49,598 bases of DNA, from positions 1 to 49,598 of the IMG/VR virus record IMGVR_UViG_3300017716_001243. One strand, 5' to 3'. This stretch comes from a virus. Its lineage: Duplodnaviria; Caudoviricetes. A model generated the notes under the pieces. The model did no database searches. It saw only the letters and a list, made by a program, of their open reading frames with translations, and was not told the origin of the DNA. The position numbers and the translations under genes are program-made. Position 1 is the stretch's first letter, and each line of letters starts with the position of its first letter. This document shows, one piece after another, positions 1 to 49,598 of this stretch.

Positions 1-123
1 CGGTTCCCCCGAGAATTCCGGCCCGAGCCCGACACCATCTACAATGCGGCCTTGGCAGGGCATCAGAAGCACGTCTATGGCCCCGGGCTCGAGGCTGCTG
101 GCTTCAAGCTGGTGCAGACCTCC
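1..123. repeat. Terminal direct repeat, identical to 49476-49598; circular assembly overlap
   Basis: Exact 123-bp identity; an ORF starting at 49338 reads through the junction to TGA at 181-183. Confidence 0.95.
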
Positions 124-183
124 ATCAACCCCAATACGTTCAGGGAGATCAACCTCTACGTGCTCGCGCCGGGTGACTTCTGA
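1..183 (+). CDS. 3' part of a hypothetical protein starting at 49338 (GF/NPNT paralogue family)
   Basis: ...YNAALAGHQKHVYGPGLEAAGFKLVQTSINPNTFREINLYVLAPGDF*; TGATG overlap with the next gene. Confidence 0.8.
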   Translation, partial: RFPREFRPEPDTIYNAALAGHQKHVYGPGLEAAGFKLVQTSINPNTFREINLYVLAPGDF

Positions 184-437
184 TGTTTACCTCTCTTCAT
201 CGTGGCCACTGCTGCGGCATCAACGAGCTGAAAGCTATCGAAAGAGGTGACCTCGCCAAGGGCGGCCTGTACGACAGCTGGTTTCGCACGTACAGCTGGC
301 CGCGCAATATGCAATACCGGGTCCACTGTCCGCACATCAAGCGTAAATGGATGGAGCCTGAGTTGATTGCCGCTGGCTTCATGCTGCTGGCAACCAATGT
401 CCAAGAAACTATTTGGGGCTTGGTGGGGAAAGGCTGA
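183..437 (+). CDS. Hypothetical protein (CCGI...L.AAGF family)
   Basis: 84 aa, TGATG-coupled at both ends. Confidence 0.75.
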   Translation: MFTSLHRGHCCGINELKAIERGDLAKGGLYDSWFRTYSWPRNMQYRVHCPHIKRKWMEPELIAAGFMLLATNVQETIWGLVGKG

Positions 438-679
438 TGCATCACGTAATCATTCTCGGCGGCGTCGGCGTCAGCGGTCGTGCCAAAGCTGTCAGGCAGC
501 GCGCCTTGCTGCAAAACTATAACTACCAACCCGGTCACTCATACGAAGTCGCGCTGGCTGCTGGGCAGAACCATGTGTATCGCGAACTGCTGACTGACTT
601 GGGCTTCGAGTGCAAAATCACGTCCACCAACCCGAATACGGGTAACAGAATTGAAGGATGGTTCAAGAGTGTTGAATAG
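437..679 (+). CDS. Hypothetical protein (GF/NPNT paralogue family)
   Basis: Start moved to ATG 437 (TGATG overlap); YEVALAAGQNHVY...LGF...STNPNTG matches the junction-spanning gene. Confidence 0.75.
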   Translation: MHHVIILGGVGVSGRAKAVRQRALLQNYNYQPGHSYEVALAAGQNHVYRELLTDLGFECKITSTNPNTGNRIEGWFKSVE

Positions 680-1067
680 AATCCTTGTGTACGGCACCCT
701 GCGTGTCGGCCAAGGCGCTTATCAGGCGTTCGGCCTGCATAACTCCACCACGCACCTGGGCCAAGTGCGTATCCCCGGTTCAATGTATCACCTCGGCGGC
801 TTTCCCGGCGTAGTGCTCGACGGTAACGAAGAAGGCGTCCTCTGTGACGTGCTGGAAATTACCGACGCGGCTGCGGTGCCGGATGTGGTCCGTCGATTGG
901 ATGCCTATGAAGGCTACCGGGAAGAATCCCCCGATAACTCCTTGTATCTGCGTAGAGAAGTGACTGCCGGTGAATTTGGCCAAGCCTCCATCTACGAGAT
1001 CAATCGCGACATGGCCGGACGGCACCGCATTGATGGCGGCGATTGGGTGCTGCGTGACGCCGCCTGA
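669..1067 (+). CDS. Gamma-glutamyl cyclotransferase (GGCT/AIG2-like)
   Basis: ILVYGTLR and LDAYEGY motifs; start estimated at GTG 669. Confidence 0.9.
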   Translation: MLNRILVYGTLRVGQGAYQAFGLHNSTTHLGQVRIPGSMYHLGGFPGVVLDGNEEGVLCDVLEITDAAAVPDVVRRLDAYEGYREESPDNSLYLRREVTAGEFGQASIYEINRDMAGRHRIDGGDWVLRDAA

Positions 1068-1878
1068 TATTGATGCCGTACGGGCCTACCTCGTGGCTGC
1101 TGACGAAACCACCAGCATGGGCCGTGTCGTCGGCAATGAGATTCGTCCGGACTCCAATCGGGCCTGTCATGCGCCTCTGAGTCATTTTTACATCAGGGAA
1201 GGTGAGCCGCCAGCCACCATCATGTTCAGCCGTATCGGCAAGATCGGACAGGGTGGACAACAGACAGCTGCCGACAACGGACGCCCGGCAGCCCGTGCCT
1301 TCTTCGACTGGATGTTCGGGCCCGAGTCACCATGGAGGTCTATCACGAAAGACTTCAACAGTGACACGGATTGGTGCCTCAAGCATGGTGTCATTGTCGG
1401 TGACCTTGACACGGCCCCGGCCAACCTCGTCTACAACTTCTTCATCTGCACCCGCTTCCCCGGCGAGTACGCCCTGACGTGTGACTGGTGGTACAAACTC
1501 GTGCAGGCGGGTGTCAAGCCATGGTATGCCTTCTATCTGTGTGCTTTCACGAATCCGGTGGGATTAGGTTATGTCGGTGGTCATGGTGGGTTGAGGATGC
1601 CTGACCCAGTGCGGCTCCGAGACGGAACACCTAACCCAGAAGTACTGACAAAGCCCGGCGGAAAAACAACCCCGGCTGCTGCTGTGTGGGACACTGGGGT
1701 CGACCCTCCTGCGCCCATCTTTGTCGTGGTATCGACCGGAATTGTCAACACGTGGGGTCCGCGCAAACAAATCACCGACACCGACCAAATCAACCCCGAC
1801 TTCAAGGTCCTCGTGGCCGCTTGCATCAAGGAGCAAGAACGCATTGGCACAGAGAGTCAAAAAGACCCCGAAGGCTGA
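1054..1878 (+). CDS. Hypothetical protein in the peptide-ligase cluster
   Basis: Long ORF filling the gap between GGCT and the amidotransferase; GTG start estimated. Confidence 0.75.
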   Translation: MTPPDIDAVRAYLVAADETTSMGRVVGNEIRPDSNRACHAPLSHFYIREGEPPATIMFSRIGKIGQGGQQTAADNGRPAARAFFDWMFGPESPWRSITKDFNSDTDWCLKHGVIVGDLDTAPANLVYNFFICTRFPGEYALTCDWWYKLVQAGVKPWYAFYLCAFTNPVGLGYVGGHGGLRMPDPVRLRDGTPNPEVLTKPGGKTTPAAAVWDTGVDPPAPIFVVVSTGIVNTWGPRKQITDTDQINPDFKVLVAACIKEQERIGTESQKDPEG

Positions 1879-2536
1879 GCCCTTCGACTGGTCCAAGTGG
1901 AAAATCTACGTCCACGGACCCGGCAAGTTCGAGTACATGCGAATGTTCGCCGAACGCGGCCTCATCGGTGCCGACCTCGATGATGCCGATATCGTCTGCT
2001 GGACCGGCGGCGCTGACGTAGACCCGAGCCTGTATGGCGAGAAAAACGCCACGTACCACGGGCGTCCCATGTCCGGCTTCGACCCGGCCCGTGACGATAT
2101 CGACCTTCGCGTCTTCGGCTATGCGGCTGACAAATACAAGGTCGGCATCTGTCGCGGCGGTCAACTGCTGAATGTCGTCAACGGCGGCAAGATGTGGCAG
2201 CATGTGGACAAGCATGCGGGTGCACCCCACGACCTTATCGACACCACCACAGGTCAGGTCGTCCGGGTCACCAGCACCCATCACCAGATGATGCGCCCGG
2301 CCCCCGATGGCATTGTCCTCGCCTATGCGCGGGAAGCCCATATCAAGATCGCCGATGGCGACGAGTGGGACATCAAGAAAGACCATGTCGAACGGCCTGA
2401 AGAGCTGAATGATGTGGAAGTCGTGTGGTACGAGGAGTCCAAATCCTTGTGCTTCCAGCCTCACCCCGAGCACCGCAACCAACAGCCGTGCACGGATTAT
2501 TTCTTCAGCCTCATGGAACGAATGGTGGCCGGTTAA
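1844..2536 (+). CDS. Class I glutamine amidotransferase / peptidase C26-like gamma-glutamyl hydrolase
   Basis: TGGADVDP, GICRGGQ (nucleophile Cys), STHHQ, FQPHPE (His-Glu); AAGGAG before TTG 1844. Confidence 0.9.
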   Translation: MAQRVKKTPKAEPFDWSKWKIYVHGPGKFEYMRMFAERGLIGADLDDADIVCWTGGADVDPSLYGEKNATYHGRPMSGFDPARDDIDLRVFGYAADKYKVGICRGGQLLNVVNGGKMWQHVDKHAGAPHDLIDTTTGQVVRVTSTHHQMMRPAPDGIVLAYAREAHIKIADGDEWDIKKDHVERPEELNDVEVVWYEESKSLCFQPHPEHRNQQPCTDYFFSLMERMVAG

Positions 2537-3972
2537 TGTGTGGACTCGTAGGGGCAGCTGGCTACACCAGCAATAAAGACCCGGATATCTTCCGTGACAT
2601 GATCTGGGTCGATGGGCTCAGGGGCTTGCACAGCACGGGTGCAGCATTCATCGACATCACCGCCGGTGTGGCCGAGGTCATCAAGAAGGCCGGGACTCCC
2701 GTGCAACTCTTCGCCGAGCAACGGTTCCGCGAATGTCTATCACCCCGGTTCGACGTGTTCATCGGTCATAACCGCTTCGCCACCGTCGGTGAACGCAATG
2801 ACGCCAATGCTCACCCGTTCGACTTCTCCAATATCGTCGGGGCCCACAACGGAACCCTCGAATACCGGGCCCGCAAGGCACTCATCGACAACGAGAAGTA
2901 CGGCACCGACTCCGAGGCCCTGTTCCACAACCTCAACGAATTCTCGGTCGAAGAAGTCATCGGCGAAATGTCCGGCGCATGGGCCCTCGTCTGGTACGAC
3001 AAGCGCAACAACACCATCAACTTCCTTCGCAACAATCAGCGGCCTCTCGCCTACACGTTCAGCGATGACGGCAAGATGATTTATTGGGCCAGTGAGCCCG
3101 GTCTTCTGCGCTGGATTCTGGGGCGTGACCCCCACAACGTCAAGCACGGCGAAATCTATACGCCGAAGCCGGACACATGGATCAGCTTCACCGTGCCCGT
3201 TTATAAAGAAGTGTTCGGCGAGCCTCGAATCACGGAGGTCAAAGGGTGGGTCCGGCCCCCTTTCGTCTACCAAAACTCAGTAAGAAACTCAAGCGACGAG
3301 CTGCCGTGGACCGACGGGCAGGAGATGTGGGAACTGGACTTCATGGGGTACGACCCCAGTCAACAGAGACTGCAGCTGGCTCCCCCGACTATTGGCCCCG
3401 GCGCTCGGCAGGGCTCGCCGGTAATGGAAAGTGGAAGCCCACTGGTGAAGCCAAACGGGCAGCCGTTGAAGGGAAGCGGCTGCGACGAGAAGCCAAAAGG
3501 GCTCGCCGAGCGGATCGCCTTGCAGCGCGCCAAGCGGCAAGCCGGGATGTCCATAGCCCCGACTGACCCCGTGGCCATTGCTGGTCGTGCCTCCCTCGAT
3601 AAAGCCTATCAGGAGGGGTGGCAGGCTGGTGAGCAGGGCTTGTCCAAAAGTAACTGTACTTACCCTCCTGGCTCTCAGCATCGCTCTGAGTGGGACCAAG
3701 GGCGACTGGCCGGACTCCAAAGCTATCGACCCGCCGTCGACAAGGACCCGTTCGTGGGATCGGCTGATGGAGCCCGAACCATCAAGGGCTTCAATAACGA
3801 ACTCATCTCCGCTCGGGTCTTCATGGACCGTACCGGAGGTACATGTCAGTGGAAAGGATGTAACATCGAGCCCACCGATAATGTGAAGTGGTTCGACCGT
3901 GACGGGGCCGTCTGTGAAAGCTGCCTCAGCGACAGTAAACTCGTGCGTGAACTCATTGGAAAGGCTGCCTAA
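2536..3972 (+). CDS. Class II (Ntn) glutamine amidotransferase with long C-terminal extension (Rmf-like module and Zn finger)
   Basis: N-terminal MCGLVG, GHNRFAT, AHPF, HNGTL, TDSE; C-terminal CQWKGC...CESC. Confidence 0.9.
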   Translation: MCGLVGAAGYTSNKDPDIFRDMIWVDGLRGLHSTGAAFIDITAGVAEVIKKAGTPVQLFAEQRFRECLSPRFDVFIGHNRFATVGERNDANAHPFDFSNIVGAHNGTLEYRARKALIDNEKYGTDSEALFHNLNEFSVEEVIGEMSGAWALVWYDKRNNTINFLRNNQRPLAYTFSDDGKMIYWASEPGLLRWILGRDPHNVKHGEIYTPKPDTWISFTVPVYKEVFGEPRITEVKGWVRPPFVYQNSVRNSSDELPWTDGQEMWELDFMGYDPSQQRLQLAPPTIGPGARQGSPVMESGSPLVKPNGQPLKGSGCDEKPKGLAERIALQRAKRQAGMSIAPTDPVAIAGRASLDKAYQEGWQAGEQGLSKSNCTYPPGSQHRSEWDQGRLAGLQSYRPAVDKDPFVGSADGARTIKGFNNELISARVFMDRTGGTCQWKGCNIEPTDNVKWFDRDGAVCESCLSDSKLVRELIGKAA

Positions 3973-3973
3973 A

Positions 3974-4339
3974 ATGTTTAAAATTGGTGATAAGGTCAAC
4001 TTCATACCCAAAACGGGTTTCTGTCTGAGTTGGATGGAGGGGCCGTTTGAGGTTACCACAGCAACAAAAACCCATATCAGGGTCAAAACGACCGACCATA
4101 CCCTGAATCAGTACGACTACAAGATCGAGGATTTCGAACTCGCGGTTACGGAGGAGACGCCGCAAGAACTGGCCAACCAACTTCGAGCTGCTCGGATTCG
4201 AGCCTATGAAATTTCCGGCAAGCTCCGTGCGCTCGGGTTCACGCTGACAGTTGCGCGGCAACAAATTTACAATCTTCCGGAACCCGGTGAAATCACCATC
4301 GAGAAAACGACTACCGTCGTCACGAAGGAAAGCCTCTAA
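3974..4339 (+). CDS. Hypothetical protein (SH3/KOW-like start)
   Basis: MFKIGDKVNF start directly after the upstream stop. Confidence 0.7.
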   Translation: MFKIGDKVNFIPKTGFCLSWMEGPFEVTTATKTHIRVKTTDHTLNQYDYKIEDFELAVTEETPQELANQLRAARIRAYEISGKLRALGFTLTVARQQIYNLPEPGEITIEKTTTVVTKESL

Positions 4340-4342
4340 CCT

Positions 4343-5158
4343 ATGCAAATCAAAGTCGGCGCTGACCCGGAACTGTTCACCCGCTCGAAAGAGACGGGTC
4401 TTTTCGTGTCCGCACACAACATGCTCTCCGGCACCAAGGAGAATCCGACCCCGGTCAGGCGTGGTGCCCTGCAGATCGACGGCACGGCCCTCGAATTCAA
4501 CATTGACCCGGCCCTCAGCTGCGACGAATTTGTCAACAACATCGCCGAGGTCAGGGCTCAGATGGCCGAGGCGGTCGGCAAGTTCAATGTCGATATCGTG
4601 GCCGAGCCGGTGGCCGAGTTCGACCCCGAGTACTTCCGCAAGCTCCCGGCCCGTGCCGTGGAACTAGGATGCAACCCTGACTTCAACGCGTGGGACCTCG
4701 AACCGAACCCCGTGCCCGATGCCGAGGTCATGTTCCGCACGGGTTCCGGTCACATTCACGTCGGCTGGGGCGAAGGCTTCAACATCAACGACGACGATCA
4801 CTTCATGGCCTGTGTCAATGCGACGCGCCAGATGGACTACTATGTCGGCCTCGCCAGCCTGATGTGGGACCCCGACAACCGCCGCCGTGAACTCTACGGC
4901 AAGGCCGGTGCCATGCGTCCGAAGCCCTATGGTTTCGAGTATCGTGTGGCCAGCAACATGTGGCTTCGTTCCGAGGCTCTTCAACGCTTCGTCTACAACG
5001 CCACTGTCAAGGCGATGGACGACCTGATGGCGGGCAACGACAAGAGCGCGCAGTTCGGCCCACTGGCGCAGGAACTCATCAACAACAATGTCACTGACTG
5101 GCACGACAAGTACGACTTCGAGACCGGTCTGGACTACAGCCAGCTGAAGGCAGCCTGA
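4343..5158 (+). CDS. phiEco32-like COOH-NH2 ligase type 2 (glutamine synthetase-like amidoligase)
   Basis: GADPELF, QIDG.ALEFNI.P, LGCNPDFNAW, GHIHVG, RRELYGKAG..R.KPYG.EYR. Confidence 0.9.
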   Translation: MQIKVGADPELFTRSKETGLFVSAHNMLSGTKENPTPVRRGALQIDGTALEFNIDPALSCDEFVNNIAEVRAQMAEAVGKFNVDIVAEPVAEFDPEYFRKLPARAVELGCNPDFNAWDLEPNPVPDAEVMFRTGSGHIHVGWGEGFNINDDDHFMACVNATRQMDYYVGLASLMWDPDNRRRELYGKAGAMRPKPYGFEYRVASNMWLRSEALQRFVYNATVKAMDDLMAGNDKSAQFGPLAQELINNNVTDWHDKYDFETGLDYSQLKAA

Positions 5159-5292
5159 TGGAAGACGAAGACGATATCCTCTGGGACGAAGACGACTTCA
5201 ACCCGCAGCAAGATGATGACGATATCATCGAAGAATACACCCCGCCCGAATACGAGGGCCCCTATGCCGGTGAAGGCGGTATCGATTTCTGA
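5158..5292 (+). CDS. 44-aa hyper-acidic peptide (absent from the ORF track)
   Basis: MEDEDDILWDEDDFNPQQDDDDIIEEYTPPEYEGPYAGEGGIDF*; TGATG-coupled to both neighbours. Confidence 0.8.
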   Translation: MEDEDDILWDEDDFNPQQDDDDIIEEYTPPEYEGPYAGEGGIDF

Positions 5293-5903
5293 TGTATGAC
5301 CGCGCAGACGACGCCAACACCTACCTGCGGCACACCGTGTGCTACTGGGACGGCGAACCCATCTACATCGAACGGGTCGGCGGTGACTTCCAGATGAGCT
5401 ACTACGTGCTGCCCATCACGAACATGTCCGACCTCCAATACGGTGACGTTCGTGATCCCCGGTTCAACTGCAAGCAGTACCAGCTGGGTTACATGAACAG
5501 CACCAAGATGGGCATGAGCTTCCATGTGACCCGTCGACCGGCCCGCCAAGTCCAGCAGGGTTTGTGTGACAACAACACCTCGTTCATCGGTGACCTCAGC
5601 CCCTACGACGACCGTATGGGTATCGGTCAGGCCATTCGCGACCCCGGTTTCGTGGCCATGCTCAAGGGTTCGTACCCCACGATGGAGGAGACGCGGGCCC
5701 GACTGGAAGATCGCAAGGTCAAGTCCATCGCGGTCAGCCCTCAGCTGGCGGTCAAGCGACACCCGCAGTTCACCAACCTGCACTTCCTCGAATACAAGGG
5801 GCGCGAAATCTCGTTCAGTGAGACCCTCGAGTTCGCCCTGCCTGATGAGTTCAAATATCTGCGCGAAATCTGTGCGCCAACCGGAGTCCTGAGAGCAGCA
5901 TAA
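5292..5903 (+). CDS. Hypothetical protein of the phage amidoligase cluster
   Basis: 203 aa; LGYMN and RRPARQVQQGL motifs; coupled to its neighbours. Confidence 0.8.
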   Translation: MYDRADDANTYLRHTVCYWDGEPIYIERVGGDFQMSYYVLPITNMSDLQYGDVRDPRFNCKQYQLGYMNSTKMGMSFHVTRRPARQVQQGLCDNNTSFIGDLSPYDDRMGIGQAIRDPGFVAMLKGSYPTMEETRARLEDRKVKSIAVSPQLAVKRHPQFTNLHFLEYKGREISFSETLEFALPDEFKYLREICAPTGVLRAA

Positions 5904-7000
5904 TGGCCAAAAACAAAGTTGAGTACGCCGACACTCTTCTCGAACGCGTGTTCCGGTGGGAGCGTTTCCCCAAGGGTGAAGTCGGCATCGAGGTTGAAGT
6001 CGAGGGCGGCCCGTGGCCCGAGGAGGTCATCACCAACTGGACACCTCACGCCGACGGCTCCCTCCGCAACGGCATCGAGTATGTCATTCGTCAACCCGTC
6101 ATGCGTGACCGGGTTCGGTCCGCCTTGGATACGCTGGTCGCTGGACTGGCCGGACGCAATCTGGTCTTCTCCTTCCGCACCTCCATCCATGTGCACATCA
6201 ACGTGCAGGACATGACCGTCCGCCAATGGGTCAACTTCATCTCCCTCTTCTGTATCTTCGAGGAGGCGCTGGTCAATGTCGTCGGCCCCGAGCGCGCAGG
6301 CAACAAGTTCTGTCTCCGTCTCAAGGACGCTGAGGAACCGCTGCAGCGCGTGGTCGACGGTCTCAAGGCCCAGAACCTCTCAGTGCACATCAACGGTGAC
6401 CTCAAGTATGCCTCGATGAACGTCAAGGCAACGCGCACCCATGGCACCCTCGAGTTCAGGGCCATGCGCGGCAACTTGGACCCGGCGTTCATCAACGACT
6501 GGGTCATGGTTCTCGCGGGTCTCAAGGACGCGGCCAAGAAGGCCAACTCGCCGACGCTCTTCATCGAGGAGCTGTCCATGATGGGGCCCGCAGCCTTTGC
6601 TGCCAAGTATCTTCCTGTCAACAACAGTATCACCCGGGGCGTCCTGATGCAGGCCGACCTCAACGACCTGCTGTATGGTGGTGTGCGCCTAGCCCAAGAC
6701 CTAGCTTATAGTCAGGAGTGGCCCGAGCCCGGTGTAGCTGATAGCCCTCGTAGGCGACCTGATGAGATCGATGAGGAGGCGGTTCCGGCCCCAGAGGGCC
6801 TTAATTTCCTCGGTGGTGAGCCAGCTCAAATCAATTGGGCTGATCTTCGTATCCCGATTCAACAGGGACGCCCGCCGCGACGCCGACGAGTGGCTCCGGT
6901 AGCGGCTCCGATAGCACCCGGCGGCGTGATGGCCGACCATATCGATTGGGACCAATTCGTTCGTCCCGCCCCCATGTTCATTGAGGATGACAACTTCTGA
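5903..7000 (+). CDS. Putative amidoligase (Amidoligase_2-type COOH-NH2 ligase)
   Basis: GIEVEVE, DGSLR, EYV, SIHVH, KYASMN, GTLEFR. Confidence 0.88.
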   Translation: MAKNKVEYADTLLERVFRWERFPKGEVGIEVEVEGGPWPEEVITNWTPHADGSLRNGIEYVIRQPVMRDRVRSALDTLVAGLAGRNLVFSFRTSIHVHINVQDMTVRQWVNFISLFCIFEEALVNVVGPERAGNKFCLRLKDAEEPLQRVVDGLKAQNLSVHINGDLKYASMNVKATRTHGTLEFRAMRGNLDPAFINDWVMVLAGLKDAAKKANSPTLFIEELSMMGPAAFAAKYLPVNNSITRGVLMQADLNDLLYGGVRLAQDLAYSQEWPEPGVADSPRRRPDEIDEEAVPAPEGLNFLGGEPAQINWADLRIPIQQGRPPRRRRVAPVAAPIAPGGVMADHIDWDQFVRPAPMFIEDDNF

Positions 7001-7770
7001 TGCCCCTGAATATCTTCGCCCATAACCCCAACTCCGAGGGTGCACGCGCACTGGCTAACATCCTCGGTATCCGCCGCATTCGCCGCGAGGGTTCCCGATA
7101 CGTCGGCAATCGCAACAAGACCGTCATCAACTGGGGGTCCAGCCAGCTGCCCGCGAATGTGGCTGCTGCGACCGTTATCAACAAGCCGGAGGCCGTGGCC
7201 CGTGTATCAAATAAACTCCTGTTCTTTCAAACATGTGCTAACGCTGGTGCCCCTCGCATCCCCGAATTCACCACGAGTCGTGAGCAAGTTCGGACGTGGC
7301 TGGAAGCCGGAAAAAAGGTGGTCGCTCGTACAGTGCTACAAGGTCACAGTGGCGCTGGTATCGTAATTCTTGAGGGCGCGGGGGTTGACATTCCCGCAGC
7401 TCCGCTGTATACTGTGTACGTGCCGAAGAAAGAAGAATGGCGCATTCACGTCTACCGCGACGGCGACCAGCTTCATGTCATGGACAGTCAGCGCAAGATT
7501 CGTGACCCGCAATTCGAGGGCGTCCCCGACTGGAATGTCCGCAGCCACGCCAATGGCTTCATCTTTGCCCGTGAGGTTGCCCCGCCTAACCCCGACGTTT
7601 TGCATCAGGCGGTCAGGGCCCTCGAGGTCTCAGGACTGGACTTCGGTGCGGTCGATGTCATCTGGAACCAGCAGAATGGTCAGGCGTATGTGCTCGAGAT
7701 CAACACGGCCCCGGGACTCGCGGGACAAACTATCACGAGTTATGCGAATGCCTTCCGGAGGTTCCTGTGA
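7000..7770 (+). CDS. ATP-grasp peptide ligase (RimK/GshB-like)
   Basis: INWGSS, NKL, EWRIHV, LDFGAVDV, VLEINTAPG. Confidence 0.9.
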   Translation: MPLNIFAHNPNSEGARALANILGIRRIRREGSRYVGNRNKTVINWGSSQLPANVAAATVINKPEAVARVSNKLLFFQTCANAGAPRIPEFTTSREQVRTWLEAGKKVVARTVLQGHSGAGIVILEGAGVDIPAAPLYTVYVPKKEEWRIHVYRDGDQLHVMDSQRKIRDPQFEGVPDWNVRSHANGFIFAREVAPPNPDVLHQAVRALEVSGLDFGAVDVIWNQQNGQAYVLEINTAPGLAGQTITSYANAFRRFL

Positions 7771-7907
7771 AATACTACATCCACGTCCCCGATGACGGCT
7801 CCGGTCGCGCCGTGGTGAAAAATGAGAACGGCTGGGTCTATTGCCGGGTGCCCCTCGACAAGGCCCGTGAAATTGTCAAACAACTGAACGAAGAAGAGGA
7901 CGAGTAA
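7767..7907 (+). CDS. Small hypothetical protein, 46 aa
   Basis: GGAGG RBS, GTGA overlap; MKYYIHVPDDGSG...EEEDE. Confidence 0.65.
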   Translation: MKYYIHVPDDGSGRAVVKNENGWVYCRVPLDKAREIVKQLNEEEDE

Positions 7908-8102
7908 ATCTCCCCATGCTACATTTGCGGGTCCCCGATTGAGGAACTCCGCCTAGACCATCGAGACATGAAGACGCGGCCCTGCAGCCATTGCGAGGCG
8001 GTTATTCAAGAGATGGTGAACGAGAAAGATGACGAGTACGAGTTCGTCACTGATGAAGAGTTTAACGAAGAAGAGAGTGTTGAAGATGCGATTGTTCCGT
8101 AA
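7908..8102 (+). CDS. Small Zn-finger protein with acidic tail, apparent ATC start
   Basis: CYIC...CSHC; in-frame TAA immediately upstream; GAGGA 7 nt before the ATC. Confidence 0.6.
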   Translation: MSPCYICGSPIEELRLDHRDMKTRPCSHCEAVIQEMVNEKDDEYEFVTDEEFNEEESVEDAIVP

Positions 8103-8271
8103 CCATTGGGACCTTTACAAAAATCCAAATATCGATGTCCGCTTGAATCTTTGGTCATGGGTCTTTGGTGTCAAGTTTGCCCTGTGCTTCGTCGACCTTC
8201 ACTTCGGGCCGCTGGCTATCAGCATCACCACACGCAAGCACATCATGCTGGCCAGCGGAGGGGCCGCTTAA
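8086..8271 (+). CDS. Small hypothetical protein
   Basis: MRLFRNHWDL...; fills the gap before thyX. Confidence 0.55.
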   Translation: MRLFRNHWDLYKNPNIDVRLNLWSWVFGVKFALCFVDLHFGPLAISITTRKHIMLASGGAA

Positions 8272-8273
8272 AG

Positions 8274-8915
8274 TTGAAAATAGAACTAATCTGGGCGACC
8301 CCGAATGGCGACGAACTAGTTGCCAAGATGGCGCGGGTGTCGAACCCCAAGAATGAAAACAACAATGAGACAGCGCCAAGGCTCATCTCCTACCTGATGC
8401 GTAACAAGCATTGGTCCCCCTTTGAAATGGTGAACGCCTGTGTCCTCATTGAAGTGCCGCGAGATATTGGACGTCAACTACTTCGACATCGTTCGTTCTC
8501 GTTCCAAGAGTTCTCGGGCCGTTATGCGGCATATGACGACCTCTATGCACAGCGGGAGGGTCGACTTCAAGATACAGCAAATCGGCAAAACTCGCTTCCT
8601 CTTGTCGACAGGGCGAAAGAAGTTCTTTGGGTCGGGCTGGTCTCGACGGTTCGAGCTGCGTGCCTCCAAGCCTACCGAACTGCACTCGATATGGGAATCG
8701 CTAAAGAAGTCGCCCGAGCCCTTCTACCCGAGGGTCTCATACCCAGCCGGATGTACGTCAACGGCAATCTTCGGAGCTGGGTTCACTATTGGGCTGTGAG
8801 GTGCGACCCGGCGACCCAGAAAGAGCACCGTGAACTGGCCGAGGCGACCCGCGAGTTGATCTTGGCTGAATACCCAATGATTGCTGAGGCTCTTAACAAT
8901 GACGGAAACGGCTAG
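8274..8915 (+). CDS. thyX: Flavin-dependent thymidylate synthase
   Basis: HWSPFE, RQLLRHRSFSFQEFSGRY, EVARALLP; TTG start after GGAGG. Confidence 0.95.
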   Translation: MKIELIWATPNGDELVAKMARVSNPKNENNNETAPRLISYLMRNKHWSPFEMVNACVLIEVPRDIGRQLLRHRSFSFQEFSGRYAAYDDLYAQREGRLQDTANRQNSLPLVDRAKEVLWVGLVSTVRAACLQAYRTALDMGIAKEVARALLPEGLIPSRMYVNGNLRSWVHYWAVRCDPATQKEHRELAEATRELILAEYPMIAEALNNDGNG

Positions 8916-9057
8916 TGTGGCACTATGGCTCACTTGGTATCCTAAAGAGGTGACCCTCAGTGAGCTGGCACGAGCTTACCCCAATGCTGACCTAAAGAAA
9001 GCTCTGAGAATAGTCTCGGAGTACAAAGAACTTCGCCGAAGCAATCGGCTAGATTAA
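8899..9057 (+). CDS. Small hypothetical protein, 52 aa
   Basis: MTETASVALWLTWYPKE...; fills the gap. Confidence 0.5.
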   Translation: MTETASVALWLTWYPKEVTLSELARAYPNADLKKALRIVSEYKELRRSNRLD

Positions 9058-9080
9058 GGAGGCACTAAGTACCTAAGGCA

Positions 9081-10751
9081 TTGAAGACGCATCAGCCCTG
9101 TGATTCGTGCGGGTCGTCTGATGCATTGGCAATCTACGAGGACCATAGTTTTTGCCATTCATGTAAGGTCCGAACAAACACAAACTCACCGAGCTTTCGC
9201 AAGGAAGCTACAGAAGTGAGGGAGAAGAAACTGACGAGCAACGTAAAAACCATTAGACCCATTCCCAAAGAATTCACCGATCTGGCAGATAGGCGCATCA
9301 GTGCAGCCACAGCCAAGAAATACGGGGTCACCAATGACAAGGACGAGAGTAATGAAGTCAAGCACGTATACCCATATTATACACGGGACGGTGTTCACAT
9401 TGCGAATAAGCTGCGGCGGCGAAGTGTCAAGGGTTTCCTTTGGGAAGGTGAATCCGGGCAAGCTTCGCTCTTTGGACAGCAGGTATTCCCAGCGGGCAGT
9501 GCTAAGGCGATCACCGTCGTCGAGGGCGAGTGCGATGCAATGGCTGCTTACGAAATGCAAGGCAGCCGATATCCCGTGGTCTCGGTCAAAAGTGCTGGTC
9601 AGGCAACTCGAGACGCAGCTGAAAACTTTGAGTACCTAAACTCCTTCGAATCCATTGTCATATGCTTCGACAAGGATGAGGCAAAAGTGGCCCCCGACGG
9701 TTCAATCCGTTACCCGGGCCAAGAAGCTGCCCTAGCGGTAGCACAGATGTTCCCCATCGGTAAGGTGCGTGTCCTGACGCTTGCTGACGCCAAGGACCCT
9801 AATGACTACCTTATCGAAGGTTGGGCCGCCAAGTTCACTAAGGAATGGTGGGCTGCCCCGACCTTTACGCCGAGCGGTCTCAAGCTGGGCAAGGACATGT
9901 GGGACGAAATCAGCACCCCCAAGAACTACGAGACTGTCCCCTATCCTTGGACGGGGATGAATGACATGACCTATGGTATGAGGTTGTCCGAGGTTGTCCT
10001 CGTGACGGCAGATACCGGGGTCGGTAAGACGAGCTATCTAAAAGAGATTGAACACTTCATTCTCACGGATAAGGCTTGCGTCGAGAAAGGATACGGTATT
10101 GGCTTCCTCCACTTGGAAGAAAGTAATTCAGACACTGCTCTTGGGCTTATGTCAATCAGTGCTGACAAGCCTCTGCATCTTCCTGATGTTAGGGCAAGTG
10201 TCGATGCTACCGAACTTCGGACCTATTATGATGCTGTCATTAACAATGATCGCGTGGTTGTATGGGACCATTTTGGTAGTAACTCTATCCATGAGGTGCT
10301 GGCTAAAATAAGGCACATGCACAATCTGGGGTGCAAGTACATCTTCCTAGATCACCTCTCCATCATTGTCTCTGACCAGAACGGAGACGAACGAAAGCAG
10401 CTCGATGAAATCAGCACCAAGCTCAAGACGCTGTGTATGGAGCTTAACATTGCAGTGGTGGCCGTTATCCATCAAAATCGACAAGGACAAATTAGGTCTT
10501 CTGCGGGACCTGAACAAATATCCAATATTGTCGTTAAGCTGTCTCGTCTTAAAGAGGATGCCGATTCGTGGAGACGTAATGTCACTAAGGTCGTTGTCCA
10601 GAAGAATAGGTTCTGTGGAAGGACTGGTCCAGGTGTCTACCTATTCTACGATGACATGTCTGGACGTCTACGTGAGTTGGACAAAGAAGAAATCATGAAA
10701 TATGAGAACGGAGGCGGCGGCGGTGTAGCTGCTGATGCGCCATGGGTCTAA
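9081..10751 (+). CDS. T7 gp4-like primase-helicase
   Basis: Zn finger CDSC..CHSC; TOPRIM VVEGECD and FDKD; Walker A ADTGVGKT; FLDHL; KNRFCG.TG. Confidence 0.95.
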   Translation: MKTHQPCDSCGSSDALAIYEDHSFCHSCKVRTNTNSPSFRKEATEVREKKLTSNVKTIRPIPKEFTDLADRRISAATAKKYGVTNDKDESNEVKHVYPYYTRDGVHIANKLRRRSVKGFLWEGESGQASLFGQQVFPAGSAKAITVVEGECDAMAAYEMQGSRYPVVSVKSAGQATRDAAENFEYLNSFESIVICFDKDEAKVAPDGSIRYPGQEAALAVAQMFPIGKVRVLTLADAKDPNDYLIEGWAAKFTKEWWAAPTFTPSGLKLGKDMWDEISTPKNYETVPYPWTGMNDMTYGMRLSEVVLVTADTGVGKTSYLKEIEHFILTDKACVEKGYGIGFLHLEESNSDTALGLMSISADKPLHLPDVRASVDATELRTYYDAVINNDRVVVWDHFGSNSIHEVLAKIRHMHNLGCKYIFLDHLSIIVSDQNGDERKQLDEISTKLKTLCMELNIAVVAVIHQNRQGQIRSSAGPEQISNIVVKLSRLKEDADSWRRNVTKVVVQKNRFCGRTGPGVYLFYDDMSGRLRELDKEEIMKYENGGGGGVAADAPWV

Positions 10752-10779
10752 ACAATAAGAGCATCCGAAAAGGAGCCGA

Positions 10780-12582
10780 ATGTACCTCAACCACAAGGAC
10801 CTCTCGAAATACTGGGTCCTCGACATCGAAGCAGACAGCCTCAAACCATCTCGAATTTGGGTGGTGGTTGCAGAGAATGCAGCTACAGGCGAAGTTTGCG
10901 TATTCACCGATCCTGAACAGTTCAATCGTTTCGTCGCTGCGAACCGTGAGTCCTACTTCGTGGGTCATAATTTTCTCAGCTTTGATGTACCTCACCTTAA
11001 TCGCCTGTGGGGTTGCGGCATCCCATTCGACCGGGTAGTTGACACCCTCGTACTAAGCTACATGTACGACCCACGCATGAAAGGCGGTCATTCGCTCGAG
11101 GCGTGGGGCGAACGCATGAAGTTCCCCAAGCTGGCTCACGAAGATTGGAGTCAGTACAGCCCAGAAATGTTGGAGCGATGTAAACAAGATGTCAGACTCA
11201 CCAAGCGTGTATTCCTTGCGCTATCTTCCCGAATGGCAGCACGAGGATTCTCCGAAAAGTCCTGTAAGATTGAACATGACATCAGGGTCGTGGTCGACAA
11301 ACAAGAGCGAAACGGATTTTACTTCGACATTGAAGGAGCTGAACGACTCCATCGGCGAGTACTTGACGAAAAGGACGCTCTTGGAATTCCAATTGGAAAA
11401 CTATTTCCACCAGTACTCAAATCGGCGGGAACTTACAATTATCGAGTCCGAGCAGACGGTGCACCTTATGCATCGTTTGAAAGGCATTTATCCTCTTACC
11501 CCAAGCTCGTTCTTGATGAAGACGCTGGGACTTATGAAGTTTTTGACTGGAAAGAATTCAACATCGGGTCGCCTCCACAACGACTCGAAAAGCTTCTCTC
11601 CATAGGGTTCAAACCCACCAAGAAGACCAAGACCGGCGGTCCATCCGTCGATGAAGACAGCCTCGTGGAATTCGCCAACTCTAAGAAAGGCGTTCCCGAG
11701 GCCCAAGCTATTGCCGATTGGCTTGTCCTGTCTGGACGCTCCTCTATGCTTCAGACATGGCTAAATGCGGTAGACCGTACGGATTCTCGAATGCGAGGCA
11801 GGGTCCTTACCTGTGGCGCTATTACGCGCAGGATGACCCACTTTAATCCTAACACGGCAAACATCCCCAAGGCTAAACCGAAAGTAAAGTATGGTAAAGA
11901 GTGCCGAGAACTGTGGACAGTCGCCGACCGGGCCACCCGAAGGCTCGTCGGATATGACGCCAAGGGTCTCGAAATGCGTATGTTCGGACACTACCTTCGT
12001 GACCCTGTTGCAGCAGAACTGTACATTCACGGGGACCCCCACGCGGTCAATACAGCGAACCTCGGCCTCGCGCCAGAGGAACGTGACCTAATTGTTAAGA
12101 ACGTCTTCTATGCGTTTCTCTACGGAGCACAAGACCGTCGCCTAGATGCCACTGCCAACAAAGGTCGTGGCTTCGGTAAGATGGCCCGTGAGATTCTCAT
12201 GAAGACTACCCCCGGCCTAGAGAATGCCATTCGGGAGGCTCAGGAAGAGCAGAAGACTGGCTGGATTCAAACGATTGACGGTGGATATGTCAGGTGCCTT
12301 AGTCCACACGCGGCGCTGAACAGTAAGCTTCAATCGGCCGGGGGCATTACCATGAAGGTAGCCTCTATCATACTCGACCGTTGGTGCACCGAGAAAGGCA
12401 TCGACCAACTCAAAGTAGGAGACATCCATGACGAAGGACAACACGACGTACTATTCACTGACGCTGAAGAATTTGGAAAGCTGGCAGTTGCGAGCATTGT
12501 CAGTGCTGGTGAAGAGCTTGGCTTCTCGGTCCCCCTCGATGGTGATTACAAAATCGGGTACAGCTGGGCGGAAACTCACTAA
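10780..12582 (+). CDS. polA: Family A DNA polymerase with 3'-5' exonuclease
   Basis: DIEAD and HNFLSFD exonuclease motifs; DAKGLEMR (A), KNVFYAFLYG (B, Tyr at the 762-equivalent position), IHDE (C). Confidence 0.95.
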   Translation: MYLNHKDLSKYWVLDIEADSLKPSRIWVVVAENAATGEVCVFTDPEQFNRFVAANRESYFVGHNFLSFDVPHLNRLWGCGIPFDRVVDTLVLSYMYDPRMKGGHSLEAWGERMKFPKLAHEDWSQYSPEMLERCKQDVRLTKRVFLALSSRMAARGFSEKSCKIEHDIRVVVDKQERNGFYFDIEGAERLHRRVLDEKDALGIPIGKLFPPVLKSAGTYNYRVRADGAPYASFERHLSSYPKLVLDEDAGTYEVFDWKEFNIGSPPQRLEKLLSIGFKPTKKTKTGGPSVDEDSLVEFANSKKGVPEAQAIADWLVLSGRSSMLQTWLNAVDRTDSRMRGRVLTCGAITRRMTHFNPNTANIPKAKPKVKYGKECRELWTVADRATRRLVGYDAKGLEMRMFGHYLRDPVAAELYIHGDPHAVNTANLGLAPEERDLIVKNVFYAFLYGAQDRRLDATANKGRGFGKMAREILMKTTPGLENAIREAQEEQKTGWIQTIDGGYVRCLSPHAALNSKLQSAGGITMKVASIILDRWCTEKGIDQLKVGDIHDEGQHDVLFTDAEEFGKLAVASIVSAGEELGFSVPLDGDYKIGYSWAETH

Positions 12583-12600
12583 AGAAGAAGAGGAACACTA

Positions 12601-12756
12601 TTGGCAGATGATGTAATTTGGACTGTCGTCGACGAAAGAGAGTTGATCTCACTCCATAGAACCCACGAAGGCGCTCTGTACGCCAGACTTATATACATGG
12701 AGAACAATCCAACGCGGAAGTGCATCCATGTAGATGCAGAAGAGTTGTGGGATTAA
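12601..12756 (+). CDS. Small hypothetical protein, 51 aa
   Basis: GAGGA RBS then TTG; MADDVIWTVVDERELISLHRTHEGA... Confidence 0.6.
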   Translation: MADDVIWTVVDERELISLHRTHEGALYARLIYMENNPTRKCIHVDAEELWD

Positions 12757-12788
12757 CCACCCTACCTATTTACCTCCGGGGTAAGAAT

Positions 12789-12816
12789 ATTATATCACAT
12801 ATTTCTAAAATGTCAA
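12789..12816 (-). promoter_or_regulatory. Consensus sigma70 promoter pointing antisense towards polA
   Basis: Minus strand reads TTGACA-16 nt-TATAAT. Confidence 0.6.
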
Positions 12817-12929
12817 GGGCCGAACTTGAAGCGGCATTCAAAGCTCTTCAGGAAGCCTACGCAGAACTGCGCGAACGCTATAACAACGAAAAGGTAAAGA
12901 CAGGCCGCTACGATCACGCTATTTTCTAG
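12810..12929 (+). CDS. Small coiled-coil hypothetical protein
   Basis: MSRAELEAAFKALQEAYAELRERY...; weak RBS. Confidence 0.4.
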   Translation: MSRAELEAAFKALQEAYAELRERYNNEKVKTGRYDHAIF

Positions 12930-12957
12930 TTGACTTCTTTGTCAATTATGCTATAAT
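12930..12957 (+). promoter_or_regulatory. Sigma70 promoter for the SSB-nuclease-RNR operon
   Basis: TTGACT-16 nt-TATAAT with extended TG. Confidence 0.75.
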
Positions 12958-13015
12958 AAGAGAGTAGGGTTCTCCCCCGCTTTCATAACAAACAATAAGA
13001 AACGGAAAAACAAAC

Positions 13016-13477
13016 TTGGTTATTCAAGGTCCAGTACACTACGCCAAAGTTCTTGGCGCTCCTGCTTGGGGTTACAAAAAGCAATACAAAGAATGGTCCG
13101 TCGATCTGTGCATTGACGCTCCGACCAAAGCCCGGCTTCTCGAGGCTGGCATGTCGAAGTCGGCCATCAAGAATAAAGGCGATGATCGCGGTGACTTCAT
13201 CACGTTCAAGCGCCGTGAACTGAAGAAGGACGGCTCGGCGGGTAAGCCCATCGAAGTCGTCAACAAGAAGGGTCAGCCGTGGGACCAGAAGGCTCTCATC
13301 GGCAATGGCTCGGTCTGTAATTTCAAGATCGCTCTGAACGAGTACGAAGGCGAGACTAAACCCGGCCTCATTAAGATGCAGGTTGTGGAGCACGTCGAGT
13401 ACGAAGGTCGTGCCGGTGACGATGAAGACCTGCCGACGTACGGCGATGATGGCACTGTTGAGGATTGGAGTCAGTAA
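13016..13477 (+). CDS. Single-stranded DNA-binding protein (T7 gp2.5-like)
   Basis: LIGNGS motif, acidic C-terminal tail, position after polA. Confidence 0.75.
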   Translation: MVIQGPVHYAKVLGAPAWGYKKQYKEWSVDLCIDAPTKARLLEAGMSKSAIKNKGDDRGDFITFKRRELKKDGSAGKPIEVVNKKGQPWDQKALIGNGSVCNFKIALNEYEGETKPGLIKMQVVEHVEYEGRAGDDEDLPTYGDDGTVEDWSQ

Positions 13478-13614
13478 TGGGTCTCTCCGCGCTCTTCACA
13501 TACTTGGAAGAATGCCTTGCAATGTACGATGACATGATTATTGAAGACATGTTTGATGTGGGCAAGCAAGCAGCGTATCAAGAGATTTATGATCTGATTA
13601 ACGAAGTTCCCTAA
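13477..13614 (+). CDS. Small hypothetical protein, 45 aa
   Basis: TAATG overlap with the SSB gene. Confidence 0.55.
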   Translation: MGLSALFTYLEECLAMYDDMIIEDMFDVGKQAAYQEIYDLINEVP

Positions 13615-13706
13615 GGGACTTGATGGGGCCCTCCGGCGATTAGGCGTGGAGGTGCTGCACGGGGGCGACGGGTAAGGGGCCGACCGTGCACTTAAGCTAG
13701 GACACT

Positions 13707-13874
13707 ATGGAAATTAAAAATTCTTTAACTGCTTTTAGGCTTGACGGCGAACCTGTCTGGGTCATTCAAGATCACCACACACATGCGGACATCCTACGAT
13801 TCGTTGTTGATGATATCGGCCTAAGTGAAGCCATGTTTATTCTCGAAGAAATGAAAGACAAGACTGATTGCTAA
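13707..13874 (+). CDS. Small hypothetical protein, 55 aa
   Basis: AGGA RBS; MEIKNSLTAFRLDGEPVW... Confidence 0.55.
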   Translation: MEIKNSLTAFRLDGEPVWVIQDHHTHADILRFVVDDIGLSEAMFILEEMKDKTDC

Positions 13875-14718
13875 ACAAATTGAAAACCTCGTTGAAGACA
13901 TCTATGATCTCTTTCGACACGGGGCTGACATCTCTGATGATCTCGTTGTCGAGTTTGCGGCATCCCTTGCCTCGACCGTTCAAGATCGTGTTCAATCTAG
14001 TGGTACTCCCCGTGAGCCTACTCTTCGCATGTCCAATCTGGGCAAGCCGGACCGTCAGCTCTGGTATGAGTTCCATGATGACGGAAGCAAAGAGGGGTTG
14101 GAACCATCAACGCTCCTTAAGTTCCTCATCGGCGACATCTACGAGTCCGTTCTCCTCTTCCTCGCAAAAGCAGCCGGGCACGAAGTCACCCAAGAGCAAG
14201 CCGAAGTCGAAATCAACGGCATCAAAGGCCACATCGACGCAGTAATCGATGGCCACGTTGTCGACGTTAAATCTGCATCGACCTATGCCTTCAAGAAGTT
14301 CAAATATGGAACACTCGCCGACGACGACCCGTTCGGTTATATCGACCAAATCGGAGGGTACAGTGTGGCTTTGGGGCTACCCGGAGCTTTTCTTGCGGGC
14401 GACAAACAGAATGGGCACCTAGCCCTACTTCAAGTCCCACAAGAAGAAACTGAAGGACTCCGTATTGAAGAGCGTATTGAACACCTCAAAGAGGTGGTGG
14501 TCTCTGAGGCCGAACCAGAACGTTGTTACGACCCTGTGCCTGACGGTCTTAGCGGTAATCTCGCTCTTGCTGTGGGTTGCAGCTATTGCCCTCATAAGTT
14601 CCGTTGTTGGGCTGATGCAAATGATGGGGTTGGTGTAAGAACCTTCCTCTATAGCTCCGGGCCAAAGCATCTTGTCGAGGTCCACAAAGAACCTAAAGTG
14701 CCGGAGTTGACTTTCTGA
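13867..14718 (+). CDS. PD-(D/E)xK Cas4-like exonuclease, apparent ATT start
   Basis: RMSNLGKP.RQLWY, GHID, VDVKS, C.YC..K..CW; frame open upstream to ATT GCT AAA (IENLVEDIY), bounded by TGA at 13852. Confidence 0.85.
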   Translation: MAKQIENLVEDIYDLFRHGADISDDLVVEFAASLASTVQDRVQSSGTPREPTLRMSNLGKPDRQLWYEFHDDGSKEGLEPSTLLKFLIGDIYESVLLFLAKAAGHEVTQEQAEVEINGIKGHIDAVIDGHVVDVKSASTYAFKKFKYGTLADDDPFGYIDQIGGYSVALGLPGAFLAGDKQNGHLALLQVPQEETEGLRIEERIEHLKEVVVSEAEPERCYDPVPDGLSGNLALAVGCSYCPHKFRCWADANDGVGVRTFLYSSGPKHLVEVHKEPKVPELTF

Positions 14719-14882
14719 TGTCACAACTGTCCGAAGCTCAACGCTGGTTTATCCAAGGTCAATGGGAAGCTTTTGATCGTATTCTTTCTTATTTGAATAC
14801 TCTCGAAACTCGAACTGTTGACAAACACACAATATACGGCGCTGTAATGCAAATGCGCCCCATTAAGAAAGAGACAAATTAA
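14718..14882 (+). CDS. Small hypothetical protein, 54 aa
   Basis: TGATG overlap. Confidence 0.55.
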   Translation: MSQLSEAQRWFIQGQWEAFDRILSYLNTLETRTVDKHTIYGAVMQMRPIKKETN

Positions 14883-15113
14883 TTGTCCAACATTGTAAAC
14901 CTTGGCGGTGAAAAAATTGCTGCCCCAGAACAAACCTACGACTACAACTTCACGCTCAAAGACGGCACTGAGATCATCGAGCACGGTCTTCTGTCCTTTA
15001 ACCCTGTCTTTGCTGGCACGGTGACCGAGGACGGAAAGCTCCTGTTTGCCACCCCCATGGACAACGTGCGGTCGATCAAGCGCATGGAGCCTAAGGCCAA
15101 ACTTAACAGCTAA
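14883..15113 (+). CDS. Hypothetical protein
   Basis: 76 aa, coupled to its neighbours. Confidence 0.65.
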   Translation: MSNIVNLGGEKIAAPEQTYDYNFTLKDGTEIIEHGLLSFNPVFAGTVTEDGKLLFATPMDNVRSIKRMEPKAKLNS

Positions 15114-15670
15114 TGCGTAAATGTTTAGAGTGTGGCTGCTCTATTGAACATAAGCGGTCACACGCTAAATTCTGCACACAGAAATGTTGTAATAAGGCAA
15201 GCTGTCGAAATTGGAATTTGCGTTTTCCAGATAAGAAGAAAGCGCACAACCGTAAAGGAACACAAGTTCGACGCTCAAAGCGCGTTTTTGGTTCCTCTAT
15301 TAGAGAACAGGCTAAAGCTTTGGGTTTTCGATCTGGATTTGAGAGGACCCTTGCTGCCTCGCTACAAAAACGCAAGATGAAGTTTGGATACGAAACACTC
15401 CAACTTCCTTACACAATAAATCACGTATATTCGCCGGATTTTGTACTGCCTAACGGTATCTTGATCGAAGCCAAAGGTAAGTTAACTCCGCAAGATCGGT
15501 CTAAAATGATTGCTGTAAAAAAGCACCATCCTGATCTGGACATCCGTTTCGTGTTCATGCGCGGCGAGAACAAATTAACTGCTAAAAGCAAAACAACATA
15601 CATGATGTGGGCGGCTAAGAATGGTTTTCCCGCAGCAGATGAGGAGATACCCGACGAATGGCTGAAATGA
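15113..15670 (+). CDS. T7 endonuclease I-like Holliday junction resolvase with N-terminal Zn finger
   Basis: FRSGFE, YSPDFVL, IEAKG, DIRFVF, W..KNGF; N-terminal CLEC...FCTQKC. Confidence 0.9.
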   Translation: MRKCLECGCSIEHKRSHAKFCTQKCCNKASCRNWNLRFPDKKKAHNRKGTQVRRSKRVFGSSIREQAKALGFRSGFERTLAASLQKRKMKFGYETLQLPYTINHVYSPDFVLPNGILIEAKGKLTPQDRSKMIAVKKHHPDLDIRFVFMRGENKLTAKSKTTYMMWAAKNGFPAADEEIPDEWLK

Positions 15671-15828
15671 TTAAGGTCGAAATTTGGCTTAATCCTAACA
15701 GCGGTCCTATTGTTCGTGACGATGTAATTATGGCCTACGATAAAGGCCCGTTCTTTGTCCTTCAACGCGCTGATCGCTTTGAGAAATACCCCATTGCTAA
15801 TATCTGGCGGGTGGTGCAATTTGGGTAA
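15667..15828 (+). CDS. Small hypothetical protein, 53 aa
   Basis: ATGA overlap; MIKVEIWLNPNSGP... Confidence 0.55.
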   Translation: MIKVEIWLNPNSGPIVRDDVIMAYDKGPFFVLQRADRFEKYPIANIWRVVQFG

Positions 15829-16570
15829 GACACACCTAATCATCCCCGACAGCCATGCACACCCCGACTTCCACAACAAACGATACCAGTGGCTCGGCCA
15901 TCTCATCAACGACATCAAACCCGACGTGGTTATTGATATCGGCGACTGGTGGGACATGCCCAGCCTGTGCTCGTATGATAAAGGGACTAAAGGCTTTGAG
16001 GGTCGTCGTTATAAACGAGACATTGACGCGGGCCTAGACGCTCAGGAGAAGATGTTTGAAATCATCCGCAAGCAAAAGAAAAAGCTCCCCCGCTTTGTCC
16101 GAACCCTCGGAAATCACGAACATCGCATCTGTCGAGCCGTTGAGCGCGACCCTGTTCTTGAAGGCACTATTGGTCTGGCCGATCTCCAAAGCAAGGAGTA
16201 TGGATGGGAAGAAATTCCGTTCCTCACTCCAATCGGCATTGATGGCGTCACCTATCAGCACTACTTCACATCTGGTATTATGGGTCGACCAATCTCAGGT
16301 GAGCGTCATGCTCAGACCCTCATTCTCAAGCAGCTTGCGTCCTGCACCCAAGGGCACTCACACCTCTTTGACTATTGCGTTAGGTCCGATGTTCGAGGAA
16401 ACAAAATCCACGGCTGCGTGGTCGGTGTTTACCAAGACTATCATGCCGACTTTGCTGGACCGGCTAACCAGATGTGGAATCAAGGTGTCGTAGTCAAGCG
16501 TGGTGTCGAGAACGGCAACTACGATGTTGAGCACATTAGCCTCAAGCGTATCAAGGAAGCTTATGCCTGA
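15821..16570 (+). CDS. Calcineurin-like metallophosphoesterase
   Basis: PDSH, IGDWWD, LGNHE, QGHSH. Confidence 0.9.
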   Translation: MGKTHLIIPDSHAHPDFHNKRYQWLGHLINDIKPDVVIDIGDWWDMPSLCSYDKGTKGFEGRRYKRDIDAGLDAQEKMFEIIRKQKKKLPRFVRTLGNHEHRICRAVERDPVLEGTIGLADLQSKEYGWEEIPFLTPIGIDGVTYQHYFTSGIMGRPISGERHAQTLILKQLASCTQGHSHLFDYCVRSDVRGNKIHGCVVGVYQDYHADFAGPANQMWNQGVVVKRGVENGNYDVEHISLKRIKEAYA

Positions 16571-16712
16571 ATATGAAGTAATGTATGACATTAAGGCACA
16601 ACAATCGTTGGTTATGATTCGTATCCCATATGACTATGACCTTAGTAAAATTTTTAAGGAAGATGCTGAAGCTGAGGTTGACAGCCTTTTGATGTCGGCA
16701 CTTGGATATTAA
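16563..16712 (+). CDS. Small hypothetical protein
   Basis: AAGGA RBS; MPEYEVMYDIK... Confidence 0.5.
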   Translation: MPEYEVMYDIKAQQSLVMIRIPYDYDLSKIFKEDAEAEVDSLLMSALGY

Positions 16713-16891
16713 TGGATTACACCCTAACTCAAGAGTTCCGGGAAAGGCTCATTGAACGCTACGATGGTGTGAGCCTCGCAGAGATTCTCAACTTGAGTGT
16801 TGAAGATATCTGGGAGGCCTTCCACGATCGCTGTATGGACAATGGTGAGCTCATCCAGGAGACAGGAATCTTCCACCTAGATGACGATTGA
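16712..16891 (+). CDS. Small hypothetical protein, 59 aa
   Basis: TAATG overlap; LAEILNLSVEDIWEAFHDR. Confidence 0.6.
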   Translation: MDYTLTQEFRERLIERYDGVSLAEILNLSVEDIWEAFHDRCMDNGELIQETGIFHLDDD

Positions 16892-17312
16892 CAACACCAA
16901 TCCTAAAACGATTGCAGGTCAGTCCAAGCCTAGCCCATTTCTAGTACCTCCGGCTGCCATCCTTGAAATTGCTCAAGCGTTCAGGGATGGCGCGGAGAAG
17001 TATGGGCCCTATAACTGGCGTGACAAACCTGTGCCCGCCCTGACCTACCTCAATGCTGCCAAGCGTCATATGGATGCGTGGTTCGACGGCGAGGAACGGT
17101 CAGAAGACGCCGATGCACTGCACTTGGCCCACGCGGCTGCCTGCTTCTGCATCCTTATTGATGCCGCCCATTGTGGAATGCTTATTGATGACCGACCGAA
17201 ACCGGGCAAAAGTGCTGAAGTCATTACAACGGAAACGGAGCGAAATCGTGCGAGACTTGCACACAGTCAAGTATCGTTTGAGAGTCCTCTCTTCGCCCCT
17301 CGAGAAACGTAA
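16881..17312 (+). CDS. DUF5664 dATP/dGTP diphosphohydrolase-like protein
   Basis: NPK..G..K, GAEKYGPYNWR, AAKRH, GE, HLAHAAAC. Confidence 0.85.
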   Translation: MTIDNTNPKTIAGQSKPSPFLVPPAAILEIAQAFRDGAEKYGPYNWRDKPVPALTYLNAAKRHMDAWFDGEERSEDADALHLAHAAACFCILIDAAHCGMLIDDRPKPGKSAEVITTETERNRARLAHSQVSFESPLFAPRET

Positions 17313-17362
17313 GCGACAGAAAGACTGGTTGCGATACCTAGATGAACACGAATAGGAACTGA

Positions 17363-19228
17363 ATGAACGACTACCAAACTTTTATTGCAACCTCTCGCTA
17401 CAGCCGATGGCTAGATGACGAGAAGCGCCGCGAGACATGGCCCGAAGTAGTTGATCGCTACCTCGGGTTTTTTAGTCACCTGATTAAAGACGACAAAACA
17501 AAAGAGACCCTTCGGGAAAAGATCACCAACCTCGAAGTTATGCCCTCGATGCGAGCCCTCATGACGGCGGGGGTGGCCCTCGAGCGTAACAACGTGGCGG
17601 GGTACAACTGTGCATACCTGCCCGTCGACAGCCCGCGAGCCTTCGATGAGGCCATGTTCGTCCTCATGTGCGGGACGGGGGTAGGTTTCTCGGTGGAGCA
17701 GCGTAATGTTGACCTCCTTCCCATTGTCAATGAACACTTCGAAAACACGGACACAACTATCCATGTCGCAGACAGCAAAGAAGGATGGGCCCGGTCCCTC
17801 CGAGAACTCATTGGTCTCCTCTATACGGGTCAAGTTCCGCGATGGGACGTATCGCGAGTTAGAGGTGCAGGAGAGCGACTTCGCACGTTTGGGGGTCGGG
17901 CAAGTGGGCCTGAACCATTGGAGAGCCTCTTCCGCTTTGTCACGGATACTTTCCGAAAGGCGGCCGGACGGCGTCTTAGTACCCTAGAATGTCACGATAT
18001 CATGTGCAAGATTGGTGAGGTCGTCGTTGTCGGCGGTGTTCGTCGTTCAGCCATGATCTCTCTATCTGATGTCAACGATGACCGCATGCGAGGAGCAAAA
18101 AGTGGAAACTGGTGGGAGCACAATGTCCAACGAGCACTGGCGAATAACAGCGCAACGTACATTGGACGGCCTGATACGAGTGTCTTTCTCGGCGAATGGA
18201 AAGCCCTTTACGACAGCCACAGTGGCGAGCGCGGAATGTTTAGCCGAGACGCTAGCCAACGTCAAGCTGGACGGTTTGGACGACGAGACCCAGACCATGC
18301 ATTCGGCACTAATCCGTGCAGTGAAATCATACTTCGACCGTATCAATTCTGTAACCTCTCCGAAATCGTCGTTCGAGCTGTGGATAACCGTGACACCCTC
18401 CGGGATAAAGTCATTGCAGCAACAATACTCGGAACACTTCAGTCAACCCTGACCAACTTCAAGTATCTGCGTAAGATTTGGCAGACCAACACAGAAGAGG
18501 AGCGGCTGCTCGGTGTATCACTTACCGGCATTCTTGACCATCCTACTCTTTGGGCTGACAAAGCTCTGCTTAATGAACTGCGGGACCTCGTGGTCGAGAC
18601 CAATAAGACTTGGGCTGGATACCTTGGCATTCCTCAGTCTACTGCTACTACTTGTGTTAAACCCTCGGGTACTGTATCACAGCTTGTTGATTCTGCCAGC
18701 GGCATTCATCCTCGCTGGTCTGAGTATTATGTGCGTACGGTGCGTGGAGACATTAAGGACCCGCTTACTCAGTTCCTTATTGAACAAGGAGTCCCGAATG
18801 AGCCGGATGTTACGAAGCCTCAGGATACGGTGGTATTCAGCTTCCCTCAACGCGCACCTGACGGGGCCACTGTCCGTGCGGATATTACAGCTGTGGATCA
18901 CCTCGAAATTTGGAAGACTCTCCAAGAAGAATGGTGTGAACACAAACCCTCCATCACCGTCAACGTCAAGGAAGACGAATGGATGGATGTTCAGGCGTGG
19001 GTTTGGAAAAATTGGGACATTCTTTCTGGCGTGTCATTTCTTCCTTACAGCGAGCACACCTACAAGCAGGCCCCTTATCAAGAGATTGACAAAGAGACCT
19101 ATGACGCTTGGGTACAAAAAAGCCCCGCCCATATTCAATGGGAGAGGCTGAGTGAGTTCGAACTAGAGGATAACACTACAGGTTCTCAAGAACTGGCATG
19201 CGCTGCTGGCTTCTGTGAGATTATCTAA
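17363..19228 (+). CDS. nrdJ: Class II (B12-dependent) ribonucleotide reductase
   Basis: YNCAY, GGVRRSA, TNPCSEI, CNLSE, TCVKPSGT, C-terminal Cys pair; no beta subunit gene. Confidence 0.93.
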   Translation: MNDYQTFIATSRYSRWLDDEKRRETWPEVVDRYLGFFSHLIKDDKTKETLREKITNLEVMPSMRALMTAGVALERNNVAGYNCAYLPVDSPRAFDEAMFVLMCGTGVGFSVEQRNVDLLPIVNEHFENTDTTIHVADSKEGWARSLRELIGLLYTGQVPRWDVSRVRGAGERLRTFGGRASGPEPLESLFRFVTDTFRKAAGRRLSTLECHDIMCKIGEVVVVGGVRRSAMISLSDVNDDRMRGAKSGNWWEHNVQRALANNSATYIGRPDTSVFLGEWKALYDSHSGERGMFSRDASQRQAGRFGRRDPDHAFGTNPCSEIILRPYQFCNLSEIVVRAVDNRDTLRDKVIAATILGTLQSTLTNFKYLRKIWQTNTEEERLLGVSLTGILDHPTLWADKALLNELRDLVVETNKTWAGYLGIPQSTATTCVKPSGTVSQLVDSASGIHPRWSEYYVRTVRGDIKDPLTQFLIEQGVPNEPDVTKPQDTVVFSFPQRAPDGATVRADITAVDHLEIWKTLQEEWCEHKPSITVNVKEDEWMDVQAWVWKNWDILSGVSFLPYSEHTYKQAPYQEIDKETYDAWVQKSPAHIQWERLSEFELEDNTTGSQELACAAGFCEII

Positions 19229-19231
19229 ACT

Positions 19232-19272
19232 AAAAGGCCCACCTAGAGGAAACTCCGGGTGGGCCTTTTTTT
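19232..19272. terminator. Bidirectional rho-independent terminator between the convergent genome arms
   Basis: AAAA-GGCCCACC...GGTGGGCC-TTTTTTT. Confidence 0.9.
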
Positions 19273-19276
19273 GTGT

Positions 19277-19528
19277 TTAACGCCTGCCCATCGTGGCAGT
19301 TCTGCCGGGCCGCATGCCAGAACGTCCTCGTGACATCGTTGTTGACCTGCGTGGCATTTCCCGCACTATGTCACTTACACCAGAGTTGCCATATCGCAAG
19401 TCAGGCTGCACGAATGCTGGGCCTGCTTCGCGCATGAAGGTGGGACTACGGGACAACAGCGAATTCACCCGATGCATGCCTCGCCGGTCCTCGATGTTAC
19501 CGCCGCGACGGCCACCCTGCCACCTCAT
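19277..19528 (-). CDS. Arg-rich 83-aa protein with YpfJ-like N-terminal motif
   Basis: MRWQGGRRGGNIEDRRG; TAATG overlap with the holin; ends at the terminator. Confidence 0.65.
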   Translation of the reverse strand: MRWQGGRRGGNIEDRRGMHRVNSLLSRSPTFMREAGPAFVQPDLRYGNSGVSDIVREMPRRSTTMSRGRSGMRPGRTATMGRR

Positions 19529-19989
19529 TATACAAGACCCTCGAGGTCTGCTGGTAGAGCCCGGCGGGGAGCCAGTACAGCGCCGTTGACAGAGGTAGCC
19601 ACCCCGCGCGACTTCTCGAAGGACCGCATCGTGCCTAGACCCAGCATGGCCGCGATAATGGGCCAGATAGCGTCGGCCTCGAGTGCTGGCAGTTCATCAA
19701 GACCAAAGATAGCCTTCAGCAACGGGGACACAATCCACGTATAGCCAAGAGCCACGCCGCCCGTCCAGCCGATAAATGGACGCCACCCAGCCACAAAGAG
19801 GTTGGCATGTGTCGCCTCGGTCTTGTTGATGTCAATCTGACCAAGGGCCAGTTGAGTTTCTTGTTCCTCCGATTTAGCCGCCAGTTCCATGATCTTGAGA
19901 TCAAACTCGCGTTGGGCCTCGGGGTTCGGTAGCACTTGGCGTACGGCAGCACCGATTTGAGTTATGAGGTCAGTCCATGGAAGGCTCAT
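19528..19989 (-). CDS. Holin (3TM / GTA-type)
   Basis: FVAGWRPFIGW, hydrophobic helices, MLGLGTMRSFEK. Confidence 0.85.
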   Translation of the reverse strand: MSLPWTDLITQIGAAVRQVLPNPEAQREFDLKIMELAAKSEEQETQLALGQIDINKTEATHANLFVAGWRPFIGWTGGVALGYTWIVSPLLKAIFGLDELPALEADAIWPIIAAMLGLGTMRSFEKSRGVATSVNGAVLAPRRALPADLEGLV

Positions 19990-20297
19990 CGGCGGCGTCC
20001 AGCAGCACTCCGAGACCGACGAGCCGCACCATCAGCAGTCCGTCCAGCACTAATTGCACTCTGTCGCGCCGTCTGACCCAGCGAGCGCATAGCCCTTCGA
20101 TCCACATCTTGAAGACTTGGATCGAGGCTCCTTGACCGAATACCCCAGTGATGGGCAGATCGATTTGAATCAACTTCACGTCTACGGGCATCACCAGCCC
20201 TAAAGCCTTGACGCCGAGCTTCGCCCATCCGGGCCCCACCAACGGCAGCCCTTATAATAGCCGTGGCACTAGCGAGTCTTGCAGTTCTTGCAGGCAT
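19986..20297 (-). CDS. Arg/Ala-rich basic protein between endolysin and holin
   Basis: Start and stop overlap both neighbours (TAATG, ATGA). Confidence 0.55.
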   Translation of the reverse strand: MPARTARLASATAIIRAAVGGARMGEARRQGFRAGDARRREVDSNRSAHHWGIRSRSLDPSLQDVDRRAMRSLGQTARQSAISAGRTADGAARRSRSAAGRRR

Positions 20298-20722
20298 TAG
20301 CCCATCTCCATCATTTTAGCCAGACGGTTCGCCCGTTGGCCCACTTGCTTAGCCCACTTGGACAAAAGCATATTAGCGGCGGCCCTCTTATATTCACCTG
20401 TTTCGATGAACTTGAGGGTATTCTTGAACCCGAGCAGTCCTGCCATACCGAGATTAAATCGCATATTGACAAGAACGCGACGGCGTGAGTCGGACAGAGA
20501 GCGCCACCAAGGCAGGTTCTTATCGAGGTCCTCGACGCACTCCTTGATGTCATTCATCAGGAGGTAGTCAATTTCCTCGTCGGTCAGCTTGCCACCCTTG
20601 CGCTTGTCAATGAGTCGTCCCACGCCGATGGTCCAGTAGCCGAGGCTGTCCTGGTAGGCATGTGGGATGACGCCCTCATCGCGCCGAAGTTCTTTAATTA
20701 GTTGTAGGTCATTCTCGTTCAT
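20297..20722 (-). CDS. Endolysin, GH24/T4-like lysozyme
   Basis: DEG....YQDSLGYWTIGVGRL catalytic triad; NMRFNLG; SKWAKQVGQRA. Confidence 0.92.
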   Translation of the reverse strand: MNENDLQLIKELRRDEGVIPHAYQDSLGYWTIGVGRLIDKRKGGKLTDEEIDYLLMNDIKECVEDLDKNLPWWRSLSDSRRRVLVNMRFNLGMAGLLGFKNTLKFIETGEYKRAAANMLLSKWAKQVGQRANRLAKMMEMG

Positions 20723-20919
20723 GCGAAGATTTCCGATTTAGCAATATGGATGGCTTTGCGAATGGTCGCGTAGTGGATATGCCGATAATCCCTGTTCAAA
20801 TGCAGGAAGATTTCATCGGGATTCCAGACGCCACGGGCCATCCATGCCTTAGCGTCCAGAATCAGTTCGGGTAGTTTGGGCACTTTATCGGTTCCAATAG
20901 TCACGGATTGATTGGGCAA
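20719..20919 (-). CDS. Small hypothetical protein
   Basis: 66 aa, ATGA overlap with the endolysin. Confidence 0.5.
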   Translation of the reverse strand: MPNQSVTIGTDKVPKLPELILDAKAWMARGVWNPDEIFLHLNRDYRHIHYATIRKAIHIAKSEIFA

Positions 20920-23488
20920 ATTGTGCCGCCGTCATATTAAGGTTGCCGCCGTTGCGAGTAACTGCAGATTTGGCTACGCGCTCAGCACTGTTGCCGTACT
21001 CCCGCTCATAGAAGGGCAGGAGCACCTCCCAAGCCGGTTTAGAAGCGTTAGCGGGCCTCAATAGTGCCGCACCGCCGCCAGCCCCCTGCTGGTACATTAC
21101 GTACTGGTCAGCTGGGGTCGGCTCACGCCCAAGAGCAGCCCTTGCCCCTCGCCCGGCTTCGAGCCAGTGGTCAAGACCCGCTTGGACATTCTCCTGCCAA
21201 GAGCCGTTGAAGCCCTTGACTTGGAAGACGCCTTGGGCAGTACCGTTGTCCGCTTCGGTGTCCCAGCCGCTCTCCTTCATGGCGAGACGGTTGGTAACTT
21301 CCCAAGGAACACCAGCCGCCTCGAACGCAGTCCGGGCATGTGTCTGCACCTCAGTACGCGGGGGCGCTACCTCCCTATTCGGAGCCAACGGGTTGTCTGC
21401 CATATCAGTGACAAATTCCTCGACACCTCTGCGAGCCAGAGCCCGGAGATTAGCAGCCGCTTCTTGACTTGTAGCCGGACCACTCATGGAACGCTGAGCA
21501 ATACGGGCGGGAGTCTCGCCGCGAGTCCACAGGGCACGACGCTCTTGGAGGCTAAGACCCGAAACATTCTCGTCATACTTGTCAGTATTCTCGAGGTGAC
21601 CCAAGGCGAGGTTAGCAGCAGCCCGACGGTTCTGAATGTCTTGCGGGATGCGGTCGGCCTCGAGCATTTGCTCATACGAGGGAACACCACCGCCAAGTGA
21701 CGGCCCAAAGCTGCTTCGACCAACGCCTTCCCGTTGTGTCGCCGCCCAACGCTCGTAAGCGTCACGATCAAGCACCGCCCTATATGCCCCGTCTTGCCAC
21801 CGGACTTGGTACATAGAGTCAGGAATGGGACGAGTAGCCAGCATAAGGTTATGAGCAGCAGTGCCACGACTGGCCTCAGCCAGAGCAGCCCCGAGTTCCG
21901 GGTTGTCTCGCATAGCCATTTCTAGGACACGGCGAGACTCAGGCCGGGCATAAGTGTTGGTAGCCGCATAGAGAGACGCGCCAGTCACCGTAGTCGGCTG
22001 CAGTTCACCTGCGGCTTCAATAGTGTTGCCAAAAGCAGTCATCCACGCAGGAATCTCGCTGGCGTCACCCCCGAGGACTGCACGTTGCGCCGCAGCAAGA
22101 GCCCTCGAGTTTTGACGGATAAGGCCGGGAGCTTCTGCAGCCGTATAGTCTTTCAGGCTCGCAGTGCCCTGTAGGTATTCGACCATCCGAGCAATGTTCA
22201 TGCCAGCTTGAGGTGCTAGCGGGTCCCACTGCGAGAGTTCCCGCCTAGTATTAGCGATTACCTCAGCATTCAGCCCACCAGTAGGTTCACCAGTCGTCAA
22301 GCCTTCAATAATAGCATTCGTCCGTGCAGGCCCAAGAGCCCCTTGAATGGCGGCAAACATCGGAAGACTACGAGACATATTAATTTGGAGCGAAGCCGCA
22401 AGAGCCCGGGCCGAGTTAATATTCTGCGTAACATTGCCGGTAAACAAAGCCGTCAACGCAGTGTCTTGAGAATCAAAGAAATCTTCAATCTGCTTGCGGG
22501 TATCTGCCGTACGACCATTCGTAGCCGCATCTACAAGAGCCTGACGACGAGCCTGTGCGAGGCCAGCCCTCATAGTCGTAACCGTTTCAGACAGATCGGC
22601 CTGACCCATGGCGTCATCACCAGTTACGGCGATGGCCCGCTCAAGAGACCCGAGAACAGAATCAACACGAGTCCCGTATTGGGAGATCACGTTGTTGAAA
22701 TAATCTTGTTCATTTTGGGCGGACTCTAGTGCACCAACAGTGCGACCCTCAGCTCGGTCCTCTTGTTGGGCTTTTCTCTGGGCTTCGATACGAGCCGCAT
22801 CGGCACGGAGGTTGACAATAGTACGGCCCCGGCCCACCAGATCATCAAACGAACGGCCTTCCGGGTTTTCACCAGCCTCAATAGCTACGTTATACATAGC
22901 CGTGCGGCCAGCGATCTCCGCAGCACCTTCAGCCTCGGCAGCCGCCTGTTCAACCTTAATACCTCGGAAGAGGTAATGGTCGATGCCCTGCGATTGCATG
23001 AACGTCGAGAATTCAGCACGCTGGTCGGGGAACCTCTGGAAGAAGTCTGCTACCGTAGACTCAATAGCGAGTTCATGAGCTGAAGGACTGGCTCGACCTT
23101 GGCTCACAGCCCGGCGAACCCGGAGGACATTATCAGCCGCAGCCTGCATGTCTGCCGAAATGGCCTCACCGCCGAGATTGATAAACTCAGGGACAGGGGC
23201 ATTGAAAGCCTCTTCAGTGAGTCTAGTGTTCTCTCGGCGTTGAGTCTCAAAAAGACCGCCAGCGAACTCGTCCTGTGCCGTCGCAGCGGCATCCAGACGG
23301 GCTTGACGGGCAGCCACATCCGAACGCTGCTGCATCCGGTCACGAAGGTCTAGAGCTTGAGACGCACTTTCTACCAGCCCCGAGCCGAAGTTAGCAAGGG
23401 CTCCGAGAGCACTAGGGCCAGCCGGGCCGGGGTCAACGATAGGTTTCCCGGAGTTAACCCCATTAAGGGCTTCAGTCAGTTTCGCCAT
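20885..23488 (-). CDS. Internal virion (ejection) protein with C-terminal lytic transglycosylase domain
   Basis: AMKESG...QGVFQ...YQQGAGG SLT-like motifs; Ala-rich helical body. Confidence 0.8.
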   Translation of the reverse strand: MAKLTEALNGVNSGKPIVDPGPAGPSALGALANFGSGLVESASQALDLRDRMQQRSDVAARQARLDAAATAQDEFAGGLFETQRRENTRLTEEAFNAPVPEFINLGGEAISADMQAAADNVLRVRRAVSQGRASPSAHELAIESTVADFFQRFPDQRAEFSTFMQSQGIDHYLFRGIKVEQAAAEAEGAAEIAGRTAMYNVAIEAGENPEGRSFDDLVGRGRTIVNLRADAARIEAQRKAQQEDRAEGRTVGALESAQNEQDYFNNVISQYGTRVDSVLGSLERAIAVTGDDAMGQADLSETVTTMRAGLAQARRQALVDAATNGRTADTRKQIEDFFDSQDTALTALFTGNVTQNINSARALAASLQINMSRSLPMFAAIQGALGPARTNAIIEGLTTGEPTGGLNAEVIANTRRELSQWDPLAPQAGMNIARMVEYLQGTASLKDYTAAEAPGLIRQNSRALAAAQRAVLGGDASEIPAWMTAFGNTIEAAGELQPTTVTGASLYAATNTYARPESRRVLEMAMRDNPELGAALAEASRGTAAHNLMLATRPIPDSMYQVRWQDGAYRAVLDRDAYERWAATQREGVGRSSFGPSLGGGVPSYEQMLEADRIPQDIQNRRAAANLALGHLENTDKYDENVSGLSLQERRALWTRGETPARIAQRSMSGPATSQEAAANLRALARRGVEEFVTDMADNPLAPNREVAPPRTEVQTHARTAFEAAGVPWEVTNRLAMKESGWDTEADNGTAQGVFQVKGFNGSWQENVQAGLDHWLEAGRGARAALGREPTPADQYVMYQQGAGGGAALLRPANASKPAWEVLLPFYEREYGNSAERVAKSAVTRNGGNLNMTAAQFAQSIRDYWNR

Positions 23489-26400
23489 TGGTTTCCGTTT
23501 CTAGTTGGTAGTTTTCATAGTATTCGACAAGACCCGCGTAGTAGCTATCAGGCGTATCAGCTTGGACGCGCTCGAGGGCTTCACGGAGAATGTCTGGCGG
23601 CGACATGCGGGCCAGAAGATTAATCTCTTCCATGATCGTCTCACGCTGGTCCGGCCTGTTTCTCAGGTCCAGCCGATAATTAGTGAACTGTTGCGACAGC
23701 TCTTTAATCTGCTGGGAGCGTTTGGCGCGGAACTGCGTAATGACTTGGGCCGTCTCCATCTCAGCAGGACTGATGCCGAGCGCCGTAGCAAAAGCTACTT
23801 GGGAAGGAAGATCACTAACTTGTGTCGCCCCGGAACCGGACCTCAGCGTTCCGTATTGATGGACGAGATAGGCGTTATAGAGGTTACCCATTGACGATAT
23901 GTTCGACGCCAGACGAATAAGTGCCTCGCCGCGAACAGCCATCGACCGGTCACCAGACTCAGCCCTCATGTATTCAGCAATAGGGCGAAGAACATCTGTC
24001 CCCACCTTACCTAGAATATTGAAGGAAGCCCCACCGATCATGTCGGCAGGAGTGACCTCACCATAGGAAGACATCCCCATGATGTTCTTAACCGTATCTG
24101 CGACCCAACCACCAGTGCCGAATCGCTTGCCGACCATAACGTCAGCTCCTGTGAAGGAGTAGACAAGCTGGTCAACAATACCACGATCTAGGACCGCAAA
24201 GGGGCTGTCGGCGGGGTTACGGCTCAAATCAAGAGCACCGCCCTCCATTACGAGGCTGGGGTCCTCAGTTTTGAAGTAGGACGTAACAGCACCGGCAAGA
24301 GGGACACCAGACGTTCCGTAGAACAAGGTTTGGAACAGGGCCAGTCGCATTTTCTGGGCACGGGTGAAGTTGGACCCGCCCCATGACCTAGGCATCATCG
24401 CCTCGATCATCCGAGCGTTATAGGCCCAGAATTGGGTCGGGATGCTGAGGACACCTTTCTGCCACCAAGCACGAGACTCACGGGTCATGTTCATGGCAAA
24501 GTCATCGGAACGACCAGCAAGAACAGCCGCAAATTCAGCTGAACCTATTTTATGTCCAGCGCCTTTAGCTTCGTCCCACGCAATACGCCAAGCGATCATA
24601 CGGTTCCAGCGTTCGGCTTCGTTAAAGAAGAAACGCCCGGCCTCGACTATTTTGTTTGCGCCAGTAGCAAAACCATCCATGGTGGCGTGAGCCCCGAGGT
24701 GGTCGATGACAGCATGCGAGCCATTCAGGTCGAAGAAGCCCGAACGGGCAGCCGAACGAACAAACTGCTTGAATTCCGCAGGGTCCGTGAAGCCACCAGT
24801 CGTGTGGACTCCGCGCTTAATCAGTTCGTCGACGCGAGCCTCAAAAGCTTCCTTAGAAAGAGATTTACCACCGAGTGCAAACCGCATCGGCATGATGAGC
24901 GACCAACCCTGCATCCCGAGTTTGGGGGACAGAGTCGTGGCCGCAACAGCGGTGCCGAGCTGCAACGGGAACTGGGCGAAGTTGCCGAAGCCCATCTTCA
25001 GGTCAAAGACAAAACCCTTGAGGGCCGAGACGGGGTCCTTATCAGCCATCCAGTCAACACCAGATGCAAGGCGGCGGACTGAGGGTACAACGCCATCAAT
25101 CTTATCACCGAGCACCATCTCGCTCAGACGACGTGACCATTGTTCGGCGGCCAAGTCATTCGGGGTCTTCCAGCCGAGGGTTCGCATGATGATCTCACGC
25201 TGAGCCAAGGCTTCGCTGCGCATCTTGTTGAGGTGGGCATTGCCACTTTTCAAAGGTGCGTCAAGGAAAGTCCGGATGCTGTTCCAGTCATCGGGTACAG
25301 ATGTTGTGTCAATATAGTCTGCAAACTTCTTCATCCAACGCTCGACAGCCGTCACCTTGTAGTCCCCGAACGAGGTCAAAGAGGCGATGTTCATCAGGCT
25401 TTGGTTAATGGTCTCATACGGGTCCAACAGCGTAGCGCGGCGACCCATGAAATCAGGTAGTGCCTCACCCTTACGACCGGTGTACATACGACCAGTGGTA
25501 CGCAGGAAGCCGTTAAGACCACCCTCTTCCATGTCAACAAACTCGAGGTTATTGCCGACATTAGAATACTCGGACGGCAGCTCACGATCATAGTGAACTT
25601 CGAACGGGACATTCCGTTGGTAGGCCATGTCGGGGTCGTCAAACCGTGCTGCAAACTCCTTAGCACTCGGGAACCCGGCCTCACCGCCGAAGATGTCATC
25701 TATCACGCCCAGATCACTCGGGTCATTCAGATAGGCCAGACGGGCGGCCTCCATACGGGACGCCCAATACTTAGCCTCTGCCCTAGTCTTGGCAACGATA
25801 TAAGTATTAGGATTCTCTAGAAACTCCTTGCCGGTGTCCATCTGCTTACCCCAGACAGTCTGACGGACAAAATATTTACCCTCATACATACGGTGACCGC
25901 CAGCGCGATAAGCAATCTGGTCCCGGCGAAGGTCTTCGACGTGCAAGTCGTTACCCTTGACGAGGAAGTTCTTAACTGTCGTACCATCTGACATTCTCAG
26001 GGGGGCTTCGAGCGAGATCAGTTGGTACCCTTGCCCTTTAAGGCGGGCCCAGACTTGAGGCGGAAGTTCACCGCTCTCGTAGTGCTTCCCGGTCGACACG
26101 TTGAAGATTCTCGATACGGGTGGTTTGTCGCGCAGCTCGCGGTCAACAATAGCATTAGCCCTAGGGACTGTGCCCCGGCCGGTGTCAAAGGAGACCGTCT
26201 TGAAGCCACGGTTATGTCGCGTGATGTAGGCATCGTCTTGACGCAGAGCGAACTCCATGTCATTGATGTCCTCCATAGCCTTGTACGCCTTGCGCTCAAG
26301 CTCCGAGGGAGACCGTTTGGCGAGCCTCTGATACATGATTTCGAATTCATCAGGGTTGAACCACTGACCGAGGATGTCCCCGGCCTGTGAAACCTGAGCC

Positions 26401-28103
26401 AGAGTACGACGCTCCGCCCCACCAAGACGCGCAAAGGTGTCTGCATAAGGCTCCATCAGAGTCTTCAGCAGATGACTACGAGCACCCCCAGCACGAGCAG
26501 CGAGGTTGGCAAGAGTCACATCACCGACATTACGGGCACCCAGAAGGAACCGCAGAGGACCACTCTGCAGGACATCGATCATGGGCGAGAAGAAGCCGGT
26601 CTCAGAGATAGCCTCTCGGGTCCGGAAGAACCATTGGCCTGACTCGTCTTGAATAGCTTCGCCTTCTAGGGCCTTAGAGCTGCCAAACCTGTTAGCTTGA
26701 CCAGCATTGGCGAAACCACCACCGTCGGCACGACCCATAGTAAAGGCAATATTCTTTGTCTCACGGCCACCGGCCAGCTGCACAGATTCAATCTGCACAT
26801 CCTTGACCTCTCGTCCAAATTGACTCTCGAGGCGCGTCTGGATAGTCCGTTGGGCAGCCGCCAATTCATCAGCACTAAGGCGGGCCGAGGCTTCCAGATC
26901 AACGTGTTGAGCCAGCAACTCTTGACCACGACGACCACGAGCCAGTGACGAATTGACATCAACAGCAATAGGAACCGAGGAGGCAACGCCCTCCGGGGCA
27001 ATAGCCGAGACCTGCAGGTTGTTGGCCAGTTGCTCCGGGGTCATACCATTACGGGCAGCCGACTCCGCGCCCTCTGTCAGAGCGAGACGAAGAGCGTCAA
27101 CATTGAGATCAACAGCAGCACTACGAGCACCGCCACGGATAAGTGACGAAGTCAAGTTGCCAGCCAGCTTGAAACCCTTAGTCCACGGCACAAAACCGCC
27201 AAGATCAAGAGCACCCCAAGCGTTAGTTTCGAACTCGCTTGGGGTCCTGTCGATGAGACTAGTCATCAGTTCAAGCTGCTCGGTGTTGTTGGTATATCCA
27301 AACAGCGTAGCGTTTTCGCGCAGGTTTTCGAGGAAAGGTCCCTGAAGGAACTCCGCCATTTCTGCAGGGCTCATATCGTAGAGAGCCTCAGACTCACTGC
27401 GGAGACGTTGACCCGAGAACAAGCTGTCGTACCAACGTTGAGTCACGTCAGCAGTATCCACGTTGCCCGTGCGGCTCGCACCGTAGAGAGGGACAATCGC
27501 CATAGCAAAGTCAGCCAAATGGCGCATCCAGCTTTGCTCTTCGACAGTGAATTGCTGACGCTCTAGGGCAGCCATTAGCATCTGTTGCTTGGCTTGGTAG
27601 TCGGCCACAACATCAAGAGCCCCGCCGCGATCAAGGTTCATCAAGTAGATGCGGGCCTCGGCAGTGCGGCCAGTAGCGGCTAGGTCTTGGATACGTCGAA
27701 CAGCTCGCTGCTCAAGCGCGTAGTTTGCCTCTTCTTCTGCCTGCAGGTCCAGCGTCTGAGTATAGGCCAGCAGAGCGCCTTGGCGAAGTTCGTCATCGTC
27801 TCCACCGACGTTCTCACGCAGAAGGTCTTCGTAAGCAGCAGCACGGTCCTCAAGACGCTCATTGGCAATCTGCACTCGAGCAGCCCTGTCCCCCATCAAC
27901 TCCATCGAGTTGCGGTACATCTGCGTGGTCTCACGCAGGGCTTGGATGGTCGTACCCTCTTGATCGGGACGGGGCCGGGCAGCCAGAGCCGCCAATTCAG
28001 CAGTTCGCTGGGCCGCTTCGGGGGACATGACTCCGGGAACTTCCGCTTCAATCCCTACCTGCGAAAAGGGGTCCGGTGCTGTAGGCTCTTCAAAAAGATT
28101 CAT
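23472..28103 (-). CDS. Large internal virion (ejectosome) protein
   Basis: 1543 aa; position after the tail nozzle. Confidence 0.75.
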   Translation of the reverse strand: MNLFEEPTAPDPFSQVGIEAEVPGVMSPEAAQRTAELAALAARPRPDQEGTTIQALRETTQMYRNSMELMGDRAARVQIANERLEDRAAAYEDLLRENVGGDDDELRQGALLAYTQTLDLQAEEEANYALEQRAVRRIQDLAATGRTAEARIYLMNLDRGGALDVVADYQAKQQMLMAALERQQFTVEEQSWMRHLADFAMAIVPLYGASRTGNVDTADVTQRWYDSLFSGQRLRSESEALYDMSPAEMAEFLQGPFLENLRENATLFGYTNNTEQLELMTSLIDRTPSEFETNAWGALDLGGFVPWTKGFKLAGNLTSSLIRGGARSAAVDLNVDALRLALTEGAESAARNGMTPEQLANNLQVSAIAPEGVASSVPIAVDVNSSLARGRRGQELLAQHVDLEASARLSADELAAAQRTIQTRLESQFGREVKDVQIESVQLAGGRETKNIAFTMGRADGGGFANAGQANRFGSSKALEGEAIQDESGQWFFRTREAISETGFFSPMIDVLQSGPLRFLLGARNVGDVTLANLAARAGGARSHLLKTLMEPYADTFARLGGAERRTLAQVSQAGDILGQWFNPDEFEIMYQRLAKRSPSELERKAYKAMEDINDMEFALRQDDAYITRHNRGFKTVSFDTGRGTVPRANAIVDRELRDKPPVSRIFNVSTGKHYESGELPPQVWARLKGQGYQLISLEAPLRMSDGTTVKNFLVKGNDLHVEDLRRDQIAYRAGGHRMYEGKYFVRQTVWGKQMDTGKEFLENPNTYIVAKTRAEAKYWASRMEAARLAYLNDPSDLGVIDDIFGGEAGFPSAKEFAARFDDPDMAYQRNVPFEVHYDRELPSEYSNVGNNLEFVDMEEGGLNGFLRTTGRMYTGRKGEALPDFMGRRATLLDPYETINQSLMNIASLTSFGDYKVTAVERWMKKFADYIDTTSVPDDWNSIRTFLDAPLKSGNAHLNKMRSEALAQREIIMRTLGWKTPNDLAAEQWSRRLSEMVLGDKIDGVVPSVRRLASGVDWMADKDPVSALKGFVFDLKMGFGNFAQFPLQLGTAVAATTLSPKLGMQGWSLIMPMRFALGGKSLSKEAFEARVDELIKRGVHTTGGFTDPAEFKQFVRSAARSGFFDLNGSHAVIDHLGAHATMDGFATGANKIVEAGRFFFNEAERWNRMIAWRIAWDEAKGAGHKIGSAEFAAVLAGRSDDFAMNMTRESRAWWQKGVLSIPTQFWAYNARMIEAMMPRSWGGSNFTRAQKMRLALFQTLFYGTSGVPLAGAVTSYFKTEDPSLVMEGGALDLSRNPADSPFAVLDRGIVDQLVYSFTGADVMVGKRFGTGGWVADTVKNIMGMSSYGEVTPADMIGGASFNILGKVGTDVLRPIAEYMRAESGDRSMAVRGEALIRLASNISSMGNLYNAYLVHQYGTLRSGSGATQVSDLPSQVAFATALGISPAEMETAQVITQFRAKRSQQIKELSQQFTNYRLDLRNRPDQRETIMEEINLLARMSPPDILREALERVQADTPDSYYAGLVEYYENYQLETETNGETD

Positions 28104-28516
28104 TAACCACCACCTGCAGCACGAGCACCAGCGTTCTGGGCGTTACTGATAAATTGTGAGACAGCCGCGTAACCGCGCTGCTTAGAGTCATAACGAGCGG
28201 CGTTGCCGAGAGCCTTAGAGGCTTGGTCGGAGAAGAAGCCGTATTGGTCGAGGAAGCTGACATTGTCCGCCGCCTGTGCCGCAATAGAACTCAAGCCGCC
28301 CTGCGACCCGGACGAAGCCGAGACACCTTGGTTGGCAGCCGCATTCTGGGCCGTACCATAAGCCATACGAGCTTCACGGACAGCGTCACGCTTGGCTCGT
28401 GCATTCTGCAGGTTGACTTGCTTCTGTTGGAATTCAGCAGCTTTACGCTGTTCTGCCGCAGATTTCTCTCCGGCTTTATAAGCTTTGCGCTGGAAAAAAC
28501 CGTTAATGGCTGACAT
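28103..28516 (-). CDS. Small internal virion protein (T7 gp14-like)
   Basis: Ala/Gln/Ser-rich; position. Confidence 0.65.
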   Translation of the reverse strand: MSAINGFFQRKAYKAGEKSAAEQRKAAEFQQKQVNLQNARAKRDAVREARMAYGTAQNAAANQGVSASSGSQGGLSSIAAQAADNVSFLDQYGFFSDQASKALGNAARYDSKQRGYAAVSQFISNAQNAGARAAGGG

Positions 28517-28989
28517 TAAAGAGCTTTCAAGTAATGGACTTCTAGTGGCGAATAGCCATTGCGAGTGAGGTTATTGGCAAGACGCGAGGCGCTCTCATCG
28601 TTGAGGGTGGACATCTCGACAGCCGAGGCTCCGTTGTCCTTGCCCCATTGTTCGAACGCTTCACGCAGATAAAGACCGCCCTCATCGGGGGCCCACCACG
28701 CGATCTCTGTTGCGACCAGCACGTGCGGCGCAAAGAAGAGAGGTGTGAGGGCCCCCGCGATAAAGCCGTGTTCACTCAGGATTATGCAGCCTGTAGCCAT
28801 GAGTTCTCGGATGAGTACCCGGACAGATTCATCGTCGAACTGAACACTGCGATATGGGCTTGCGGCGAAGAACGCCCTAGACATTTCCAGAATACGCTCT
28901 TCGTCGGCAGCTGTAGCAAATCTAGTCTTCGGTGTTTCCTTCGAAGGGGACAGACCATCCGAGGAGATCAAAGTCTTTTCCAATTTCAT
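28516..28989 (-). CDS. GNAT-fold virion assembly protein (T7 gp13-like position)
   Basis: RFAT..D, EIAWW, AFEQW, RNGY; start uncertain. Confidence 0.65.
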   Translation of the reverse strand: MKLEKTLISSDGLSPSKETPKTRFATAADEERILEMSRAFFAASPYRSVQFDDESVRVLIRELMATGCIILSEHGFIAGALTPLFFAPHVLVATEIAWWAPDEGGLYLREAFEQWGKDNGASAVEMSTLNDESASRLANNLTRNGYSPLEVHYLKAL

Positions 28990-31105
28990 CGCTTTCAAAT
29001 CTAAATTGAATCGCCTTACCCGAGCCGCGCACCTTATTCTTGGAGACGACAATAGGAAAGCCGGTATCAAAAGTTAGGTCATCATCAGAAAATTGGGGCT
29101 GACGGCGATGCCGATAAACCTGAATTTTGCTAGACCATTTGTTAGAGTTAGACGTACTAGCCCAATCCCACTTCACTTGGAAGTAGCAGCTTGAGGGCTT
29201 GTCTACAGTATAGTCGTCACCATCGGCCACGTAGTTCTCTTCGGTGCGCCTCAGATAGCAGAACACATGGGGTGCCTGCTTCTTTCTCATCGCATCTTCG
29301 AGCAGCTCGTAGCCGGTCTCGACGAAGCTCATGTAAGCCGTGCCAACACCGTCGTAGGCGTACCAGTCAGCAAACTCGGAACTCTTGAAGTAGCCGAAGG
29401 TGAACTTGTAGTTACCGCTGACGGGAACAGCGCACAGATACTTGATGAAGGAGCTACGAATGGACTCTTGGTCAGTCAACTCATTCAGAGTCAAGGTGAT
29501 AAAGATATCGCTGATATAGGGTCCGGCAGTTTCCACGGTCCACGGGTAGAAGGCCCCCAAGGTCATGTCGAAAGTGAGGACACGATCATACATGTAGTCG
29601 CTGGGGGTGGTACCCGAACGGAACAGCCACTGGACAGAGTTGGTGGCCGGGTCGTAGACGCCCTTAGCGTACCGCTTCGAGGCTTCCGGGATATCGTGGG
29701 TATAGAAAGATTGAATAGTTTGCTCAGAGACGTTGGTGCGATCAAATGCGCCTTCGACAGGACCGAACATCCCAGACTTCTGAGACATACCGATGATACC
29801 GACGCGGGACCACCAGAAGATTTGACCCTCGGCCTCCACGATGGAGTCGGGTGAATCCGTACCGATTGGGTTAACCTTCGAGACGCTGATATCGGTTGCC
29901 GTGAAGCCCGCCTGCGTCCCGCTGATGTACCAGATACCGTTAGTGCCGAAGACCAGAATACCTGAGCCCATGGGGACCAGCTTGACGGCCTTAGCCATTT
30001 CTGGAATCGGGATGACACCACCATCAGAAGCAATCAGGTCACTGATGTCCTCAGCGGTCGGGTCGGCCTCTTGATAGCAGAAACCGGCCTTTGCTTTGTC
30101 ATCCATTACCTGACTGAAATAGACAGTTGAGTTACAGGCGTACCAGACGCGGCCAGCAAAGAAGGACACCGTGGGCGGTCGGTCCGTGGTGGCGTCCACA
30201 GGGATGTTCGAGACACCCGAGATGGCCGTACGGTCCGTATAGAAGGCGTCGACAACGAAGTGGCCTCGGATCGTGCGGGTCGTTCCGGTGAAGAACTTGC
30301 CCAGCAGCACGGGGTCGAAGTCGTTAGTCGTTGCATCTTTGGCTACCCACCATGCCTTGTTGTTGGCCGGGTATTTACCGAACTGCGTGAAGTAGGCAGT
30401 GATGACGGCAGTGGTCGGGCCGTTGTAGGTGTCTTGACCACCGAAAGAGTCGAAGTACTGGACAGAGCTACCGGAGCCACTGTTGCGGGGGTCCAGCCAG
30501 CCTTGGTTCATAAGATTGTACTTATGAAGGTCGGTCAGCGTCGAAGGCTCTTCATCGTTGGCCAGACCGTCGTTGACACCTTGGAAGTCCCGCATCTGAA
30601 TGTAGATACGTTGCGTGGCAATGGTATCCGTGTCGGCATCGTACTCGATCAGGAACGGCTCAAGCTTTTCACCAACGACAAACAGATAACCCTTACCGCC
30701 GACCATGGAGACCTCACTGAGGTCGAGGTCAGTCTGGTTGGGGGCCCCGAAGTCATTAAGGTCCACGGAAAACGACTTTAGCCCACTGGAAAGCGGGCTT
30801 TGGCTCAGATCGTAGAAGTAAATCGACGTTCCGATGCGATGCACGAGGAAGTTAACCGTGGCATCGTTATTGACAGATTCCCAGCGATAGGTGCGGGTGC
30901 TGTAGGTGGCGGGGCTGCTATAGACGCTGAGTGCGTAGTCGTCCTCAAAGTCCATGCCGAGACGACGGCTGCGATTACCCTTGCGGAAGATTACGCAGTT
31001 GTCCTCATCGATGGAAGCGTCAGGCGGATACGTGAGAGCCCCGGCCTCAGTGATGAGACCTTTGACGAAGGTTCGATATAGGCGGTTAGTCTTAGCTCTT
31101 GCCAT
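28922..31105 (-). CDS. Tail nozzle (tail tubular protein B)
   Basis: 727 aa beta-rich, FFAGRVWY; position. Confidence 0.8.
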   Translation of the reverse strand: MARAKTNRLYRTFVKGLITEAGALTYPPDASIDEDNCVIFRKGNRSRRLGMDFEDDYALSVYSSPATYSTRTYRWESVNNDATVNFLVHRIGTSIYFYDLSQSPLSSGLKSFSVDLNDFGAPNQTDLDLSEVSMVGGKGYLFVVGEKLEPFLIEYDADTDTIATQRIYIQMRDFQGVNDGLANDEEPSTLTDLHKYNLMNQGWLDPRNSGSGSSVQYFDSFGGQDTYNGPTTAVITAYFTQFGKYPANNKAWWVAKDATTNDFDPVLLGKFFTGTTRTIRGHFVVDAFYTDRTAISGVSNIPVDATTDRPPTVSFFAGRVWYACNSTVYFSQVMDDKAKAGFCYQEADPTAEDISDLIASDGGVIPIPEMAKAVKLVPMGSGILVFGTNGIWYISGTQAGFTATDISVSKVNPIGTDSPDSIVEAEGQIFWWSRVGIIGMSQKSGMFGPVEGAFDRTNVSEQTIQSFYTHDIPEASKRYAKGVYDPATNSVQWLFRSGTTPSDYMYDRVLTFDMTLGAFYPWTVETAGPYISDIFITLTLNELTDQESIRSSFIKYLCAVPVSGNYKFTFGYFKSSEFADWYAYDGVGTAYMSFVETGYELLEDAMRKKQAPHVFCYLRRTEENYVADGDDYTVDKPSSCYFQVKWDWASTSNSNKWSSKIQVYRHRRQPQFSDDDLTFDTGFPIVVSKNKVRGSGKAIQFRFESDEIGKDFDLLGWSVPFEGNTED

Positions 31106-31379
31106 GGAACTCCTTGCCGGGGTAGATGGCTTTGCCCCACTTGTCTTTAGATTTTAGAAAATTGATTAGCCGGTCTTCGCAGAGTCGAAATGACGTAAAG
31201 GAGCCTCTAAGGTTTCTGGGAAGAGGTCCCCTTGGCCAGCGATGGATGCTGAAGGTGGGTCCAGCCTGCTTGATGCGATATTCTTGGCGTCCACTCGAGA
31301 CATACACAGCCTCGTTAGAGACGCATCGTAGGGCTCTGGGGTGTACCCCTTCGGCAATGAGATCATCTCTTACGCCCAT
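31092..31379 (-). CDS. Hypothetical protein
   Basis: GPLPRNLRGSFTS motif; start estimated. Confidence 0.55.
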   Translation of the reverse strand: MGVRDDLIAEGVHPRALRCVSNEAVYVSSGRQEYRIKQAGPTFSIHRWPRGPLPRNLRGSFTSFRLCEDRLINFLKSKDKWGKAIYPGKEFHGKS

Positions 31380-32076
31380 AATCGGGAAGCCTATCAATAG
31401 GTCGAACCGTGCCAGCCTTGAACCGGCTGTTCATGTTGACGACCTTCTGGTTGCGAGCGCGGCGCTCTTCGGTGCTATTGGAGACCTGCTTGAAGTTGAC
31501 GAAACAGGCGGCTTTAGCCTCGGCCAGAAGTCGCGGGAACATGTCCAGCGGCAGCAGAGGGACAAAGTTGTCGACCATCTCAAACGCCAGCGACCGTTGA
31601 CCCCAGCACAGCGTCTTGCTTTGCATGAGGGTGGATTCGGTCGCACTGTCCCAAGCATCAAAGACAAGCGTATCGTCATCGAAGCTGGTATAGTATACAG
31701 GGTCTCGGTCATTAAAGATGGCGAGACTTTCAATAGTCGTTACTTCATCACCGTCACCGCGCTGGGCCACGTAGTTGATGAAGTCGAGAGGCGTCTTGTA
31801 CGTGACGGTCTCGCCGTTATAGCGTACCCACTCAACGCGCTCCACATCGCTGGGAACGGTCATGTAGTTCGGCAGATCGACATCACCGCTGGCGTCCAGC
31901 TTAATGATACCTGCACGACCCGGGATATCCAAGCCGACCGTAATGTACTCATAGGTCTCACGGATGACCTCGGCCACCTGCAGAGACTCGACAGTGTCCC
32001 CGATGGAGTTGACCTCATCAGAGTCCATCGCACTCAGGATATTCTGAGTCATGTCGAGCAATGTTTTCTTAGCCAT
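31363..32076 (-). CDS. Tail adaptor (tail tubular protein A)
   Basis: TLLDMTQNILSAMDSDEVNSI.DT.ES.QVA N-terminus. Confidence 0.8.
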   Translation of the reverse strand: MAKKTLLDMTQNILSAMDSDEVNSIGDTVESLQVAEVIRETYEYITVGLDIPGRAGIIKLDASGDVDLPNYMTVPSDVERVEWVRYNGETVTYKTPLDFINYVAQRGDGDEVTTIESLAIFNDRDPVYYTSFDDDTLVFDAWDSATESTLMQSKTLCWGQRSLAFEMVDNFVPLLPLDMFPRLLAEAKAACFVNFKQVSNSTEERRARNQKVVNMNSRFKAGTVRPIDRLPDYGRKR

Positions 32077-32423
32077 TAGAAGGTTTCCATAGTTACTTCG
32101 ACCGTATTCGAATCAACAGCGACAGCGGCGGCATCTGTTACAACGCATTTGTACACGGCCGAGTAAGAGGCCCCAGCAGTCCCGAGATAGGCCGAGAATA
32201 GCGTTGAGCTAGATGTACCATTAATAGGGCCGACTTGAGTATCACCAGAGACCCGGGTCCAAAGATACGTGTAGGGAGCGACACCGCCAATAACAGTAAC
32301 CACGCCCGCTTGAGAGCTGACAACCGTACCAGCACCTACCTTGAATCCGGCTAGAACGGTAGGGCTCACGGTAGCCCCTAGGGCTGGCCTGCCGGTAGAA
32401 AGTACAGCTAGGGCCCCGCTCAT
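32076..32423 (-). CDS. Ig-like virion protein
   Basis: GGVAPYTYLW...YKCVVTD. Confidence 0.65.
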   Translation of the reverse strand: MSGALAVLSTGRPALGATVSPTVLAGFKVGAGTVVSSQAGVVTVIGGVAPYTYLWTRVSGDTQVGPINGTSSSTLFSAYLGTAGASYSAVYKCVVTDAAAVAVDSNTVEVTMETF

Positions 32424-33355
32424 TAGGTGATCCCGGTGCCGGAAACGTACCAGCTGTTGGTGTCAAGCTTCAGCAGAGAGGCGATGCCATGTTGGGCCAG
32501 AGTCTTGTTGCCGTCCGTCGAGCTGCCGCCGATGCGGAGAGCTACGCCAGAACCACGAGCAAGAGTGACCGCACCAGAGCCAATATTCGCGACTACGATT
32601 ACGGTGCCCGACGGATAAGCCACGTCGGCATTCGGCGGAATAGTCCACGTATGCGCAGAGGCTGAAGTGTGCAGAACGGTCTTACCCGAATCTTGAAGGA
32701 CAAGGGTATAGGTGGCGTCTTGGGTGTTTAGTGGGGCACCACGGAAGCCGATGCTGTCCGAGTTCAGGGTCGTAGCCGTAGCCGTCAGACGATAGTCGAC
32801 AGTGCCACTCAGAGTAGCCCCAGCAGACATGGATACTAGAGCCGTGGTGGCCAAAGTGCCCGAGAAGGTGAGGTTACCGTTCAGGAGACCTAGGGTGGCC
32901 CCAGAGGTGCCCGTAGCAACTACAGCGGCAGAGCCCAGCCCGAGGTTGGTTCGGGCCGTAGCAGCGCTGGCTACGTCGCTGAGGTTGTTGGTGGATAGAA
33001 GATCGCCGAGGCCGGAAATCTGAGCCGGAGTCTTCCAGTTCAGGACCGAGCCGTCATTGGACATGATCTTACCCGAGTTACCTGTCAGTGACGGAACAAG
33101 GGTGGCATCGACAGACAGAGCCGAAGCAATGTCAGAATAGCGGGCCGCATCAGAACCGCTCACGGGGGCCGCGAGGTTAATGATACGGTTGGAGTTCATG
33201 TCAAGCGGCACGCCCATGGTGTTGGGGGTGGTGCCGTCGCGGCTTAGGGTGTTCTCGAGGGCCGTCTCAATTGCAGCCGCGTTCGCATTCAGAGTTTGAA
33301 TGGCGCTGGCCTCAGATTGCAGACTAGCAATGTCGTCTAGAACTAGCTTGGCCAT
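32423..33355 (-). CDS. Short tail fibre
   Basis: NTLSRDGTTPN anchor, NNLSD..SAATARTNLGLG, YTLVLQDSGK tip. Confidence 0.8.
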   Translation of the reverse strand: MAKLVLDDIASLQSEASAIQTLNANAAAIETALENTLSRDGTTPNTMGVPLDMNSNRIINLAAPVSGSDAARYSDIASALSVDATLVPSLTGNSGKIMSNDGSVLNWKTPAQISGLGDLLSTNNLSDVASAATARTNLGLGSAAVVATGTSGATLGLLNGNLTFSGTLATTALVSMSAGATLSGTVDYRLTATATTLNSDSIGFRGAPLNTQDATYTLVLQDSGKTVLHTSASAHTWTIPPNADVAYPSGTVIVVANIGSGAVTLARGSGVALRIGGSSTDGNKTLAQHGIASLLKLDTNSWYVSGTGIT

Positions 33356-33597
33356 GTGACTACCTTAGTTAGAATACCTATGATGAACGAAATAGCACCG
33401 GCAGCACCGAGTTGCAACATTCGCCAATCTTTGAGTTGCGCGACATCTTTACGAAGTGCCGCGATTTCGATATCTTGTGACGCCTCCTTCAGATCAAGTT
33501 TGGAATTAATTGCGGCGAGTTGCGCCTCGATATGTCCCAGCTTGTACATAATCCCCGGGCTGTTCTCGTAGTGTGTGATTTCCTGTGCGATGTCCAT
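33343..33597 (-). CDS. Small coiled-coil protein with C-terminal transmembrane helix
   Basis: Heptad region followed by a hydrophobic C-terminus. Confidence 0.6.
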   Translation of the reverse strand: MDIAQEITHYENSPGIMYKLGHIEAQLAAINSKLDLKEASQDIEIAALRKDVAQLKDWRMLQLGAAGAISFIIGILTKVVTWPS

Positions 33598-33609
33598 GTC
33601 GTTACCAAC

Positions 33610-33639
33610 AAAAAGGGGGCCACCTCATGGCAGCCCCCT
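33610..33639 (-). terminator. Rho-independent terminator after the capsid genes
   Basis: AGGGGGCTGCC-ATGA-GGTGGCCCCC-TTTTT on the minus strand. Confidence 0.85.
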
Positions 33640-33657
33640 AATGTTAATTCCTAGTGA

Positions 33658-34227
33658 TTACGAATCGCCGAGGGGGTCGATGTATTCAATCAGGATGCGA
33701 CCAGTACCAGCGGTAAACGTGCCAGCAGCAGTCAGAGCGAGGTAACCATCAGCGGCACCGATCGAAGCGGTGTCCACGGAGGTGGCGACAAACGCACCGT
33801 TGCCGTAGGTTCGACCACCAATGGTGTTCAGGTTGGCGATGGCACCTTCGGTGGCGGTAATCAGACCGTCAGCATCTTGTGCCGTACCGGTCAGACCAAA
33901 CGTCCCGAGAGCAACCGACGTACCACCAGCCGCAGCAGTCTTGGCCACAATAGTGACCCGCAGAACCGAGGCGTAGGCAGGCAGCGCGCAGTCACCCGTG
34001 GTGAAGCCGTCCACGACACCGTCATTGTCCAGATCGGTCGTATAACCGACGCCATCAGCGCCGAGCTTAGTCAGATCATAGTCAATGACAATCTCTTTGA
34101 TGAGACCGCCTTTGGAGGGCAGCGCACGGGCGCGGTTGACGAAGTTAGCAGGCGTCTTGTAATAATTACCGAACGGGACTTTAAGGCCGTCCGGGTTAGT
34201 CCAAGCGCCCGAGGAAGCGTTAGCCAT
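33658..34227 (-). CDS. Virion structural protein (probable head decoration)
   Basis: Follows the MCP within the same terminated unit; WTNPDGL motif. Confidence 0.65.
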   Translation of the reverse strand: MANASSGAWTNPDGLKVPFGNYYKTPANFVNRARALPSKGGLIKEIVIDYDLTKLGADGVGYTTDLDNDGVVDGFTTGDCALPAYASVLRVTIVAKTAAAGGTSVALGTFGLTGTAQDADGLITATEGAIANLNTIGGRTYGNGAFVATSVDTASIGAADGYLALTAAGTFTAGTGRILIEYIDPLGDS

Positions 34228-34245
34228 GTTTAATGATCCTTTCTA

Positions 34246-35238
34246 TTAGGCGACGATCGACGGGTCAGAAAGAACCGTAACCAGGTTTTCGCGACGATAG
34301 GTCTTCAGGCCATAACGAGCAGTCGTAACATACTCTTCACGCTGGAAGTCCTTGTTGAACTCACCGTCAACCTTCGGCATCTGACGCCATGCACCCATCC
34401 ACGGAAGGATGTCCTGCGTAGCGGAGAAGAAGAGGTTGCAGACCGAAGCGCCCGTCGAGGCCACCGAGTCGATGGTTTCCGAAGCACCGGATTGGTTGGT
34501 ACCCGAAAGAGCCAGTCGGTTCGAGGTATAGACATCGAAGCCGTAGACGTTACGAACAAAGCGCATACCCGAGCCGAGACCCGATTCGATGATGCCTTCC
34601 CAGCGGGGGTTGTTCGACACGTTGGTCAGGTTCGTCAGGGTGTTCAGGACGTACTCGACCGAGGGGTCAACAATGGCGATCAGGTTCTGGTCCGGCACGT
34701 TCGCCTTCTTCAGCGAGTGCAGAGCCCGAGCAAAGTCAGCGACGCCGATAATCTGCTTCGAGTTCGAAGTCGTGCTACCGACGAATCGGTGGGCAGCGCC
34801 GTTAATCGAGTTCAGGTTGGCAACAGTCTGACCGTTCGAGGTACCCGGTTGACCCTGCTTGAGGATGTCAACTTCGACACGCTCTTGGATGGCGCGGGCC
34901 ATCGAGGGGACAAACGAGGCTTCCAGCTTCGCCGAGTAGAACGCGTCTTGACGGTCCTTCTGGGTGATGTAGGTAGCCGAGCTGATGTAGTCGGTGATCG
35001 AGAACTGGAACTCACCGGTATCCAGCGCATTGTACTGGATCGCAGTGTCTTCCACGTAATCGTTCACATCGAGAGTGCCGATCGACGGGATGGTGAACGT
35101 GCTGCCATCAGGGAAGCCGCTCAGCCAGTCGACGTATTTGGTGGCCATCAGTTGATCTTCAAGGATTCGCTTGAGATCACCAGACCAGATTTCGGAACGA
35201 ATCAGGGCGTCCGAATTAGCGGTAGTCATACCAGCCAT
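34246..35238 (-). CDS. Major capsid protein
   Basis: LIRSEIWS, TFTIPSIG, RNVYGFDVYTSN, TARYG; position after the scaffold. Confidence 0.9.
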   Translation of the reverse strand: MAGMTTANSDALIRSEIWSGDLKRILEDQLMATKYVDWLSGFPDGSTFTIPSIGTLDVNDYVEDTAIQYNALDTGEFQFSITDYISSATYITQKDRQDAFYSAKLEASFVPSMARAIQERVEVDILKQGQPGTSNGQTVANLNSINGAAHRFVGSTTSNSKQIIGVADFARALHSLKKANVPDQNLIAIVDPSVEYVLNTLTNLTNVSNNPRWEGIIESGLGSGMRFVRNVYGFDVYTSNRLALSGTNQSGASETIDSVASTGASVCNLFFSATQDILPWMGAWRQMPKVDGEFNKDFQREEYVTTARYGLKTYRRENLVTVLSDPSIVA

Positions 35239-35250
35239 TAAGTCTTATTC

Positions 35251-35949
35251 CTAAGTATAGAAGGCATCCCCTAGACGCTGCGCGTCCTTGAAGCGTGCCT
35301 GTTGAATTTTAGGTTTATAGAAGTTGGTGTCACCGATTTCAAGCCGAAGCTTTTCATAATAGGCGGCAGTCCCTTCCTTTACACCCGGTGCGTGAGTTTG
35401 AAGCGCAACCGGATTAATATCCCCACGAGGGGCCGGGCTTTGCTTCGGCGCAGTTTCGAGCTTCATCAGTTCGTAGAAAGCGTTGGGGCTCTTAGAGGCC
35501 GTCTCTTGCAGGTACGCAATAGAGACGCCAAGTTCCGCAGCACGATCTGCGACCAGTTTGTTAGCTGCATCCGGCGAACCATAGAGTTCGACAAGACGCT
35601 CACCAACAGCTTTTGCATTCGCTTGTGAACGCTCAGCGGCGACACGTTGCTCTTGCGCTTTGATAACACGCTCAACCAGTTCGTCCTCATTAAGAGGCTT
35701 AGCCGGTTCCCTAGACGCTGGTGTGGCTTCTCGGGCTGGGGCAGGGTTGGCGGCTTCGCGGGCCTCCCGCAGTAGACGTTGGGCCTCGATTTCTACATCT
35801 TTAGCTGCCAGAGCATCCCTCGCACCAGCGAGTTCTTCTTGCAGTTGGTTGATGAAGGCGTCTTTATTGGCCAGACGTTCTTGGGTGACTTGGTCCGGGG
35901 TAGGGGTCGCTACGGGATCAGGCGCGGGGGCAATGAATCCATCGGTCAT
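35251..35949 (-). CDS. Scaffolding protein
   Basis: Coiled-coil, lies between portal and MCP. Confidence 0.75.
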   Translation of the reverse strand: MTDGFIAPAPDPVATPTPDQVTQERLANKDAFINQLQEELAGARDALAAKDVEIEAQRLLREAREAANPAPAREATPASREPAKPLNEDELVERVIKAQEQRVAAERSQANAKAVGERLVELYGSPDAANKLVADRAAELGVSIAYLQETASKSPNAFYELMKLETAPKQSPAPRGDINPVALQTHAPGVKEGTAAYYEKLRLEIGDTNFYKPKIQQARFKDAQRLGDAFYT

Positions 35950-35960
35950 GGAAGTATGTT

Positions 35961-36206
35961 CTACCTTTTGTCAAGATTAGTAAGTTGGAGTATTTCGTTG
36001 TATGCACGCAAGTAACCGTTCTGGTCAGCTTGCTTGAAGGCCCAAGAAGGACAATCGTAGTCAGCTTCTTGAGTCTTTACCCCATTCTGAATAGTATTGT
36101 AGCATACTTCTCTTAGAATGTCAAGTAGTTTTTGAGAATTTACTACAATATTTTTAACTTCTTCTTGTTCAGCCTTGGGGCGATGCTGGTACCATCGGGT
36201 TTGCAT
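35961..36206 (-). CDS. Small protein downstream of the portal
   Basis: DYDCPSWAFKQADQNGYLRA motif. Confidence 0.7.
   Translation of the reverse strand: MQTRWYQHRPKAEQEEVKNIVVNSQKLLDILREVCYNTIQNGVKTQEADYDCPSWAFKQADQNGYLRAYNEILQLTNLDKR
36096..36124 (-). promoter_or_regulatory. Intragenic sigma70 promoter for scaffold/capsid genes
   Basis: TTGACA-17 nt-TACAAT with extended TG. Confidence 0.75.
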
Positions 36207-37956
36207 TGTCGGGCATTCCTTGTTCCATCACAATCTGCTGTGCAGACTGCTTAAGTTTTTCAGTTTCCAACATCTCAGAAATCCGGACGTTGTCTTGGAC
36301 GAGATCGAAGCGTTCCAGTTCCAGAAGCTCCTCGACCAGTTTCGCCAGACCGATACCCGAGATGTGGGCATTGATGGCGGGGTCCTGACCCAGAGGCGAC
36401 GAAGCCAGCTGCGTGAGGTTCTGCAGGATGTTGGCGTTACGAGCAAAGCGACGAGCACCGATGGGACGGAGCTTACCTTTGGCAGCAATGTCATCCTTGG
36501 TGATCTTCATGAACTCGGCAGCGCCGAACTGGTCATCCATAACCTTAATGAGGTCAGACGGACCCATGTTGCGGCGAGCAGTCTCGAGCATGGAGTTCAG
36601 GGCGGGCTCAAGGAAGGACTCCTCGAAGTACGCACTCTTGTTGAGGAAGACTCGATTAGCGCCGTTCTCTAGGACTTGAACCTCATAGGCGGTCTTTTCA
36701 CCCGGAGTACGGAAGCCCATAGCTTGTTTGGGGGCACCGGCCATCTCTTCCATTTTAGCTTCGTAGATGGCGACTTGGGTGTCCGCATTCAGCATGGTGG
36801 TGTCAGGACGCAGGAATTCCACGTTGCCTTCGTCACCACAGTAGATGCGTTCGCCGGGGCCGTAGTCAAAGTCTTCAACGTATCCCGTCACCTTCATGAC
36901 AGGGTGGACGATTAGGTCGAAGGCGTCTGACTTGGCGTTCTCGAGGTGGTCGATGCGGTATTGCATGCCAACCAGATTATCGAGAGGGCCCATAGCGTAG
37001 AGGTTGTCAGGACGGAGACGCCAGCCACAATGGAAGATGTTCGGGCGTCCAGTCCATGTATTGCAGGGCTCATTGCGAATAATGTAGCAGCGATCAACAA
37101 CGGTAATGACGCGATTCTTTTGGAACTCTTGCGTGTCAACATCGTACAGGTCTCCATAGAAGTGGAGCAGTTCGACGTACTCCGACTGGAAGTATTGCAG
37201 GAAGGAGCCGAAGCCATCAATCTGGTAGGCGTCAGCCTTCTTGAAGTCGCCTTGGCTGAGACCGGAGAACTGGTGCCGATTCTGCATAACCTTCTCGAAG
37301 ACCTCGGCGAGATACGCATTCTCGGGGTGGTCTTGGATGTCAGCCTTCAGAGACCCGAGAGACTTAAGCTCCCGGATGATCTTAGGGGCTTCAGCAAACG
37401 AAGAGGCCGTAGCGTTAAAAACGATATCATTTGGGGAGATACGCACGAGACGAGGGCCGACAAAGCCTGAATGCTTTTCGCCGGTAATCGAATCTTCGAA
37501 CTCTTCGGCCACGAACTCCGTCATACAGAAGACGTTGCCGTAGTCGATATAGTCATTCACAAGCTGCTGCACGGTGCCACGATAGCCACCCATACGCATC
37601 TTGTTGGCCATATAGGCTTCGATTACTTCGCGCTTAGTCTTGGCCTCCGAGGATTCATCATCACCTTCCCACTTAATAGGACGGTCATTAGGGAACAGAG
37701 CCGCCATATAGTTGGCGTTCAGGTTATCCCGAATCTGACAGAGCTTAGGAATGTGGACAGAGTTCTTCCACGGCAGGGCCTCGTTGGAGGTGCCCGAAGT
37801 GTCGGTCGCAAAGATGTATTCGCGAATCTCGGCTTTCTCTTCGAGCCATTGATTTCGCATGGACTCCCATTCAACAAACTTGTTGCTGATATGACGAGCC
37901 AGATGGTCGGGATTAAGAATGTCCCAGATGTCTAGACTGCGGGTACCAGTGGCCAT
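36169..37956 (-). CDS. Portal protein
   Basis: 595 aa after TerL; DYGN, MGPLDNL, RTPGEKTA.EV. Confidence 0.9.
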   Translation of the reverse strand: MATGTRSLDIWDILNPDHLARHISNKFVEWESMRNQWLEEKAEIREYIFATDTSGTSNEALPWKNSVHIPKLCQIRDNLNANYMAALFPNDRPIKWEGDDESSEAKTKREVIEAYMANKMRMGGYRGTVQQLVNDYIDYGNVFCMTEFVAEEFEDSITGEKHSGFVGPRLVRISPNDIVFNATASSFAEAPKIIRELKSLGSLKADIQDHPENAYLAEVFEKVMQNRHQFSGLSQGDFKKADAYQIDGFGSFLQYFQSEYVELLHFYGDLYDVDTQEFQKNRVITVVDRCYIIRNEPCNTWTGRPNIFHCGWRLRPDNLYAMGPLDNLVGMQYRIDHLENAKSDAFDLIVHPVMKVTGYVEDFDYGPGERIYCGDEGNVEFLRPDTTMLNADTQVAIYEAKMEEMAGAPKQAMGFRTPGEKTAYEVQVLENGANRVFLNKSAYFEESFLEPALNSMLETARRNMGPSDLIKVMDDQFGAAEFMKITKDDIAAKGKLRPIGARRFARNANILQNLTQLASSPLGQDPAINAHISGIGLAKLVEELLELERFDLVQDNVRISEMLETEKLKQSAQQIVMEQGMPDNANPMVPASPQG

Positions 37957-39524
37957 TACATAACTCTTCCAGAAACGCCGCCGAAGCGGCCATAGACAAT
38001 ATTAGAAGTAGACCCAGATCGGCCACCTTGCATGCCGACGGGAGGTACTGCGATCTCAATAGCCGAGGCCAGAGCATCCATAACGTCGTCGTGGGGCGGG
38101 TGAGACAAGATCAGCTCATCCTCGAGGACTTGACAGTTGCCGCCTTTGTAGTGCCAGACGCTGTCATTGTCGTACCGGGGTTCAAGAATCGCAGCAAGTC
38201 GCTCTTCTTTAGAGCCTTGGTGGCGGGTCGGCTTGTGGTCCACAACGCTGAGGTGCATACCATATGATCGAATATGGTCCTTGAGCTGGGAGACAATAGC
38301 TCTCTGAGCCGCTGTAATTTCTGCGGACAGTTTGCGGAAATCCCATTTGACGTGCAGGTCGAGGATGTGTTTGAAGTATTCACTTATCTTGTCTGTTTTG
38401 AAACGATCGATGTCAAGTACGTAGATAAAGCCGTCTCGGTCGATCCCGATGACAACAATAGCCGTATAATCAGATCGAGCTGACTCTGAGTAAGCGAAGT
38501 CGACAGCAGCGAATACGTTGAGCTTGCGGTCTCTATACCACCAGGAACCGTTCTGATTGAGCATGTGCTTCTTGTCATAGTACTGGAACTTACCTCGATC
38601 GATCCGCATGTCCCCGGGGTCGTTGGGGTCGTTATAGTACTGGGCACGGAACTGTGTACGGTCTAGATACTGTGCGCGCTTACGGGCCAGAATCTTTTGG
38701 TCAAAGCCGAACTTCCGACCATCGGAGCGAATCTGGACGGGCCAGAGGAACTCACCAGTGCCGTCACCGTTATTCTCGACAGCGCGCTCGAAGACCTCAT
38801 AGACAGGTTCACGGTCGACTACGTCATTGTTCTCATCGTACACATCTTCGTGCATGTCGATGAGTTCAGAGTAGAGGTCTTTAGGGTGGTAACGGGTACC
38901 ACAGGCCCACACAGAAGCGTCACCACCTTGGATGGACGCCAACAGTGAGTACTGGCTCTGGACCTTGTTCCGGCCCTCGTCCGTGTACGCATTCTCGTAG
39001 ACAACCACATCGTCCATTACCGCCACATCGCAGTGAAGACCGGTCAGGGAGGTTGTCAGGCCGCCGGTAAAGACCGTTGCATCCCGGATACCCTCTTCCC
39101 GCCTCTTCGGGTGGTCGATAGCAATTTCCGTATTCGTCCATCGTTCACGCTTCCCTTCTTCTTCATTTACCATTTCAGGCCAGTATCGACGATACACATC
39201 GCTGGTCAGAATGTCCTTGATGAACTTAAGTTGCTTCTCGGCAAGGTGGCTGGTAGCGGAGACATAAAGAATCCTGATGTCAGGACGCCTCGTGATCTCC
39301 CAGGCCACTCGGAAGGCGATCATGCGGGACTTACCGTGGTCTCGAGGCAGCAGCAGGAGTTGGTGCGTCTTAGCCTCTTGTCGGGTCCACCATGAGCAAA
39401 GCTCTACGTGAACGGCCCCCAAGACCTGCTTAGGGGCAATAAGACGAATGAAGGTCTCAAGGTCAGCAAGAGCTGCTTCCTTGATCTGCTCCTTCTTAGT
39501 CTCGCGGGTTTCGTTTAGAGCCAT
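37956..39524 (-). CDS. terL: Terminase large subunit
   Basis: PRDHGKS Walker A, VMDD Walker B, GTRYH, VDFA, HDDVMDAL. Confidence 0.95.
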   Translation of the reverse strand: MALNETRETKKEQIKEAALADLETFIRLIAPKQVLGAVHVELCSWWTRQEAKTHQLLLLPRDHGKSRMIAFRVAWEITRRPDIRILYVSATSHLAEKQLKFIKDILTSDVYRRYWPEMVNEEEGKRERWTNTEIAIDHPKRREEGIRDATVFTGGLTTSLTGLHCDVAVMDDVVVYENAYTDEGRNKVQSQYSLLASIQGGDASVWACGTRYHPKDLYSELIDMHEDVYDENNDVVDREPVYEVFERAVENNGDGTGEFLWPVQIRSDGRKFGFDQKILARKRAQYLDRTQFRAQYYNDPNDPGDMRIDRGKFQYYDKKHMLNQNGSWWYRDRKLNVFAAVDFAYSESARSDYTAIVVIGIDRDGFIYVLDIDRFKTDKISEYFKHILDLHVKWDFRKLSAEITAAQRAIVSQLKDHIRSYGMHLSVVDHKPTRHQGSKEERLAAILEPRYDNDSVWHYKGGNCQVLEDELILSHPPHDDVMDALASAIEIAVPPVGMQGGRSGSTSNIVYGRFGGVSGRVM

Positions 39525-39756
39525 TCTTCTTACGTGGATACGAGCGGTTGGCCTTCTTACTTTCCATCCGCAGGTTCCCCTTCCTATTGTCTAGAGGGTT
39601 CCCGTTTGCATGGCCGACATCTTTACCGTCACCCTTGCGTGCCTTGCCGGAGCGAATCATTTCAGCCCGGGCCCTGTTACGGGCCATGCGACGCTTGACT
39701 TGCTCTGGCTTGGAGTTGTACTTAGCTTGTGCGCGCTGCCTAGCTTCAGTTGCCAT
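39496..39756 (-). CDS. Small basic HNH-like protein between the terminase genes
   Basis: KGDGKDVGH...N...NLR......NRS. Confidence 0.75.
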   Translation of the reverse strand: MATEARQRAQAKYNSKPEQVKRRMARNRARAEMIRSGKARKGDGKDVGHANGNPLDNRKGNLRMESKKANRSYPRKKNGSKRNPRD

Positions 39757-40307
39757 TACGCCTTGCCTCCTTTGATAACAGAAAGTCCAATGCGGGCTAG
39801 GTCCTCATCTTCCACGGTAAGCGCCTCGGCGGCCCTCTTAAGTTGGCCCTCGAGTTCACTCTTGGAGGGACGACCCTTGGCGTGCTTGTCATACTCAGCC
39901 GTCGCAATGAACTTAGCAGCAGCAAGAGCTTGAGCACCATTCTCTCCGTTCATAATCTCGATAGCCTTAGCGATGGCCTCTGACTTAAGTTGGAGATTAA
40001 GTTCCGATATCCAGACCTCATAGGCTTCACGGAACCAAGCGCACTTCATGAGACGGAGCCAGTGGTTCCAGTCGCCGAGATACGTCAGAGCCCACTTGCG
40101 ACCCGTCGGGTCTTTAAGGTTGACAAAGGTAGTCCTGCAATTGATGAGGCCGGGCCGTTCGTCATAGAGGTCAAAGACGGGGGCACAAATGAGGCGGTGC
40201 TTGGGCCTGTCAAAGGTCTTCTGGTAGAAGAGAGCCTCGGTGAGCCAGACGCCAGAATCCCCCTTGTAGGGGGGACTCTTAAAGCGCTTTAGTTCAGGAT
40301 TTTGCAT
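39756..40307 (-). CDS. terS: Terminase small subunit (probable)
   Basis: Position; DPT, W.HW, AAKF, KGRPSK; start taken as MQNPEL. Confidence 0.65.
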   Translation of the reverse strand: MQNPELKRFKSPPYKGDSGVWLTEALFYQKTFDRPKHRLICAPVFDLYDERPGLINCRTTFVNLKDPTGRKWALTYLGDWNHWLRLMKCAWFREAYEVWISELNLQLKSEAIAKAIEIMNGENGAQALAAAKFIATAEYDKHAKGRPSKSELEGQLKRAAEALTVEDEDLARIGLSVIKGGKA

Positions 40308-40428
40308 CGACCGTCTGAGCCAGCGCCTGGAGGGCATTTACACAAGCCATGAAGACCGGAGCCTCTCCGCCCTTTAGATCGACACGGGCGAGGAACGCGA
40401 GGGTTTGTTGAATAAGTTGATTGTCCAT
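40294..40428 (-). CDS. Small protein, 44 aa (possible fibre chaperone)
   Basis: AGGA RBS; FLARVDLKGGEA. Confidence 0.6.
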   Translation of the reverse strand: MDNQLIQQTLAFLARVDLKGGEAPVFMACVNALQALAQTVDAKS

Positions 40429-40439
40429 TTTAATTCCTA

Positions 40440-42458
40440 TTAAGCTGCGGTCGTTACTGCTGTCCAAGTGGTCGAACCGTCTGTGTTCACGTACATCCGG
40501 TCGCTGGTCCCGGAGCCGTCCGACCGCAGGTAGAGCGAACCCTTCGCAGCGGCCAACGTCGGAGCGCCAGAGCCACCAAACACACCGAAGTTGCTGGTCG
40601 AGAACATCTTGATGCCAGCGCCTGCGGTTCCGCCTGCGGGGATCGCTGTGGCCGAGAGCGCCTGCACCCACCCCTTCGCCGTTACGTCGCCCGACGTTTG
40701 GCTGACGCGGAAACGCTCAGTGCCCGCACCGTAGAGGATCATCGGGCCGCCGACGTTCAGCACCGCCGTACCGTAGGCAAGCTGCGCACCGAGCGAGTCG
40801 TCCAGCTTGACGTAAGCCGTCGTCCCGGTTCCGTAAAAGCGGTTTGATGCCCGAATGTCCCCGGTTACGCTCAGTTTGTCGGTGTCGGTCGTGTTGCCGA
40901 TGCTGACGTTGCGGGTGGAGAAGACCCGGATAGCCTCAGTGCCGCTGGTCGAGAACGCCAGCACGTTGGCGGACGGGGACCACATCCCCACGTCCAGGTC
41001 TCCCGTGAAACTGTAGGTTGGTGCGGCGGCGCTCCCAAGGGCTGCTGCCACCTGTCCGGTGATACCGCCGTTTAGCGTGACCGGGCCGCCGAAGTAGGAG
41101 GGAGTCGTGCCTGCCGAATAGAACGCCCAATTGGTACCGCCCGTCGTCAGACTTTCAGCATAGTAGGCATACTGGTTCGTGATAACCGCGCCGCTCGCAA
41201 GGATAGGCGCAGCAACGTAGGCCCCGTAACGGTTTGTCACGGTGCCTGTATCAATCGTGGGCAGCGTGAAATACCCGTACATATCGATCATCGTCTGACC
41301 AGCAGACGCGGCCAGATACGACGGTCGATCCTGGAACCCGGCCCAGTGGTCATAGGGCTGCCCAGCCATCGTGGTGTAGGCGTCAAAAGCAGCGAAGGCG
41401 TTTGAACCGGGGCGGCGGAAGTAGGTGCGCTCCACGAAGCCGTGACCAGCGGTCGTGCTGCTGTCGTTCATGTCGCGGGAGATGACGACGCCGGGATCAG
41501 TCGAGGTTGCGCCGTATTGGCCGACAATAACTCGATCTCCAAGCTGGGATGTCATGGTGCCCGGCGTATAGATCAGCCAGTTATTCGTGCCTGCGGTCAG
41601 GTCTTCAGCGTAGAAGGCGTACTGGTTGGTGATCGCCCCGCCGTTCGTCAGGGTCGGGGCGGCGACGTAAGCACCGAAGCGGTCTGTGGCCGTGCCGGTG
41701 TCGATGCTCGGCAGGTCAAAGAACCCGTACAAGTCCGTCATCGTCTGGCCGCTGGAACCAGCGAGGTATCTGGGGCGTGACTGGAAGCCTGCATAATGGT
41801 CGTATGAGTTCCCGACCATCTCGGTGACCGCGTCAAACGCAGCGAACGCTACCCCGCCGCTCCTGCGATACAGGCTCTTTTCAACAAACCCGTGGCCGTT
41901 CTCGGTACTCGCATCGAACATATCTCGCGAGATGACAATCCCAGAATCGGTAGAGGTCTGGTCATAAGTACCTACCCGCAGCGGGGCGAGGCCGGTAGTT
42001 GCGTCAGTACCCAGCGCAATGATGCCGCCGGTAACGTCAACATCAGAAGCATCTTGCAGAGCCATTGTGCCGAGACCCAGATTGGTCCGGGCCGTAGCAG
42101 CACTAGCAAGGTCCGAAAGGTTATTGGCTTTAAGGGCCGCTTGAGTAATGATGGAAGTAGCTTCATCGGCAGCAGCCTCGGCATCATCTACGTAACCTTG
42201 AAGATCGCCAAGGGTGGTAACCAAATCAAGGGCCGGTTGGATGTCAGTAAGTCGGGCTGCATCGGTTTCGTCTACAGGCTCGCCAACATTGATGATGCGG
42301 TTGTCATTCAGGTCAAGTGCCGCTTCCATCTGATTAGGAGCGGTACCGTCTCGACTGAGAGTGTTGTCAATAGCCTCCTCGATCAAAACCAGATCAGCAT
42401 TCAGAGCGGTCGTTGAACGATAACCCGACTGAAGAGGATTCAAAGTTAGTTTGGAAAT
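40440..42458 (-). CDS. Long tail fibre / receptor-binding protein, apparent ATT start
   Basis: Shares NTLSRDGT.PN.M...LD.N.NRIIN and NNLSD.ASAATARTNLGLG with 32423-33355; internal 150-aa duplication. Confidence 0.85.
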   Translation of the reverse strand: MSKLTLNPLQSGYRSTTALNADLVLIEEAIDNTLSRDGTAPNQMEAALDLNDNRIINVGEPVDETDAARLTDIQPALDLVTTLGDLQGYVDDAEAAADEATSIITQAALKANNLSDLASAATARTNLGLGTMALQDASDVDVTGGIIALGTDATTGLAPLRVGTYDQTSTDSGIVISRDMFDASTENGHGFVEKSLYRRSGGVAFAAFDAVTEMVGNSYDHYAGFQSRPRYLAGSSGQTMTDLYGFFDLPSIDTGTATDRFGAYVAAPTLTNGGAITNQYAFYAEDLTAGTNNWLIYTPGTMTSQLGDRVIVGQYGATSTDPGVVISRDMNDSSTTAGHGFVERTYFRRPGSNAFAAFDAYTTMAGQPYDHWAGFQDRPSYLAASAGQTMIDMYGYFTLPTIDTGTVTNRYGAYVAAPILASGAVITNQYAYYAESLTTGGTNWAFYSAGTTPSYFGGPVTLNGGITGQVAAALGSAAAPTYSFTGDLDVGMWSPSANVLAFSTSGTEAIRVFSTRNVSIGNTTDTDKLSVTGDIRASNRFYGTGTTAYVKLDDSLGAQLAYGTAVLNVGGPMILYGAGTERFRVSQTSGDVTAKGWVQALSATAIPAGGTAGAGIKMFSTSNFGVFGGSGAPTLAAAKGSLYLRSDGSGTSDRMYVNTDGSTTWTAVTTAA

Positions 42459-42484
42459 TGGTTCAATCCTTAGAAGATTAGGAC

Positions 42485-42524
42485 AAAAAGAAAGGGGGCC
42501 GGGCTACAAGCTCGGGTACCCCTT
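42485..42524 (-). terminator. Terminator between the late promoter and the first late gene
   Basis: AAGGGGTACCCGAGC-TTGTA-GCCCGGCCCCC-TTTCTTTTT on the minus strand. Confidence 0.65.
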
Positions 42525-42645
42525 GAGCAACTCTGCATCAAAAGTAAGCAAGTAAGAGGAGGACAAAGATTAAAAGATTGATAACCATTAAATCCAGTCA
42601 CCCTTGTGGGTAACACTTACATGAGCTCTCTTGCGCTATGCTCTA

Positions 42646-42674
42646 ATTATAGCATATTTTAAAGACAAAGTCAA
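42646..42674 (-). promoter_or_regulatory. Sigma70 promoter heading the structural arm
   Basis: TTGACT-17 nt-TATAAT with extended TG. Confidence 0.8.
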
Positions 42675-43253
42675 TAGAGAGAATGACAAATAATTACCTA
42701 ATACCTTATCGAGACAGCATAAGAGATGGTATCCCCCGATGAGTCACCCTAGGCAGTCCTCTTAGGCGCTATGGAACATCCGATGTAAGCATATCATGTA
42801 GACACCCCGAAAGATGGGATACCCCCGAGGCACCTCGAGTTGCATAGGAATTTCTCTAGGAATATCTTTAGGTGTCATATGCAAGAATAAGGCCACCCCA
42901 GACCCCCCGGTGCCACCCCTCAAGTCCATCCAAAGCAACCCCAAAGGTTCCACAAGGTTTCATGGGGGTCCATTGAGTATAGACAGTGGCCGTTACTGTT
43001 GAGGGACAGATGAGGGACAGATGATGGTGCAAGTAATGGGGTCCGATACTTGTGTGATACACTGAAGTAGGGGAGGGGAGATAACATACGGTTGTATTCA
43101 TTACCTATCCCTCATTCATGCCACTCCACCGGGAATCCGTGTCAAGCATCCTTTACTTATCACGGCTTTGTGATCGGTATTCCCCGTTTGTTCTGGTTTG
43201 TTCACGGTCCGTTGCCATTGACACGGTTCGGGGTATCCCGGAGGAGGGGGGAC

Positions 43254-43272
43254 GTTCTTTGACATCGTGAAT
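43254..43272 (+). promoter_or_regulatory. rrn-type boxA-like antitermination element
   Basis: GTTCTTTGACATCGTGAAT resembles boxA (GYTCTTTRAMA) as I recall it from alphaproteobacterial rRNA spacers. Confidence 0.5.
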
Positions 43273-43353
43273 AACTAGATGAGCCTCTAAGTAAGAGGGT
43301 GGCGGGAGCTATGTCTTAACCCCGAAACCCACTAGCTAGAGAAAGAACAACCC

Positions 43354-43554
43354 ATGACCACACAAACACAATTCAAGTCTGCAATCCGCGCCCTTGGTTT
43401 CATCGTTAGTGTCGAGGACGGTGAATACAGGGTAACGCTTCCGGTTCGCTGCTATGGCGGTGACAGTGAAGCAGCCGAAACCGAAGCTTATTACACCAAT
43501 GACGGACAAGACGCCTTGGACACCGCTAAACAATGGCGGAATGGGATTAGCTAA
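43354..43554 (+). CDS. Early hypothetical protein
   Basis: 66 aa; DGEYRV...EAYYTND..DA..TA. Confidence 0.75.
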   Translation: MTTQTQFKSAIRALGFIVSVEDGEYRVTLPVRCYGGDSEAAETEAYYTNDGQDALDTAKQWRNGIS

Positions 43555-43571
43555 ACGCCTACCACTATTCG

Positions 43572-43615
43572 CCGCCCTTTTCCTTAGTGCCTCATCTAGC
43601 AATCACCGAAAGGAA
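43572..43615 (+). repeat. 44-bp direct repeat copy 1 (ends in the RBS)
   Basis: Identical to 43807-43850. Confidence 0.95.
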
Positions 43616-43623
43616 ACTAACCC

Positions 43624-43791
43624 ATGACTAACGCCCTCAAGCTTCAATCTATGTTATTCCTACTGTCAGACGACACGCTTCGCGCCATTATTAAGGACGC
43701 TGAAAAGCTAATACATGATGCACCAATAACAGCGGAGGAAACCCGCTACATTGTACAACAAGAGTTAGACGCCAACCGTACACGCTACTAA
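43624..43791 (+). CDS. Early hypothetical protein, 55 aa
   Basis: AAGGA RBS from the repeat; MTNALKLQSMLFLLSDD... Confidence 0.65.
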   Translation: MTNALKLQSMLFLLSDDTLRAIIKDAEKLIHDAPITAEETRYIVQQELDANRTRY

Positions 43792-43806
43792 CAACGTCTA
43801 TCACGC

Positions 43807-43850
43807 CCGCCCTTTTCCTTAGTGCCTCATCTAGCAATCACCGAAAGGAA
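43807..43850 (+). repeat. 44-bp direct repeat copy 2
   Basis: Identical to 43572-43615. Confidence 0.95.
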
Positions 43851-43856
43851 CAGACT

Positions 43857-44096
43857 ATGTATAACCCCGATTACACCGGCAAAGGTTCAATCCGAGTTGT
43901 CGAGTATAGTGAAGGTTCAATATCAGGGATTGTCGAGTATCTGTATAGGCTCGACTCTCGGCTTTCCCGTCTTATCGCTATTCGTCACGCTTTCTTTTCT
44001 GTCACCGTGGCCCTCAATCATGGGTACACTGTAACAGTTGAGGAAACAGACCCGGCCCTTACTTGGACTAGCGCCGACGGCCACACTTTCAATTAA
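43857..44096 (+). CDS. Early hypothetical protein
   Basis: 79 aa, AAGGA RBS. Confidence 0.7.
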   Translation: MYNPDYTGKGSIRVVEYSEGSISGIVEYLYRLDSRLSRLIAIRHAFFSVTVALNHGYTVTVEETDPALTWTSADGHTFN

Positions 44097-44107
44097 GGAA
44101 ACAAGTA

Positions 44108-44368
44108 ATGACTAACTATAAGCGTCCCCGTGACGGTAAAATGTATCTCTTTACTAACAAGCGTCCTAATGGCGAAGGCATACTAATGGCAACGCAAGGC
44201 GCTTTCCTCTTAGGGATGAGAGAATGTATCAACGGACGGCAAGGTTACGCTGCTATCTGTCCTCAAGATAATCCCTATTACGTAGGATGGCCGGAACATT
44301 CCGCTTGGCTTCGCGGCCTATTACTTGCGAACCGTCACGCATCCAGCCTCAAGCGCAACCGCTACTAA
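44108..44368 (+). CDS. Early protein with Rmf-like motif
   Basis: AF..G......G.........NPY.....H.AW.RG. Confidence 0.65.
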   Translation: MTNYKRPRDGKMYLFTNKRPNGEGILMATQGAFLLGMRECINGRQGYAAICPQDNPYYVGWPEHSAWLRGLLLANRHASSLKRNRY

Positions 44369-44378
44369 GGAACAGACT

Positions 44379-44513
44379 ATGTATAACTTCACCACTGAAG
44401 AATATGAGATGATCGAACGGTCCTTAGACTTGCAAGCCTTGTTGGATGCAAGTGACGACGGAATGACTATTGAAGAACAACACGACTTAGAGGCTTTCAT
44501 GGCGGGCGAATAA
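44379..44513 (+). CDS. Early acidic protein, 44 aa
   Basis: AAGGA RBS; 13 D/E versus 1 R. Confidence 0.7.
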   Translation: MYNFTTEEYEMIERSLDLQALLDASDDGMTIEEQHDLEAFMAGE

Positions 44514-44532
44514 CCCGCTATACAATACAGAC

Positions 44533-44568
44533 AACCCCCGTTGCTTCACCGCGCGGGGGTTTTTCTTT
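44533..44568 (+). terminator. Rho-independent terminator
   Basis: AACCCCCG...CGGGGGTT-TTTCTTT. Confidence 0.85.
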
Positions 44569-44658
44569 GTCCTGCGTCCTGTTATGTTATACCATGTCAA
44601 GCACCCTTGACAATATGTCAACCTCACTTGTCACCGATCACGATTGCGTGATTGGCCA

Positions 44659-44687
44659 TTGACTAATCTATCACGATCGGCTAACGC
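44659..44687 (+). promoter_or_regulatory. Putative alphaproteobacterial-type housekeeping promoter
   Basis: TTGACT-17 nt-TAACGC, with GCTA at the -10 as in the other promoters here. Confidence 0.5.
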
Positions 44688-44911
44688 GCGCGCCTGTTCC
44701 TTATCCCTCGCGTGAAAGGCTTTGCCGGGTGAAGCACTTTGTTAAATAAAGTGAAATCTGCCTTATTGTTGCCACGATTCCAGGGCTTATGGTCCTCGTT
44801 CCCGCCATATGGGAACGGGTTACCGGCCTTAGGGCCTTTAGCGCGAAGGGCATAGGGCCTAGACCGCGAAGGGACCGCTACAGGGTAACGGTTGAAAGGA
44901 TAGGTGAAGCT

Positions 44912-45319
44912 ATGGCCCGTAATAGGCCCGGCAAGCGTGAACGCCAGAACGCCACCCGCGACGCTTTCCAGCGTGAACGGGCCGCGATAATGGCTCGCAA
45001 TGCGCTTGAGGCGAAGCCGGTTAAATCGGTTCGCGTTCACCCCGATTGTGTAAAGGCATTGACCCTTATGGGGGCGGGCCGATACGTCGCCCCGAAAGGC
45101 CTTCGCAATTCGGTTCTAGCCCGCGATAGTCTCAAGTCCGCAAGCCATGATATCGGCTTTATCGGGCCGCGCGGCTATCACACACCAACGGACAAGGTTG
45201 GTAAGCGAGAGGCTGAAAAAGGTTTGCTCGCGTCATCACGTAGGACGCAGACGGAACGTCAAGAGGCGCTTGCACTAGCAGCCTCGGTCACGTTCAACCG
45301 TCCGACGCAAAAAGATTAG
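44912..45319 (+). CDS. Basic early protein with Arg-rich N-terminus
   Basis: AGGTGA RBS; MARNRPGKRERQNATRDAFQRER. Confidence 0.7.
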   Translation: MARNRPGKRERQNATRDAFQRERAAIMARNALEAKPVKSVRVHPDCVKALTLMGAGRYVAPKGLRNSVLARDSLKSASHDIGFIGPRGYHTPTDKVGKREAEKGLLASSRRTQTERQEALALAASVTFNRPTQKD

Positions 45320-45359
45320 GCCCGCCCTATTCGTGACACAATGTCACGTTATGGTGTGC

Positions 45360-45850
45360 CTTAGATGAGGGCTTAGGCTCTTGTCGTCCTACCTAGCGGG
45401 TAGCTAGGGCGGTTCCTCGCCGCAACAAGAGGGCGGGTTCTTACCCGTACCGCGACGCAAGCGGGCTGAATAGGTCAAGCAAGGTTTACCTTGTCTAGCC
45501 TAGAAGGTTCGTATCCCTTGGGGAGCGTAATGTGGTGCACGCAATCGGTAACGATTGACGTGATTAGGTTGTATAGGACCGGCGCGCGCCTTGGGCATTA
45601 TGCGTGACGACTATAGGACCACTGTAACGCCTTGTCCGTAACCCCCTATGGGAGCGGGAACGGGGCGACACAACAAGCAACCCTTACGCATGGCATAGGC
45701 TCGCACGGTACAGACACCGGGCGGGCTTTCGCCGTGCTATAGAGGGGTTGCTAGTGGTGAACGCATGGGGTTTTCGCCCCCATGTTAGGCAACGTCTATC
45801 ATAGCTCCGTGCGCTCACTCCTAGCAATCCTGCTAGGTTAAACCCATGCG
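45360..45850 (+). ncRNA. Putative large structured RNA of unknown family
   Basis: No ORF of 60 aa or more; about ten consecutive stems, some with G-U pairs in + orientation. Confidence 0.55.
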
Positions 45851-45883
45851 CTAAGTGCCCGTGGGAGGCTTAAGGAATAGGCT

Positions 45884-46621
45884 ATGAAAATCCAATCGGC
45901 AAAGGCGCTGAACGCCCGCATTGACGCGTTCGGCAAGGTCGTGCTGTCCACGCAACAGGAAGCCCAAGATATCGGCGTCCAGTGTCTCGCGCACTATGCG
46001 GAGCACGGCGACCTGACCCTGTTCGCGCGGTTCGTCGGCGGCAAGATCGGCAAGAAGGCCCCCAAGGACCGCAAATACACCATCACCGATGACTTCCCCG
46101 GCGTCTGCGGCGTCATGCGGAAGTCCATCGTGGCGTGGGCCGCGAAGTTCTCCGACCTGCGGTTCAACGGCGACGGCATGGTGTACCGCATGAACCGGGC
46201 CTCCGAATCCTTCAAGGTGTTTCACCCGACCATCGGCGGCGTGCTGTCCAAAGCCGGTCAGGCCGTCAACGTGGACATGGCGGAGGCCGATCCGTGGTAC
46301 GAAGGGGACGGTGCGAAGGCCCTTGCGGCCACCCGTCCGCTGGACCTGCTGAACCTCATCACCATCGCTGCGTCCATCAGCAAGCGGCTGGCCAAGGCCA
46401 AGGAGCAGGACGCGGAGGACGGCGGCGTCATCGTTCCGGGTCAGCTGGAAAAGATGGAAGCCTTCGCGGCGGCCATTGCGGCGGCCACGGCGGCCTTCGA
46501 GAAGAAGGAGAATGTCAACGTCGTCATGCTAGCCGCCGAACGTGAGGCCCGTGCCAAGGCCGCTGCTGCTGCCCCGGTCGTCGTGGACCGTGCCGCTGGC
46601 GCTGAAGTGGCCGCTGGCTAA
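45884..46621 (+). CDS. Early hypothetical protein, probably highly expressed
   Basis: 245 aa, strong GC3 bias, AAGGA RBS, H..EHGD.TL motif. Confidence 0.85.
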   Translation: MKIQSAKALNARIDAFGKVVLSTQQEAQDIGVQCLAHYAEHGDLTLFARFVGGKIGKKAPKDRKYTITDDFPGVCGVMRKSIVAWAAKFSDLRFNGDGMVYRMNRASESFKVFHPTIGGVLSKAGQAVNVDMAEADPWYEGDGAKALAATRPLDLLNLITIAASISKRLAKAKEQDAEDGGVIVPGQLEKMEAFAAAIAAATAAFEKKENVNVVMLAAEREARAKAAAAAPVVVDRAAGAEVAAG

Positions 46622-46903
46622 CTGTCAGCACTAGTTTCCCCTCGTGGTCGTCTCTGTGCGTCTATGGCCGTCCGTCATAGGGCCGCGAGGGGTCTCTTGT
46701 TCTGATAGGAGATTGCCAAGTGCGTTGACTGAACTCCTCTCGGGCCATTCCCCGACGTTAAAAGGCGACGTAACAGCCTAGCCCCTCATGCCATCACACG
46801 CCCGACTAGGCATTGACGCTAAGACCCAAGGGCACGCAGACAAACATATGGCTGGCATCATCCAAGCGGGGCGCACCCGTCTGCCCTTGTATGTGCGCGA
46901 GAG

Positions 46904-46940
46904 AGGCCGCCTGGGCGTAACAACCTGGGCGGCCTTTTCT
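46904..46940 (+). terminator. Terminator-like hairpin with GTAACA loop
   Basis: AGGCCGCC...GGCGGCC-TTTTCT. Confidence 0.65.
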
Positions 46941-47007
46941 ATTGACTTAATCTATCACGGTGTCGGGTGCTCGCCCGGCCTGTGAGGTGTGCTTAGTGGT
47001 GAACATA
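46931..47007 (+). repeat. 77-bp direct repeat copy 1
   Basis: Identical to 47131-47207 (200-bp period). Confidence 0.95.
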
Positions 47008-47103
47008 ATGAACTAGCTTATAGCCGCGAGGCTTAAAAGGGCAGGGGATGGCCTGAGCCGTAACTAGTATTTCCCCTAACTTGTATTTAGCGAAAAGCGA
47101 TCG

Positions 47104-47140
47104 AGGCCCGCCTGATGTAACAATCGGGTGGGCCTTTTCT
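47104..47140 (+). terminator. Terminator-like hairpin with GTAACA loop
   Basis: GGCCCGCCTGAT-GTAACA-ATCGGGTGGGCC-TTTTCT. Confidence 0.7.
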
Positions 47141-47207
47141 ATTGACTTAATCTATCACGGTGTCGGGTGCTCGCCCGGCCTGTGAGGTGTGCTTAGTGGT
47201 GAACATA
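47131..47207 (+). repeat. 77-bp direct repeat copy 2
   Basis: Identical to 46931-47007. Confidence 0.95.
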
Positions 47208-47418
47208 CAGTCCCTTGCAGCCGCAGCAGGCATTAATGGTCGGTAGCGAGTAAGTGGGTGGTCAAACCTGGACTTAACTCAACGACTGTATGTTCTCCTC
47301 TACGCATGCGGTTGATACGTGGGAATGTAGCACGTTAAAAATGGAAATGACGGTTAGCAACTGGCCGCCGGTTGAGCTAACTAGCCGTGTGCGTAGAACC
47401 TTTCAATGGAGAATACCA

Positions 47419-47691
47419 ATGATGAAGAAACTCACTGCTGCTGCCGTCGCCCTCGCCTGTCTCGCCGTGGCTGGTTGTCAAGTCACCGAGGCTGGACGTG
47501 CCAGTCGTGACGCCTACTATGGTGACAAGCCCGCTGCTGTCACCTGCTACGCCTACGGCACGCTTACCTTCGAGGGCACCAGCACCGGCAAGATCATCTA
47601 CGATGAGGGCGGTCGCCTGACCTTCGTGGACGCTGCCAACGGGCGTCTGACCACCATCGAGGGCGAGTGCCGGGTCATCTACGCGGCCTAA
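47419..47691 (+). CDS. Early lipoprotein
   Basis: MMKK, hydrophobic stretch, lipobox VAGC; GGAG RBS. Confidence 0.8.
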   Translation: MMKKLTAAAVALACLAVAGCQVTEAGRASRDAYYGDKPAAVTCYAYGTLTFEGTSTGKIIYDEGGRLTFVDAANGRLTTIEGECRVIYAA

Positions 47692-47695
47692 GGGC

Positions 47696-47724
47696 TTGAC
47701 AAAAGCCTGAATCCGTGCTACCCT
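47696..47724 (+). promoter_or_regulatory. Putative housekeeping promoter
   Basis: TTGACA-17 nt-TACCCT with extended TG. Confidence 0.55.
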
Positions 47725-47757
47725 ACTGTTACAGCCCCCGGTAAAGGATACCACAAG

Positions 47758-47880
47758 ATGTGCAATACACTCCACACCGCTGTCGTCTTCTGGACCATCG
47801 GCGGTGCCCTCGTGGTGGCTTCTGTCTCGCTGGCATTCATCGCCGTCAAGAAAGCCCTCGAAATGTGGGACATACTCTGA
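47758..47880 (+). CDS. Small membrane protein, 40 aa
   Basis: AAGGA RBS; single hydrophobic helix. Confidence 0.6.
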   Translation: MCNTLHTAVVFWTIGGALVVASVSLAFIAVKKALEMWDIL

Positions 47881-48059
47881 TGGCACGTCTATCACGCTGT
47901 CGCCAGAACCATCCCAACCCGACACCGGCACCAGCTGTGGTCGAAGTCCGGGAGGATGAGTACATCTTTGCCTCGGAATACCACTTCGATGTGGTGGTCC
48001 CGGGGGAAGAACGCACGAGAGCCCTGTCCGAGCATTTCGGCGCAGGTTTCTTGTCCTAG
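47880..48059 (+). CDS. Small hypothetical protein, 59 aa
   Basis: TGATG overlap; MARLSRCRQ... Confidence 0.55.
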   Translation: MARLSRCRQNHPNPTPAPAVVEVREDEYIFASEYHFDVVVPGEERTRALSEHFGAGFLS

Positions 48060-48060
48060 A

Positions 48061-48339
48061 ATTGCTGCTGTGCACCCCGGCTCCGTGGTTTATTCCAATT
48101 CAGCGCGGTTCGACCGGAGGCAGTAGTCGTCATGCGGGAGACGTTAAAAGCCCCGCTCTTTTTGTTGCAAGCGATTTATAATCGCGCATAAGACCGCAAG
48201 TGAACAGGTGGTGCTTGTCGTCATTCTGTAACCCGGCTCCGTGATTCCAACTTTTGTTGTCCGCCCTCTCCGGTCGGCGTGGCACATTTACAGGTGGTAA
48301 GTCGGAGGAGGTTGCTAGGTCGGCGCGTGGCACCTGTTC
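48061..48339 (+). ncRNA. Two further structured RNA domains sharing CCCGGCTCCGTG..ATTCCAA
   Basis: Stems 48061/48127 and 48202/48339. Confidence 0.45.
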
Positions 48340-48384
48340 TCTTTTTGTCTTATTAACAACCCTTAATCTTCGGAGAAGATTTCT

Positions 48385-48528
48385 ATGCGCTTCATCATCA
48401 CCCACGCCCGCTACGGAACCGCCGTTTCGGTTGACCTCCCGAGCCACTCCACGCGGGCCGATCGCAACCAAGTGCGGGCCATCCTGCGTAACGCCGAGCG
48501 GGGTCGTCTCGCTGGCCGGGACGAGTAA
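48385..48528 (+). CDS. Small hypothetical protein, 47 aa
   Basis: GGAG RBS; MRFIITHARYG... Confidence 0.6.
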   Translation: MRFIITHARYGTAVSVDLPSHSTRADRNQVRAILRNAERGRLAGRDE

Positions 48529-48658
48529 GTCCTGATGTTCCGTAACTATCTGATGCGAACCGTCAGCACCCAACCCATCCACGCTGCAGCCGGGAGGCTC
48601 TACGTTGTCAAACAGGAAGCACTTCAACTACGCGAGGGGCCACAGCCTTCGACTGAAG

Positions 48659-48856
48659 ATGTCGACGCAATGGGACTCGCTGCGGGCACGTAACTGGCTC
48701 GCATGGTTCCTGCTCAGCGCCGCTGTGGCTGCTGGCTGGCCATCTATCACAACTGTCGTCCTCTTCGTCCTCGTGGGTCTGCGTCTCGGCTTCGTGCTGG
48801 TGCGCTGGTTTGACACGATGCGACGGCGGGCCAAATGGAGAAAACAGTTTGCGTAA
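48659..48856 (+). CDS. Small membrane protein
   Basis: Two hydrophobic segments and a basic tail. Confidence 0.55.
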   Translation: MSTQWDSLRARNWLAWFLLSAAVAAGWPSITTVVLFVLVGLRLGFVLVRWFDTMRRRAKWRKQFA

Positions 48857-48974
48857 TCTGAAACAACTTGCCCCTGCCTTTTTGGCGGGGTTTTTTATTG
48901 CCCTGTTGGGCTTCGGTGTCATCATGATGCTGGCCGACACCGTTGCACGAATCGGAGCTGCCAATGGCGGATGA
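48849..48974 (+). CDS. Small membrane protein, 41 aa
   Basis: GGAG RBS then TTG; single hydrophobic helix. Confidence 0.45.
   Translation: MRNLKQLAPAFLAGFFIALLGFGVIMMLADTVARIGAANGG
48870..48899 (+). terminator. Terminator-like hairpin upstream of the middle genes
   Basis: CCCTGCC-TTTTT-GGCGGGG-TTTTTTATT. Confidence 0.55.
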
Positions 48975-49338
48975 TGTCTGGCATCGCATCTTGGCGTCCC
49001 ACTCGTCCTGCTGCGGCATCTATGTCCTGTCTGCCGTCCGGAACCCGCGTGAGGACGCCAATACGCAGTCCCTCAGCTACTATGGCAGTGGTTTCCCCGA
49101 TATGCCGCTCAACAGCGGCTGGCGGGCGTCCGAGTTCGACCACTCCAAGTGGGATGAAGCTATCGACGCCGTACCCAATCAACCGTACAACGTGGGTTGG
49201 AACTACCGCTTCAAAACGGAAAACCCCAAGGCCGGAATGCAACTGCTTCGGTTTGCTGCGCTCGATGAGGCCGTGCCGGAAGGTTTCACGGTGCTGGCCG
49301 AAAACTCCCACGGAAAACTGATCGGACGGGTGGCCTGA
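48964..49338 (+). CDS. Hypothetical protein (CCGI...GF family)
   Basis: GGAG RBS; CCGIYVL...EGFTVLAEN. Confidence 0.75.
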   Translation: MADDVWHRILASHSSCCGIYVLSAVRNPREDANTQSLSYYGSGFPDMPLNSGWRASEFDHSKWDEAIDAVPNQPYNVGWNYRFKTENPKAGMQLLRFAALDEAVPEGFTVLAENSHGKLIGRVA

Positions 49339-49598
49339 TGGTTGAATCAATCGAAGCTGAACCGTGTTTGCATCCGTCGGTCCTCGCTGTCTATTTCAGA
49401 GGTCTCTGTACGCATGGACCGACTGACGTCCGGATACGTGAGTACTACAAGGAGGCCACCAAAGCCTTCACCGACCGGTTCCCCCGAGAATTCCGGCCCG
49501 AGCCCGACACCATCTACAATGCGGCCTTGGCAGGGCATCAGAAGCACGTCTATGGCCCCGGGCTCGAGGCTGCTGGCTTCAAGCTGGTGCAGACCTCC
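49338..49598 (+). CDS. 5' part of the junction-spanning hypothetical protein (continues to 183)
   Basis: TGATG start; open through the terminal repeat. Confidence 0.8.
   Translation, partial: MVESIEAEPCLHPSVLAVYFRGLCTHGPTDVRIREYYKEATKAFTDRFPREFRPEPDTIYNAALAGHQKHVYGPGLEAAGFKLVQTS
49476..49598. repeat. Terminal direct repeat, identical to 1-123
   Basis: Exact identity. Confidence 0.95.

What the first reader, a model, noticed from the sequence alone, without database searches (positions are those of the whole stretch)
46625..47397. Back-to-back array of distinct 60-100-nt structured RNA domains in the early region
Seen: nearly all non-coding bases sit in closed domains. These are CCCCTCGTGGTC/GGCCGCGAGGGG (12 bp, 2 G-U), GCGTTGA/TTGACGC, CAAGGGCA/TGCCCTTG, ACTAG/CTAGT, GAACATACAGTC/GACTGTATGTTC (perfect 12 bp) and TCTACGCATGCGGTTG/TAGCCGTGTGCGTAGA (16 bp, 4 G-U), most with internal hairpins. 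Non-Watson-Crick positions in the closing stems are G-U only on the + strand, which points to RNA. Inference: a phage small-RNA arsenal located where anti-defence genes normally sit, acting as decoys, sponges, antitoxin mimics or put-like antiterminators. This is the best candidate here for an undescribed system.
Basis: partly seen in the sequence, partly recalled or inferred. Interest (0 to 1): 0.8.

Follow-up and report, generated by a model that had tools for sequence, protein, structure and literature searches.

The report
Swappable noncoding cassettes in phage early-region
An 800-base protein-free stretch in the early genes of an uncultured phage has conserved hairpins and terminator-like hairpins with non-coding pieces between them that differ from one related phage to the next; these pieces are likely cut out of the message as small RNAs, but neither the RNAs nor an anti-defence role is shown.

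Summary
Partly confirmed. The region is non-coding and folds on the + strand only (z -4.8 vs -0.8). Four of the six named stems hold in context; two do not, and about 280 nt fold no better than shuffles. Three complete relatives and six sequencing runs show a conserved scaffold (irregular stem A after the 245-aa gene, terminator, polar TCTATCAC motif plus hairpin, carrier stem E) whose non-coding cargo is replaced block by block. Cargo blocks stay about 95% identical where shared. Stem E matches the RNase III consensus well here (12/14) but weakly in relatives (8/14). Best reading: RNase III cuts and termination release accessory small RNAs, as for DicF, shuffled by recombination as at T4 PeSLs. 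Rival: plain mRNA processing and termination signals. No Rfam family, no tandem pseudoknots, no CRISPR-like similarity, no RNA data. Neighbouring elements (a 550-nt covarying RNA; a second cassette holding a tRNA-like RNA in one relative) strengthen the RNA-cluster picture. New variant of a known kind; interest 0.5.

The parts
45884..46621 (+). 245-aa early gene (phrog_1448, unknown function); its stop codon abuts the array, and RNase III-type stems bracket it on both sides
   Evidence: no fold match; stems at 45746-45830 and 46622-46708
46622..46708 (+). Carrier stem A: conserved irregular stem with a 3x3 pyrimidine loop; the top (46642-46688) is a two-hairpin junction here and a plain 19-24-nt hairpin in three relatives. 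Likely RNase III-type 3' processing site of the 245-aa mRNA
   Evidence: z -5.5; alignment A3; 95% of cells paired but only 1 two-sided change, 131/500 shuffles as high; consensus score 9, 7, 8, 8 of 14; top replaced in X2 and X10, kept in X4 and X16
46709..46903 (+).
   Evidence: z +1.4; 10-11 differences in 216 nt in X10 and X2, present in X16, absent from X4 and from the three complete relatives
46904..46943 (+). Intrinsic-terminator hairpin T1 (13-bp GC-rich stem, UUUUCUAUU tail)
   Evidence: Rfam e-value scan gave only sub-threshold hairpin hits here
46897..47007 (+). Copy 1 of the 111-nt direct repeat: terminator, TAATCTATCACG motif (46948-46959), hairpin m (46962-46979), 5' arm of carrier E (46990-47007, no partner arm)
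   Evidence: 89% identity; last 77 nt identical
47008..47099 (+). Cargo d: not structured overall; its 20-nt core (47020-47039, GNRA hairpin) is shared with the pre-terminator block of L039. Part of the 200-nt unit missing in relatives
   Evidence: z +0.55; local alignment p 0.005; joint 46902->47103 in X2, X10, X16
47104..47143 (+). Intrinsic-terminator hairpin T2; the most conserved element of the array; same base as the terminator near 19260
   Evidence: hairpin in 5 of 5 aligned copies with different stem sequences
47148..47186 (+). Polar motif TAATCTATCACG plus hairpin m, copy 2
   Evidence: hairpin in 4 of 5 copies; replaced by a small ORF in L039
47190..47306 (+). Carrier stem E with variable cargo; predicted RNase III double cut would release 47210-47288 (79 nt)
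   Evidence: inverted repeat I3; P 1.0; score 12/14 here, 8/14 in L001 and L002; unrelated cargo in L001, L002, X2, X4, X16; absent in L039 and X10
47299..47397 (+). Module f: 16-bp stem closing three hairpins; its 5' arm overlaps the 3' arm of E
   Evidence: z -4.3, P 0.93; kept in X4 (4 differences in 111 nt), absent in X16 and the complete relatives
47419..47691 (+). 90-aa lipoprotein-like gene with a ribosome-binding site; needs read-through of T1/T2 or an unrecognised promoter
   Evidence: covered in X2, X5, X10, skipped in X9
45310..45860 (+). Outside the finding: conserved ~550-nt structured non-coding RNA ending in carrier stem (i) with variable cargo
   Evidence: 55 of 172 RNAalifold pairs with a two-sided change, 4 sequences; no Rfam match
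48060..48353 (+). Outside the finding: second cassette; variable slot (pseudoknot here, tRNA-like RNA in L001) and carrier (iv) enclosing a 106-122-nt rod
   Evidence: consensus score 12/14 in 4 of 4 genomes

Best explanation
This is a non-coding cassette array in the early operon of a Zobellviridae-like lytic phage: conserved stems and terminator hairpins flank non-coding blocks that differ between relatives, likely exchanged by recombination, and host RNase III cleavage plus transcription termination would likely release those blocks as small accessory RNAs. Shown: non-coding, + strand folding, conserved scaffold, block-wise replacement, 200-nt insertion between repeats. Inferred step 1: host RNA polymerase reads from a promoter near 44790 through the 550-nt RNA and the 245-aa gene into the array. 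Inferred step 2: RNase III cuts stem A, finishing the mRNA and freeing a ~240-nt RNA (b+c) that ends at terminator T1, the DicF layout. Inferred step 3: read-through transcripts are cut at stem E, freeing a 79-nt cargo and leaving module f on the lipoprotein mRNA. Inferred step 4: homologous recombination at the conserved stems and the terminator-motif repeat shuffles the blocks, as at PeSLs. Inferred step 5: the open, sequence-conserved b+c RNA most likely acts by base pairing with host RNA, and the compact cargos by binding host proteins.
For: Scaffold conserved in 3 of 3 complete relatives while cargo differs. Mix-and-match in contigs: X4 = A + other middle + other E cargo + f; X2 and X10 = other A top + b,c + T2; X16 = A + b,c + T2 + other E cargo. 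b+c differs by 5% (11/216) in X2, against an estimated 0.2-0.25 per synonymous site in the adjacent gene (53 differences in 699 nt; 15 amino-acid changes and 152 synonymous sites; assumes P0001 is the X2 protein because both contigs are 7330 nt). A 75-nt two-hairpin block is shared by L002 and L039, and the d core by the window and L039. Only 2 of 262 well-paired registers on the + strand score 12/14 against the published RNase III consensus (PMC4357697, passage), namely E and (iv); 0 of 300 shuffles give two. A sibling slot holds a tRNA-like RNA in L001 (44 bits). Relatives' arrays fold at z -6.7, -5.1, -3.4 on +. DicF: 190-nt RNA made by RNase III from a polycistronic transcript (bioRxiv 2023.04.14.536235, passages).
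Against: No RNA data. The 12/14 threshold was chosen after seeing the data; at 10/14 and 15/20 pairs there are 65 hits on + and 76 on -. A scores 7-9 and E only 8 in relatives; 23 of 262 background registers reach 8. Covariation in A is not above shuffles. In 3 of 4 genomes the top of A is a plain hairpin, so A looks like an ordinary processing site. Cargo interiors fold only at z -1.1 to -2.4. E is missing in L039 and X10; L002's array folds as well on - (z -4.2). In X10 b+c is hardly more conserved than the gene overall (4.6% vs 5.3%), and recent recombination could also explain low divergence. The three complete relatives share an id prefix, so they are probably one data set. No host, no target.
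Confidence: 0.45

Rival explanations
1. Only cis-acting signals: A and E are T7-type RNase III sites that finish and stabilise early mRNAs, T1/T2 are attenuating terminators, and the blocks between them are tolerated left-overs of recombination at a PeSL-like repeat, with no action in trans.
For: A starts 1 nt after the stop codon and, with stem (i), brackets the 245-aa gene. T2 shares its base with the terminator near 19260. b+c and d fold no better than shuffles. The 200-nt unit is a repeat-bounded insertion. Internal loops can limit RNase III to one cut and leave a protective 3' hairpin (PMC1540722, passage). Structured gaps also occur in the early regions of PA11 and GP100 (5 of 6 gaps below z -2 on +).
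Against: About 2150 of 3871 nt between 44514 and 48384 lie outside the five ORFs I counted. E encloses 40-105 nt of non-coding cargo, not a gene. Cargo blocks are kept at about 95% between genomes whose neighbouring blocks are wholly replaced. A tRNA-like RNA fills a sibling slot.
Confidence: 0.35
2. The cargos are dedicated anti-defence mimics (CRISPR-repeat or guide mimics, type III antitoxin mimics, tRNA decoys), diversified by an arms race.
For: Early, hypervariable position and block-wise replacement. Such RNAs exist: pseudo-ToxI (PMC3594212, abstract and section 5), vsgRNA and rAcrIIA1 (two 2026 preprints, first part of each). The tRNA-like RNA in L001 has an atypical anticodon loop.
Against: No tandem repeat array; 1 pseudoknot candidate versus 1.8 in shuffles; no Rfam CRISPR, tracrRNA or antitoxin match; best plasmid and phage DNA matches E 3 or worse; no recognised Acr or anti-defence neighbour. 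Structure-only mimics would escape these tests.
Confidence: 0.12
3. Modules upstream of T1 are put-like or pairing antiterminators that let RNA polymerase read through T1 and T2 into the lipoprotein gene.
For: The 90-aa gene has a ribosome-binding site but no sigma-70 promoter was found between T2 and it. An AAAAGG stretch in b and in d could pair with the terminator's 3' arm (seen in the sequence; 6-7 bp).
Against: The blocks upstream of the terminator are not conserved in sequence or fold; a 6-7-bp helix cannot compete with a -27 kcal/mol hairpin; relatives without the lipoprotein gene keep the scaffold.
Confidence: 0.05

Closest known systems
DicF of the Qin prophage dicBF operon
   Same: Non-coding RNA of about 190 nt lying in a polycistronic phage transcript, 5' end made by RNase III (bioRxiv 2023.04.14.536235, passages); here stem A, ~195 nt, terminator.
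   Different: DicF is one conserved RNA with proven targets in a cryptic prophage. Here several unrelated, exchangeable blocks sit in a lytic phage; no sequence match (Rfam), no target known.
PeSL promoter/stem-loop cassettes of T4-type phages
   Same: About 100-nt repeated element with a terminator stem-loop in a hypervariable early region; recombination between copies inserts or deletes the unit between them (PMC2839356, passages; PMC4122927, first third).
   Different: No sigma-70 promoter or ribosome-binding site in the repeat; only two copies; the shuffled units are non-coding, not ORFans.
T7 early-region RNase III sites (intercistronic location recalled; enzyme rules from PMC1540722 and PMC4357697, passages)
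   Same: Irregular 15-18-of-20-bp stems with the distal AG/CU-type box, next to early genes.
   Different: E and (iv) close over 40-122 nt of multi-helix non-coding cargo instead of a short loop.
Phage RNA mimics: phiTE pseudo-ToxI, Racrs, vsgRNA, rAcrIIA1
   Same: Small non-coding phage RNAs in accessory regions (listing, 104, 105).
   Different: Those were found by similarity to the host RNA they mimic; none was found here, and there is no tandem pseudoknot array.

Membership tests
Intrinsic terminator (T1, T2) | GC-rich hairpin followed by a U-rich tract | tested here: met
   T2 flagged by the scan, T1 by folding; 7 U in 9 nt
RNase III substrate | Helix of at least about one turn | tested here: met
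   15-18 of 20 positions paired in A, E, (iv) in all genomes that have them
RNase III substrate | Match to the weak published consensus | tested here: inconclusive
   E 12/14 here but 8/14 in two relatives; A 7-9/14; (iv) 12/14 in 4 of 4; threshold post hoc
RNase III substrate | Cleavage by the enzyme | not testable with these tools
   no raw RNA reads were available
DicF-type processed sRNA | RNase III-type stem upstream, terminator downstream, non-coding body | tested here: met
   layout in 4 of 4 genomes; A-to-terminator spacer 197, 65 and 199 nt in window, L001, L002, about 200 nt in L039
DicF-type processed sRNA | Sequence homology to DicF | tested here: not met
   no Rfam match
DicF-type processed sRNA | Base pairing with a host mRNA | not testable with these tools
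   host unknown; one exact 18-nt scan of species genomes gave 1 match that did not extend
PeSL | Repeated element with terminator stem-loop acting as recombination anchor | tested here: met
   200-nt unit absent in X2, X10, X16
PeSL | sigma-70 promoter and Shine-Dalgarno within the repeat, ORFan cargo | tested here: not met
   no + strand promoter; only 2-16-codon frames behind SD-like words
Type III antitoxin mimic (pseudo-ToxI) | Tandem short repeats folding as H-type pseudoknots (tandem layout recalled) | tested here: not met
Racr / vsgRNA / rAcrIIA1 | Similarity to a CRISPR repeat or tracrRNA | tested here: inconclusive
   none in Rfam or plasmids, but the host's CRISPR loci could not be searched
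Racr / vsgRNA / rAcrIIA1 | Adjacent anti-CRISPR genes | tested here: inconclusive
   neighbours have no named PHROG or Pfam family; no Acr-specific library searched
put-like antiterminator | Conserved twin hairpins just downstream of a promoter (recalled) | tested here: not met
   no promoter directly upstream; upstream blocks not conserved
Known ribozymes and riboswitches | Rfam gathering score | tested here: not met
   0 of 7 e-value matches in 44000-49598 reach it

The most novel reading that the evidence does not exclude
This phage clade keeps an RNA-only accessory genome: interchangeable small-RNA cassettes are plugged into conserved RNase III carrier stems and terminators, drawn from a population pool like anti-defence genes, cut out early in infection and aimed at host defence or regulatory proteins; together with the 550-nt RNA and the second cassette this would be an undescribed phage RNA arsenal.
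Probability: 0.25. Interest if true: 0.8.

Novelty: new variant of a known kind. Interest (0 to 1): 0.5.

Why it matters
Hypervariable early regions of lytic phages are mined for anti-defence proteins, and their non-coding DNA is usually ignored. If carrier stems release swappable RNAs, the stem signature gives a direct way to find phage small RNAs without knowing what they mimic, and each cargo is short enough to test alone. If the rival holds, it is still a clear case of PeSL-like shuffling of non-coding blocks in a podovirus.

Tried and rejected
No RNA holder listed among 24 runs; three runs labelled RNA-Seq were contigs and flagged as guesses, so they say nothing on expression. I laid 6 of the 24 runs. 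DNA search of 44500-49598 in 50,697 phage records: no match. Metagenome scan returned only L003, the window's own sequence; species-genome scan found no relative. Pattern scans added no new relative: of 17, 9 and 14 loci, 3 each were the known relatives and the rest were treated as chance and dropped. The d core occurred in 12 viral loci: 1 known relative; the 10 others I displayed are one unrelated family where it reads as the antisense of a gene end, so rejected. Small-protein reading rejected: SD-led frames of 1-16 codons only, and changes in b+c are not third-position biased in the 65-codon frame at 46788 (my reading). Covariation count on the terminator alignment was uninformative because my structure string was out of register with gapped stems; replaced by one-by-one folding. 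Profile searches of 76 distant loci (nhmmer) and a model of stem A over 30 sources found nothing outside the close clade. The 245-aa protein gave no Pfam, Atlas or PDB function. Pistol, twister, hammerhead and HDV-like folds were considered by eye (recalled) and have no Rfam support. TAATCT as a -10 box rejected: no -35 or extended -10 in register. Literature searches found no description of this layout or of Zobellviridae non-coding RNAs; the library lacks most subscription papers, and preprint supplements, which may list more mimic RNAs, were not seen.

Full report
Context. The window is a complete, circularly permuted phage genome (the start recurs at 49476). Structural genes run on the - strand from about 42.4 kb down to 19.5 kb; amidoligase, primase/helicase, DNA polymerase and reductase genes run on +. 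The terminase is 62-65% identical to those of Lentibacter, Celeribacter and SIO1 phages, and the ligase cluster is PA11-like (PA11 is filed under Zobellviridae). The finding lies in the early region, between a 245-aa gene of unknown function (45884-46621) and a 90-aa lipoprotein-like gene (47419-47691). The host is unknown.

Observation. All six arm pairs exist. In context a, c, e and f form (P 0.89-1.00); b and d do not (P 0.00). The 799-nt region folds at z -4.77 on + and -0.80 on -. That signal comes from A (-5.5), two terminators (-5.6, -6.9), two copies of a small hairpin (-4.7, -4.2), E (-3.8) and f (-4.3); b+c (+1.4) and d (+0.55) are at chance level. A 111-nt direct repeat with 200-nt spacing contains the terminator, a TAATCTATCACG motif, the small hairpin and the 5' arm of E. 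Nothing reaches an Rfam threshold, there is no tRNA, and only 1-16-codon frames follow SD-like words.

Relatives. Eight viral scans gave three complete relatives with the early region (L001, L002, L005/L039; handles G001-G003), whose ids share a prefix. All three keep stem A and the terminator plus motif; two keep hairpin m and carrier E. What lies on top of A, between A and the terminator, and inside E is different in each. L039 has a small ORF after the motif instead of m and E. Contigs from six runs add closer relatives. X2, X10 and X16 go straight from 46902 to 47103, so T1-m-d is an insertion between repeats. X2 and X10 keep b+c but replace the top of A. X4 keeps A and f but has other sequence in the middle and inside E. 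X16 keeps A, b, c and has a diverged E cargo and no f. Shared blocks differ by 2-5%, neighbouring blocks are unalignable: this is block exchange, not drift. In X2 b+c differs at 11 of 216 sites against roughly 0.2-0.25 per synonymous site in the adjacent gene (the link between P0001 and X2 is inferred from equal contig length), which suggests purifying selection, though recent exchange could mimic it. Distant relatives share pieces too: a 75-nt two-hairpin block (L002, L039) and the 20-nt d core (window, L039). Nothing was found outside this clade.

RNase III signature. The carriers share a purine-G-U / U-C-pyrimidine box with a U-U mismatch. Against the published weak consensus (PMC4357697, passage), a lenient scan is unspecific (65 hits on +). 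At 12 of 14 positions and 17 of 20 pairs, only E and the downstream carrier (iv) remain; 2 of 300 shuffles gave one hit and none gave two; 2 of 262 well-paired registers score 12. The cut-off was chosen afterwards. In fixed register A scores 9, 7, 8, 8; E scores 12, 8, 8; (iv) scores 12 in all four. So (iv) is a good candidate, E a fair one and A a modest one. Covariation in A is not above shuffles; the terminator hairpin forms in 5 of 5 copies with different stems.

Mechanism. The simplest model that covers everything: one early transcript is cut at A, which finishes the 245-aa mRNA (bracketed by stems (i) and A) and frees a ~240-nt RNA ending at T1. This is the layout by which the 190-nt DicF is made (bioRxiv 2023.04.14.536235, passages). 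Read-through RNA is cut at E, freeing a 79-nt cargo. Recombination at the conserved stems and at the terminator repeat shuffles blocks, as described for PeSLs (PMC2839356, passages; PMC4122927, first third), although this repeat has no sigma-70 promoter. An open but conserved b+c fits a base-pairing RNA; compact cargos fit protein binding. All of this beyond the sequence comparison is inference. I put 0.45 on it, 0.35 on cis-only signals with tolerated filler, 0.12 on dedicated defence mimics and 0.05 on antitermination.

Antitoxin mimic: no tandem array, one pseudoknot candidate against 1.8 in shuffles; pseudo-ToxI read from PMC3594212 (abstract, section 5). CRISPR mimics (vsgRNA, rAcrIIA1; first part of each preprint; Racr paper seen only in a listing) were found by similarity to host RNAs; none was seen in Rfam, plasmids or phages, but the host could not be searched. 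A 2025 review of phage sRNAs (PMC12197685, passages) showed no such array in the passages seen. No neighbour is a recognised anti-defence protein.

Wider picture. About 2150 of the 3871 nt from 44514 to 48384 lie outside the five ORFs counted. Upstream lies a conserved 550-nt RNA with 55 of 172 predicted pairs showing two-sided changes in four sequences (the structure was derived from the same alignment). Downstream lies a second cassette whose variable slot is a pseudoknot here and a tRNA-like RNA in L001. These are better-conserved RNA candidates than the finding itself. The TCTATCAC motif is the most strand-skewed 8-mer of the genome (9 vs 0) and is skewed the same way in the three relatives (7:2, 10:1, 12:1; reversed control 0-2); half of its copies lie inside genes, so I read it as a polar DNA signal, not an RNA part.

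Earlier scan notes. None exists for this genome or sequence. Notes on other genomes describe similar RNase III-punctuated arrays; one pointed me to DicF. They are unchecked leads, not support.

Verdict. A real, modular, non-coding array, partly made of ordinary terminators and processing stems. The swappable non-coding cargo is the unusual part; searches found no description of it. New variant of a known kind, interest 0.5; the arsenal reading has probability about 0.25 and would deserve 0.8.

Noticed in passing
window 45310-45860 (L001 4430-4990, L002 4405-4990, L005 6610-6060 reversed): Conserved ~550-nt multi-helix non-coding RNA, 80% mean column identity, many two-sided changes, no Rfam match; a stronger new-RNA candidate than the finding itself.
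   Followed up: partly
window 48060-48353; L001 6937-7009: Second cassette: invariant 21-nt core complementary to the apical loop of a downstream rod; variable slot holds an H-type pseudoknot here (48128-48156) and a tRNA-like RNA with an atypical anticodon loop in L001; carrier (iv) scores 12/14 for RNase III in all four genomes.
   Followed up: partly
window 43797, 44667, 45795, 46951, 47151, 47888, 48743, 1339, 2736, 12364, 25699: TCTATCA(C/T) occurs 11 times on + and never on -, densest in the first ~9 kb after the presumed left end; in relatives the few reverse copies lie near the presumed terminus. Chi-like protective or recombination signal, or a phage-factor site (ideas recalled, untested).
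   Followed up: partly
window 43572-43615 and 43807-43850; inverted partner 43275-43304: Exact 44-nt direct repeat before two small early genes; both copies can pair with one upstream arm, which would clamp the genes in a stem.
   Followed up: no
window 44800-44900: Run of small hairpins with a 23-nt tandem duplication just after a candidate early promoter (44766-44793, by eye).
   Followed up: no
window 47696-47724 and 42646-42674: Conserved TTGACA-17-TACCCT promoter lacking the -7 T restarts early transcription (by eye; conserved in L001, L005), and a near-consensus sigma-70 promoter faces the late genes.
   Followed up: no
L002 6800-7260: Pentapeptide-repeat gene occupies the slot after the array in this relative (seen).
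   Followed up: no
L067 574-1569 and 2034-2103 (phage GP100): A 1-kb gene-free, structured gap and an annotated pseudo-tRNA in the early region of another Zobellviridae phage; non-coding RNA clusters may be family-wide, without sequence similarity.
   Followed up: partly
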